Under the pieces are notes generated by a model. It had not been told where the DNA came from. It made no database searches and saw only the letters and a program-made list of their open reading frames with translations. Positions 1 through 64,000 of a DNA stretch of 64,000 bases are shown here, in pieces. Location: positions 372,001-436,000 of the forward strand of contig BAAIJX010000015.1 in NCBI GenBank assembly GCA_054600435.1. The letters run 5' to 3'. The translations under genes were made by a program, and so were the position numbers. Origin of the DNA: Neophaeotheca triangularis (taxonomy: Eukaryota). Positions within the stretch are counted from its first letter, which is position 1. Each line of letters opens with the position of its first letter.

Positions 1-295
1 CATGCCGTAGCGCTCGTACAATAAGCGAAGGCGACGCGAGCACTCGCCGTACTTGCGATTGTAAAATGTGTCGACATCTTCGAGTTGGCGGTCGAGGGTG
101 AAGAAGAATTCTGCAAGGGCATTAGGATGGTCGAGTGTGCAGTGTCGAGCTCAGCGTACCAGCCAGGTCGGCGTCCTCGCCATCGCCAGACTCGTTTTTG
201 GCCGCTTTGATTTTCTTCTTGAGCTGTTTGTAGTCGATATACGAGCCCGCCCATTCGGGGACCTGGTTGCGCGGGAGATTCTGGCCGAACTTCAT
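1..295 (-). CDS. GDE1: SPX-domain glycerophosphocholine phosphodiesterase Gde1, 5' part (runs off window edge)
   Basis: Not in the ORF track. ATG at 295 reads MKFGQNLPRNQVPEWAGSYIDYKQLKKKIK (SPX N-terminus of the Gde1 type). Intron 111-159 (GTACGC..CTAAT..CAG), then EFFFTLDRQLEDVDTFYNRKY. Confidence 0.8.
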
Positions 296-822
296 GACTG
301 CGGGTTGAGGAAAGGCAAAGCAACGAGCGCCAGTTGACTAGTAGTCTAGCCGAACCGATGGCAATCAGCGCGTCGATGCTGTATTGAGAGGCAACCTTAG
401 CTATCGATGTTGTCGCACGGAGGAGCTACAGTATAGGTAGCTCCTAGCTGGCGGATTGGCCAGCTGCTGGGTCGACTGTGGTGGTACCTATAGTAGAAAC
501 GCACGTAATGGCGCAGTGAGCCATGAGGTCGCTACCTAGATAGATGGTGAGAATGAATAACGAGGGTGCAGTGACAGACAAGTAAAGTAGTCGTGGAAAG
601 AATGAACGAGACCATCAGAATGTTCAAACGATGGATGGTGCTTGAGTGACGCCCTTTCATAGGCTGGGCTCGGACCGCCGCCAGTGCCAGTACTGTACTA
701 CTGTAGGAGGGGAGGTACCTCCCTGAGCTCCCTCTACCAATCTTATCTGCTGATCATCTCATCATCTTCCTTCCTAACTTGAGCTTCTCTCGGAGCAAGT
801 AGTAGTGAAGAGAACTAGTAGA

Positions 823-849
823 TAGGTAGGTAGGTAGGTAGGTAGGTAG
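823..849. repeat. (TAGG)n microsatellite
   Basis: taggtaggtaggtaggtaggtaggtag read directly. Confidence 0.9.
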
Positions 850-2748
850 AAGAATAGTAGTACATTTTACTACTGCAGGTCCCGCCATGGAAAATAATAT
901 GTGGATGTCAAAAGTAAGGTACAGGGCAGTATCAAAACAGCATCAGAATTTGATACTGAATGATGCGCCTCCTACCCCGCCATCCAGGATCCATGTTTTC
1001 CCCATTTGGATGATCTTCAAGACCACGCCCCCCATTATGCCCATGCGTAGACGTACGTAGTTGCTGATCGCCAGGAACAAGACGGGAGGTAAAAGTTGAA
1101 ACAAGACGTAACTGTCGCCGGTATACAATAATGTCTTGTTAATAACACCTAAGTACTGAAGGTAGACAAGTGGTCTAGCAACGTATATCGATATTCGGAC
1201 GAGGAGATTCGGAAGGCTACCTTGTCTTTACCTGCTTCTAATGCTACAATATACTAGTACACAGTCACAGTCACAGTCACAATTCGTTCACAAGACACCT
1301 CAGCCTGCTGCTGTTCTACGCCAGCACAGTTCCGCCAACACACTGCATGCTCGAGTGTAACGAACAAACAAGCGACCATTTGAAGATATTTTATTATTAG
1401 TCCCCGCCTAATAATGACAACAACGATGGGAAACGAATCCCGCTGGAGAAGCTCGGAGACGGAGGCGGACACAACTTCCTAACTTACTACTTATACTATA
1501 TTACTTTATACCACTACGTATGTACCCACATACTTTTTGCCTTTCCACTACTATCCAGCCCTTCCCGCCAACGAACCAAATGGCGGATGAGGTGCATGAT
1601 GCATCTTCTCAACCACGTGTTGCAAATTCGACTAAACAAAAGAGCAAAGCACGAACCGCGCCTCCGGACCATGCCCTCTCCTAACAATAAAGAGCTTGCA
1701 GACACAAACACCTCAGACAGTCCAGACGCGACGCGACCTACAATAAACAAGTCTCACGCCAACCTGCAACTCCTTCAAAGTACCTCCTATATAATGCCGT
1801 GCCACCATTAACAAACGGTGGCGCTCTCAACCCACGTGTCGCATCCGCCTAGGTATAGGTAGGTAGTGTACCCGGAGGTGGCTACAGCGACCACCGAGTA
1901 ATGCAAGTTCCCAAGCCCGTCTCCGCCTCTTTATGCAAAATCGTATAGGTAGGTCCTCTGTACGCCCGGGCTGCCCGATATTACTCCCCGCTCCACGCGA
2001 CACGCCCACGTAACGTAAACACGCGAATGGCGTGGTATTCATTGACCTGCACGGCTAGCAGCAGCAGCAGCAGAGAGGAGGAAATTTTCTCCCTTCCCAC
2101 AACGGGCGGTACCGAACGGTTGCGCGCATGCTTGTGCGTTGGGTCTGCGCGGCTGGTGGGAGTCTGATGAGTCTTGGACTCTTGGTTGGCCTGCCGCTTC
2201 TGCTTGGGAGTCGTCGGTCTCGTAGGCAAGAGGTATACCATACCGGTCATACCTACCAGGTAGGGTATCGTGTTGGTTCGCTTGAGGGGGTGGAGCTTTT
2301 CAACTTTGGCTGGCTTCACGTGTATTATTATTATTAATGGGTTTTGTGCGGTGCTTGTCTATAGTATGCGGACTACTGTCACTGGATGGGTTGGAGGGGA
2401 CGTCGGATAGGCTTCTGTCACTAGAAACCCTAAGGTAGCTAGGTCCCCGTGTACCAGCGAGAAAGCTCCGTCTTCGTCATTAGGATAAGCTAATGGGAGA
2501 GGCTCTCTGAACTTCGTTTGTGGTCGTGATGGTTAATATCATCTGTGCTACTGATGCTGACGATGTAATGTCTGGGATGTGGAGGAGGGCCTCTTTGATA
2601 TCAAGAAAACGAGGCTCACAGTGCTCAACGGACTTGGTTTCATTTGGTCATAAAGCTCCTTATCCTCGTAGTAGGCTACCGTCTGGGCAAGGAAAGAGTG
2701 CAAACCTCCAGCGCTGTAGCCTGGACCTTTCCCTCATTGTACCGAGAC

Positions 2749-3946
2749 TTACCGCAAGCTCATAGCGGCAAGACGTTCCTCAACTGCTCGCAAGACATCA
2801 GGGTCAGGAGAAGGAGTCACCCGCTTGGGCCTACAAGATATTAGCGAAAATCGATGAGATAGGAGCGAAGAGCAGTGACTTACGGGTATCTTATGCACGC
2901 CTCGCATCGTGTGTGCCCGCAACTCCGACACAATTGCCTGTCCACAAGCGTACTTTGACATCGCTCACAAGTATATCTGATCCGCTGCCTCGGCTTCCTG
3001 TAGACTCGCTGTACTGTTGCCACCATCTGCACATCCGTTGGCTTGCCCTTTGCTCTCCATTCTGCTTCTGCATCCGGATTCATAAAGTTGTAGCCACCTC
3101 TCGGTCGTGTGCGTAAAGAATACCGGTATTTGTCACCCAAGATGTTATCGTCTTCGTCGCTCGACAGAGTCCCTCCCCCCTCCTCTGCTAGCCCTGGTTG
3201 TTGGTCGCGAAGAGCCCCATTGTTCGTCGCGGCACCTGGCTTTTCCAGCAAAACAGGCTCCGTCGTTACCGCTGCTGATCGCTCTTCTTCCACTCTTGTC
3301 TCTGACGCTGTTACCGGGGCTTTGGTCTTCTTCGGCGGCGGCGTCCTTACGCAGTCGCGGCACCGGCGGTGCCCGCACCCATTGCAAACCTTCGCCTGGG
3401 TAAACATCCTCTGGCACTCATGGCACGTCCAGTGTACACGCATTCTCGCGGGCTTTTCAATGCGTTTACGCTCATCCTTTTCAAGTTGCGGTGCACCCGG
3501 GCTGGGGGTAGGAGCCGGAATGCCATGCTTCTCGAATAGGGCGCGAGTCTTTTCGTTGCTATGGCTGAACTGATCGAATCGCGAGGGAGTCAAGTCTTCG
3601 TTGTCGTCGACGTCAAGATCGTTGGCGTGTAGCTCGGTTCCGGCAGGATCTTTTGCGAGCGGAGGAGCCTGCTTGGGCTCAGTGCTTTGGTTGCTATTAG
3701 CACATCGTACCAGGTCAAAAAGGAGCCAACCTCGACTTACTGTTTGGCGTCGCCTTTAGTAGCACTCGGACCAGTCGGCTCGCCAGCAGGTTGGTTTGAA
3801 GTCGTATCAGCGGCAGGTGTAGTAGTCGTTGCAACCTGCTGACTAGAGCTCTTCCTTTTCGACTTGAATCTCTCGAGTAGGCGGCCAATACTGCTCCGTC
3901 TCTCAGTACGAGCCGGTGGCGTGGTCTCGGGTCTGCGGTCGGACAT
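2749..3946 (-). CDS. Hypothetical protein with two Cys/His-rich putative zinc-binding repeats
   Basis: Exons 3946-3741, 3684-2884, 2830-2749. Introns 3685-3740 and 2831-2883 have GTAAGT donors and GCTAAT branch sites and join three ORF-track frames. Two CxxC-x9-CxxCxHxxCxxC units. Confidence 0.75.
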
Positions 3947-5732
3947 GGTTGGCGAATGAGTAAGGTTTTCCGTCGTGGGACCTCGTCAATATGGGCCAGA
4001 CACCGGTGTGTATGGGTAGGTGTCCTCTGGGTTGGGATGTAGTCGGCAAAGACGTAGGAATGTCGAATATGGAGTGTGCTTGAGACTGCTTCGAGGGCCA
4101 CGGGCGGTCCAGGATGCCACCAATGCCGTGAATGATTGTGATGCTCAGAGACGTGCAGTGCCAGGCCGGCGGTAACTTCAACCTTTGGCGATACGAATCG
4201 TTTAGCAGCTGGTCGGCACCTCGCCCTTCATCCCACCGTCTGCACTCTGCGAGTATTCAAACGTTGACGCAGCGCTTTATTGCTTGCCGCTGGGATGCGA
4301 TGCGAGTTGGAAATAATGCAATTCTCTCTCTCCCTCTCCCTCTCTCCATTAGAATGAAGTAGCGAGAGTGTTGTGGCCTCTAGAGGTCGGTAAGCGAGCG
4401 AGCATGCGGAGCCCGTTCTGCCGCCCCGATAGATAGGCGGGACTCGCGGGAGGGATCCATCAAGAATCCGGCGCGCTGGTCGGCGGGAGTGAGCGGGCCA
4501 GCAAATAATGCGTCTCGATGACTCGCCCAGAAAGCTACCTCCTACCTACCTTGGCTGGGTACCTTGGTGACATCCATGATTGGTGAAGTGTGCTTAGAGC
4601 AGTCCAGTCCTACTTGAGGTTGAGACGTGGCAAGGTCGAGTATCCCTGCCCTGTTGTGACACTACTAAAGGTACTGTACTGTACCTTAGGTTAGTAGTAA
4701 CCCTACCTCCTAGGTATAGGCCACCAGTGCACCATGACGGGCTGGACGGAACACCGCTCAACAAAGCTCCGAGGCTCGCCTACGGTAAATTCCGCACACG
4801 CGAGCTTTTATAGTTACCCCACGCGCGCCCGCGTGCCGTCGCGGCCGAACTGTCTTATCTCGCCTCATCTTAAGAATTGAGGGCAACCTTGGAAGAGTTC
4901 CAGGTTGGACGTTGAATAACAACATCGGTAGTACGACGCGTGCTGCCGCCGTCCCTCGGAATACCATCCATGTTCTTTTCGAGGCCGTCTGGCCGTCTGC
5001 GCGCTCCCCCTACATACATTTTGATCCAACCCTGGTTCGTTGGCATTCGGTGGAGATGTTACAGCAGTAGCTTCAACCAAACAAGCTTGCTCGAAAAGGG
5101 GAGTCGTCCGACCCCAGCGTTGAAAAAGTCGTCCGGCCAGCTCTAGCGGCAGCACTGGAGTGGCTAATGTACAAGACACCCTGGCAAGGTAGCAAGGTAG
5201 CATCTCATAGGAGGTAGCGCTGGCCATTACTGTTGAACGTCACTACTCACTACTGCCATGCAATGCGAAACGTGCATGAGTAGGAGTTTCAGAACTGGAG
5301 CATTGCATGGTCCGGCGTGCAGTGGGCCACGCAGGCCACAGGTGGAGACTTCCCACGCGATCTTCATGGACTGATAGTCGACGGCACTACAACAGCTGCC
5401 CACGAGCGCCGATGTCAGGCCAGATAAAAAAGGACAGTAAGCTGCGGTTGTCTGAGAAGACAGGCGAAAGCTTCCGATAGCTACCTTCTTGTGTCAGCTA
5501 ATGAACGCCCCCAGCGGTCGAAAGATGCATTCGTTTGAAAAAAAATTAATCATTGAAATATAAGAACAGCTCAAAGTCATGGTCCTGTAGAGTGTCCTGA
5601 GGTACGCAGCTACATCAGATTAATCGTCAAAAGGTAAAGTCCTGGGTATCATACGAACAGCAATGGAGAACAGATTCTCCCATCGTCGAGTCATCAAGCA
5701 TACAAAGAAGCGAGTCGACAAACTTGCAACAG

Positions 5733-8139
5733 TCATCGTGTTGCCGGCTTCGTCATCCGGAGCAAAGGTGCAATCTTTTGCTTCTTGCTGAGGCCAACGC
5801 GATAAGGCACCTTGGACGAGCTTTTGATGGGTGAGTGGGACGCAGCCTCGGTCTTGGATACCTTCTGTTTCGGTGTCAAGGCCTCCTTATCTACGTTCCT
5901 AGGCGATGGAGTCGGTATGCTGGCCTTAAAAAGGTTCGGCGACCCGCCATTTTCTACCTGCTGCGGTTCACCGATGCCGCACTTCGCTGTGCCCTGCGAA
6001 GGCTGACCGGGCTCGTCATTTGGACCAGCCTGCTCCAGCATTCCGAGTCCACTTTCAGTGGTAGGGATCTCGACGGTCGGCGATGCCGCCGAAACCCTGG
6101 CCCTACTTTCACAACTTCCTTTGTCGGCGTTGTCCTCGACAGCCATCTCGTCCTCACGCTCAGTTGCGTGATGCGCGTTCATTGGTTCCGAAGTGGCTGA
6201 AGGTTTCGCGGTCGATTTGGGAGGCTGGCCTTTGCGGCATCTGGCTAGAGCTGGCTTCTGTGGTGCACCTTCCGGCTCAGGAACGGGCGCGTTGTCTATT
6301 GTACTTTTGACGGTGATCTCTTCTCCATCTTCGTCGTCGCTTGATGCAATGACACGGCTCCTCCTTTGAGCGGTTTGGGCGGGCCGTGGGGAGTTCTCCT
6401 TCGATACGTCTCGAAGTGCTGACACACGCAACTCTTGCTGCTGCCTCAAACTTTGCGATCGCTGGGTCCCGGAGAACTCGACGTGGTCCTCGAAGATTGT
6501 CGTGTGAGATCGCTTTGCTCTGGTGGATGCCTTGGGTTTTGGCTTTGCTTTTGCCGCGGGTTTCTTAAAGGCCCCGGGGACTTCTTGCGATGGCTTGGTC
6601 TTAGCGCCCACTTGCCCATCTTGACTGGTTTTGGGGAGACTCGAAACATTTGGATAAGATGTGTTTTCTGCTTGCGGTTCAGCCGCAGCTTCTACTTCAT
6701 TAGTGCTCTCTTGAGAACCCCTGGTGTCCTGTACTTGAAGAAGGGCCAATGGCTGATTGTTGTCGGAGATTGGAGTCTCTTTGGTTGAGTGTGGTGCCGT
6801 GGATGGATCTGTTGTTTTCGTACGTCTGGTTTTGGCAGCCTTCTCGGGAACTACAGAATAGTCTATGTCATGTTCGAGTGCCGCTGTAGCCCGACGTCTG
6901 CTCGGCCGTGGATTGTAACGCTCTTTGGGCAGTCCCACGGCCATATCTTCAGAGTTGAGTGGCTCTGACATCTCCTCCTCCGCCTGGCGCTTACGGCCTC
7001 GAGTCTTTCTGGCCGTCCCGGACTCGGTTGCTTGTGAATGCTTGTCCTCGATTTCTTGCGGACGAATTCGCACTATAGGACTCGAACGAGGTTTGATCGG
7101 GGACGGCATCACTTCGCCATGTCCGGGGTCAGCGTCGGTAGTCGCGGCGTGTGCCTCTTGGATAGGTGGGCTCGTATCAGGATGGCCGTTGAGAGGTCGA
7201 ACAGCGGAGGTTTGGGCAAAGACGTGTCCTGCTTCGGTCGATTGCTGGGCTGTGTTGCTCGCCGTTCCCTGGTCGTTGGATGAAGGATCCTTCACAGCGC
7301 AATGATGCCCTTCCTCATGCTCCGTTTGCTCTCGATTGCTCTCGGATGGCTGTGTGTATTCGAATGCGGACGTAGGTATTGAAGAGGTTTCTTGGGTCTC
7401 AGGCTCGGTGCGCCCAGTAGTTTGGGGCCGGTCGCCCTGCCCTAGTTTCTCAATACACTGATGTATGCATGAGGAGTTGTCGGGAACGGTGCTACCAGAT
7501 CCAGCGGAGTCTTTGAACATGGCGACCGGTTCGTGATCTGCGAAGTCATCTTGCAAAGTGTGGTTGGGCAAGTCGTTTGAGGTCTGGACGTCTGATCGGT
7601 CGGAGAAAGGCGCAGCGGCACCGCTTTCTTGTGATCTCTCGCTTTGCATCATTGCGTCAAATGAAGCCATACCGTCTTCGTCTCGTAGCCTTGGAGCGGT
7701 CTGCTTGGAGCCGTACGTCTTGACGGTTTGGGATCGTTTGCCACGTTTTGGCGGACGCAAGGATGACTCCTGGTCGCCTACAGACACACTCCTGCGCTTC
7801 CTGCGCTGCTCTACTGGCGAAGCCGCCGAAAATTGCGACCGCACATTCGTAGCGTTGGTTGCAGTCTGCTCTGTACGCTTGGCGAATAAAACACGCTCGG
7901 CGCTGTGTATCTCATTCGCGAGTCGTTCTGTCCGTGTCAGCTCTCTTTTCGTTACTTGCTTCTCTACAACGCAGAGGAGGGATGGAAATACCTGTCGAGC
8001 CAGTGCTCTGTTCGTCGTTTCCAGCCGTGCCTTGTCCAGTGCCACGGCTCGCGGTGTGGGGGGGAGGATCCATGTCGGGAGCCTCCATGGAAAGGTCGTC
8101 GACCCCTTCGTCGTCGGAGTCTGAGATGGCTGGCGGCAT
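5733..8139 (-). CDS. Conserved fungal, largely disordered protein (family often annotated AT-hook domain protein)
   Basis: Exon 8139-7992 (MPPAISDSDDE), intron 7928-7991, exon 7927-5733. Motifs GLPKERYNPRPSRRR and C-terminal KVPYRVGLSKKQKIAPLL. Confidence 0.7.
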
Positions 8140-8417
8140 CGTCGCGCTTTTAACACGCCAGGCTCTGTTCTTGCGTCCGACTCACTGCAACATCAGCTGA
8201 GGGGTGCGCCTTGTTGAACAAGAGGTTTCATGTCTGTTCATGGAGTCGCCGCCGGAGGCGGGGCAGGCGGCTTCGCGTTTGGGACGTGTGCAAACGAAAC
8301 GCGCAATCACGTGCCAGAGTGCAAGCACCCAAATCTCCATACGTCTTGCCATCCTACCCTTACAGCAGTACATAGAAGGTATTGAGGTATAGACAACCCA
8401 ACGCGGTTGATTGAACG

Positions 8418-9543
8418 ATGGCGACTCAAGATGATTCTGGTACGGCGTTCTCCATCATGCCAGAAGAAGAGCAACAACATTTCCGCCTGTTAGAACTGCC
8501 GCCTGATCTTCTCTCACTGTTCCAGTCAAAAGCTACATCTAGGTTTGTTTCTATCCTTAAGCACCTACGCGGGACCGATGCACGTATAGCTAACACCTTA
8601 CCGTAGCCTCCAGCTCAAATCGACACCAGGACCGCCTGGTCAGGAAATGTCAGGCACCGCGGTTCTCTGCACATCAGACCAGACCTTCAACGTTCGCCAA
8701 GTCAGCACGTCCAATACAGTGTATATCACTCAACCTCGCCACCAACCAAGTCCGGACGTAGGAACAGTGCGAGATTTTGCAGGGCCTGGTCTTTCTGCCA
8801 TAGCGCAGTGCGATTCGACCCTTGAGCTTATCCCTGCCAAAGATGTCTCAGCGATACCGCATCTAAAGGCGTCCCTTCCTGTCTATGCTTCTACGGGTCA
8901 TCGTGATGTTGATAATCGACTGTCCAAACAGTCCCTTTTCGACAATGTCCCAGTGAGCCAGGGGCAATGTGAGCAAGGGTGGACGGATTTGACATGCTTC
9001 GAGCTGGATGATGGCGGCTGCTTCATCCCTAGCGCCGCTCTCCGACACGAAACGTGGCGTTCGATGATAACACAAGCAACCGCAGACGCTTGGGATTTCG
9101 GAAAGAGCCATGATGACGAAACTGGCTTGCTACCGGAGCAAGCTGCTGAGCAGCCCATGGAACTGGCGAGCGCAATCGCACGAGCAATCAAGAACAAGGA
9201 TGAGGCAGAATCCTACACTGTCGACAGAGCCAAGTGCGTGCACTTTGTCGGCCGCACGACGCTTGAGTTTCTTACACACGTTTCGCCTGATGGGTATGTT
9301 GCTATCAATGACTTCCTCAAGCAGTGGCGTACCGGACTGCCAGAGATGTGGGCAAACGACGCCGCCGTAGATGTCCTCAAGGGCTGGTACCACCTGGGCG
9401 AAAATGGGAAGCGCGTAGCTTTTGCTCACGAGGGCAACTCCTCTATCATTGGCAAAGATGGGGTGGCCATAGAAGGCAAATCCGCGCTTGGGGTGAAGAG
9501 GAAGTGGCATGACAAATTCCGCCAGTCGAAAAAAGCCGGTTGA
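8418..9543 (+). CDS. DCC1: Sister chromatid cohesion protein Dcc1 (Ctf18-RFC subunit)
   Basis: FRLLELPPDLL and AVLCTSDQTFNVRQVSTSNTVYI motifs; C-terminal KRKWHDKF. Intron 8543-8606 joins the two ORFs in frame. Confidence 0.85.
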
Positions 9544-9599
9544 TCTTCTACAGAACGCTCGCAAATTTGAAAGGCAATCATACAACAAGTCCGGATCGC

Positions 9600-11560
9600 T
9601 CAAAGCTGCGCGCGGTCGCCTCCAACCTTCTTCGAGCAGAACGAAGCGAAGTATTCGTTCAGTGCGTCAACGGTCCCGCTACCTTCCACCAATCGAACTA
9701 CACACCCGACATAACCGTCCGGCCGAACGACAACAACACCACCCCTTTCCTGGTCCAGCCCCATCTTCGCGTGCGAAGCAGCCTCAGCCTCGGGTACTCT
9801 CTGGTCCCACACACTGTCGGCGTAAACATGCTCCTTGTACCTCGCCAGAATGTCCGGGAGCATGTCGTTGACCTCAATGTCCGGCCGCTTCTGGTTGAAG
9901 ACGGTGACCAATGTGAAGAAGTGGTTGTGAGGGTTGTGGCGCTCGTGGTAGTCGACACTGTCAACATCCCCGCGCTCGTAGGCCCGGTAGAAAGAGTTCT
10001 TCTTACGAAGGCCGGCAGCAAAGTCTATGAGCGCTTGCTTCGTCTTAGCATACTTCCCAGCGTAGATGTAGATTCTGTAAGAGCCATTAAGTGGTACTTC
10101 TTGCTCCAAGTGTACGACGTTGGCATCCGCAACCCGAACGACCGTGGATGGTATCAGAATACGACCAGTGCGAAGTTTGGTGGTGCCTTTTGGCTCCGAG
10201 AGGAAGAGAGGGTGCTGAGCAGGGTGCGAGTCGGACCAGTTGAAGATGTTTTCATTGTACGCCACGCCGTATCCGGAGGTAAATTCGCAGCTTGCTTTGA
10301 AGGTCTTGATGAATTCACTCTCCACCGTAGGTTGCTGCTCGCCAGCGGTGCGCTTGCTGGCGCTGCCGATCTCGCCAGCAGAGGGTTGACGTGTGGAGAA
10401 GAGTTTGGCGTACTGCGAGTCGAAGTTTAGGAGGTTTTCGGCGATGGCCTTGCGCTCGGTCTCGTAAGAACGTAGGATGGAACGTTCTGCGAAGCCACTC
10501 TCTACGTGGTGTATCTTCCATGCCAGGTTTTGCGCGTCGAGGAATGCGGTGTTCATGCCCTGGCCAGCCTTGGGAGAGTGAGTGTGGCAGCAGTCGCCCC
10601 CCATGAAGACTCTTTCGTCGAGTGTGTACCGGTCAGCGATGCCTTGGCCGATCGGGTAGACGGAGTACCATTCTACTCGGTCCCACTCAATCCAGTAAGG
10701 CTTCATTATGCGCTTTGCGGTCTCTTGAACCTGGTCAGTGGTCGCTGTCTTCCGCGGGTCAAAGTCTGGATCAGTCGAGGACGCTATCTGAATGTACAAT
10801 CGGACCATATTGGCCTCGCGGGGAATAACCATAATCGAGCCTGCATCTGAGTGTATGGTGCATTTCATCTGAATTGATGGAGTCAGCCATCATCTACGAG
10901 GCTTGTCGGCGGTGATCCTACCTTGATGTCTGGAAAATTGGTGCGCACAACGCCATCCATCACGCCCCAGACGTGCTGGATCGGGTCTTTGTGTGTGATC
11001 TTGACGCCCAACTGCTCTCGGACAAAGCTCCTCGCACCCTCACCACTGAAGAGGTATTTGGAGCGCATTGTCTCTGATTTATATCCTTCCACATGGGCGA
11101 TGCTGACTTCAACGGGGTAGTCCTTGTCCTTGCCATCATTCTTGAAGCCCGTTATCCGCCATGGTCTCTGTATCTGTACATTGTTCTTCTCAAGATCATC
11201 GATGAACACACGCTCGATCAAGCCCTGGTGCAGCAGCGTCGTGAAAGGGTATCTGGCGTCGATGAAGTTGGGACATGATGCCCAGGTGCCGGTCCTGTGG
11301 ATTCCCTTATCCTCGTCGTTCGGGTCCCAAAAGGCCACTTCGTACACTTTTGCGGGCTCGTTGGCCATGATGGCCCGCTTCAGCCCCATGTTCTTGAGGA
11401 GATCGAGCGATCGTGGTTGAATGCCATCAGCGCGGCCTGTTACTGTAGGCTCGGGTCGCATGTCGATGTGCTTGATCTTGTATCCCCATCGAGCCAAGCA
11501 GGTTGAGAGGAGCAGGCCGACTGGGCCAGCGCCCACGATGACAATGTCATACTTCTCCAT
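9600..11560 (-). CDS. FAD-dependent phenol 2-monooxygenase-like hydroxylase (about 635 aa)
   Basis: GAGPVG Rossmann motif, [28 protein letters not shown]-terminal [10 protein letters not shown]. Intron 10869-10921. Confidence 0.9.
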
Positions 11561-11978
11561 CCTCTCAGTGGGCTCGTCGTTATTCGCGAACAGGGTAGAG
11601 AGCTCTGCAGCTTGCTGTTGGATGTGTCGAAAGCTAGACTGCACCAACTGTATCGCCGGGGGCTTGATGGATGGAGGGCAAAGAAGCAAATGAGGATGAA
11701 AACAGGAGGAGGGAGAGAGAGTGCGGGCAAACCTACCATTACATATCATCAACCAGAGGTCGTGTTGCCAGATTAGGGTGGCATGGCCGCATGGAAGCCT
11801 TGACACAAGCTCCACGTTCGAGCACACGGCTAGAGAATCGGGAGGATGTCAAGGCGGGCGAAGCAAGCAAAATAGCTCCCATGTTTTGTTGCCGACGCAC
11901 CAGGAGACGTCACGAGCAAACCCCACAGCAAGACAACTAACTCTCCACTCCTCGCAACAATGAAGGTTACCGAAGGTC

Positions 11979-12005
11979 TAAGAGACTAAGAGACTAAGAG
12001 ACTAA
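11979..12005. repeat. Short tandem repeat (TAAGAGAC)x3
   Basis: taagagactaagagactaagagact in the divergent promoter region. Confidence 0.8.
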
Positions 12006-12613
12006 TAAGAGTCTAATGATTAGATGCGATGCGATCCGCCGCGGCCTTGGGATTCGGTACGGGGATGCGGCAAACTACAGTACTACTACTAGTACATACA
12101 GTACGACTGCTGCTCGCTTGTCTCTCGGCTGAACGACAGATCGCACGTCGAATCAGAACTTTTGCTTTGGTAATGTTCGGCGGGAGAGAGCTGTGGCTAA
12201 TTACCTACCTCCTACTGTAGGTGATTAACTTATAGGAGGTAGGTACTGGCTAACGTCCAACCCAGCTGGGAGGCCAAATACGGTATTTCGTACTAACTCG
12301 ACGTGCATTTTTTTCAAAATAATTATTATAATGATAATAACAACAATATCAATGATAATGCCACCTACCTAGGTAACCATCGTGGTGTTGACCTCTTTCA
12401 TTGAGCACGGCGGAGTGTGTGGGGAAGCTGTTTTTAAACTTCATGTACTGATCACGTGCAAAGGTTGTAGATCAACGACGTTCAAGTGTCGTATAGGTAG
12501 GTATATAGTCCTGCTAAACTTCAACTCGTTATTGTCCTGTAAAACTACAGCATCTTCATTCGCAAGGACCAAACCAAATCACATTCGACCTATCAACCGC
12601 TCGACATTCGAAC

Positions 12614-14311
12614 ATGGCTCCTTCGCCATCGTGGCAGACTGGGGACCCCAGTCAAATCAGCGACGCGAAACTTATATCGCTGGCACTCGTCGCCTGCACC
12701 ATTGGGTACATCATCTATCAGCGATTCCTACATCCTCTCGCCAAAATCCCTGGACCCTTCTGGGCCAGCTTATCCAGGCTATGGATCACCAAGCACTCCT
12801 GGGACGGCGACATGGCGACGACCCTCATAGCTCTGCACGACAAGTACGGGAACCTCGTGCGTACGGCCCCAAATGAGGTCAGTGTGGCCGATCTTTCCGC
12901 CATCAAACACATTTACGGCGCCGGCACCAAGTTCCGCAAATCCGACTGGTATTCGGTCTGGCAGGGCCGGCGTGTTTTCGATCTGTTTGCGGAGCGAAAT
13001 GAAAGCGTGCATGGCAGACAGCGTAGATTGGTGAGCAGGATCTACTCGATGGAGAGCTTGAAGGACCTTGAACCCTACGTCGAGGATGCCATCAAAGTGT
13101 TCCGCCAGCGCATGGACGAGCAGAAAAGTCGAATCGTTGATCTAGGGAACTGGGTGCAAATCTTCGCTTTTGGTGTGACGTCCTCTTAGATCGATATGGT
13201 TGTTTTGGGCGAGTGCTAACGTGGTTATCAGATGTCATTGGCGAGATCACGTTCTCCAAGCGCTTTGGTTTCCTCGATGTTGGCTCGGACGACGGCAGCT
13301 TTGCAGCTATCACAGAGGCCTTGAGATCCGCTTCCTGGATTGGGCAGTATCCTTTCGTTTACTGGATACACGACCGCCTCGCGCCCTATATTGGGAACAA
13401 GCTCGGAATTACCGCACGAAATGGCTCGCTCCGCCAATTTGCGGTCCGGGAAATAGCAGCTCGCAAGGATCGTGGAAGCGACCACAAAGACATGCTATCA
13501 AAGTTATTCGCTGTACAGAAAGAAAAGCCGACAGAGTTCGACGACAACGCCGTAACGAGCATGGCGTCTTCGAACATCTTCGCTGGCAGCGATACTACTG
13601 CAATCTCCACGCGAGCAATAATTTACTATCTCCTTAAAACCCCGGCCGCAAAGCAACGCTTGATCGACGAGATAGATACTCTCCGTCAATCCGACATGCC
13701 TACAGGATCAGTAACTCTGGATCAGGCGGATAAAATGCCGTACCTTCAGGCCGTCATGTACGAGGCACTTCGCATGCATCCAGCAGTAGGCCTCACACTG
13801 CCTCGTGTTGTGCACGCCGACGGCGCGGAGATCGCTGGACACTACTTTCCTGCAGGTAGCGTCGTGGGCGCTTGTCCTTGGGTCGTCCACCGGAATCGAG
13901 AGGTATTTGGCCAAGACGCCGATGTCTTTAGGCCTGAGCGGTGGTTGGACGAAAAGGGCCAGTGGGGTGGCGAGACGAATGGTGATATGCTACGCTTCTT
14001 CTTGGCATTCGGTAGTGGAGCGCGGATGGTAAGCACGACTCGAACAGTTACGGCGGAGCGAGTTCTAACTTTGATACTAGTGTCTGGGAAAAAATATCAG
14101 CTGGATGGAAATGTAAGTTGTTCGATCGAGCCCATGACGTTTGCAGGATATTGACTCTTCTGCGCACAGGTCCAAGCTAGTGCCTACCTTATTCATGCAC
14201 TATAACATAGAACTTGCAGACCCAAGTGCTGAATGGGAGATCAAAACTTGGTGGTTTGCCATGCAGACAGGAGTAAATGTGCGGCTGAGTCCGAGGCCAT
14301 CTCGAGCTTGA
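12614..14311 (+). CDS. Cytochrome P450 monooxygenase (pisatin-demethylase-like type)
   Basis: N-terminal TM helix plus HPLAKIPGP; AGSDTT I-helix, EALR, FRPERW. Heme motif FGSGARM|CLG is completed by splicing. Introns 13173-13231, 14029-14080, 14113-14169; TGA at 14309-14311. Confidence 0.92.
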
Positions 14312-14349
14312 ATTGAATCGAATCGGAAATCGGATGAGAGAGACGGTGT

Positions 14350-16308
14350 TTAGCAAGTTATCACCTTTCGTAAACGCTGCTTGAAGTCTTCGATAGAAGG
14401 AACACCACCTCCGTTGCCAAAGAGCATCAACCGTATACACTGTTCCATCTCATCAGAGCCATGACCACACGCTTCGGCAAAGTTTGCTGGAAAATGTCCC
14501 CGCCTCAACTGCTGTAATATCTCGAGCCTCTCCATACGCGTGTCGAATTTCCAAAGCAGCTCAAAAGCTACAATGCCTAAAGCAAAAATATCGAGATGTC
14601 GTCCTGCTTGCGTCTTGCCATCGGTAGGACGGTATAAGGCAGTGCCGACATCTTCGTCGAATGATGGTTGCGGCTCACTTTCACCCACAACAGTAGTCAC
14701 CAGCCCAAAGTCACCGATTCGAACTTTAGTCATAACGGGCTGAGCTGTACCTTTAGCTCTGCAATCATCGCAAAGGAATAGATCCACGGCGGTGCTGGTC
14801 GCTCGAGGGCTTTGGTGTGCAGCCATGAAGATATTGCCCGGCTTGATGTCTCGATGGACTACGCCTTGAGTGTGGAGGTACTCCAACCCGTCCAAGATCG
14901 CTAGCAATATTTGAGCAGAAGGCTGAAGGTGGAAGCAGTGGCGAAGAGGTGCTACGACCTGGTCTGGAGCCGTAGCCGGAGGCGATAGGAAGTCGCCAAG
15001 CGTGAGCGGATATAGTGCCATCTGAATGTGAAGAGCTAGCGTCGGTTCTGATTTGACCAGTCTCCCTTCCCCATCTGTGCTGAAGCTGGCAGAGGCATCG
15101 CTTTCACGCGTGATGGATTCGACATCATCTTCGTCGCTCACTGTGGCTGCGGTGCCGCGGGATCGCACCTTGGTCAAACCATTTGCCGCGTCGGACTTGT
15201 CGCTGGCGGCTGTCAGGTGGGACTTCTTGCTGTGCGTACTATGTATCGAGACACTGTCTTCGAAAACAATATCGTCAAGATTATCAATAGTTGCTGTTGG
15301 ACCGAAAGAAGCAGTGTTGCTTGGTCGTCCATCCGCAGCGCCACCAATGGTAGGAGGCCAGGCTTGAAATTCAGATGATTCTTGAGAGCGCGTGAGCCCG
15401 TTATCGGACATATAATTTGTGTGGCCAAGGGTGGTCCATTCGATCCAGCTGCTGTAGTAACGAACAATGTTGTGGTGCTCGAGATCAGCAAGTGTCTTGA
15501 CCTCGCGCAGCAAATCGTCCAGCTCGGACTCGCCACGAAGTTTAATTCGCTGTAGTCGCGAAGAGCTGATGGGGATTTTCTTGACGGCGTACTGACGACC
15601 ATCAAGACGATGTCTCGCGCGATGAACGATCCCATATCCACCCTTTCCAAGGACCCCCAATTCCTCAAAGTCCCTCTCGAACCGACTGGACTGGACCAAT
15701 GGATGCGATTGAAATGGCGCCGGAGGGAGAGACGTAGTGTCAGCTGAGCTCGAAGCGAGCAGCAGTGTCTGCATGTTATGAAGTGGACCGTCGTTGACGC
15801 CGGTGAGGAGTCTCCGCATCATTACCGGTACGTCTCCATAGTCTACGCTCTCTGAAGGTTCGTCCTTCGAGAACGCTTTGAGGCCATCACGGTATTGCTT
15901 CCTGGTGGAGGCGTATTGGCTTTCCTCAAAGCCTTGAGGCACCAATCCGAATCCGGCGAGTCTGGAGACTAGCGATCGATATTTGGCTTCTCCACGTGCT
16001 TTGATATCAGTATCACTGGCGTGTCCGAAGCCATTGGCCTGGTGACGATGGTGACGCTGCTCCTTTTCAGCATTGCTAATTGCCCATGATTCCAAAAGAG
16101 CGTGCAACAAGAGAGACTGGTGGGGAGCGTTGTCTGTTGGTTGTTCGGAGGATGTAGGGGAGAGTTGATTTGAGCGGCTCAAGGTAGCAGCGCTGTCAGA
16201 GAAGGTGTTGTTTGCGGACGAGTGATCAAGCTCTTCTGCCTGATCATCGTCGTTGTCCTGGCCGCTAGATGAGCTTGAAGATGAATTTGAACGAAAGAAT
16301 TTTGACAT
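14350..16308 (-). CDS. eIF2-alpha kinase, HRI-like (PEK family)
   Basis: LGKGGYG, YAVKKI, HHNIVRYYSSWIE, a long acidic kinase insert, LHIQM, HRDIKPGN, IGDFG, DTRMERLEILQQLRRG. The insert, IQM and TxMER pattern is typical of eIF2-alpha kinases. Confidence 0.85.
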   Translation of the reverse strand: MSKFFRSNSSSSSSSGQDNDDDQAEELDHSSANNTFSDSAATLSRSNQLSPTSSEQPTDNAPHQSLLLHALLESWAISNAEKEQRHHRHQANGFGHASDTDIKARGEAKYRSLVSRLAGFGLVPQGFEESQYASTRKQYRDGLKAFSKDEPSESVDYGDVPVMMRRLLTGVNDGPLHNMQTLLLASSSADTTSLPPAPFQSHPLVQSSRFERDFEELGVLGKGGYGIVHRARHRLDGRQYAVKKIPISSSRLQRIKLRGESELDDLLREVKTLADLEHHNIVRYYSSWIEWTTLGHTNYMSDNGLTRSQESSEFQAWPPTIGGAADGRPSNTASFGPTATIDNLDDIVFEDSVSIHSTHSKKSHLTAASDKSDAANGLTKVRSRGTAATVSDEDDVESITRESDASASFSTDGEGRLVKSEPTLALHIQMALYPLTLGDFLSPPATAPDQVVAPLRHCFHLQPSAQILLAILDGLEYLHTQGVVHRDIKPGNIFMAAHQSPRATSTAVDLFLCDDCRAKGTAQPVMTKVRIGDFGLVTTVVGESEPQPSFDEDVGTALYRPTDGKTQAGRHLDIFALGIVAFELLWKFDTRMERLEILQQLRRGHFPANFAEACGHGSDEMEQCIRLMLFGNGGGVPSIEDFKQRLRKVITC

Positions 16309-16884
16309 GATGCCGGAGATGGATCAATTCAGCAAGGCAAGGTATCCTTCATGATGTGGCTCGACTATAGCCTCAGCATTTGATCCTCTCTTTGAAAATG
16401 GGAGTGGAAGGGAATGGAAGGCAGCCTCGAAGTATACCTTATCTCATCAATGTACTGGTTGGTACTCGGAGCTGGGGTGTCTCTCGCAGCGGAAGAAGGC
16501 GCATAGATAGGTATGTGGTAGATAGGAGCAGCGTGCGAAACGTGGCAGGTAAGCACCGAGACATTCATTCATGCGAATCTCCTTGAACCGAGTTTAATTG
16601 ATGAAGTCACTTCTTTCGACTTCTTCCATGTTCTTCTGAGAAAAGACGGAATACATCAAAAGGTTGTGGAGGCATTACTACCTTACTGTACCTTTTGGTG
16701 ACTGCTGTCAGACTTCATTCTCACGCCTTACCCGATATGGCAACTTATGGCTTGGCATCTGTCCTTGTACACCCTTGCTCCCTCTCTCCCTCAATGTCGA
16801 GTCCCGCAAACGTTTGTGCGACAGCACACCTATAATCATGGCTAACCTGCGGTGACTTGAGCATTGAATCATCGACGTTCGCTG

Positions 16885-19032
16885 ATGCAGACTCTCTGGA
16901 CGAGGCTCGCGCTGCCGAGAGCGACTTGTAAATGCCCGTCGTGCACCTCCACAGCCAGTGCCATCGCTGCGAGAAGAAGCGGAGCGGCAGCGAGCCGGCA
17001 GACGTCGCGATACCTCACCTCATCCACGCTCCTCTACTCGGGCATCTTTGCTGCCGCTGCGACTGCTGATGCCGGCGTCAAACAGAGGAGGCGGGATCAA
17101 TGGGACCGAGCAATTGCAGATGTGAAGCGCGAGCTGGCTCAGCCTGAGCAGGCTATTGAAAAGAGCCAACAGGAGGTGCAAGACGAGGACCTTGTGCAAT
17201 TCTCACCCCTTAGATCGCAAGAGACCGAGGAAGACCCTTTCAGAGACATATATCCCTGGCGTCGGAAGCCCTCTTATCCCGCTAACACTGGTCCTTCATT
17301 GAACGTTCACCATCTACCTCCGCAATCCATCTATGCCGACGACGAATCTAAAGAGCGCGCTGAACTACGATTGTGGACGCCTGCTAAGTTAGAGCGCGTT
17401 CGCCTGGCAACAGACATATTACAGCTCAACATTCTCAGGGCTTTGACGGACAATGGCTGGGAGGAAGAGGCTGCTGCTTCTGTGCCGGAGGGTCATGGGG
17501 ATTTCATTCGGCGTGCAACCAGGCAGCAGCGTGACGGAGTGATACATGACGCTATACGGCGGCGTCACTTAGCAAGGAGAGCCTTACACAAGACGGACGT
17601 AGAATTGTCACAATACCAAGGAGTGGATGAAGACGGATTTAACGTGAGCGAATTCGAACAAGACGACCGAGGTGACTTCCGAGAAATTGCACGAAGCTTG
17701 AACTACCATCTTCAAGAGCTTTTCCGACAGCACAGAAGCGCAGCAATAACAACCCCAACTCTCCTTGGCAGGCTTTCTCATGATCTGGCCATTTCTACTG
17801 CGCCCCCAACTCTCGAGACGTACAACACCCTGCTGCGAGGCTTTTCTACGGCACGGCAATACGAATTGACCTATGAGGTCGTTCACGCTCTCCGCTACAC
17901 TCACATGCGACCGAACGAGCTATCACTGAGTTCAATCCTCAATCTCAGCACCGCTACGAACAATTTTCTTCTCTTCAAGAGGTGGCTAAGATACATTGAA
18001 GGTGGAAGCGGGGGACTCTCGCTCGCTCGTCCCGATGTTGTTATTAATGACGCCGGAAAAGACCGCCTTGAGCTTACAGAAGACGGCAAAGTGATACAAC
18101 ATCCTCATCCGACCCCGCGAGTGCTTGGCGCAATCATCCGGGGTGTGTTGAGATTTTCGGGTTTCGACGCTGCGCTCAACAAGTGCAGGGAAATGGGAAT
18201 GAAGGGCTGGGGTCTGTGTGTCGAAGGGCTTCAACCACTATTAATAGATTGCGCAAACAGAGGCGATTGGGCAGCGGGCAAGGCTGTCTGGAATCAGATT
18301 CAGGTACTGGACGAACAACAGCAGAGAATCGACACCACAGATTCATCTACGCGAACTACCTTCCAGATGTACAAGGCAATGCTCAAGCTCTGCGTCGCAG
18401 CCAACAAGAACGAGAGGTCGCATGAAATATGGGATCAAGCGGTCCAAGCCTTTCCACACAAATCACGCAAGCTCGCAAGCTTGCTGTTCGAGAGTTGCGC
18501 TGAATGGGGAAACTGGACCGCCGCCAGGGCTGCGTGGACTCGAACAGGAGAGAGTGACACGTCCCGTGGGCCAAACCTTGATCCAAAAGGTTATGCCGCT
18601 ATGCTGGTGCTATGCCGGCAAGCTGACGACTTGACACTTTTCACGGAGGTCTGGGGACAGGTGGAACTTTCTCGTCATGGTCGCGAAGTTGGCTCCCTGT
18701 TGCAGAACCCCCCTAGCAAGGCCTCTCGATCTGCAGATGCGGAGATGGGTGGGTTGCCTTCAAACAGTCTGCTACCGTACGGAGACGTGCCTGACTTCCC
18801 TCTTGCCGAGCGCCAGACACCCGAAAGAAGGGATGAAGAGACTGGCGCCCTGTCGAGAGAGCCTGCGGAGCTTTCAGACTCTGCAGACCACCCGACACGA
18901 CACGTGCCCGTTGTCGACGAGCAGCCCGTAAAAGCGAAGAAACGCAAAGGGAGGTTAGCGGTATGGCAGCCGCCTCAAGAAGGCAGTGACGAGATTACAC
19001 CTGACCACGGCTTGCACAGCCAGGAGATATGA
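16885..19032 (+). CDS. Pentatricopeptide-repeat-like, probably mitochondrial, protein
   Basis: Single long ORF with first ATG at 16885. Arg/Ser/Ala-rich presequence-like N-terminus; PPR-like PTLETYNTLLRGFS..HMRPN. Confidence 0.7.
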   Translation: MQTLWTRLALPRATCKCPSCTSTASAIAARRSGAAASRQTSRYLTSSTLLYSGIFAAAATADAGVKQRRRDQWDRAIADVKRELAQPEQAIEKSQQEVQDEDLVQFSPLRSQETEEDPFRDIYPWRRKPSYPANTGPSLNVHHLPPQSIYADDESKERAELRLWTPAKLERVRLATDILQLNILRALTDNGWEEEAAASVPEGHGDFIRRATRQQRDGVIHDAIRRRHLARRALHKTDVELSQYQGVDEDGFNVSEFEQDDRGDFREIARSLNYHLQELFRQHRSAAITTPTLLGRLSHDLAISTAPPTLETYNTLLRGFSTARQYELTYEVVHALRYTHMRPNELSLSSILNLSTATNNFLLFKRWLRYIEGGSGGLSLARPDVVINDAGKDRLELTEDGKVIQHPHPTPRVLGAIIRGVLRFSGFDAALNKCREMGMKGWGLCVEGLQPLLIDCANRGDWAAGKAVWNQIQVLDEQQQRIDTTDSSTRTTFQMYKAMLKLCVAANKNERSHEIWDQAVQAFPHKSRKLASLLFESCAEWGNWTAARAAWTRTGESDTSRGPNLDPKGYAAMLVLCRQADDLTLFTEVWGQVELSRHGREVGSLLQNPPSKASRSADAEMGGLPSNSLLPYGDVPDFPLAERQTPERRDEETGALSREPAELSDSADHPTRHVPVVDEQPVKAKKRKGRLAVWQPPQEGSDEITPDHGLHSQEI

Positions 19033-19484
19033 GATGAGTTTGTGACAATACACTGATAGATTGTTGAGCATAGCGCAGGCGTTTTTGATTGGGACATGCC
19101 GTCACGGAGGCATTTAGGTTGGGATGGCGAGTATGATGTCCTTCTTTCTGCATGTAGTTGGGGGGCATGGCAAGGTGGTTCTGTATGCTCATACCCATTC
19201 ACGGAGCTTTGCTGTATAGTGTACATAAGAAGAAAAGCAGTACTGAAATGCTCTCAAATTTATTCCGCCAGCACTGGACCGTTGAAGATTCCGCTGAAGT
19301 TTCATGTCTCCGTTGGCAGCTGACAAGCAACGCGTTTCTGCTAAAGGCATGTTCTAGCGCGGCATCACACTCCTCGCCAGAGTTGACAGACCAGACCCTA
19401 AAAAGCTTCGTTTCTACACTGCCCCATGGGAGCCTGAGATACACCTAAACCCCAACCAGGGCAGGTGAAAAAAAAAGGACAAAA

Positions 19485-19568
19485 ACATACAACAGGTGGG
19501 ATTCCCACGTTGTCACCTACCGTAGTACTAGTCACCCGCTTCAGTGCTTAAATATGGCAGAGCGGACG
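19485..19568 (-). rRNA. 5S rRNA 3' fragment (nt 36-119), 5'-truncated
   Basis: Reverse complement CGTCCGCTCTGCCATATTTAAGCACTGAAGCGGGTGACTAGTACTACGG..GGGAATCCCACCTGTTGTATGT matches the ascomycete 5S layout. It is followed by a TTTTGTCCTTTTTTTTT Pol III terminator. Confidence 0.92.
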
Positions 19569-19570
19569 TT

Positions 19571-20280
19571 CGCCGCTTTGACGAAGTCGACGTGGATTGG
19601 TCGGTTGTAGACAAACGGCTGCTGGCTGCTGAGTTGGGGCGAACTTTTACGCGCCGGCAGAAACCTCAGGGTTGACATCTCTTCATTCAACTACGTGGAA
19701 GTGGAGACACAGGCTGCAGCCTCAGCTAGTGCTGCTCGAGGCGGCTCTGCCACGCAGCGTCGCTCGGGCGCCCCTTGCAGCTTGGGACCGTACTGCTGGC
19801 GCGACCCTGACGGCAAAGGCCACTACCGATTGAGAACCCACCACATGAAAAGCTTGATGATTCGGCATGTCGAAGAAGGTGATCATCTGGAGTCTCTCGT
19901 GCTAATGTCCCTGAAATGGTGCGTGTGTAGCTGTATGCGGAGCAGCAGGAGCGCTCTCAGAGGAAGCAGAAGACGTCGACGGGTGATACCGGTAGTCTCC
20001 TACCCATCACCATCAACAAAGTACTGCCTAGTAGTCGTGGCTCGGAATCTCTAGCGCGGCCTGAGGCCGTAGGAACTAAAACCACCCCTTAGGCGTCAAA
20101 CCCCCGAGACTTCGAACTTCCCGGTTTTCGCGATGTGGCACTTGACGAATACAGCGAATAGCATCAGTCGAGAGTGTTTGACGCTGAGTTTGGAAGCAGA
20201 TTCCAGAAAAGCGCGAGATGTGGCTCTGGAGAATGCACTAGACCTAGATCTGATTCACGAGGAGAATGACCCAGATGTAC
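19571..20280 (+). pseudogene. Decayed, 5'-truncated gene of an uncharacterised fungal accessory family
   Basis: Fragments across frames: RRFDEVDVDWSVVDKRLL / WGELLRAGRNLRVDISSFNY / PCSLGPYCWRDPDGKGHYRLRTHHMKSL / LPGFRDVALDEYSE*HQSRV / RKARDVALENALDLDLIHEENDPD. A 7-nt duplication (ggctgct x2) shifts the frame; TAG at 20159-20161. Family recognised from memory only. Confidence 0.65.
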
Positions 20281-20627
20281 TCAGTACGCGTATCGATCAC
20301 CGTGAGTTGCACCCTGCAACGCGTGGGAAGGGGTTATTACGGTACTGGGGGAAGTGGGCCAACTGCCCCGCTGGTCCTGAAAATTCGTCATGGGAGGCTT
20401 ATATATACTTGATCGGTTCTTATCGTACTGTAGGAAACTTTCAAGACTTGATCTCAGGTCGCTCTCTCTGCTCAAATGACATACAATGTCCCATGTTTCT
20501 ATGTAAGAACTTGCGTCATCGACGCTGAACACCCATCTTTAAAAATATCCGTGCAAGATGATTAGAATGCCCGAGGACTCGCGCAAGTACCTCAGCCGAA
20601 ACCCTCAGCTCTTCGTCATGATTGTGG

Positions 20628-21936
20628 CTAACGTCTAGCCATCTGTGCGTTCAATTAGCATTGCATCTTCTGCAAAAGAGGAATTTCTTACCACTACAGC
20701 TGTAGCAACACTAAGTATGCCAAGAACGAAAACAACTAGATACGTGCTATCCGTCTTCGCTTGCTCATCCTGCAGGTTTGGATAGTTACTTTCAATGAAC
20801 CGCTCGATCTTGCTGCACGCAGCATTGATGTCATCGAAGTGTGGGTCGTTGGGGTTATTCTTCTTCTGTATTCTTTTTGCGTATCGCCTGAATGCTTGAC
20901 AAACATGTTGCATGTCTTGTGTTGAATCGATCATGAGTTGGCACGCTGCACCCTTGGATATCTTGACGTTCCTGTCGAAAATAGCAGGGTTTTGGAAGCA
21001 GAGCTCAAGCGTCGCGATGGCCATGGACTGCGGTATTGCCACAAAGTTGAAGACTGACTGCTCACGAACGCCTGCCATGTAAGAGAGACAATCATCTGCT
21101 TTATTCAAGGCCAAGAGCACCATCTCACTACTGCACTGCAAAGCCTTCTGACGGTTCTGTGGCGACGAGAGGAGTAGCTGGTCGAAGTCGTCCGCGTACT
21201 TGGACCAGACCTCCTTGGGCCAAAAGTGTCGCTCTTGGTCGTGATCCTCGCGAACGTCCCGAATAATGTTAGTTTGCTGCAGAAACTGACCCATAGATTC
21301 GATGAGTTTCGGGTTTTTCAAAAGCGAAGGGTCCGCGACCTTGGCTTCGATGAAAAGCCGTGTCAGTCCTTCGCCCACGGTTCCTGCAACGTAGTGACAG
21401 TATTGTTCGTAATCTTCGATCCTCTTCACACTTCTCAAATCTCCATCTACCACATAATCGGCCATACCATTGCCCATTTGCTTAGTAATGTCCGCTATGA
21501 TGACCTTGTACTCGTCCTTGAGTTTGTGAAACTCTCTGCCGACACAATCAAAATGGACCAGCAACTCCCGGTCATTCTCGTCAGGACCGCTACCCTCGAA
21601 ATTCCAAGTCGGATCGAAGATGTAGGTATGAAAGTTGCGTAACAATGGCTCTTTATCATCGATGGTAAGAGTCATGTCGTCTTCGATGGTGTCGAGACCG
21701 CGTAGACACAGGTAAAAGACGCAGATGGGCATAAGGAGCTCGGGATTCAGCTCTTGGACAACGGCTACGAAGGAGCGCGAGGTCAAGGCAAGGTAACGGT
21801 AGCATTCCTTTACGTCGCGCGACTCAGCGTTCTCGTCGCGTTTGTGGACGGGGCTGTGCAGCGCTTTCCATTGGATAATAGCGCGCAGCTCCTGGATGTG
21901 GAAGAGGTAGTAGAGTGCATCTCGAGCGGAGACCAT
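20628..21936 (-). CDS. Squalene synthase (farnesyl-diphosphate farnesyltransferase), ERG9-like, probably an accessory paralogue
   Basis: ATG 21936 [62 protein letters not shown]-terminal TM helix. One probable intron 20643-20691, then MARR*; unspliced stop at 20635. Confidence 0.9.
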
Positions 21937-22508
21937 ACTGTTCGTGAAGGCGTCCGAATGACGGAATTTGTGACCATGGGGGGAAGGCTGCGTTGAGAGC
22001 GGTAAAGGAGTCTGTCGTTTGTTTGTATTGGGGCAGTTATACAAGCGAGGGCCATTCACATGGCGTGACAGTGCGCGCGCCGCCGCGGCTCGCATAGTGC
22101 CCGCTCCCGGTCCCCGCCCCCACCCAAGTAACCTAAGATCAGAGGAAAGCTTATCAGAGAACGGGGATACGAGTTGTCACTGCCGCTCTTCACGTGCAAT
22201 TGCCTCCTGTGAACATGTCAATCCTCACTTTCAGCGAGAAAGCGTCGATTAGTTTGTATTCTCGTCTGCTCATGCGCAGCCCTTATACAGTAGTAGAAAA
22301 CGCTGCCAGCGGGAGTGAGCCGGAACGTGCACTACGCCAGTCCCTGTGCGCGCGCAGACACATTACAACCGGAGTATTATCTCCCCGGCGGCAAGCGGGC
22401 TGCTCACACCCCCGAGTCCCCGTACAACTCAACAACCAAACCCTGCAGGCCCCTCGCTCTTATAACCGGCCCGGTATTTAGAAAAAAGAGGGGAAAAAAA
22501 GGACAAAA

Positions 22509-22670
22509 ACATACAACAGGTGGGACTCCCACGTGGTCACCCACCGTAGTGCTAGTCACCCGCTTCAGTGCTTGAATATGGTAGAGCGGAAGCTTACGGT
22601 CCGTCTAAATCTAAAGCAAAATAAGGTCATTTTGCGGATGCCTTAGATTCACTGAGCTGTGGTCGTATGT
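22509..22670 (-). rRNA. 5S rRNA gene interrupted by 45 nt (5' nt 1-35 at 22670-22636; 3' nt 38-119 at 22590-22509); probable pseudogene
   Basis: 5' ACATACGACCACAGCTCAGTGAATCTAAGGCATCC pairs with 3' GTTGTATGT (helix I) and CACTGAAG (helix II). AT-rich box upstream, T-run terminator downstream. Confidence 0.92.
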
Positions 22671-22772
22671 GTTCACCCTGAGTGTTTTATTGTTTATGTC
22701 CTAAACAAATCTCCCTCTAGCGCCATGATATTCACAAGAAACCCTTTGGTGATCCAACACGGACGGCTTGCT

Positions 22773-22812
22773 AGCTGAAGCGGCCAGCGGGCAGCTGAAG
22801 CGGCCAGCGGGC
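22773..22812. repeat. Perfect 20-bp tandem duplication
   Basis: agctgaagcggccagcgggc x2. Confidence 0.9.
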
Positions 22813-23339
22813 GGCAGCGTCGGGTGCCTTTGGAACATTCCCGGGTACCTTACCTTCGAAAGACGTCGCGAACTTCAGGGTTAGAGTTGTTGTAAGAGTG
22901 GGAGTCGTGAAGAACTAGATCTTGCCCCCTCGGACCTACATTTTTCTTCTCCGGCTGTCAGATCATGTCGTAGTTTAGCGTAGATAAGCGAAGAAGCTCT
23001 TCTAGTCTCTAAGGCTTTCTTTAAGGGGAAACATTGTCGATGCTCTTAGACTATAAGCTGTTGCCTCGTAAAAGGGATGAAAGAAACAGATACTCAGATC
23101 TACAGCGTCCTACGCCGATCACTTGCCTCCTTCTTGTCCACTCGCGGCCCGTAGTCGATAATTAGACAGTAAAGTTGAACTTTTAGCCCATCAGGCTGAC
23201 AAAAAGTAGGTTAGAGTTGTACTAGCCAAGAATGGGAGACGGCCTATAAGTATGCATAGGGAGTCAAATAGGCGTAGACGATCCGCAAAGTCCTCAAGAA
23301 GCTTTATGTCGACGACCATAGAGGAGCAGTAGGAAAAAT

Positions 23340-25230
23340 CTATCCGTTGGTCTGAATCTCCCGCCCTTCCTCCGAAGCGAGTAGCCTCGACCGACCCCTC
23401 GGCCTCTTTCGCTCGCCACCAATCCTGCTACTCGGCCCTCCCACAGGGCCTTGGTACTCCTTCCCAGCCATGCCAAAAACATAGAGAGCCAGCGCCGCTG
23501 CCATCAAGCCTGCAAGAATCACTACGGCCCAGTTGAAATTACGCGCTGTCGGCTTGTAGTAGGCCGGCCATAGAGACCAGAAGATGGAGTAGCTGGTGTA
23601 CAGCATCGCCATGATGTTGACAGGCAGGCCATATCTCCCGAGAGACCACTTTGAAAACGGTAGAGGCTCGTTGCGAAGTCTTCTTGAGATCATGCAGGCG
23701 ATGGAGATGAGGTAGCTTGTTTGCAGAGCTACGGTGGCAAGAGAGATGACTGTGTAGAGCGCTGTGGTGGTGGCGAGGTTTAATAGCGACAACAGGGAGG
23801 TGTAGGCGGCTGTTGATAGGATGGCGGCACGGGGGACGCTATGGTGAAGCTGACCGAGCTGGGCGTGGAAGGGGAGACCTTTGTCTCGACTAGAACAAGT
23901 GAGGTCAGCAGACATTGAATTGCGGCTTAGGCGAGATAAGGAGGCTTACGCGAACGCAAATATCTGGCGTGAAGTCACTGCCAGCGCGTTGACAGTGATC
24001 ATTAAGAGGAGTGCGAGAATGACCGCCGTAAAGGCAGTAGTAGCCCCCCAGTCGGCGTTTCGCCCGAAACTGCTGTGGAAGACGTTGAGAACTGCTGAGC
24101 GGTCAGTCGCTGCTGAACCGCGGCGAGGAAGTATAAAGATCTTACATGGGTAAGGCGGCCGCAAAACTTCCTCCACAGACCCAATGCAAAAGCAATAAGT
24201 CAAGAGCATGGCAAAAGTCAAGGGTGCATTCAGCAGGAATGCCTATGTCATGCTCTTGGGCACCACCGAGCCGGCGTCTTCGATCCCATCGGCCAAGTGA
24301 GCAACTCCGTCACTGCCAAGCACAACAAACATGCAGGAGCCTTGTCCCACGAGAGCAGACAGACTTAGACTGGGCCAGTTGCCGCCGTTGTCCGTGAAAT
24401 CCAGAAAGACGGTTCTCATCGACTGCTTGCGTGCTAGGACGAACAGGGTGACGACTATCGGAACAAAGGCGAAGACGTGGAGAGTGGCAAGGATGCCCTC
24501 TAAAAGCGACACGTGCGAGGCGGCGAGGACGTTGAAGGCTAATACGACCGCAGCCGCAGCCATAATCAAAAGCGTGACCTGGTTTGTATGTCAGAATGGC
24601 CTACGCCCCTTTCACCATTTGTGAGCATTGTCACCAACATGCCTACAAGATTGGATTAGCAATGGTGCTGCTGCCGCGGAGTAGGCTCAGCTTACCATCT
24701 CGCAGGATCATACGAAGTAGCGTGGATCGTGATTAGGGCTTGGAAGACTGAAGCAATAATGTAACAATTGACAGCGACAACGCTTTGCTAGGCGATGGTC
24801 GACTGTATTCGTTAGTAATGGATGCGCAGACCTCCTCCGAATCGTCTGACAACGCACGATCCAGCCGGAGCAGTAGGATAAAAGTTTCCGGTGTTTCGCA
24901 GGAGCGAGTAGGAACACGCAGCCTAGTCCATGGTCAACCAGGAGGTCAGCAGTGAAGTTTGGACAGCTCATAGACTCACGATACTGAGCTCCGGCAGTCG
25001 GGAGAATGCTGGCAATCTCAGCCAACGAGAGCACGACGAAGAACTGTCCAACATAAGCCAGGACGAGGGACCAGAAAAGCAAGGCGACGCCACCATTCGT
25101 TAATCCCAGGCCATTGACTGTGAGGAAGATCTCCTAGGTTCCCGCGATGCACGAGGCGAAGCCAACGGATGATACATAGCAGAAACTGCGCTGTAGTTCT
25201 CGCTTCCGCGACAAGGGCTTGCGATTTTGC
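23340..25230 (-). pseudogene. APC-family amino-acid/GABA/choline permease pseudogene
   Basis: ELQRSF..GT*EIFL..GLTNGG..LSLAEIASILPTAGAQY; GSDGVAHLA; VVPKSMT*; TSRQIFAFA; WSLGRYGLPVN; FNWAVV. In-frame TAG at 25134-25136 and 24243-24245. Boundaries are approximate. Confidence 0.8.
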
Positions 25231-25755
25231 GTTAGCCAGGCTGGGAGGTACCTCTCACGAGAGTCTGGGTCTCACCTACAGACATGGATTTGAGAAGTCC
25301 CTTTTATTTTCCTGCCAGTCTGTATCCAAGCAGCGCACTTCAGCACCTGCACATGCGAGTCGCCAACATATCTGGTTCCTGAAGATGTCTAGGGAAGTGG
25401 CAGCCCCTCGATGAGTTGTAATGCTTGGCGTCCAGAGTAGGCCTTTGAGAAGTTCCTAGTAATGGTATGTATTTTAGGTCCTGAAGGCAAAGATGTAGTG
25501 ATCTAGGTATGTCGCGGTATGTCGAATGTGCTGTCAAGTACCTACGTAGTGGTGGACAATTCCCAAAGAAGATCGGAAGGTTCGCTCGAAGCTATCAAGG
25601 GCAGGAAATACAGCAACAGCACCTACCCTCCAAACAGACCAAGCACGCAATACGCCTGGTAGCCCAAATCGATCGCATCGTCCTCATGCGCCTGTGAAGC
25701 CAGCATCGCCTATACCTGCATTCCTCATACCGACCCACCGTGATCCCAAAATGCC

Positions 25756-27193
25756 ATGCCAGCTTTCGGTCTGCCCATCGGCGCGGCCTTCGTCGTTATC
25801 ACAGCAACAACAGCGATCATCTGGTCGTTGCTAGTGCTTGCCGTGCGCCTATACCTTCGTCTCAAGATCAATGGCCCCATGGGCAGCGATGACTACACTT
25901 GCATCGCGGCGACCGTACGAGACATCCAGTTCAAACAACTCAGACAAGCGATACTGACATGCCACGAGGCCGTTGGGGTAATACAGTCCTGCACCGTCCT
26001 CGGCGAAGCGCACGTGGGTCTCGGTCGCCATGCGGAAGACCTGTCGGCGCGCCAATTCCGCAACTACATCATCATGGTCTGGGTGCACGCGCAGCTCTAT
26101 TTGATTGTCATGGCTTTGTCGAAAATATCCGTTTGCCTGCTGATCGTCCGCATGACGAAGACACCGAAGCATCTCTACGCGGCTTACACGAGCATTGCCG
26201 GTTCGAGCCTTTGGGCGGCCATAGCGGTGTTGCTGGTTCAGTTTCAATGCGAGTTGCCGGAGCCGTGGGATGCTACTGGCAAGTGCATGAATCGAGTATG
26301 TTCTAGGGCTGCTTGTCGAGGCGGCTTTACTTGGAGCTGACTGCCCAGTAGATCGAGATGTGGACAGGCCTGCAAATATCCAACATGATACTGGAATTGT
26401 TCATCTTTAAAATCGCCTGCTTCTTGGTCTGGGGTCTCCGCATGAAAAGGCGACCGAAGACGGTAGTTCTGCTGGCTTTTGCTACGCGGCTCCTGTAAGA
26501 AAACTTTTTGCGGCCAACATCTGACGTAGACTCACTATGATCAGTACAATACCTCCGCTCATCTACCAACTTAACGTACTACGAGATGCCCTCCTCAGCC
26601 CAGACCGGAGCTTCAGCCGCGTCAACGTCGTAATCGCAACGCAGATAGCAATGCACATCAGCATAATCTGCGCCACGGTACCTTGTATCAAACCGTTCCT
26701 CAGCCTATTCAACACACGAACGACAAGCCTGCAGCTCAAGCGCCCACTCTTGCCGTTTCATAGGTCATTCAGAAGCGCCAGGGGCTCTGACGGCTCCGGT
26801 CGCTCGAGTAAGAAAGACATGAAAGGGCGGCAGCCTCGAGGGTTAACGAAATCGAAACGACCTAGTTATCGTCGAAATGAAAGCTCAGCAAAGTGGAAAG
26901 ACCAGGTGCGCATGACGACCAGCGAAACCGTAACCACGATCGAATATGTCCCACCCGAAGCTATGGCACCCGTCAAGCGCAGGTCGGTATCAGGCGTTTC
27001 AGCAAGTAGCCGCAGCGACAGCAGCAGCAACGGTATCGAGTTGTCTCGCAGTTTCGCGGTCCATTACGAAGACCTTTCCCCAAAATCATCAGCAAGCAGC
27101 GAATTCAGGCCTGGTGCGCTACGACGGTCCAGCACACAACCTTGCTCCCCGGCCGCATTTGAGCCTTCGAGCTCTCGAGATCGGGCAAGGTGA
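25756..27193 (+). CDS. Fungal rhodopsin-domain (PTH11-like) integral membrane protein
   Basis: VRLYLR..GSDDY, GLGRH, LSKISVCLLIVR, FQCELPEPW, SIICATVPCIKPFL, Ser-rich tail. Introns 25915-25968, 26296-26351, 26495-26544. Confidence 0.85.
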
Positions 27194-27239
27194 ATCTAGG
27201 TGGACGCTTGATGTACACCTAATGTTAGCATTGTAGAAC

Positions 27240-28333
27240 CTATGTATCCTTGTCGCTGCCTTCACTGTCGTCCTCACCCTCGGTCGTGATCCTGTTACCC
27301 TCGACAGCCTTCTCGACCTCAGGAACCAAACTCTCCATGAAATCCTTGTCACGACCGACAAGCGTGACGGTGTTTCTGCTCTTTCCCCAACGCGGATACG
27401 ACCCGACTTTGATGCCCTTGGGCTCCACCTTGCCCGACAGCTCCGTCAAATACCCAGCCACTGCACTTTCAGCCATCGGCGTACTGAAAAGGATCCTGTG
27501 AACGCCCTTGCCCTCTGGATCCGTCAACCGGGGCAAAAGAGCCGGCTTAAGCCCCGTGAGCATCTTCTCGAACAGCCTAGGAATGCCCGGGAAGATGTGC
27601 ACATTGCCGTTGACGATGTTGATCGGCACCCACAGATCTTCGGCAGCGAAGACTACCTGCTGCTCATCCGGTAGCTTCTCGTCGTACGGGAGCTCGATCA
27701 TGCGCAGTTTCGCCCGTCGGTCAGGCGTGTCCTCGTCCCAGCTGAAGTTCTTCTGGCTCGGATGCGGTTTACTCAGTCGCTTCATACGTTCGAACGCCTT
27801 TTGATGGAGCACCAGCGGAAGGTCGAAGGCGCGGGCTATGGATTGATATGTAATGTCGTCGTGGGTTGGGCCAATGCCACCAGACGTCACCACAAAATCG
27901 TAGTTTGTCGACATACGCCGGACGGCTTCGATGATCTCGCCTTCATCGTCGGCAATGACCTCGACGCGCTTGAGATTGATTCCCAGGCTGAAACAGTACT
28001 TGGCGAACCACGCGGAGTTTGTGTCGACGGTCTAGGGAGGCTGCTCAGCTTTTGGCCTCAGCTAGGTCTGCCATGGGTGGCGGGAGTTTTGCGATTCGCC
28101 CTTGTTGGACGATGAGAACACACCTTCCCTCCGAGCACTTCATCGCCTATGATTAGACATGCTGCCGTGTTGATTGTTCGTTTGCTTCGTTCTGAAGCCA
28201 TGAATGCTCGTGACGTCGACGATAGACTGCCAAGACCACCAGTCTGCGGTGTCAATGCCGCTGCTGATGCGTGGGTATAGTTGGGCAGGGGTCGAGAGAG
28301 GTGACGAGAGAGTTGGCTGAGGCGAGAAAACAT
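27240..28333 (-). CDS. Molybdopterin-binding (MoCF_biosynth/CinA-like) domain protein, FPY1-like FAD diphosphatase
   Basis: ACLIIGDEVLGGK|TVDTNS, DFVVTSGGIGPTHDDIT, HIFPGIP. Intron 28032-28123; presequence-like N-terminus MFSRLSQLSRHL. Confidence 0.85.
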
Positions 28334-28547
28334 GTGTGGTGTTGTAAAAGAAGGTGAGGGAGAAAGAGGTGGTGGTGGTGGTGATCGTGTAGACGTGAGG
28401 TCTACTTTCACTATCCAGACGACGAGGAAGGTGCGGGGCAGGCTTCAGCGACCAGAAGTGACCCCACTATGGCTGGATCATCGCGTTCGCGGTAGGACGA
28501 ATCCATCTGATCAACAACACAGACACGGCCGCTAAACACTCGCAAAC

Positions 28548-29262
28548 ATGGTATGGGCATCGTCACACACAATTCGCCTCGGCACAATGATGGCTAATAT
28601 GATTCCACTCAGTCTTCAGAATCCCGCCTCTACACCTTTTCAGATGAGACCAAGACCAAACTCAGAAAGTTCCGGCTAGGTAGGTCATACCAGGGAAAGA
28701 GATATACGAACCCGTCTCTCGTCTTGCAAGAAGCAAGAAGCAAAAGGCATACGAGAACCACCCGTGCAAACCAACAAGCTGACCTCGTCCCACAGGCACC
28801 TCGAGAGCCAAAGACCCGCAAGCCGTGATATGTACGCGGTAACAACCCGACCCAAACACCAAACCCTCCTCAAAATCGCCAACAGCCTCCCTCCCCCCAT
28901 GAACCCACCAATATAGACTAACACCACTCCCCAAGAAAGACCAGATCAACAAAGCCACGATGGAAATCCACCCCTCGGACGACCAAGTCCTAACCTCACT
29001 GCAAGAGATTTCCGACGAGCTGCCGGACAACTCGCCGCGCTTCGTACTGCTGAGCTACCCTCTGACGCAAGCTTCCGGTCGCCTGGCCGTGCCATATGTC
29101 ATGGTCAATTACTTGCCGGCGACGTGTAATGCCGAGTTGAGGATGCTATATGCGGGGGCCAAGGAGCTAATGCGGAATCAGAGCGAAGTGGGCAGGATTA
29201 TTGAGGTCAGTGAGGCCGAGGAGGTGGAGGAGTTGGAAAATGTGTTGAAAGGAGAGGAGTGA
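28548..29262 (+). CDS. AIM7: Glia maturation factor (ADF-H domain, Arp2/3 regulator)
   Basis: Exons 28548-28550 (ATG), 28613-28679, 28796-28831, 28940-29262: MSSESRLYTFSDETKTKLRKFRLGTSRAKDPQAVIY..ELPDNSPRFVLLSYP..RMLYAGAKELMR. Confidence 0.9.
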
Positions 29263-29727
29263 AGAAAGGTGCGGGAAGCAAGGAGAGTGGGGGCGGGGGG
29301 TTCAGAAGTAGAGTGGGAGGAGAGGGCCAGGTCCCGTGAGCGTTTTCAGGAAGACTTGAAAAGAAAAGAATGATCTCGATTAAGCTATGGTGACGCCCAT
29401 TCCTTCGCCGTGCTTGCGCCAGCACTTGTGTGTGAAAGAAAGAGTCCTTTTCTACCATTTTGAGCCCGCCTGCTAATGCAACACGAAAGGGGATATCAAG
29501 TTGACCGCTGGAGTCGAGACAGAACCTCTTGTCCTGTCTCCTCTCCCAATTGGCCGGAAAATGCGCTCGCCATCCTCTTGTCCACGTTCTACCCAGTCCT
29601 TGCACGCTTCTTGCGATCCATCCAGCCTTTTCATCTCCCGTTGATCAGCGCGTTCGGGTCTGCCGTCCTGCTGTTCGTCTTCTTCCAGCGCCCTTCTCTT
29701 CTCGTACTCTACTTCCCCTTCTATTCC

Positions 29728-30684
29728 TCACATCACGGTACACTTCGCACAGCAACCAGCGTCGTTGTCGCCCTCACCATCCATCTCCATCTTCTGACTG
29801 GGACCATTGGCACCTCCAGACCCACCACCACCAGGATACGAGGACATATCGCGGTTGTACTTTCGAATCTCACGCACAATGTCGTAGAAGGCGTTGTCGA
29901 CATTTATGCGCGACTTGGCAGAAGTCTCGATGAATTTGCAGCCGAACTGACGAGCAAGCGCCGCGCCCTCTGTAGAACAATATCGTTAATCGCAAGTCCA
30001 CGCTTTCTACCCATGGTACTAAAATGACCATGTATCAAGCTCACCTTCTGTCGTCACTTGTCTCTCGTGCTCCAGATCGCACTTGTTGCCCACGACGATG
30101 ATCGGGAAGTAGTCCTTGTCCTTGACGCGTAGTATTTGTTGCTGGAATGTTTGTATCTCCTCGAAACTCTGGCGCGACGTGATGCTGTAAACGAGCAGAA
30201 AGCCTTCACCGGTCCGCATGTACTGCTCTCGCATGGCGGAGTACTCTTCTTGTCCGGCCGTATCGAGGACATCGAGAAGCGCGACTTCGTCGTCAATGAC
30301 GCATTGCTTGCGGTAGGAGTCTGGAGTGGGGAAGCAATGTCAGTAAGGAGCGGTCAAGGATCATGTTTGGCAGAAAGGTGGCAGGGGATGGATGGTATAG
30401 CAACAGCTGTGTGGTGTGTCGCAGGGGCAATTGTAGCACCCGCAGCGCGAGTGGTGGGTGTGCGCACCTTCGATTGTCGGGTCGTACTCGTCGACGAAGT
30501 GGGCTTGGATGAGTTGAATGGTCAAGCATGATTTTCCGACTCCACCGCCTCCTACAACGACTAATTTGTATTCCCGTAGGAACTGGAGAGAAGTGTCAGT
30601 TGCTGCGTGGTGGGTATATAGTCACTAATGCCGGCGCTGTTGTTTGGCGGGAATGCAGCGCGAAACACTCACTTTGGAGGCCAT
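29728..30684 (-). CDS. RAS1: Ras small GTPase (Ras1/RasA)
   Basis: Exons 30684-30673, 30582-30468, 30320-30045, 29969-29728: [43 protein letters not shown] palmitoylation site and CaaX CTVM. Confidence 0.97.
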
Positions 30685-31285
30685 GACGAAAAGCTGGACG
30701 TGGGTTTGCGTGGGTATAACTTGTTTCAATGCCTGCGGGTATCTTTTCGCCTCGTCCGGAAAACAGGGAAGCAGGCTGAGGGGAAGGGTGCGCGTGTCCT
30801 GGCGGGGATGTAGCTGGCAGCGCTGAGGCAAGGGGAGGTTCTGAGATGGGCTGCGCGTAGGCTAAAGAAGCGATTGCAGACGCTGGTCTCGGCGTCTGTC
30901 TGGCTTGGACAAACGACTTCCCGACCCGGGTTCTTGGGATCGACTCTTCGTCAAGACGTGTTGGTGTTTGAATCGGCAAGATTTGATTGAGATTGAAGTC
31001 GTAAAGCGAGACTGTGCCTGTGCCGAGCAGCAGAAATCGAGGAACAGAATATATGAGGTGTCGAGGTGAGGATGAGGAGTGAGGTAGCAGGGCTCGACGG
31101 TCTTCTAAAAGGATGCGCGTGTAGATTGCCTGCGGTCGCTGTCACAATTAAGTGATAGATTGCGGGCACGACGGTGATGCGCCTTGGCTTTCTTGCAGCT
31201 CTTTTCTTTTCGGAGATGTAAGGGCGCGGACGCGGAGGGTGGTCGATGAGGGTGGTGGGGAGGAGTGGGTGAGGGTGGTGAGAAT

Positions 31286-31339
31286 GTTGGTAGTGGTAGT
31301 GGTGGTGGTGGTGGTTGTAGTAGTAGAGGTGGTGGTGGT
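31286..31339. repeat. Imperfect (GGT/AGT)n trinucleotide tract
   Basis: gttggtagtggtagtggtggtggtggtggttgtagtagtagaggtggtggt upstream of RAS. Confidence 0.8.
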
Positions 31340-33197
31340 AAGGTAGTTGGCGACAGGGGATGGCGGGAGTCGGGAAGACTGACTAACTGCTGCTACTACT
31401 ACCCTTGGAGGCCGAGTGGAGAGTTTAGGGGACTTCCGATTATTATGGTCTCTGCTTCGTCGTCTGCTCTTCTGTGCTTCTTTTTCCTCCGGGCCCCCCC
31501 TTGACTTTGGACGAGGGAGCGGACCTTGTCTTTTGAGTTTGGCGCCTTCGTTTCGTAGGGCAGCTTCGGAGGCTAACGTTAGTGTGCTCCAAGGAAGCCT
31601 CTAGCCCACCAGACCACCAGCTCAAGCCTCATCCTGCCGAGCCTTGCCCATATACGTCTCGACTTGTGGGGAAGTGCAGTGCTAGTTTTGCCCATGGAAC
31701 GCCAAGAGAAGTTTATAAAGAACAATGTCAAAATCTTTGCGTTATCTGATCATATTATCATATATTATTGAGACGAGACCAAGAATACTGAGGTAACCAG
31801 GCGACATGCTTGTCATCAACGAGTGAAGAAGCTCTACTGCGTGTATTATGAACCCCTTCCGCAATAATAACATCCATCCATATGATCAACAATTAACCAC
31901 CCCCCTCCCTTTGAAACTTTTCGTCTGCTCCTCCCCATACCCCCATCTCGGCAGCACCCTTGAGCACGATATCGGATATCCCACACAATCCAATGCTACC
32001 TCATGGCTACCTAGCTAACGTTACAAGAAGGGTACTTTATGCTACTACTACAAGACATGCCGATGAACCACTTAAAAAGACCCACCAAAACCAGCCCTCC
32101 TGATAAAACACAGATTACAGCGCTCCAACAAGACGCTCGAACACAAGCACGTCCAGCCCCGCGGCCAAAACCCCCCTCCTCCCCGATACCACCACCTGCC
32201 GCCATCGATGATCGAGCTTCGTTGAACACCAGCACAGACAATCACACAAGATTAAGAACAGACGAACGCTTCCAATCTTCTCCCGCAAGCGCTAAACAGT
32301 TAACGGGTAGAGTCCGCGAGTCCGCGCCGGCGCGAGTCGCGACTCGCCGAAAGCACGCTCGGCACGCTGCACGCTCTTACCGCGGTAGTTTCACCAGTGC
32401 ACGCTGCACGCGCCCATGGCAATGATAGGTACTACCGTGTCGAGCCCAATTTCGCCAAAAAACGAGAAAACCCTTCTTCTGTTTAAGCACTAGGTACCTA
32501 CTAGAAACTCGCACACGCTGGCTAGTGCGGTAATGGCAAAGGCACAGTTTCACATCAATAATAAGTTTAATACAAAGGCATTCGCACCGACAATTGTTGT
32601 TGGTTGGTTGGTTGGTTGGTCTCAAAGAAGACAAGTCATGTGACTTCTACTTCATGCGAGTCTGCCTCGCTTATCACGCGTGGCCGTTTTTTTCTCGCGT
32701 GCCTTATGGATGTCGGCTTTCCAGAATCTTGCCTAGCTGGGTGTGGTGTATTTGGTTGATTGGGAAGCTGCGAGCTGGTGGTGGGCCGCTGGGAGCTGTG
32801 AGTGGTCTCGCACGCGCTGGCTGCGGGCTGGAGCTACAGCTATATATATGTATGTGTACCTCTTTCGTGTGCTTCGAACGATGACAGGTCCACTCGTCCT
32901 GTAATTGTGAGCGCTGGGAAGGTCTAGTTGCGCTATGCTGGGCTGTGGTCTTTTGTGGCTTCGCCAGAGACATTGGATTGAGGACATTCGTGAATTAGGT
33001 TCGTCAGTTCTGTATTAGCTCTACAGGCACCGCAAGCGCCTTCGCTCCCAGCAAAACAATAACTTTCAGGCGTATTGACACAGACCTATGGTCACAGGAT
33101 ATTTGCTACAACTGCAAGCCGCCGCCGCCACCACTCCCTCTCCTGTCTTTCAGAGAGATCTGGAACGCCTCGCAGTCTTGCCATTTGCAGAAAAAGC

Positions 33198-35383
33198 CTA
33201 GTACATCATCATGTCTGAGAATCGCAGCACGTTAGCATAGCTCCACACCTGCCGGGACACTCGGGAAACTCCAGCAATTGTACGAATTGTGCACAACGAG
33301 CATAGCGGGGGCAATCGAGATACTCACCACGACCGAAAAGCGCCCTCTTGCCCCAGTCCATCGCCAGCAACACTCTTGTGCGCAAACTCACGCTTTGGGC
33401 AAAGTAGACACTGCGCCATAGGTATACCGCGAGCAGTCCGCCGCCAAAGCTTAAGCCGTTGAAGTCGAATATTGCCGCGTTACCGATGTATGCCAGCGAG
33501 CCCATGTGCTTGTATTCAAAAGCTTTGTATACGGCGCCATCGACATCGCCATCGGTGATATCGTTCATACTCAACCCCGGAGCGGCTTGCGCGAGCTTGT
33601 TCAGCTTGCGGCCGAGGTAGAGACCCTGCTGGTGCGCACGCTGGGCTGTGGCAGGCAGCGAGGTGAGTTTGGAATCGATCTGCTTGAGGAGCTCGCTAAG
33701 CTCGCCAAAGTCAAGGGTTCCGGACTTGTCCTTGTCGTAAGCGTCGAAAAGTTTGTCGAGGCGTCGGAGGTGGTCGGCGGCCTGTGGGAATCTAGCCTTG
33801 ACGCGCTTCGCCACGCCGCGCCAGTCGTTGTAGCTGATTTGCATCGTCTCTGGATCCTTGTTCTTCTCCCACGCGAGCGTTCGTAGGAAGGTGACGATGT
33901 GGTCAGAGACATTGTTCTGGACGGTGCTGCAATCTCCAATGGCGTAAACGTCGCCCAGCGGTGAGCCGGACAGACGGAGATGGGTATCAGTTTCGAGGGC
34001 ATGGCGATTGTTCTGTCCTTCCAAGCGCTTGGCTAACCGTTGCGACAAGTCAGTTTGCGAGACACCTGTAGACCACAAGCAGAATCCGTGGGGTAGCTCT
34101 TTGGTGACGAGGTTGCCGTCCTCGTCTTTCTGCGTGAAAAGGATGCGATCTGACATGACCTCCTTGACGCGCGAGTTGGTCTGTACGTCGACTTGATCAT
34201 GGGCAAATCGAGATTCGGCATAGCGGGAAAGTGCCTCGTCGTACGTGTTGAGAATGTGGCCGCGCGATTGAATGACATGGACCGAGATTTCGTTTCGAAG
34301 AATGCGGGGGTAGTATCTGCAGAGGTCTTCGTTGAGCATGTCGTAGAGCTCGGCAGCGAACTCGACACCAGTGGGCCCTCCACCAGAGACTACAAATGAT
34401 AACAGCCGCTTCCGTTCGTCGTCAGAGGTCGTAGGCAGGCAAGCTTCCTCAAGATTCTTGATCACTGAGTTACGGATCTGCCTCGCATCACTAATGTCCT
34501 TGAGGAAATGGCAATGCTCAAGTCCTTTCACACCGTGGGGGTTTGTGGTAGAGCCGACACCCAACACGAGCTTGTCGTATGGTAGATAGAAGTTTAGCTT
34601 CTCCCCATTGGCGCCAGTCGATGTACACTCAACCAACTTCTCGCTAAACTCCACGTCATCCGCAGACGCCTTCAGGAAATGACCCTTGACCCGCGCTACA
34701 ATACGCCTGATGGGCTCCACCAGTGACCTAAGCTCGAGAGTACCAACAGTTGCAGACGGCAACATGGGTGTGAACAGGAAGTAGTTGCTTGGACTGACAA
34801 CCGTGACATGGTAGTCATCGGGATTCAGCTGTTTCAACAGCGCGACGCTCCCCCAGCCAGTTCCAAGTATCACGAGCTTAGGCTTGTGCTTTTGCGCCCT
34901 CTTCTCTGGTGTGTCATCGTCGTCGACAAAGTACTCGGCTATTGGCAAATTCTTCGGTCCGCCTCTTCGTGGGCTCAGCGCATACTCTGATACGGGGATA
35001 TCAAAGGCTTCTGGTTCGACGGTATAGGTCGTGGCGTCGTAGATGAAGAAGGCGACGACGACCCCTCCCAAGACAACAACTGTTAGACCAAGGTATAGAA
35101 AGCTCTTGTAGGCGTAGTAACTCAATCGAGACTTGCCAGCTTCGGGCTTCTTGATGATTGTTGAGGTGTATCTCTGCTGGAAGTGCTGGCACCTCGGTAT
35201 ACGTAGGGATTTGAGGATTGTTCTTGGTAGAGTCTGGGTAGTGATGGAGGATATCGGCTGCTGGTAGGGTTTCGCAAGTGATCGCGTGAAGGCACTGGGC
35301 CTGCTCTGGAAGCATTGGCTCAGCTTGAGAGGCGTAGGTCCATTGCGAGCTGCCTTGGGCGCAAAGCGTGGGAGAGGAAGCAT
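33198..35383 (-). CDS. NDE1: Type II (alternative) mitochondrial NADH dehydrogenase with EF-hand (Neurospora NDE1-type)
   Basis: LVILGTGWG, FLFTPMLPS, VSGGGPTGVEFAAEL, YAIGDC, EF-hand DKDKSGTLDFGEL, LPATAQRAHQQG. Last intron 33215-33327, then DMMMY*. Confidence 0.92.
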
Positions 35384-35827
35384 CGCAGGTGTCTGGTGTT
35401 GGGCGCTCAGGGCGCTTTCAGAGCCTCAATGGCATGTAGCGAGCGTAGAAGTGACAGTGATGACCTTTTCTTTGGCAAATGATGTTGGGCAAGGAAAGTA
35501 GATGTATCGCGATCAAGGTTAGACGGCCGTGGACGGCTCGACACGGACGAGAGCTCGTAGACGTCAACCTTCCAATTCCAATTCCCGTCCCTTTAACGTT
35601 GGGCAGTGGTTAGGGCACCTGCAAGCAAGGCACCCGTGGAGCATTCCCGTCCGTTTTGGTGGCGGTGACGTCGAAACCTTTCCAAACTCTTATCGATAAG
35701 CGTGAAGTGGCATTGGACGCCTTCGCAATACTATTGAGAGAAACGACATTAAAAGGTCAACTAGGTACCTACACTTTTAAAATCACTTTCAAGAGGACCT
35801 AAATCAACACCTCCCGAATCTTCCAAC

Positions 35828-37234
35828 ATGTCGCGCGAGAAGATCACGACCATTTCCCCGTCGACCAACCAACCTGTTGTCGAACGAGAGGGTCTTACCG
35901 ACGCTGAGTTTGCTGAGCTTCCCAAGACAGCACAACGCGCCTTTCTCAGGTTCCGCAAGACTACCCTTGCGGATCGTAAGAAGATAGTCAAAAAGGCACT
36001 GGACTTGATAACTGAGAGGCAAGATGAAATGGCTAGGGAGATTACGGAACAGATGGGCAGGCCCATTGGCTACACAGGTGTCGAAGTCAAGACAGCCGTG
36101 ATGAGGGGCGAGCATCTACTCAAAATCTGCGACGACGCCCTCTCCGATACACCTGGAGAGCCGCAGGAGGGCTTCAAGCGATTCGTCCGAAAGGTGCCAT
36201 TGGGTCCGGTATTGATCTTGTTCCCGTGGAACTACCCCTACCTGACGCTCGTCAACTCCCTGATCCCGGCTATCCTATCTGGCAACCCCGTCATCCTCAA
36301 GCCCTCGCCACAGACCCCAACAACCGCTGAACACATACAGAGAGCTTTCATCGACGCTGGATTGGACAAGGACGTTGTTCAAATGTTCCACTGCGGTGAT
36401 ATGAGCCAGATCGAAAAGCTCGTTCAAGCCCCTGAGATCTCGCTCGTATGCTTCACCGGTTCCGTACCAGGCGGTCTGGCGGTGCAAAAGGCGGCATCAG
36501 GTCGTGTGGATTGCAGAGTCGGTCTCGAGCTAGGTGGCAAGGATCCAGCATACGTTCGGCCCGACGTGGATCTCGACTGGGCAGCCGACGAGATTGTCGA
36601 CGGTGCCGTTTTCAACAGCGGGCAGAGTTGCTGCAGTCTCGAGCGCATCTATGTGCACGAAAGCATTCACGACGACTTTGTCAGAGCTGTGCAGAAGGTG
36701 CTAGCTGGTTACAAGCTAGGCGACCCCATGGATAAGAGCACAAATGTTGGTCCTGTTGTCTCCAAGGCGGCTGGGAAACGCATCCAGCAGCACATCGACG
36801 ATGCCATCAAACAGGGCGCCAAGAACGCAACGCCCGAGAACAAGACTTTTGCATCCCCTCCGGCAGACGGCAACTACCTTGCTCCCACTCTTTTGACCAA
36901 CGTCACGCATCAGATGGACATCATGAAGGACGAGACCTTCGGCCCAGTGATCCCCGTGATGAAGGTCAAATCGGACAATGAAGCTATCCAAATGATGAAC
37001 GATTGCCAATTCGGTCTCACTGCCTCGATCTGGACCAAGGACACGGCAAAGGGTTATGACCTTGCCGAGGACGTCGAAGCCGGAACCGTCTTCGTCAACC
37101 GTGCCGACTACCCTGCTCCTGATCTTGCGTGGGTTGGATGGAAGGACAGCGGTAAAGGGCAGACGCTGAGCAAATTCGGCTTCGATCAGTTCTCGAGGCT
37201 GAAGAGCTACCATTTGAAGGACTACCCTAAATAA
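35828..37234 (+). CDS. Aldehyde dehydrogenase family protein
   Basis: FPWNYP, LKPS, FTGS, catalytic Glu LELGGKDP, catalytic Cys NSGQSCCS, ETFGP; intronless. Confidence 0.95.
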   Translation: MSREKITTISPSTNQPVVEREGLTDAEFAELPKTAQRAFLRFRKTTLADRKKIVKKALDLITERQDEMAREITEQMGRPIGYTGVEVKTAVMRGEHLLKICDDALSDTPGEPQEGFKRFVRKVPLGPVLILFPWNYPYLTLVNSLIPAILSGNPVILKPSPQTPTTAEHIQRAFIDAGLDKDVVQMFHCGDMSQIEKLVQAPEISLVCFTGSVPGGLAVQKAASGRVDCRVGLELGGKDPAYVRPDVDLDWAADEIVDGAVFNSGQSCCSLERIYVHESIHDDFVRAVQKVLAGYKLGDPMDKSTNVGPVVSKAAGKRIQQHIDDAIKQGAKNATPENKTFASPPADGNYLAPTLLTNVTHQMDIMKDETFGPVIPVMKVKSDNEAIQMMNDCQFGLTASIWTKDTAKGYDLAEDVEAGTVFVNRADYPAPDLAWVGWKDSGKGQTLSKFGFDQFSRLKSYHLKDYPK

Positions 37235-38147
37235 AGGTTTCAGGGTATTTGAACGGCACGCGCTGTTTGTTACCGGGCCTACGGCAGCTTATGAACTCAG
37301 CATTGTGCGTTTGAGCGTGGGGTTTGCTGGGACGACATGTGCTATGAAACACTGCAGGTTGTCGCGGACGCGTTCGTGATCTTCATGCAAGGAATGTTGC
37401 ACGGCAGACGCCGGAGAGGGTGGACGGAAATTTGGGGCTTATGTAAAGCTCGAGTACAACCACATCCCCTGCAGTGTACGTAGAACAGCAACGGAATGGC
37501 CGATTTGAAAAATGTGTTCGAAACCAATGTCCAACCTTCGTGTGTCGTGACGGCAACGAACAGCAGTTTCCCCCATATCGAGAAACACACTGCTATGTGT
37601 GCTCGCAAAGGTAGGTCAAGCACTCTCTAGTCAGAGATGGCATCCAGATAAGGCTTTCATCAACATTCCAGCAATTGCCCAACCCTCGCTCAAGAATGCT
37701 TACCAGACACCACGCAAGGTGCCGCTTCGTCTCCTCGCACATGGCACATCTCCAGCTCGCAAGGAAAGGCAAAGTCCAGCTGTAGCTAAGTGCTTCTTGC
37801 TCCATTGCAATCTTGCCTTCTTCACTTGGGACACTTCATCACTCTCTTTGGTCTCCTTGACACTGAACATATACGCTCCTTCTTACATCTTTCGAATAAC
37901 TCTGTCGTCGTGACCACAGTCCTAGCTGTCTTCCATCACGCTCTCTACCTCATATTCTCTCCGACTTATCATCAGTCGTTCCTTCAGATTGCATTGTCTT
38001 ACCACCAACTACCAAAGCTACCAGTGTCTCAGACCTCACACCTCTCGACCTCGGATCAGAGACTCTGGTTGTCTGGGAAGCGCACTCAGAGACTCCGCCC
38101 GTCTGAGACCAAAAACACGACGTCCAGTCCTCTCGAGGCCCATCTAT

Positions 38148-38923
38148 ATGACCACCACCACTGCTCGTCCAACCTCCTCGGTCATCGAAGCAGGCAGTCT
38201 ATACACCATGGCCGTGAGCAAAAACTTCAACCAGAAGATGGGCGACTGGTTTCGCTACATCTTATCTTGCTGCGACAAGGACAGGGAGGAGGAAGACGAG
38301 AGACCGGCGCTGCAGATTGTACGTTAGCTGGCGAACATGCCATGGTGACTGCGGTGACGAGGGAAATTTGCTAATCCTATCCACTCGCAGAGCGGCCCGA
38401 CGGATTTCAGACGACACGACATCACCCTCACCGGCCTGTCGGAAGAGCAGTAAGTCATTCTCGCCTCTCACTCACCTTCCCCGAAGCAGCGAACGCTAAC
38501 CTCCCCCACTCATTCCGCAGACAACGCTACATCCGCGAAAAAGCGATCCACGATGCGCAACGTATGTACGCGCACCTGCAGCCACTGGCCTCATCGCCCT
38601 CGACGGCCTTCGCCGAACGACCCGCCGGCACCCAGGTCTCCTACGAAGACTTCACAACGCCACGAGCAGCTCCCGCCGTGCCGGCGCAGCGGGACTCGGT
38701 CGTAGGCCGCATGAGAGCGCACTCGCGCAAGATCAGCAATTCCCTCACCCTCAAGCCCGCGGGCTATCAGGCTGTGCAGCCCGAGGGCAGCGAGCATGAG
38801 ATGAGTGGGTTGGTGAATCAGAAGGGCGAGGAGAGGAGGAAGGAGAGTGGAAGTGGGGATAGCTTTCTTACTGGGACAGGGACAGGGGATGCGGATAGCG
38901 GTAAGGAGTTTAACAGGCTGTAA
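38148..38923 (+). CDS. Small hypothetical protein with di-Cys and CRIB-like motif (start may be 38148, 38208 or 38238)
   Basis: Canonical introns 38319-38390 and 38450-38520 join frames into ..MGDWFRYILSCCDKDREEEDERPALQI|SGPTDFRRHDITLTGLSEEQ|QRYIREKA.. Confidence 0.7.
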
Positions 38924-39285
38924 GAGGCCGCGAGATGTCTCGATGGGCCTAAGCGGTTTGTGCTGTAACATTACAACGAGGCTGCGAAGTTTGAGGCGCC
39001 TCATGGGTTTGTAATTCAAATTTCTCAGTGGGTATCATGGGGGTTATCATCCATAGACCGTTTGTCAAGAAAGCGTGCAGAGCGTGGGTGCGTCCTGTGC
39101 GATGTTGATCAGTTATCGATTGCAAGCCTTTTTAATAGAAGTAGCTGCGTGCTACCTTTGGTCCTTGATGCCCTACGCTCTACCAACGCCGAAGACTCCG
39201 TGACGCCTCGCTATGCGCATCAATTTTCCGTCTGGCTCACTGGCCGTGCCTAATCCACTACATCGCTCTGATCCGAAACAAGCTT

Positions 39286-40229
39286 TCAAGTCTCGTCCAT
39301 GGCGTCAGACTCTTGGATCACACCCTCTGGAATCTTGCCCTCCTCAAAGTCCTTCTGCAACTTCGCCATGACCTCGACGGAATCAGCTTTCTGAATCAAC
39401 TCCTTGTAGCGCGCCTTCTCTTTGGCGGTGAGTTCGATCTTCGAGCGTTTGGCCGCGCCATTAACAGAGGCCTTCATGCTCGGAGCGAACTGTGCGGTCT
39501 TCTTGGCCTTAATCGAGAGAGCGAGTTCGGTGGGCTCGTCTACAGTGCCGAAGAGCTCCTTGGCAGCGGAGCGCTCGACGTCCTTGACCTTGGCGAGGTT
39601 GAGAAAGCGAACATTTGGGTTCAGATGGATGATGTAGTGACGGAAGTTCTAATCACAGAGCGTGAGCGTTCTGGAATCGAGGGGCGTTGGCCTGGGAAAA
39701 AACGTACCTCTTTGCTTGTGACGGGGTTATCCATCAGAGCCAGATGTTGCAGCCTGGTGAAGCCTTGCAGGGGGTCAAGGTCGGCCAGCTCTGTCACGTT
39801 GTTCTCCGTCAAGACGAGGTTGAAGAGGTTCGGAACTTTATTTGCGAGATCTGGCTGGATCGTTGAAATGCGATTGCGCGCGGCCATAAGATTCTTCAGC
39901 TGGGGAAAGAGAGGAAAGCCGCCCAGATGCGCAATGTCATTGTCGGTGAAGTCGATGCACTCGGGAGCCTTGTGCTCGGTCAATACTCGCGGATTTGTGT
40001 GAGGGGGGTTCGGCGTTGCGACGTACATCTGCCGCGCCCAGGTTCTCAATCGAGGAGATCTTGTGGCCTTGTGTCAATCATTTGTATCAGCTAGCTCTTT
40101 ACCTCAAGGTGTAGTATCTGCCCTTCCCAAGGCAGCGCGGAATATCGTACCTCTCAGTTGAAGCTCGCGCTCTCGGACTGGGTTCTTGTAGACGAGCGCA
40201 TTGTTGATCGTCTCCGCCGTGAGCCTCAT
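39286..40229 (-). CDS. LEA1: U2 snRNP protein A' (leucine-rich repeat)
   Basis: MRLTAETINNALVYKNPVRERELQLRG|HKISSIENLG; IDFTDNDI, NLVLTENNV, DNPVTSKE. Introns 40068-40150, 39969-40026, 39649-39707. Confidence 0.92.
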
Positions 40230-40615
40230 CCTGGCGTAGCGAGCGTAAGAGGCGGTATAGTAATAGGAGTATCAGCGCATGTGTTTGCGCGCAGTGAGGG
40301 AGGACCGACTATGGACTGGTCGTCGTCAAGGTGAACCTTAAAGTCGCAAAAGTTGAAGAAACGCGTGACTCGCGCAATCTACGACGGCCGTGCACACCTA
40401 CAAAGCGCTAATTCCAGCGCCGGCCTTCGGTCGGTTCCGCATTCACGTGCTCATCCACGACTTCGTAGCATTTCGCCGTCGACCTCAGGAACCTCCAACC
40501 CCGTCCCCGCCTCGATACCACCAGACCAACAAACAACCCATACCTACATTTCTCGAGCCACGCGCAAAATCAATACCGGCTCACGAATCTACGCCCCCTC
40601 GAACCAACATCCATC

Positions 40616-41047
40616 ATGGGCTCCGTTGTCCTCCCTCACCTGGTCAGCGGCTGGCACGTCGACCAAGCCATTATGTCGGAAGAAGACCGGCTGGTCGTAA
40701 TCCGCTTCGGCCGCGACTGGGACACAGACTGCATGCGCCAGGACGAAATCTTGTTCAAAATCGCCGACAAAGTGCGCGAATTCGCCGTCATCTACCTCTG
40801 CGACATCGACCAAGTGCCGGACTTCAAGCAAATGTACGAACTCTACGACACCGTCACCGTCATGTTCTTTTTCCGCAACAAGCACATGATGTGTGATTTT
40901 GGAACGGGAAATAACAACAAGCTCAATTGGGTCCTCGAGGATAAGCAAGAGATGATTGATATTATTGAGAGCATTTACAAGGGTGCCAAGAAGGGGAGGG
41001 GATTGGTTGTTAGTCCGAAGGACTACTCTACCAGATACCGTTACTGA
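40616..41047 (+). CDS. DIB1: U5 snRNP thioredoxin-like protein Dim1/Dib1
   Basis: LPHLVSGWHVDQAIMSEEDRLVVIRFGRDW..DFGTGNNNKLNW..KGRGLVVSPKDYSTRYRY. Confidence 0.97.
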   Translation: MGSVVLPHLVSGWHVDQAIMSEEDRLVVIRFGRDWDTDCMRQDEILFKIADKVREFAVIYLCDIDQVPDFKQMYELYDTVTVMFFFRNKHMMCDFGTGNNNKLNWVLEDKQEMIDIIESIYKGAKKGRGLVVSPKDYSTRYRY

Positions 41048-41720
41048 AGAGGTTGAGCTACAACGAAGTATTCAATCATCTTGAGAGGGGGGAGGAAAAT
41101 GTCGGCACGATTCTGTTGTTGACCGCAGTCCGGAGCAGATGTCCACTTTTGAGTTCACACTCGAAGGCTCCACCTTCTGAGGGCTGACTCGTGGAGAGAT
41201 CAAGGCAACGACAATGGGACGGTGACATGCTTCGTGATGCTAACCCAGAGGCTATGAGGCTGGGTTCGGTACAAGAGCGCGGTGCTCTCGCTAGCTTCCA
41301 TTGGCTCACCTCAACACCTGGCGGCTATCATTTGTCACTTACACAGAGCACCCAGTCTACGAAGGGGAGTGGTGTGAGTCGGACGAGCTTGTGGCAGAAA
41401 GAAGGGTTGGTCTTACTTTGCAAATTCCTCTATTTAACATGCGCTAATCTCAATTTTTTCTGGTAGCTCTGAGACTTGTGAACACAAGAGGCAAATACGC
41501 CTCTTGTTTACTCGTTCTTTTGCAGCCTTGTGTTTCGAACTTGCGCCCTTCGAAATCGTTCTGCTCTTGGCATGCGTTTGATACTACGGGCTGAGCTACG
41601 ACATTCCTATCGAAAATGACAGAAGGGTGACAGCCCCGCTTTGTATAATTACCTTCCAATGAAGTTCAAGGGCCGATCGGCCGAAGTTTTATCCAAGCTC
41701 CTACGTACTACCTCGACCTC

Positions 41721-43913
41721 TCACGCATTGACCCCAAGCCCCACGTCCCCTTGCCTTTTCCTTCCCCGACTCTGACTCCTGACCCCTTTCGCCCTTTCAC
41801 CGCCAGCCGTCGCAGCGCGCCCATCCTCTCCGCCCAGCCCTCTCCCCACCAGCCCCTTGAAATCTACCCCAACCTCGCCCAAGACCGCCGCCTGCTCCCT
41901 GGCAACGACCAAGCACTGCTCCCTCATCTCAAACCCAACCTGTTGCCCGGCCAAATGCCGCTCAAGCACCTCATTAAATTCATCCACCCTCTCCTTCCCC
42001 CACTTAACCACGGCAGAACCCGAGCTCGGCGGGAAAGAACCTGCAAAAGTGCGAAAAGTATGCAGCAACAGCGTGAAAGTGACAAAAGCCACATCGCGTA
42101 GATACGGCTCCAACGGGCCTGTGAAAGCAATTTGCCGGGTTCGCGCTCTCACCGTTTCCGTGCGAGAAGCGAGGTAAGACGCCCGTGCCGTCTCTTCGTA
42201 ACCCAGACGTACGAGCCAGGAGACGTTTTGCTGGGTTTTGGTCATGGCGCCGCTCGCCTGGAGCAGTTGGCGGGAGATGGCTGTTGCGAGTTTGGAAGCG
42301 CGCTCTTTGGTTCTGCCGAGAACGAACTCCTGGGCTGTGGCGTTGCCTTTGATGCTGCGAGCCATTTTGCGCAGCTTTTCTGTTCGTGCTACGGCGTCTT
42401 CGAAGTGCTGGAGAGCGATGTCGATGTCGAGGGTGTCAAGTTGGCTTTCTAGTTGTCTGAGGCTTTGTTGTCGACCGTCGACGTCTATGAGGATGCTGTT
42501 GGTGCGGTTTAGGCCACCGGCGGATTTTGCTGGGTCTTCGTCTGTCGATGTTCCGTTGGCTTGTTGCCGTAGTCGTGGGTTCCGGCCTGAAAGCAGTGCG
42601 AGCTCGTCTAGTTGACGCTCTCGCTCGCCATGTTCGGCTGCTAGCTGTTTACGCAAGTCCTCCTGCGCTTTGCGGAAGGCTACGAGGAGGCTCGCTTTCT
42701 CAGCCGTGTCAGTGGTGGCGTAGGTGAAGCTTTCGTTACCAGCGCGAACGCTCAACGCATTGCTAATAGCTTTGTGCTCTCTGCTGTTGTTGTGACCCAG
42801 ATGTGCCGCAGAAGTGGATGAAATATCGGCCAAGCTGACGTCTTGTAAAGGCCAGCAGCGTTCCGCTATCAAAGCGGTGGCCTGTGACTGTTGGCCTGCG
42901 TACATGCTTTGGCGATTGGATGTGTTGGCATTATTTGTAAGATCGTTGCGTTTCTTCTCGCTAGCTACCAGGAGATGGTCGTTCAGCAGGACTAGGCAGA
43001 CCCTCCGCCTTGGCTTCCACGTGGCTGCGTTCAACTCGACCCATCGCATGCTTTCTGTGATTACGTGCCGACCCGGTAAAGCTGGCAAATATTTTTGACT
43101 CCCCTCAATGCGTTTCCAGAGGGTTTGCAAATGGGTAGTCCAGAGTGCCTCCAAGTCTGCGACCGACGATCTGTTGGCTCTTTTACGGTCTGCAAGGCTG
43201 AGAGCGTTGTCCGCGCCCTGTGCATCGCCGCCACCAGCACTTGTCGCATGACCCAATGCACCATTGAGCTCACCCAGCAACGTGCGCAAGGTTCGCATCT
43301 CCGACTTGAGCTTTTCAGCTTCTTTGGAGATCTTGACAAACTGGGTGCGGTTTTGGTAGACATTGTGCTGCAGCTCCGTGCTGGTATGCGCCTTGACGTT
43401 CTGAAGCTCGTTCTGGTATGCGATTATATCATTTTCGGAGGCATCGGCCAGGACCGACTGCACGTACTTCTCTGCTGCCAGATTCGGGTCCCTTAGCGAC
43501 CTTACATCTACCCGCAGTTGACCTGGCGGACCCCTGGAGGGGCTGCGACCATCCTTCGCTGGGCTCCTACTCTTTCCTCGTCCGCTTTGTGCATATTGAG
43601 CAGGCATCGAGGGCATGGCAGGCATGGGAGGAGCGCCATCGGGAGCAGGGGAACCGGCGAAACGAGTGCTGTATCTCCTCTTGACCAGATCCGAAGTCTT
43701 GTCGCTGTCCAGTCTCGGTTGTCTCGGCCTGCTGCCATCTCGAGGCACAGCTAGACTGCTTGTGCCAGAGGCTGTCGATTGCGCGTCCCATGCTCCCGGT
43801 CTCTTGCTATCCTGGCTGGCATCACGCGTCTGGCTGATCTGGCGCGGAGCTGATATCGTTGGCCGGGTGGTCTTCTTCCGCCGCAGCGATAAACCCTTCT
43901 TCTCTTCCGGCAT
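41721..43913 (-). CDS. EXO84: Exocyst subunit Exo84
   Basis: LQHNVYQNRTQFVKISKEAEKLK, LWKRIEGSQKYLPALPGRHV, PH-like WVELNAATWKPRR..LLNDHLLVA. Confidence 0.92.
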   Translation of the reverse strand: MPEEKKGLSLRRKKTTRPTISAPRQISQTRDASQDSKRPGAWDAQSTASGTSSLAVPRDGSRPRQPRLDSDKTSDLVKRRYSTRFAGSPAPDGAPPMPAMPSMPAQYAQSGRGKSRSPAKDGRSPSRGPPGQLRVDVRSLRDPNLAAEKYVQSVLADASENDIIAYQNELQNVKAHTSTELQHNVYQNRTQFVKISKEAEKLKSEMRTLRTLLGELNGALGHATSAGGGDAQGADNALSLADRKRANRSSVADLEALWTTHLQTLWKRIEGSQKYLPALPGRHVITESMRWVELNAATWKPRRRVCLVLLNDHLLVASEKKRNDLTNNANTSNRQSMYAGQQSQATALIAERCWPLQDVSLADISSTSAAHLGHNNSREHKAISNALSVRAGNESFTYATTDTAEKASLLVAFRKAQEDLRKQLAAEHGERERQLDELALLSGRNPRLRQQANGTSTDEDPAKSAGGLNRTNSILIDVDGRQQSLRQLESQLDTLDIDIALQHFEDAVARTEKLRKMARSIKGNATAQEFVLGRTKERASKLATAISRQLLQASGAMTKTQQNVSWLVRLGYEETARASYLASRTETVRARTRQIAFTGPLEPYLRDVAFVTFTLLLHTFRTFAGSFPPSSGSAVVKWGKERVDEFNEVLERHLAGQQVGFEMREQCLVVAREQAAVLGEVGVDFKGLVGRGLGGEDGRAATAGGERAKGVRSQSRGRKRQGDVGLGVNA

Positions 43914-44248
43914 ATCTCTAGCTTGTTATATCACCCAGGAGCCCTGAATGGTCGGAATCCCCAGTAGCGACGTAATGGCATTAGCCAGTGGTGTTGTTGA
44001 TGTTCAGAGGACTTGCACGTGCCCGGGTAGCTAGGTACATACACTAGTACCGGGCTGCTCCGAGAGCTACCGTTGGTCTGTCTCCCAAAAAAGTATGTAG
44101 GTTCATTCCCTTTCATCACTGCTCTACCTTAGAACCTTCAACAAACACCACCCAACCTCAAGAAAACACCGACGAATCCACTGCGCCGACTGCAACTAAA
44201 TCGCGGAAACCCCAAACAAAACTTCAAGGTCGTCTCCCAGCTCACATC

Positions 44249-44849
44249 ATGGCCTCGACAACCCCGTCCCAATCCATCTCGACATCAACCATCGTTCTCG
44301 CGGCTGGTGGCACAATCGCTGCCGGCTTTCTCGGATACGCAGTCTACTTCGACTACCGACGAAGGTCGGACCCCGAGTTTCGCAAAGGTCTGAAGAAGCA
44401 ACACAAGAAGGTCTCCAAGGCACAGGAGAGCGAAGCCAAGGCCGCAGAGAGGGGCCAAAAGGAGAAGATCCGCCGCGTCGTGGATGAGGCCAACGATGAG
44501 GGCTTCCCCAAGGACCCGGAGGAGACTGAGGGCTACTTCATGCAGGAGGTGGCCAAGGGTGAGGGCATGTGCCAGGATGGAAGCGACCCTGTGGATGCGG
44601 CGCTGTGCTTTTACAAGGCTTTGAAGGTCTACCCGCAACCCAGGGAACTCATCAGTATCTACGACAAGACTGTGCCCAAGGTATGTCAAGATCTCTGTGT
44701 AAGGGCCTCTCACAGAAGCGATGCTAACTGCGTTTCCCCAGCCTATCCTCGACATCTTGGCCGAGATGATTGCCGTGGACCCCAGCATACCTACCTCGCT
44801 TGGTGGATCGCGCGCCGGTTCCGACGACGGTTCTGCCAACGTCGAGTAG
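44249..44849 (+). CDS. TOM20: Mitochondrial import receptor Tom20
   Basis: GYAVYFDYRRRSDPEFRK, ALCFYKALKVYPQPRELISIYDKTVPK|PILDILAEMIA. Intron 44681-44741; TAG 44847-44849. Confidence 0.95.
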
Positions 44850-45294
44850 TCGTATCGTATCGCCCGCGGATACCCCTTTCAATCTCCAAAATGGCAGTCC
44901 TCGCCTTCGACCACGTGTTTTTACTAGCAAGAGCTTGATGGGAAAAGAGATGTATTGATGTGTGCGGGGAGGCGGCGCATGTGGCGCGAACTCTGAACGA
45001 AGAGTGTTTGCCGGAAGCATCCTCTTTCAACTCACGGCTGTGTACAAAAGCTTGTATAATACCCTACTGAAAGAATGGTCGTTCCAGAAAGAAGCGATGG
45101 CACCACTAAGACTAGGTTTGGCACTTCCTTCACAAGACTGGAACATCGGGCCATTGTTACTCACATCCTTGTTTGTTCTTGTATTCCCTGCTATTGTGAT
45201 ATACATAAGGCATTCCTAACCTCTTCTCGCTCTAAGTTTCCATCTTCAAACATATGACCAAAACCCACTGACCCAACTCACAAACCGAACCAAG

Positions 45295-46242
45295 ATGCCA
45301 GCAAAACTAGACGACCCCACCTCCCTCCGCTTCCTCTACTGCTGCATGTGCCACAGCAACTACAGCAGCATCGACTACAACGCCGTCGGCCACGCTTTCA
45401 GCATCAAAGCCCCTGCCGCTCGCATGCGCTTCACCCGTTTGCGCGAAGCTCTCGACCCGGACTTGCTCAAGCAAAAGAAGCTCCCCGGTGCCGAGGGCGA
45501 GAGAAGCAGTTTCAAGCGCAACCACAAGGGCGAGGAAAAGGGCAAGGTTGCCAAGGGTAAGACGGCTGCGAAGGAGGGGTTTGAGGGTGGTGGTGGCAAG
45601 CGTGGGGACTTCTGGGCTGGGTGGGATGCTGACGATGAGGAGGAGGATGTTGATTATGGCCGGGCTGCTGTGAAGAAAGAGGAGGAGGAGGAGGGGGAGG
45701 AGGATTTCGCCGATGAGGGACAGGTTATGAAGAGGTTGAAGAGCTGGGCCGAAGGGCTTTCGGGTCCAAGTCAGGGGGATGAGGATGCCAAGTTTGTGCC
45801 TGTCGATCGCTTTGCGAGTGTTGGCTTGGAAGCGGCGTTGGAGGCTGGGGATCAGAAAGCGCAGACTCCTCACGCTGTCACTGTCGATTATGGCGAAGCT
45901 GTTGAGCACGGCGACGCTAAGAACGACGCCACGGCAATCTACGACTGCGACGCTTTCACCGCGCCCACCACGCCCCCGGCGAAGGGTCTCGAGTTCCGTA
46001 CCAAGAAGTTCCGCACCGAGGAGCCGAGCGAGGCTACTCGTCCTTTCGAGACCGTCAGCCCGCTTGTGAACTTTGGCTTGTTTTCTCCCCCGGCTACTCC
46101 CGAGCGCGGTGGCGGTTTTGGAGATCATGTGCGACATCATGCGTACGGCGAGTTCCGCTCCAAAGCTCGCGACGAGGTGGCGGAGGAGGAGGAGGCTGTG
46201 GCGGATGATGCTCGAAATGGGGAGGCTATGGATGAGAAGTGA
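45295..46242 (+). CDS. Hypothetical protein with fungal Myb-like N-terminal domain and acidic disordered tail
   Basis: LRFLYCC..IDYNAVG....IKAPAARMRFTRLR pattern; ATG in AAGATG context. Confidence 0.65.
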   Translation: MPAKLDDPTSLRFLYCCMCHSNYSSIDYNAVGHAFSIKAPAARMRFTRLREALDPDLLKQKKLPGAEGERSSFKRNHKGEEKGKVAKGKTAAKEGFEGGGGKRGDFWAGWDADDEEEDVDYGRAAVKKEEEEEGEEDFADEGQVMKRLKSWAEGLSGPSQGDEDAKFVPVDRFASVGLEAALEAGDQKAQTPHAVTVDYGEAVEHGDAKNDATAIYDCDAFTAPTTPPAKGLEFRTKKFRTEEPSEATRPFETVSPLVNFGLFSPPATPERGGGFGDHVRHHAYGEFRSKARDEVAEEEEAVADDARNGEAMDEK

Positions 46243-47282
46243 AAAGGGAGATGCAATCAGTGAGAGCAACGGGTGCAAGGGCAGTGGTCATTATTGTCGT
46301 AAGATTAGCCGAGTTGAGTTTGCGACCATTGTTTTGCTGCTTAGTTGTACTCTCTCCCGTAGCTGGAGAATGTTTCTCATCTGTGCAACATCGTCGTCTT
46401 CCAACCGTCTTACGAGGAGCTCCAGGTATAATCTTCCGGCTGCTGACACTCAGGGTTTGAAGACGGATGACCTTCTGATTTTTTGGAGTCTCCACCTACG
46501 CTGCGAGCTTGATCAATATAAGAATTGATGATCAGCCTCAGCTCACCCTTGAACAGCTACCCCTGATACATTCGGCGCTCCATATCCTTATCTACAACTT
46601 TCCAATCTAGTTTGCACGACCAACCAACTAGAGTCTCGAGCCCACGCCCAAACGACGAAAAAGACCTGCCAGCCCCCGTAGCACTTTAACAATGTTGCGA
46701 GCCCACAGCTTCACTGCCACGTACTCGTCACACCCATTGCACAATGAGACGGCACCTACACACGAGACGAAGCTCGGATGATATAACCACACCCACAACA
46801 GTCTCCCAATAAGACAGACAAAAACACGTGCCAGTAACGAAACTGGAGCATTTCCTCGTATAATACACTCTCAACTACCCCGTCCACCGACTAGCTAAGC
46901 TAACCTCTGAAAAAAAAAAAGATGTATCCTCAGTCGCGCCCACGCGCGCACGCATCAGGGGGTATGTCGCCAATTGCAAAGGAAGAAAAGAAAAAGAGAA
47001 GACTAAAGAGTACAAACGGAAAGGGGAAAAGGAAGGGGGTTCCATCAAAAGGCAAGCAGTCGACAGCGCCGTCCTCCTCGTCAATGTACACCACGCCCAG
47101 AGTCTTTCCTCTGGTTTGTACAGATCGTGAAAACAAAACCCCACCCACCCACCCCGTGCCATCGTCGCAATGTGCAGAAAGTACGTTCCTTCAGTGGCCG
47201 GAGCGGACTCCCAGAAGGGCGCAAGTAAGAAGCCCGCCGGCAAAGGGAGGAAGAGGGAGAGAAAACTCCCCACCCTCCTTTT

Positions 47283-50200
47283 TTAAAAGCAATTCAACCC
47301 GCCCTTCTTCTTCTTCTTCGAACTGTTAAGCTCCGCCATGCGCTGCTCAAGCGCCTGCCTCGCCCTCTCAGCTCTAACCCGCATTTCCCGCTCTTCCTCT
47401 ACAGCTTGCAAAGAAGCTCTGCTCTCGCTCCGCTGCTTGCGCAACCCGACGAGCTCGTCTTCAAGAGCGCTGCACTTTTTGCGCCAGCCGTCCATTTCGG
47501 ATTTGGTGCGGTTGGCCGAGGTCTCGAGGTCGACGAGCGCTTCTTCCAAGGTCGCGGTCAGTTGCTTTTCCGCGAAGAGGTGTTTTTCGATGGTGCGGAT
47601 GCGGGTTTCTTGCTCTTCGATTAGTTGGGAGAGGTGCGTGCTTGTTACGTCGTGGGATGCGTGGCGGGAGGGTGGGGGAGAGGATGTGGATGATGCTCGG
47701 GGGTCGTGCATGTTTTGGTTGTTCGGGAGGGGCGGAAGAGGGATCGAGGGCGGGGGTGTTGGGAGCGCTGTTGTCGGGCCTGACTTGCGCAGGGCTGAGG
47801 TCTGAGATGGCGAGCGTGCCAGAGCGATGGCGGCGGCTTCTGGGGATAGCGATTCGCGGTTGAAGATTACGGAGCCGCGGTCTGACGTAACAGACTGGTG
47901 CTTTCCACTGGCCAATTGTTGCTGGGTGTTGTCAGTTTTGTACTCCGAACGGGCCATTCGCGATATTCTCACCTCCAGAACTTGGTTCTTGGCCTTTTGC
48001 TCTTCCAGCTCTTTGACCGCCTCTTCGAGGTGCACCTGCCTCTCCGTTTGCATTGCAGAGAGACGATTGTTGGCAGCTTGGTGAGAGTCAAAGTTGGTGT
48101 TGAGCTGGTCCTCCAGCTCTTCAACCAATCTCGAGCTCTTCTTCTCACGCTCAGAAATCTTTTTGAGGTCTGCGAGAGCTCCCTCGTTGATAGTCTTTAG
48201 CTCCGCAATCTTTTCCTCAAGATCCACATTCTTGTTGAGAGCATTCTGCAACTCCTCCGACACGCCATTCAGCTCTGCAGCCGCTTGCAAATGTCTCGCG
48301 TGAAGCTCCTTGCCCTCGTCTTTGAGCCCCTGGATATGGTCTTTGAGCATGACCGCATCGGTCTCAAAACCCAAGCCAGTAGAAGCATTGCGCAAAAGAT
48401 CCGAATGCTCGGACTGCAGCCTCGTGAGATTGGCCTCCATTTGCTTCAGCGCATCGCTGTGCCGGCTTTCCAACTCAGCCTGCCCGTTCCTTGAGTCATT
48501 TTCCACGTTTCGCATGTGCATCTGAAGCTCCTCGAGCTCCTTTGCATGCGAAGCCTGAAGCGATACCAACGACTGCTGGTGAGTCTGGACAGTAGTGTGG
48601 TGAACCTGGAGCTGGCTTTCTAGGTTGGCAGCAAGGTCCCTATGTGTCTGCAATTCTCTATGTGTAAGGTCATGAGCCTTGGAATCCTCGTCGACTTGCG
48701 ACACAATCTTGGCATACGACTGCTCGAGCTCGTCTAGTTTCGAGACGTGGCTGGCGGCAGTCGTCTTGTAGTCGGCAAGTTCGCGTTGCAATGCGTCGAT
48801 GACTTCTTGATGCTTGGCGCGTTCCTGCTCGATACCGAAACTAGCATCCACCGCCTCGGATGTTTGCATACGATCTCCGGTTTTAGTTTCTCCATCCCTG
48901 TCCTTAGATCCACTCTCGGCGTTGCGCATAGCCGCTTCCAGGTCAGAGATGGTTGCGAGCAGCCGTGCTTCGGAAGCCTTCATCGAATCCATGGCACTGT
49001 GATGCTTCGTCTCCCAGGCAGCAAGCTCGCGCTGCAATTGTGCGATGTCGCTTTCCTCGTCGGACCTGGAGGCGCCCGCCGTGACCTGCTCGTGCCCTAG
49101 TTCGCTTGTCGGCGTAACATCTAGACCTGGCGTCTCGGGAAAGTCGCCGGGCATGTGAGGAGAAATGCCATCATCAAAGGTGGGGTTTTCACTGCTTTGC
49201 TTGCCTGCCGAATTACGATGCTCTTCCAGACTGGCTTTGAGGATATCGACTTGATCCTGAAATTCCTTTTCTCGCGAAGCATGAGCCTCATGGAGCGTAC
49301 GGATTTGCTGTTCACTCTCCATAAGCTGGTCCCGCATCTGGCCAACGACCGAAAAGTCCACCCCGGATGAAGTCTGCCAGCTCGAGCGCTCCCTCGTCAA
49401 CCCCGAGATTACGCGCTGTTTGGCTTCCAAGTCCTTCCGCACGGTACCAAGCTCGGCTTCAAGCGACTGCACCCTCTCGGAACGTCCATGCAACTCGTGC
49501 ATGACGGCGTCAAGATTGTGCTCGAAACCTTGTCTTGCGTCCGGTTGGTCTTGGAAGTGATCCAACGCAATGTTGCGAATCGAAGCCATCAAGCGATGCG
49601 CGCGGTCCGAAGCATGCATACCCAAGAGGTCGTCAGACTTCCTTCTAAGAAGTGCTTTGCCAAAGCTTGGGGAGGTAGGCGAGGCACGCGCGAATTGCGC
49701 CCTCTGAACCTCAATACGCAAGTCTTCTACCTGTTCCAGAGTCGCCTGATGTCTGTCGACTAGCGACTTGTAGTTGTTGGTCAGTTCCGCTACCGACAAT
49801 TCTTTTTCGGCGTGCAACTTTCGCAAGAGCTCCATCTCGTCGCGCGCATCGCTTTCCCTCGCCGAGCTTTTGCCGACGTCGTCAACCTCAGCGACAACAT
49901 CGAGCTCCTCAGTAGCCGGAGACAAGTTGCTATCCTCAGATTCCTTCCTCAATTGCTCTTCGCCTCTTGTAATACTCGATGGCGCAAGCGAGGATAGCTC
50001 CGCCGACAGTGAACGCGAGGATGACGGCTCCCCAGTCGCTTCGGGTCCTGCTTTCTCCTCTTCCCTCCTCCCCGCGTCTTCTAAAAAAGAAGCCGGCCTA
50101 GACTGTGTAGGCGTTTGCGGGCTCTTGGGCGGTGACTCCTTGTCGTACTCGAGCTGAGCCAGAGTCTTGAGCGCAGTCTGGTATTTTTGCTGGAGATTGT

Positions 50201-52917
50201 CGTAGTCGATGACCGTGGTCTCGTGTTCCGAGCGCAGGTCGAAAAGCTCCTGAGTAAGGTTCTCCAGCTTGTCTGCCATAAAGTCGTTCTGCGCCGGGCT
50301 TTGCAAGTCTTTTGTACCGGCGGCATTGTAGGATGCGTCTTTGTAAGCCCGAGTGCTTTGCGACTCGGCATCGTCGGATTCACCCATGGAAGTGTGCTTT
50401 TCGATGGCAATCTGCTCGGCTTGGCTGTTCTCAAAGTCGTTGCTGCTATGAGCATCCGTGTCATCAGAGCGATCCGCGGGCCTGTAAGGGTCATAGGAGT
50501 CTCTGTTGCCGTTCGGTATCGAGTTCTCTGACGCGAGATCCTTCTGCTCGTTAGGCCTCAAGCTGTCAAGATCACTCAACAAGTTGTCTAGGCGGCCAAT
50601 GCTCCTTTGGCGCTCGACAACATGCTCCAGGCGATCAATCTCACGCTGCATTATTTCTTGATCTTGCTCGGCCTCTGCCAAGCGATCTTCTAGAGTGGAG
50701 ATGTACTCTTCGGCACCAGTCTCGCCTTCGCGAGCCCTGCTGAGCTCCTTGCGCAATTCAGCCACCAACGCCATGTTGCGCTCTTCCCCACTGCTCGAGC
50801 CTTCCATTCTCGACTCCAGATCCCGAAGATAATCTTCATTGCTCTGCTCGCGCTCGGATGCTTTATGTAGGCGAGCTTGAAGTTGCGTCTGGATAGTTTC
50901 CATGTAAGCTATGCGAGTATCCTTCTCCATGAGCGTGCTCTCGGTGTTAGATAGAGACGATCTGGTCTTGGAAAGCGTCGACTCGAGACTTTGGATCGTC
51001 TTCTCGTACTCCAGCACAACTTGCTCAACCGCCTCTGCGAAACTGTTCGATCGCTTCAGTCGGTCCATGGCCGTTTCGCCAACAGCTTCCTTCAGCATCG
51101 GAGTATCCGATTCGCTGTTATCACGAGCTTTGCTGATTTCCGAGATGAGCTTGGCATGGCGTGCGCTGAGCGCGTTGTAGTTTTCCTGTATGTCCATGAG
51201 CTGCGTCTGGAGCTCGGCATCCTGCTCTCGAAAACGATTTGCTTTGGCTCCGAGGACTGTATCCTTGCTGTCTGATCGGTCGCTGTGGCTGATCTGGTCC
51301 CTCAAGAACTGCACCTCAGCCTTCAGCCGATCAATAACAGCCTGCTTGTCACCCTCATCATGGCTCTGTTGGATCTCCGGCCGGCTCTGGATAGCTCTTG
51401 CTCTTTGTGCGTAGGTCACCGTGTTCAGCGTCTCGTTGAGATGGAAAGCAGCGGGGGTGACGCAGGCCATCATGAACGTGATGGCATTCCCGCCCAAAGA
51501 GTCTTGTAGAAGTCTCGTGAGCCGGGAGTCGCGGTAAGAAATGTGCTTCTGGCCGCCTTTGCTCGACAGTTGTGAGATGACCTTCCCAAGGCTCGCCAGC
51601 CCGGCATTGATTGATATTCCTTCCTTAGCTCGATCGCCTGTAGCCCCAGTGTTCTTAAGTCTTTCGCTCCCTGCCAGATCCACAAAGTTAAGCTTGCTGT
51701 CAATTGTCACGACATTCTCGCCCGGGGACATGGGCTCCAGTGGCGCAGACACTCGCTTGTCGCGTTTGGGCGTCCCACCAGCAGTTTCGGTCTTCTTCTG
51801 CACCAGATTCAAACTGAAGACAGCATGGGATCGGGAAGAGCGCGCATTGATGGCCGTGGCATCCGTCTGGCGGATGGTCGAGCCAAAGTTCAGAGCGTGG
51901 AGCATGTCGTCTGCGGAGTTGATGTCGACTTGCGTAAGGCCTGTGAGCAGGATGCGACCTTTTGTGTCCTCGCGGATTGACACAGAGGCCCTGTCCGCCT
52001 CTGGTACTGATTCGTCGACGAGCAGGTCTCGCAGGTTTTCGTTGTAGATCTCAACATATGTAGCCTTCAAGGTCCAGTTCTTGTCGGCATTGGCTTGCTT
52101 TGCCAGATTATTGAGCGTGGGCAGCGTATGCGTCGAGTATCTCTTGGGCGTCTGTATCCCGCTCTGCCTCATTGATCCTCCTGCTGCTCCGCTTCCGTTG
52201 AGCTTCTCAAAAAGCGCCTGTGCAGCACGAGGCACTACGCCCATGACTTGCGAATCGCTTTGCTCCTCCGGCCCTGACGTGCCCATTGTGTACGACTTTC
52301 CCGCACCTGATTGCCCGTATGCAAGAATGGAGACATTGTAGCCTTGTACGAATGACGTGACGCTCTCACTAAGATAATCCCAGATGCCGTCCTGCGTGGT
52401 GGTCTCATCGAAGACGCGGTCGAAGACGAAAAGCTTCTTGCCCTGAGTCGATTGAACCTGAAGGCTCGTGGAAGTAGGGACATCGCAAGTGCTTTCGCGA
52501 AAGCGTTGCGGTATGAGATCGAATCCGGGGTCTGTGGGGACGAGGGGGGGTCGCACTCGAACGGCTGTAGGCAGGTGCTGGGTTAGTTTGCGCGACGTTC
52601 TGGAAAGATGGTAGGGAAAGGAGTGAAGGAGAGTACATACCAACTTTGACAGCAGTCTTCAGATCATCGTCGCTCAGCCGGCTGTTGGCGCTCTCCGTCA
52701 TTCGACTGGAGCTGCGTTTGGCGCGGCCAGCCATGGGGGAGACGGCAGCGGGGCTTTCGGCCGTGGTGGTAACATACGCCGCCGGGTTAGGTGAAATCGG
52801 AGTCGCGTTTGAGTAGTCGGGTAGGATGGCTGGCGATGTAGGTGGAGGTGGGGTGTGAGCGGACAGCGGTGATGAAGCGAGGCGAAGGAGGTGGTGTTTG
52901 TCTTTCTTCCCCTGCAT
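47283..52917 (-). CDS. Kinesin-4 family (KIF4/KIF21-like) motor with long coiled-coil tail
   Basis: TAVKV|AVRVRP, AYGQSGAGKSYTMG, NARSSRSHAVF, FVDLAGSER, HISYRDSRLTRLLQDSLGGN. Introns 52565-52640 and 47922-47972. Start uncertain (52917 or 52734). Confidence 0.92.
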
Positions 52918-54334
52918 GGATGTCAGAGCGGCGGGCGGGTGTAGCTTGGCCAAAAGATGCGCTGCCACCGATTCAGCGCAATATTAATCACCAATGATAG
53001 ATAATACTTTCTGAGCAAGGATAATGGACAAGAGAAGCGGGAGACGGGAAAGCGAGGAGGTAGCCGAGGGGTAGAGCAGGGATAAGGTGGATAGGGTAAG
53101 GTTGCCTTTCTTTGCTGGTAGTTAAGGTAGGGAGATATCAAATGCCAAGTCGAAGCAGGCAGGCAGGCAGGCAGACAGATGGTTCACTACCTGACTTCAC
53201 TTGGTCGTCTACCAATTGAACCGTCACTAAGGTACTTAACTGGAAGACACCCGACAGTAATGTCTAACAATAACTTATAGAGCAGGAAAGGGAGGGAGGG
53301 AGCGGAAGAGCTGCCCTACCTTATATCCGCCGGATCTCCATTCGAGTGGAATTCCGAATAACTAATATTAATAATACAATAATAGGTAATAAATTAACCG
53401 TCGCCGGTCGGTCTTCACTGCATTTGCCTTTTCTCAAGCCAAAACCTTCTCACCCTGCCCTGCTTGACACCCACTCATCAGGCTGGCTGACCTTCACACC
53501 CCAATGATGATGCCGCCCTACCAAACATCCATCTTTGAATTCCATCGTAAAAGCCCAACTGGTGCCTGGACCTTCTTCCTGCAGAATATATACACTGCCG
53601 AATTGTAGGTATCCATTCCAAGCCACCGAAAGCGCAGTAGTAGTCTCATGTACGGATCCCCGTCATGCTGTCGATCGACCGAGGTAGGTAAGGTACTAGG
53701 TAAGGTAGGTACTAATGAAACGTGCATAACGCTTCTGCAAGCCCGCCGGACCCTGGACCACGGCCAGCGTACCTGCATCAGCCCGACGAGCCCGGGACTA
53801 AGAGAGTGAGACCTAGGTTGAAGGTGAGGTTCTCTCCTTCACACGTCACTACCACCATTGGCTGCTACGGTATGCTGCGAAATTGAGGAAATGGATAGAG
53901 GCAGTCTTCAAGTCTGTGTATGCATCACGAAACGGACTCTCGAAGCAGCACAGCACAGCAAAACACATTTACGTCCGTACTAACAGTTGATAAGGAGTTG
54001 GGAATAGTAAAGTATTAGATAAAACCACAACGAAAAAGCGGTAGAAGCAGGTAAGAAACCAAGAGCCTACTACGTAATCTCCCACCCCATCTCCCTTTTC
54101 CAAGCTGGTGTCATATCCCAACCTCGACAAAGAAAAAGACAAAAAAGGTACTATCCAAAGACCGGCAAGAAATTCGCCAAAAAGACTAATAGCCGTTCCA
54201 ATCGTCCCACAGTCACTCACTCACTCACTCCGCAAAGCGCCTCGCAAGCTGGGGTGTATCATATACCAAAGAAAACAACGCGCGAAGAAGATATCCGACG
54301 ACCGGGAGAAAGCGCTTAGCGAGCGAAGCGACCC

Positions 54335-57261
54335 TCACTGCGCGAGCTGCTGGCCACCATGACGGTGCTCGAGACCGCGCGGGCTGAACTTGGTCACGGG
54401 CTCGTCCTCGTCCTCGTCCTGCTGCTGCTGCTCGATTTCGGCGCCCTCGTCGCCCTCGACAATGCGCGTCGGTACTTCGGGAATGTCGTCGTCGTGTGTG
54501 CGGTAGTGGCTCTGCAAGCTGTGCCTCTGAGGTGTGGCGGCGGTGCTCTCGCTGCCGACGCTCATGCTCGTCGAGCTGCGGTTGTGCACGAGGTCCGGCG
54601 TGGGCGGGATGCTCGATGTGCGGTTGGGGTGCAGGTAGCCGGTACCTTCGCTGTGCGCGTCGCCGTATTCGGAGCCGGAGGCGTTGGTTTGCTGCGAGTC
54701 GCCGTCGACGGAGTCGGGGGAGAGGTTCTTGACGGCCCTCTTGCCGCGCTTGCGGCCGCTTTCCGAGTGTTCACCTCCGTCCGACGAGACGGACTCGGCG
54801 CGGCGGGCGAGATCGAGGCCCTCGACGGCGGCGGCGCATTGCTCCGAAATGTTGCGAATGATGTAGGCAATGGCGTCCGTCTTGTCGCGGAGGTGTCGGT
54901 CGGCGACGTCGGCCATGCTGGCTTGCGAGAGACGCTTGCTGGCCGAGAGTGAGTTCGAGAGACGGCTGTTCGTGGCCCTGTCCTCGCGGTTGGATTGCCT
55001 CGTGCTCGAGCGCGAAGAAGCACGCGAGCTGGTGCGTTCGGCCACACGAGTGGAAGCAGCGTCGGATTCGTTGCCCATTTCCAAAATACCGGCGTCGGCT
55101 GGCACATCTTCCTCGCCGTCCGCGACGCCTGGGCTCACCGGATCGCCAATGGTCTTGACGATGTGCTCCATGTGGTGAGCTTGGCCGTCGATGAGGGCAC
55201 GAAGGTGCAACACAACGCGCTGCGCCTCGTCTCTTTGGCGAAGCAGCGTGGTGTTAGTTTGCTGAAGCGCCGACATGTCCTTTTTGTTCCTCTTCCTCTC
55301 CCGTTCCAGCTCCTCGGCAATCTCCTGCTGCAGCACCAAAGCTTCGAGCGAATCGTCTCTCTGCTTCTCTGTGCCGGAAAGGCGAACGGTAAGTCTTGAG
55401 TTGTCGTCCTTTTGCTGATCGATAAGGCTCGTGAGCCGGCGGTTCTCACGCTTGTGTCCTTCGATTTTGACCTTGAGCTCGTTGGTCTCCTTGGTGAGTT
55501 GCTCGGCAAATGCCTGGAACTTGAGGAACTGCTGCTTCCAGCTCTCGAGCTCGTCGACCAGGAAGTTGTTCCTCTTGGTGACCTTGGTGAGCTCAGTATC
55601 CATGCGTCCTTTGAGGTTGATGAAGTCTTGCCACGCCTCCATGGCATCCCGAGAGTATTGGTTTCTCTCGCGAACGATCTCATTCAGATGGCGCATCGAC
55701 ACCTTGGTCATAAGAGGCTTCTTTTGCGCTCCTCCGAATACAGCCTTCATGCCTGTGTTCTTGCCCTGTCGAAAGTGTTAGTACATGGTGTTGTGCAAGG
55801 CTCAAGAGAGGATGAACTCACCAGCTTCTCGCAAGCATGATCCATGACCTTCATCACCTCCTCTTGGTTCCACCATCCAGGGTCCTGCACGCTCTCTACT
55901 TCACCCCGCATGACGATGATTTGCCCGGCAGGGATGAGTTTGCCACCACCGTAAGCAGAACGTAGGTGCTGCGGCACGCCAGATGGGGCAACGTCTCCGT
56001 TGAGTGCCTCTGTCAAACGACTAATCAGCTTCGATCTCTGCTTCGGAGACCATGCCGTTGGTGGGCTGGACGTGAGGACAAAGTTTCTGTCAAGGTCGAC
56101 AACGAGCGCATCGCCGGGGGCTGTGAATAGCGTGCGACACTCGGCAGTGATACCCAGGATGTACGGGCCAGGCTCTTGGACGAGCTCCTTGGCGTGGCGG
56201 GCGTGCACGACCGGCACATAGAGACCGCTCCATTCATAGACGCGGACCATGAAGCGAATGGTTTCAGCAGCCATGGTAAGCATGGCCGGGTAGTGAGAGA
56301 TGAAGATGATGCGGCGTGTAGGGGATACGGCAGCTTCGAGTACACCAACAATGTTCGGCAGCGACAAGCAGCAGAAGAGCGGCCACATGGAGAAGTTCTG
56401 GAAACCTGTTGGGGTCGATGGGAACTGGTAGCACAAAGCGTAGTCCTTCATGTCGATGCGCACTAGATCGTTGAGTCGGGGCGCAGGGAAGCTGAGGATG
56501 CGGGACACCTCCTCGGCGTGGAACAGATTCGTCGCCTTATTCCAGTGAATCCACATGCCTCGGAGGTAATCCCCAAGCAGATTGTAAAGAGGGTACCTGG
56601 ACAGGAAGCTCAGGCAGTAGGGGATCCAGTAAGTCTCGCCAGGAGTGTCGTAATAGTCCGGTTCGGTCCTCTTGCGGAGGTCTCGGATCGTCTCTGCACG
56701 TTTCTCGTCGGCGCGGGACCATACACGGAGCGCGATCCCGTAGAGAGTGTGCGACGAGTCTTGCTGAAGGATGAAGGCATGGTGAACACAGTGCGGTTGG
56801 CTAGCGCCGGTGCATATCTCGACATCATGGGGAAAGCAAGCCTGCAGTGTTGTTAGTATGGGCAAATCGAACGTTCTCAAACATTAATTGCATACCCTCA
56901 TTGCAGCGTGCAACGACCTTGCGATTTCGTTGTCTTGCTCCAGCCTCGGACTGCTTCCCAGGATCTCTGGCAGCCAGAATTGACCGACCGCGCCTTTCAT
57001 GTGTCCGATCTTGCCTTGCGGTGGCGCTGGGGCTTTTACCCATTGCGATGGCTCACGACCAACACCGCACACCATATAAGCGTGGGTCAGCGTCTTTGGT
57101 GCACGCTGACCCGGTTTGGGCCCATTGGTTGCTCCAGGCATGGGTTGTGTGATTCTCGAATGTAGCGAGGATGTCCGATTGGGAACGACGAGGCTATCGT
57201 CTTCACGGCTTGCTGGTCGCGAACCTCCAGAGCGGGGCCTCGAGGTAAAGGAAGGGGCCAT
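54335..57261 (-). CDS. DENN-domain protein (putative Rab GEF) with C-terminal coiled coil
   Basis: ACFPHD, HHAFILQ..LYGIAL, YWIPYCLSFLSRYP, YVPVVHARH..EPGPYILG, VVDLD. Introns 56842-56895 and 55766-55821. Confidence 0.88.
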
Positions 57262-59637
57262 GTTGAAAAGCGAAGAAGAAATGGTCGGGTGGATCGATTG
57301 GATCAAGAGTTCAACAGCTACTCCTCCAGTGTGATACTTTGGCTAACCACGCACGCAGTAGTAGTACTACCGCGGAAGCAGCCCCTGACGCAGCTCTCAG
57401 CTCGGTTTTCGTCTTGACCTTCTTCCCTCGATACCTGCGAGGTTTTGATTCGGCCTTTTTCACTGAATGTGCAGAGTGTGAGGATGTCGAAAGCTGGGCA
57501 ACGGCGACCTGAGTAGAATAGAAGGAAGGGTCGCAACAAGAAATCGGGAAGCAGACGGCCAGGTCGAGAGAGAGGTTGGACCGTTGGAACGGCGCTGCAC
57601 TCGGACTATGCCCTCCTAGCTAGAGCTTATTTAGTGCTCCTTCGGCAAGGGACTGGGAAACCTTCCTCCTCTATACGCTAGCGCCAGATGCGTTTGTCGA
57701 TTTACCCAATGCCGGCCTTCGGCTACGCTTGTTACTGGTTCAGTTCGGAAGGCAAACGCACGACCGGCAGCCTCGAAACACTACTACTACTCCGAAGCCC
57801 GTTGCAGGAGTGATTTTGCATTCAACCAGCCTTTCCAGGTCAGAACAACAACGACAAGGCAGAGTTGAGAGTGGACGAAAGGCCAGCGGTTAGACCGGAC
57901 AGACGCGTTTCCTCGAGCACAACGTTCAACGCATCTAGCGACAGCAGCATCATCATAACAACAACGATCCGTGACGGCAGCTATCAGTCTCCCGTGGTTC
58001 ATGGCTCGCTTTGGCCACTGTTTCACCACTCACGGATGCGGGGCCAATCTAACCTTTTGCCGAGCCTGCTGTATATTACGAGCATGTGCCCATAGTTGGT
58101 CTGTGTCTCCTCCAGCGGGCTGAAAAGGGGCCCCGATGTCCATGTGAACGTTGCGACGAATGAATACTGATGCTGTGATGGCAGTCGAGCTCGAACGCGG
58201 TGAGTAGTAGTAGTGCGCATACGATCATGATCAGCGGAATATATATTTCCTTGCAGCAAGCGCACCATCAACACGCATCTGCATATTTATTATTGTCAGT
58301 TCTCTTTCAAGCTGGCGTGGCGACTGCAGGCAGTACGAAGACTCGGGAATTATTGTGCCACTACTCCTTGTACCAATCGACTCTCATGACGCTGACATTG
58401 TGTGAGTCGACGGCTTTGAAAGTCCCTCTATTATTGTGGCACCCTTGAAACCACCGTACTCTGATCTATCTCATCAACAGCTGCTCGTTCAATCTTTTGT
58501 CTAGCAGCACCTGGGCAATCTTCTTGAGGAGGTCTTGACCGGGACTCGTGCCTATCAGTTACGCAATAATAACGCAGAGGTGTAGTCTGTAGAGTTTCCT
58601 GCAGAACGCGGATCCGCAAAAAAGTGTGATGATGCTTGGAGATGTGTGGAGAGCCGGCCGGCAACATTTGGACTCGTTTGCAGCTTCCACCGGCGCAACG
58701 AATCGACCGGCTAACGTTAAATTTTAGTGGCTAGGTACTGAGATAGGTCACCGACCGAGCAGACAAGGTCGTCCTTGTCACCACTTACTATATATTACTT
58801 ACTCCTCTCAATTCTATCGTAGTCGTCGCGGGAGGGAGACGTCTTTTGTTCAAAACCACCAGATCGGTAGACTCCAGCGTGGTGCGTTCAGGCCGGTACG
58901 ACTTGCGTTGCTGGGCAAACGCTCGCGCGGCGACAGCGCCATCACTTTCATCTCCCGGGCTTTGCTAAAGCTTCAGAAATTCAGATGCACTGAGTAAGGT
59001 ATTCCTTCAGAAGTAGGTATCGCAGATTTTCGGCCTATTCCACTGCGCTCCGTGTCCGCCTTGCCGTGACGGTTTTGCTGATGAAGTGTAGACCTATGAG
59101 AGAGCAGCAAGTCTTTTCCAGGAAGGCCCTTCAGCGTAGGTGTTTTTTTGTTGAATTTCCTCGATGCACCACTTCTTTACTCTTGCTGTACGACTATAGC
59201 CGTACGACTATAAAGGAGAGGGGCCATGGACATCATTCAGAGAGCCGCAGCTGGGCCTGTTCTAGCCATGTGCACATTGCCTGAGGAAAGGGCGGCCACG
59301 ACAATACCTGGGTAAGGGAGGTAGGTAGTGGTAGATACCCGTTATGGTGCCTTCTACCTAGGTATTGTGATCTGGGTATATCGCACCAACATGGCAAGCA
59401 AGAGCAGAGGACGTCTCCTTGTGTATCTTATGATCCCGCGCAGCCGGCCTCGAAACCGAATTGTTTTGTGCCTACCCGTAGTAATCTAGGATGCAGCTTC
59501 AGCTTCGGCGTCCACTTCAAGCTCGGGCGAAAAGTCCCGGATGTGTTTGGCCTCTCAAGCCCAGGCACTCACTCACTGACTGCGAAGAAACACCCTTCCC
59601 TTTCGACATTACCTTATCAATACCACTCTCCCGTCAG

Positions 59638-59680
59638 CACCACTACCACCACCACCAACACCACCACCACCACCACCAAC
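59638..59680. repeat. Imperfect (CAC)n tract followed by CT-rich run
   Basis: caccactaccaccaccaccaacaccaccaccaccaccaccaac. Confidence 0.85.
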
Positions 59681-60239
59681 CGAACCCTCACCCTCTCTTT
59701 CTCTCTCTTCTCTTCCTTCACGCTACTCAACCCATTCTCGTCTGCGGCAAGCAGCAGTCTCGTCGTTCAATACCACTGCAGTCGCTCGCTTGCCCTCGAT
59801 ACGTATTACTTGAGATACCTTCAACATCGGCGCGTCCACGTCGCCAACTCACGTGCTACGTCTGCCTGGGCCACACGTCCACCTCTCGGACCCGCGCCAA
59901 CAATTCTACCTCTACGTCTTCATCTGGACCTTTCTCCACCAAGAATTAACTCCAGTTTAATCAACAACCTAATACCCAATACCTAAGGTTTTTCCCTCTC
60001 CTACGCCACAATCCGCTCGATTTCGAACCTTCACACTAGCACGACTGGAGGAGACGACAAGGTGAAGAAACAACTTTCAGATTGACATTGGAGTTACCCT
60101 CGACCTAGTTTGCGGCTCTGAAAGGCTCTGTACGTACCTTGAACCTTCGCAATCTGCTCTCGACTTCCACACCACCGGCCTGCCGCTCTAGGACTTGCGA
60201 GAATACGCAACGCTGCTCACGTACCCCGGCTAACAAAGC

Positions 60240-62212
60240 ATGGAAGCAACGCAGATCCAGGACGAAGGCTCTCAGCCAGGCGCCTCACCGAACATGTTCA
60301 CCGGCAAGAGAGGCAAGAAAGGAGAGAATGTGGCCTGCATTTTCGTGCACGCCGGCGCAGGATTTCACAGCGTTACCAACGAGCACATTCATCTCCAGGC
60401 CTGCCATGAGTAAGTAAAGCACTCTGACAACATTGAGCGCTCTTCACTAACAGTCAATGCAGTGCTGCGAGATCCGCGATGGCGATTCTGAGAAACGGCG
60501 GCTCAGCTGTTGATGCGGTCGAGCTCGCCATTCGTGTGCTGGAAGACCGAGAGATCACAAACGCAGGCTTTGGCAGCAACTTGGCCATGGATGGTGTGGT
60601 GGAATGCGATGCTGTCGTTGTGGATCACTATGGAAGGAGTGGAGCGGCTGGAGCGGTCGCACGTAAGTGGCAGTGCAAATTGTCTTGAACGCAGTCTGAA
60701 GAAGCTAATGAATGATGAACAGAGATAAAGAACCCCATCTCCCTCGCCCGCATACTTCTGGACCACACCACGCAACCGCTCTCACTCCGACGAGTCCCGC
60801 CAAATCTACTAGTGGCACAAGGGGCTACCGCGTTTGCTTACAGCCACGGATTGCCAGTTCTACATTTCGATACGCTCGTATCGCCGGCGGCGAGAGATCG
60901 GTGGCGACGATGGAGGCGCGATCTTCACGCTGCTGAGAAGAGGGCACGCCAGTCCGAACCAACCCGTTACATCAGCGCTCACACTCCCCCTTTGCTGATC
61001 GAAGACAATTCTGACAAAGACACCGAGATTCAGCGCAGGGACCACACGAAACAGCTCGAGACCGGAATGTGGCCTTCTGTCTTGCCGACTCCTTCTGATG
61101 ATCGCGCCATCACAGACGCAGAGCGATCTTGCCGCAGCTCGAATTCTTCAATGTCAACCCAAGTCCCAACCTATACTCCGAGGCGACCGGAAGCAAATGC
61201 TGATCAATACCCATGCGGTCCACCAGACATGAACGAGAGTCCTTCGAGGAATCCGTTCGCGAACAGCACACAGCAATTTGTGCCCACTGCTGGACTTGCC
61301 CGGCCTGCCTCTCATGGTCTGTCGGACGGGGGTCTTTCGGAGTTCGCACACGATAAGCTCGAAGTGCAGGGAGATGACAGCACCCTCTACGCTCGGCAGT
61401 CATCGCGTACGCATTCGGAGATATCTTCACCTCACGCAACGGCTCCATCCCAGGTCTGCTCACCAGCGCGTCTATCTGAGCAACCACCGCTCACCTCCGA
61501 ACCACCAGTGGAAGCGATTCGCACAGCTTTGCCGAACACACCAACGTATGACATCCCAGGATCCAGTACGCCGCTCAACCATGTCCGCGAGACTTCTCCC
61601 CTACCGCCCAGTCCAGAGCGTTTATCCCGGCAGCAAGATGAGGATCACATTACAGATACAGTTGGTGCCATAGCAATCGATCTATACGGTAACATTGCCT
61701 GCGGTGCATCGTCGGGCGGCATTGGCATGAAGCACCGTGGGCGTATTGGTCCGGCCGCGCTTTGTGGAGTTGGAGCAGCTGTGATCCCGGTCGACGCTGA
61801 CGATGAGGAGAAGACAACCGTTGCCAGCGTAGCCAGCGGCACCGGAGAGCACATGGGCACTACTTCTGCCGCCTACACCTGCTCAGAGCGCATCTATCAC
61901 GGACTCAAGAAAATCCCAGGAGGCGGTCACTTTCAGGTCGAGGACGACGATGCCATGGCTAGCTTCATTGAAAAGGACTTCATGGGCCACCCGAGCGTCC
62001 AACACTCTTCTTCCGCTGGTGCCATTGGCATACTCTCCGTCAAGAAGACGGTCGATGGCGCCTGGTTGTACTTTGGGCACAACACGGATTCATTCGCCAT
62101 TGCTTCCATGCATTCGGATGAGAGTAAGCCCCAAACCACCATGAGTCGCAAGTCGGGTAGTAGCTCACTTGCGCAGGGGGGTAGGGGGATCAGATTTCGC
62201 AAGAGGAAATGA
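60240..62212 (+). CDS. TASP1: Threonine aspartase (taspase-1, asparaginase-2/Ntn-hydrolase family)
   Basis: IFVHAGAG, LEDREITNAGFGSNL..VECDA, IKNPISLA, autocleavage D|TVGAIAID, SSGGIGMKHRGRIGPAA, SGTGE. Introns 60410-60462 and 60663-60722. Confidence 0.9.
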
Positions 62213-63624
62213 GAAGGGGGAGGGGGCGGTTGTAGCGGGTGTGCATAGATTGAGGAGGTAGTCTTGCTTTGCTTGGTGGAATAGCGGGCGAGGCGTTCGG
62301 AACACATTGCTTTCAATGTGGCTCTTGCATTTTCCTGAGCTCCTTTGCTTGGTACGCGATACCCTCGTACCTAGCCGCATATGATAACCTGAGAATGAGA
62401 ACACAGGATGAGGATGGTATTGCGCGCACTACGAAGGGATTAACGCTTCGACACTGATGACTTCCTAAGCATCACATGAATAGTCTAATCCTCTGTTGAC
62501 CGAAGCTAACGACACTACGAGGAGAGATATACCCACTGCTCCGCGTGGGCTAATTGCAGTCAAAAGCCGAAGAGGGGAGTAGCTAGAGATCACTGTAGCA
62601 AAAAGTACCACCTTTTCCAAAATCGTCGACTAATCTATCCATAGCATATAGAGTCTTGCTACACAGTCATGGTATGGACTATGGGGGCTGTAAAGGATTT
62701 GAAGATACCTGAGTAATATCTAGGACCACATTCACATGATATTCTGACAGACCTGACTATAAGATCATCGACTACAGCGATTTTACGCTGGAACAGTCAC
62801 GGCTCTATCACGAAGTAGCTGAGGGTGAGTGAATGTTGCCGGGTGGGAAACTTACCCTAAAGGCAAACCCGACTAACTGACTGACGAAACAATCGCTTTC
62901 ATGGCCCGCCCACTCACTACATAAGCAGGCCGCCAACTAACAAAGACAGATGACACCCCTCTAAGCAGCAATCCAAAGAAAGTATACCTCTAAAAAAGCA
63001 ACAATCAGTTATCACCAATGAACGGCTAAATACCTCATGTTAGTAGTAGAAATCATAGCAAGCGTGCTACATAATATATACTTCATAAGCGCCCAGGATA
63101 CATGCCGAGAAGAGAGGCATTATAGTCCACCTACCGTACCCATTACCTCGACGACCATCCCAATCGTAACGATAACGAGTACAAGTCAAAGTATCTTGCC
63201 GTCGGAGATCAAAATGGCTCGGGTGGTGGACTTGGCTTGTAAGTGGATCATGGGCGGGAGCGTTTCTCCTTGAGCTATAATGTAGAGAACACCCCGCTGA
63301 CCTAGTCCTAGAGGTTGTGGTGAGGGGTTTTTCTTCCGTAATGAGCACGCACATGTCGATACTGGCAAGCTTGTTCCATGTCTTTCTTGCTTGCGCTGGA
63401 CTTCGTTGGTGGAAACCTTCAGGAGGGAACGTCTACATCAACAATTACATCGCAGTTCTTTGATCATTGACAATGACTAGACAGATCTGGCCAACCAGCA
63501 AGAAGAAATCTTCACAACGACTATATTTGTTTTGATACTCACGTGACCTTATGCTCGACGGGAAACCACGAGCGAGCTTCACACTCTCGCTTCCGTTCGA
63601 GCCAATCACAACGTCCAAAAGACG

Positions 63625-63721
63625 GGTCAGGTGTCCGAGTGGTTATGGAGCTGCGTTTAGGCCTATCTAAACACTTTTCCGCAGTGGCGTTGCCTCGCGC
63701 GTTCGAATCGCGCCCTGATCA
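63625..63721 (+). tRNA. tRNA-Leu (anticodon UAG) with 17-nt intron 63662-63678
   Basis: Acceptor GGTCAGG/CCTGATC+A; D-loop AGTGGTTA; anticodon stem CTGCG/CGCAG with TAG at 63658-63660; variable arm GGC/GCC; T arm GCGCG-TTCGAAT-CGCGC; downstream T-run. Intron CTAAAC can pair with GTTTAG. Confidence 0.95.
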
Positions 63722-64000
63722 ACATTATTGTTTTTTTTTTCTAAATCTTGTATCTAGTCTTCGTTGGTTTCTTTTTCTTTTCTTTTTTCTCTTTTCCCGC
63801 GTTGGCTCGTAGGCACAAGATGCGTACAGGAGGGAATTGGGGATTTTGCGCTTTTGCGAGAAGAGGTTGTGTCTTTGTCCGGTGCTTTGTAGATGGATGG
63901 CGCTGGATATGCATGGTGACCATCCACACGATCGCGTTTTATTATTATCTGCTTGCCTCTAAAAACTGCCAGGGGAGTAAAAGAAAGAGTTTAAGAATTT

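Follow-up and report, generated by a model that had tools for sequence, protein, structure and literature searches.

A squalene synthase gene enclosed in a split 5S rRNA gene of Neophaeotheca triangularis: a possible remnant of Starship-type events

Introduction

How did a squalene synthase (SQS) gene come to lie within a 5S rRNA gene of a fungus, with the 3' part of that 5S gene present at both ends of the inserted segment? We addressed this question in a window of 64 kb, the whole stretch of DNA that was analysed and to which all positions refer. A first-pass annotation had described the locus as a cargo-carrying island, proposed that it was either a recombinase-less relic of a 5S-targeted element or the product of a Campbell-type integration, and cautioned that the sequence alone cannot separate these models. 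That caution holds. What our analysis adds is the orthology of the SQS with a squalestatin self-resistance gene, the identities of the gene relics, an inverted 5S copy in the filler, the CCCG motif at the break and the presence of the island in a second strain.

The layout recalls systems that are familiar from bacteria. In islands and prophages of bacterial tRNA genes, the 5' part of the target is followed by an element-borne copy of its 3' part, next by the cargo and last by the target's own 3' part, displaced but pointing the same way as the copy. Filamentous ascomycetes such as Aspergillus and Neurospora carry dispersed families of 5S genes with many truncated copies.

Results

Anatomy of the split 5S rRNA gene

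The insert (19569-22635) is a 3,067-bp mosaic within one dispersed 5S gene that lies between a PPR and a permease gene. Along the minus strand, 5S nt 1-35 are followed by 45 foreign nt, then by 5S nt 38-119 with a T-run, the SQS gene, gene debris and, last, 5S nt 36-119 with the same T-run. This is the order given by the first-pass annotation, and Rfam alignment, slicing of the sequence and repeat comparison place every part where it had been put. The features are as follows.

16885..19032, plus strand: PPR-like gene, host-side flank
19470..19483, minus strand: T-rich terminator stretch beside copy B3, same as at copy A3 (repeat)
19484..19568, minus strand: copy B3, 5S nt 36-119/120 (Rfam, slicing)
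19568..20282, plus strand: frameshifted relic of an uncharacterised Pezizomycotina family of ~450 aa (profile, tblastn)
20229..20447, plus strand: Ty3/gypsy integrase C-terminal chromodomain relic (phmmer, tblastn)
20628..21936, minus strand: squalene synthase gene, R6 type (Pfam, tree, alignment)
21937..22493, minus strand: SQS upstream region, 557 nt
22494..22507, minus strand: T-rich terminator stretch beside copy A3, common to both copies (repeat reaches 22494)
22508..22590, minus strand: copy A3, 5S nt 38-119/120, internal promoter region included (Rfam, direct repeat)
22591..22635, minus strand: filler, 45 nt, from which 5S nt 36-37 (CG) are absent (slicing)
22636..22670, minus strand: 5' piece of the split 5S rRNA gene, nt 1-35, which breaks off within the loop-C CCCG (Rfam alignment, slicing)
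23340..23915, minus strand: amino-acid permease gene, C-terminal part, host-side flank

Against the Rfam 5S_rRNA model (RF00001), the segment 22508-22670 (minus strand) scored 60.3 bits over model positions 1-120 (E 2.5e-11 in a 4.2-kb search; gathering score 38). A single insert, 49 positions long, falls in helix III/loop C of the alignment and interrupts it; the insert corresponds to the 45 foreign nt together with the loss of nt 36-37. The second copy (19484-19608, minus strand) lacks nt 1-35; it scored 29.8 bits, under the gathering score of 38, and only its 3' two thirds align well. Run over the whole window at the gathering threshold, RF00001 gave 0 matches and listed neither 5S copy; with an E-value cut-off instead, the whole-window run picked up the two 3' parts alone (30.7 and 29.8 bits). 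These two copies, 3 kb apart and in the same orientation, are the only 5S matches in the 64 kb.

The 3' part of the 5S gene is directly duplicated at both ends of the island, as a 97-nt repeat (19470-19566 and 22494-22590; 94% identical, 3024 nt apart; blastn E 3.5e-37) in a region that shares no other repeat with the window. Slicing shows that the copy running downward from 22590 begins at 5S nt 38, and that running downward from 19568 at nt 36, with CG preceding the same sequence. The host piece stops at nt 35, and the breakpoint at nt 35-37 that had been claimed for both copies is confirmed, with no more than 2 nt between the two breaks. Excision of 19569-22635 had been said to rebuild a 5S gene, and it does: joining nt 1-35 to the piece at 19568 yields a 120-nt sequence that folds with a closing helix I (-33.6 kcal/mol) and matches, letter for letter, intact 5S copies elsewhere in the genome (X2 sequence running past 22636). 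We also considered whether the second copy hides a full length, since a stretch at roughly the right distance upstream shares 9 of 11 letters with nt 1-11. This candidate was rejected, as 58% of shuffles reach its local score and the stretch is the antisense of gene-relic coding sequence.

Both 5S pieces are decaying pseudogenes. Copy A3 has about four positions unlike other copies, one of which (22551) differs from all 15 other contigs, and in copy B3 two changes disrupt helix IV pairs. The two copies differ from each other at 6 of 83 positions, and the strains differ by 0.9-1.3%.

Junctions and filler

At the left boundary the sequence passes from ...CATCC into the filler; at the right boundary the relic is followed by CG TCCG.... 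The island ends share no direct repeat (at most the letters CG) and no terminal inverted repeat. The right junction cuts the gene relic at profile position 170 of 468, with the relic abutting 5S nt 36 directly; because it falls within a gene relic, this junction is a break and not the terminus of an element.

The filler contains a hairpin with a 7-bp stem (22616-22635), and its segment 22608-22618 is an inverted copy, at 10 of 11 positions, of 5S nt 22-32, which lie directly left of the break. By a post hoc statistic, as good a match was obtained in 0.6% of 5000 shuffles against the 20 nt left of the break, and in 3.5% of 5000 shuffles against the whole 5S. Such inverted copies are described, in the available parts of two reports, as a product of synthesis-dependent end joining (PMC5728401, PMC2943611), and the 45-nt filler fits an end-joining scar of this kind.

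An R6-type squalene synthase with no squalestatin cluster in the window

The SQS (PF00494, E 4e-41) and the decayed gene beside it (profile matches with E 1e-7 to 2e-30) had both been named before and are both real. The SQS model has two exons and a 49-nt intron (20643-20691), which it needs to reach its spliced length of 419 aa, and contains both Asp-rich motifs. The predicted protein is 79% identical to R6 of Phoma sp. MF5453, as against 60-66% to four ERG9 rows of the ERG9 clade, and it has the length (419 aa) and the C-terminal pattern of R6. In a tree of 48 rows, the window SQS joins P0001 (SH-aLRT 99) and then Phoma R6 and P0019 (100), forming a clade of four rows, while all 25 Dothideomycetidae ERG9-type rows form a separate clade (SH-aLRT 100). 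The host itself is placed with the Dothideomycetidae ERG9 group by Exo84 (best named matches 63-67%), and a second SQS-like stretch is present in the genome on a 50.8-kb contig. No diagnostic residues of the R6 clade were found under strict criteria. The island SQS is intact and, judged by identity and tree position, is an orthologue of the squalestatin self-resistance gene R6, not the host's own ERG9.

R6 belongs to the squalestatin S1 cluster of Phoma sp. MF5453. The island SQS is its sister in the tree and has its length and C-terminal pattern but stands alone between housekeeping genes: around it are genes such as PPR, permease, kinase, Dcc1 and FAD synthase, and the ORFs scanned across the 64 kb of the window include no polyketide synthase, citrate synthase or other gene of a squalestatin cluster. 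The extra SQS plausibly protects the fungus from squalestatin-type inhibitors of its competitors.

Gene debris

By homology searches, what had been annotated as a single decayed gene is a relic of an uncharacterised family together with a fragment of a Ty3/gypsy chromodomain. The latter has phmmer matches to P0242, P0246 and P0247 (E 3e-7 to 6e-4 in 1.84 billion proteins), all of which bear SH3_Tf2-1 and Chromo domains. The former carries frameshifts and in-frame stops, spans profile positions 170-434 of 468 and ends exactly at the junction with 5S nt 36. The relic ORFs have no Pfam match at or above the cut-offs, and ORF 19611-20054 has no usable match in the protein atlas. The family as a whole has no significant Pfam match and only unnamed atlas clusters; its matches to PDB sequences are limited to marginal glutaredoxins (E 0.017 or more). 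A Foldseek search of the PDB with its AlphaFold model (mean pLDDT 74) gave no match at E 0.001 or better, and the weak rows (TM 0.11-0.15) were set aside as noise.

Strains, metagenome and other 5S copies

The island is present in both strains examined (X1 and X2). The empty site suggested as a check by the first-pass annotation was not seen, and there is no presence/absence polymorphism among the two strains. Independent short-read contigs from X1 and X2 (17000-19499, 19528-22523 and 22642-25000) each end within the 5S parts and confirm the unique junctions (flank/T-run, 5S nt 36/relic and T-run/SQS upstream), those of X1 with 0 differences. At a depth of 134, the island's single contig resembles the flanks (126-132). 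GC content does not distinguish the island (52.1%) from its flanks (52.7-53.3%).

Two kinds of joint in the reads were considered as possible empty sites and rejected. The X2 joint from 19568 to 22636 has only 36 letters on its short side and therefore stems from an intact 5S elsewhere; the 44-nt joints at 22581/22587, which also skip sequence, come from other 5S copies aligned across the filler.

In X2, depth is about 64 over the island and 94-117 over the flanks, and is uneven elsewhere too (50.7-217).

Dispersed 5S copies appear to be many in the genome. At position 22551, the depths of 15 contigs add up to 16819, as compared with about 130 for single-copy sequence; this sum is not a copy number. 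5S fragments are common as well: 5'-truncated 5S pieces lie on at least two further contigs that are single-copy (90 kb and 14.6 kb), and their similarity ends at about nt 48 and about nt 42, these breakpoints being known to within about 10 nt. The letters adjacent to 5S 3' pieces are common to two contigs per strain.

A straw metagenome (X3) contains island-like contigs, relics included, at about 81-96% identity. Their matches span 19625-22472 and so reach into the SQS upstream region; past 22472, record 25 continues with dissimilar sequence for about 1.2 kb. X3 covers almost none of the flanks at a likeness of 80% or higher, and this missing cover is not evidence. Run X21, which has the same organism label, gave only weak SQS and 5S matches and was discarded as a relative. 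The metagenome loci L001 and L002 (SQS 69% identical in both) and L003 were likewise rejected as empty or filled sites, being too distant and having no 5S match at E up to 1.

Discussion

Comparison with known systems

The prophage-att-like architecture claimed for this locus stands as far as the layout is concerned, which is that of bacterial tRNA-gene islands and prophages. It does not extend further. Unlike those elements, the island has no integrase among the 33 ORFs scanned, its far end is no att site, and its 5S target stays disrupted, having lost 2 nt and taken up 45 nt of filler.

The closest fungal counterparts are the 5S-targeting Starships (Voyager, Arwing, Enterprise/Osiris), whose captains are DUF3435 recombinases. 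Like them, the island places cargo within a dispersed 5S gene that is fragmented at an internal site, in a host that is also a member of the Pezizomycotina. Starships have family-specific targets, often inside 5S rDNA, and both breaks described here lie in the loop-C CCCG, at 5S nt 34-37. CCCG is the core motif reported for the Arwing family (PMC11162782), and the break also falls inside the 17-nt direct repeat of a catalogued 65-kb Starship, which is the reverse complement of 5S ~nt 25-41 (PMC11162782 table S7, rows 11463, 11474). This match consists of one paper's motif statement and one table row, and more matching sites may exist.

The differences are also substantial. Named Starships span 15-700 kb, whereas the island measures 3 kb. 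It has no captain at its 5' end (its non-SQS ORFs match other things), no direct repeats matching the target at both boundaries and no terminal repeats, and one of its ends is a break inside a gene relic. Pfam detected no DUF3435 or other recombinase or transposase in 33 ORFs of the window (5 + 22 + 6); the 22 were picked from the 63 ORFs of at least 150 aa, so the scan is not exhaustive. The island further differs from Starships in carrying an 82-nt copy of the target's 3' part. In the available text of the literature searched, such a copy was not found described for Starships, nor did any fungal island turn up that holds a duplicate of the 5S 3' part. Of the two models first proposed, that of a recombinase-less relic of a 5S-targeted element draws circumstantial support from the CCCG breaks and from the truncated 5S pieces elsewhere; against it stand the lack of end repeats, a right end that is no terminus and the failure to see an empty site in the two strains.

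Other 5S-bearing sequences are less similar. Cassandra and TRIMp3 carry 5S-derived sequence in their LTRs, so that repeats of promoter-bearing 5S and terminator flank an internal region (PMC10886601), and the island likewise has direct repeats of a promoter-bearing 5S part and terminator around an interior. In contrast to Cassandra, its repeat is only a 5S piece and T-run of 97 nt, its 2.9-kb interior holds an intron-bearing Pol II gene, and there is no target-site duplication, the 5 nt adjoining the two outer sides being different. According to the accessible text of the same source, Cassandra is known only from plants, and Ajax, another 5S-bearing family, only from two nemertean species (PMC10886601). 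Within the ascomycetes, by comparison, the island keeps the 3' part twice, in pieces that complement each other exactly. The Aspergillus 5S pseudogenes described by Rooney and Ward in 2005 reportedly retain the 5' half instead.

Alternative explanations and a proposed history

The host 5S and the insert-borne 5S are broken no more than 2 nt apart, from which we infer that a site-specific agent acted on two different 5S copies. In Pezizomycotina, 5S-targeting Starships are, to our knowledge, the sole source of such agents, in the form of their tyrosine recombinases. We tentatively read the island as an immobile, recombinase-less remnant of site-specific Starship-type events at two 5S copies, a reading that we regard as possible rather than probable.

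A rival account is break repair without a dedicated element. Pol III genes are fragile sites, and a chance double-strand break in the 5S gene could have been mended with a copied or captured segment, ectopic or foreign in origin, that starts in another 5S, with 5S homology guiding the left side and a non-homologous join closing the right. The snap-back signature in the filler, the patchwork of truncated pieces in the insert, the right junction inside a gene relic, and the lack of a recombinase (among the ORFs scanned), direct repeat or inverted repeat all agree with this. We consider it rather unlikely nonetheless: a random break followed by homology-driven invasion does not predict host and donor breaks within 2 nt of each other, the break coincides with a published recombinase core motif (PMC11162782, in its motif statement), a homologous left join should be seamless and not hold 45 nt of filler, and no donor copy is left, the island having the depth of its flanks (134 against 126-132). 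A second account starts from a resident 5S that already bore the 45-nt scar and was joined, by recombination within 5S sequence, by a circle with 5S nt 36-119, the SQS and the relics. This Campbell-type integration is the sole simple crossover scheme that yields the observed order, the two 97-nt repeats are in direct orientation, and the seemingly many dispersed 5S copies would provide many landing sites. It requires two independent breaks at one 5S position, in the scar and at the circle junction at nt 36, and would therefore still call for a site-specific agent; moreover, 82 nt is short for efficient homologous integration, and the X2 joint that goes back from 22591 to 19469 (42 letters on its short side) is wholly 5S and can stem from other copies. 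We judge this scheme unlikely.

There may also have been no insertion, with two neighbouring 5S genes and the SQS forming an old resident arrangement, for instance a local duplication, in which the 5S genes decayed separately. Presence in both strains, a GC content equal to that of the flanks and the abundance of 5S fragments in the genome all speak for this, and the two 3' parts are more divergent (6 of 83 positions) than the strains (0.9-1.3%), so that the event is not recent. Yet independent decay predicts neither breaks so close together nor an exact 5S upon removal of the interval, the tree places the SQS beside a cluster gene from Pleosporales, apart from the host's order, and the second copy has, in place of its 5' part, a gene relic that starts at the junction, all of which make this account quite unlikely. 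The possibility that the island does not truly lie between these flanks, and that the assembly was mis-joined through repeated 5S sequence, is very improbable. The X1 and X2 contigs do all stop inside the 5S parts and none bridges a whole 5S piece, but the same contigs confirm each unique junction, with no differences in X1, private changes in both 3' parts provide unique words, and the window is part of one 481-kb contig.

Under the Starship-type reading, a single dispersed 5S gene would have been cut in loop C, inside CCCG (nt 34-37), in an event involving two occupied or cleaved 5S sites. The present arrangement might then have arisen from nested or neighbouring insertions whose non-cognate ends served for an excision or deletion, or by capture of a fragment freed by cleavage at the same site. 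Either route would have left a remnant without the recombinase gene, the captain; its left side would have been sealed by synthesis-dependent end joining and its right side by an illegitimate join. What may once have been mobile would now be fixed in place, with its 5S pieces decaying and the SQS cargo as the intact survivor.

A bolder scheme, to which we give little chance of being right, is that a loop-C-specific recombinase acting in trans and the dispersed 5S genes together form an integration platform for small recombinase-less cassettes that carry their own 5S 3' part (promoter region and terminator), a fungal counterpart of att-site or integron-like capture. Such a platform would have brought an orphan squalestatin-resistance SQS to a fungus belonging to a different order, with related cassettes circulating among straw-inhabiting fungi.

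Implications

If the Starship-type reading is correct, the island would show the residue of a decayed 5S-targeted giant transposon, or of an event catalysed by one: a small fixed island with one useful gene, marked by complementary 5S pieces broken at the core site of the recombinase. Screens for complementary 5S fragments could then reveal cargo islands that are missed by captain-based Starship finders. With its own 82-nt copy of the target's 3' part, the insert resembles bacterial att architecture, for which no fungal counterpart was found described in the accessible portions of the literature searched. In addition, a self-resistance SQS outside any cluster would suggest that target-duplicate resistance genes may spread alone among fungi, as antibiotic resistance does among bacteria.

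A 5S rRNA gene broken at one site

Two minus-strand matches to the Rfam 5S model lie at the two ends of the island. The match at 22508-22670 is full length (60.3 bits, gathering threshold 38, E 2.5e-11) and carries a single 49-position insert in helix III/loop C; that at 19484-19608 (29.8 bits) aligns well for the 3' two thirds only. Neither was reported by the Rfam gathering-threshold search of the whole window, and a whole-window search by E-value recovered no further 5S, and no tRNA, beyond the two 5S 3' parts. The 3' parts make up a direct repeat of 97 nt (19470-19566 and 22494-22590; 94% identity, 3024 nt apart), the same T-rich stretch of 14-16 nt follows both, and window-wide repeat comparison revealed no other repeat of the island region anywhere in the window. 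Slicing the sequence gave the pieces listed here.

Pieces of the split 5S gene, obtained by slicing
22670-22636, minus strand: 5S nt 1-35
22635-22591, minus strand: 45 unrelated nt
22590 downward, minus strand: 5S from nt 38 on
19568 downward, minus strand: 5S from nt 36 on

The three break ends fall at 5S nt 35, 36 and 38, where the intact gene reads CATCC CG TCCG (CCCG being nt 34-37). Joined in silico, nt 1-35 and the lower piece give a 120-nt RNA that folds with a closing helix I, and the nt 35/36 join matches, letter for letter, intact 5S copies from other parts of the genome, as seen at a loose end at 22636 in X2, one of the two strains compared. The layout of 5S pieces, insert and shared breakpoint in the first-pass annotation was right to the base according to Rfam, the repeat search and slicing. 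The arrangement is genuine, and it is an unusual one.

The internal Pol III promoter of other eukaryotes corresponds to a stretch retained in both 3' parts (22508-22590 and 19484-19568), each of which also keeps its T-run, so that Pol III could conceivably make chimeric transcripts that begin in foreign sequence from both. A GC-rich unit of 20 nt is perfectly duplicated in tandem at 22773-22812, some 100 nt upstream of where the 5S begins.

The 45 nt between the upper pieces open with a hairpin of 7-bp stem, followed by an inverted copy (10/11) of 5S nt 22-32, just left of the break. Among 5000 shuffled inserts, 0.6% gave as good a match to the 20 nt adjoining the break on its left and 3.5% to the whole 5S, in a post hoc test. 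Excerpts of two papers give inverted flank copies inside the insert as a hallmark of synthesis-dependent, snap-back end joining (PMC5728401, PMC2943611), and the inverted copy leads us to interpret the 45 nt as a scar of repair.

An extra squalene synthase in a Dothideomycetidae host

Of the 63 window ORFs of at least 150 aa, 22 were scanned, taking the longest per place and leaving out overlapping antisense frames. Housekeeping genes occupy the remainder of the window: Dcc1, a protein kinase, a PPR protein, an amino-acid permease, FAD synthase, NDH2, aldehyde dehydrogenase, Exo84, Tom20, a kinesin and a DENN protein. Exo84, with best named matches at 63-67% identity in Teratosphaeriaceae, Cladosporium and Hortaea and 84% identity to that of the nearest relative, places the host in Dothideomycetidae. 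The permease beside the 5S gene (23340-24563, minus strand) appears as several short ORFs. At 9600-14154, amid housekeeping genes, a phenol-hydroxylase-type FAD monooxygenase (two ORFs) adjoins a cytochrome P450, the two possibly forming a small accessory locus of metabolism.

The best named match of the island squalene synthase is R6 of the Phoma sp. MF5453 squalestatin cluster (79% identity). It is 97% identical to one JGI protein and 60-69% identical to ERG9, the host-type enzyme, of the host's own group. In a quick IQ-TREE phylogeny (LG+G4; midpoint rooting for drawing only) of the window protein and 47 of the 120 listed matches, it groups with the 97% protein (SH-aLRT 99), then with R6 and one further protein (100); a JGI protein and a Pyrenochaeta protein form the next branch out (98). 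All 25 Dothideomycetidae ERG9-type sequences form a separate clade (SH-aLRT 100). A second squalene-synthase-like stretch lies on a 50.8-kb contig of the source genome. Once a 49-nt intron is removed, the island gene reads as 419 aa, the length of R6, with a C-terminal pattern common to both and both Asp-rich motifs present. The R6 grouping, the second such stretch and the intact reading make the cargo an intact extra squalene synthase of R6 type, sited outside any cluster. By its database description and in squalestatin work, R6 is a candidate self-resistance gene.

The right end lies within a gene relic

ORF 20073-20528 (plus strand), searched by HMMER against 1.84 billion representatives, returned eight matches at E <=0.001. 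Three (P0242, P0246, P0247) bear the SH3_Tf2-1 and Chromo domains of Ty3/gypsy integrases and align to 20229-20447 (plus strand), a chromodomain fragment joined, in the same frame, to the end of a gene relic. P0245 and P0248 align to 19767-20354 (38-58% identity, E 1e-27 to 1e-31). The former is a member of a ~450-aa "hypothetical protein" family (P0245, P0249-P0367), widespread in Pezizomycotina (Cladosporium, Alternaria, Bipolaris, Colletotrichum, Aspergillus, Penicillium and others) and often multi-copy per genome, in which no Pfam domain was found. It shows conserved Cys/His/Trp positions (such as C244, C249, C255 and H264 in P0251), an AlphaFold model of it (mean pLDDT 74) had no fold match in PDB, and it may represent an unrecognised transposon protein.

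A profile of 49 members (P0245 and those of P0249-P0299 with lengths of 380-520 aa) matches 19568-20282 (plus strand) in two alternating frames with in-frame stops, covering profile positions 170-434 of 468. Homology begins at the exact base where 5S nt 36 ends, which indicates that the right end of the island is a break within a gene relic and not an element terminus. A weak likeness of 19600-19610 to 5S nt 1-11 was dismissed because the stretch is antisense to relic coding sequence.

The island in other strains and a metagenome

Of 21 public runs listed, two contain much of the stretch (X1, 0.96 of sampled words; X2, 0.49) and share an organism code; X1 is possibly the source. Contigs were compared with the island at 80% likeness. 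X1 reproduces all unique island junctions with no differences, its contigs ending inside the 5S parts, as is usual for short-read contigs at repeats. X2 diverges from the window by ~0.9-1.3% (10 of 1162 letters; 25 letters and one gap in 1947) and has the island with the squalene synthase gene kept and the relic part deleted at 20043-20577 (535 nt) and 19778-19900 (123 nt). The island thus predates the strain split, with the relics still decaying and the squalene synthase gene retained. The empty site that the first-pass annotation had suggested seeking in conspecifics was not seen in X1 or X2, which both have the island; an X2 joint bypassing 19569-22635, with only 36 letters on its short side, was rejected as such and represents an intact 5S of another locus.

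Depth at 22551 sums to 16819 over 15 contigs, against ~130 for single-copy DNA, a figure that is not a copy number and from which the 5S family appears large. In X1, the internal 5S 3' pieces on two single-copy contigs (90 kb and 14.6 kb) lose similarity at ~nt 48 and ~nt 42, and two contigs per strain continue from nt 42 with similar letters; truncated 5S 3' parts with nearby, roughly placed breakpoints thus recur. Diverged second copies of 22632-22926 (5S 5' part and upstream) and 23124-23310, with 31 other letters each, occur elsewhere in the source genome; 5S genes seem to duplicate along with their upstream flank.

Contigs of X3, a straw metagenome, match 19625-22472 at ~81-96% identity, non-coding relics included. 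One runs ~1.2 kb beyond 22472 into unlike sequence.

Origin of the island

Under simple insertion, a piece of 3,067 bp, in which 45 nt already precede a 5S broken at nt 38, enters between nt 35 and 36. Every scheme that we drew requires cuts at one and the same position in two 5S copies, which favours a site-specific agent. We tentatively propose, at somewhat less than even confidence, that such an agent, of the Starship recombinase type, acted on two 5S sites. Host nt 1-35 could have been joined to the 3' part of an element-borne 5S when nested or neighbouring insertions underwent excision or deletion between ends that were not cognate, leaving the distal 3 kb of the element in place; alternatively, a fragment freed by cutting at the same site could have been captured. 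By either route, the left side would have been sealed by synthesis-dependent end joining.

Repair would also figure in a chance break mended with ectopic DNA, which we consider unlikely. Campbell integration of a circle is less likely still: the circle's 5S would begin at nt 36 while the resident 5S was already scarred at nt 35/38, so two same-site cuts are needed here too. An old resident arrangement ranks slightly lower again, as complementary pieces would not be expected from separate decay of two adjacent genes. Mis-assembly through the 5S repeat, where the X1 contigs end, is very improbable; the unique junctions recur in X1.

Comparison with 5S-targeted Starships

Excerpts of one study describe 5S-targeting Starships with at least five internal 5S sites and direct repeats of 6-16 bp, and CCCG/GGGC as the core of the Arwing family (PMC11162782); its table S7 includes a 65-kb element whose 17-nt direct repeat is the reverse complement of the 5S stretch in which the breaks at the island lie. 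Elsewhere, in extracts, Voyager is placed 20 bp away from the 5S gene's 5' end (PMC9156397) and 5S copies of Aspergillus fumigatus are described as fragmented by Osiris elements (PMC12153272). The proposal of a 5S-targeted element in the first-pass annotation gains from the break at CCCG, the Arwing core, and from the one matching direct repeat. It loses from the size of 3 kb, the lack of a captain (DUF3435 tyrosine recombinase) in the window ORFs scanned and of direct or inverted terminal repeats at the island ends; nor was any presence/absence polymorphism seen between X1 and X2. On balance the proposal is partly supported. With the same tentativeness, the island would be a small, captain-less, 5S-targeted insertion that carries a copy of its target's 3' part and has an orphan resistance-type gene as cargo.
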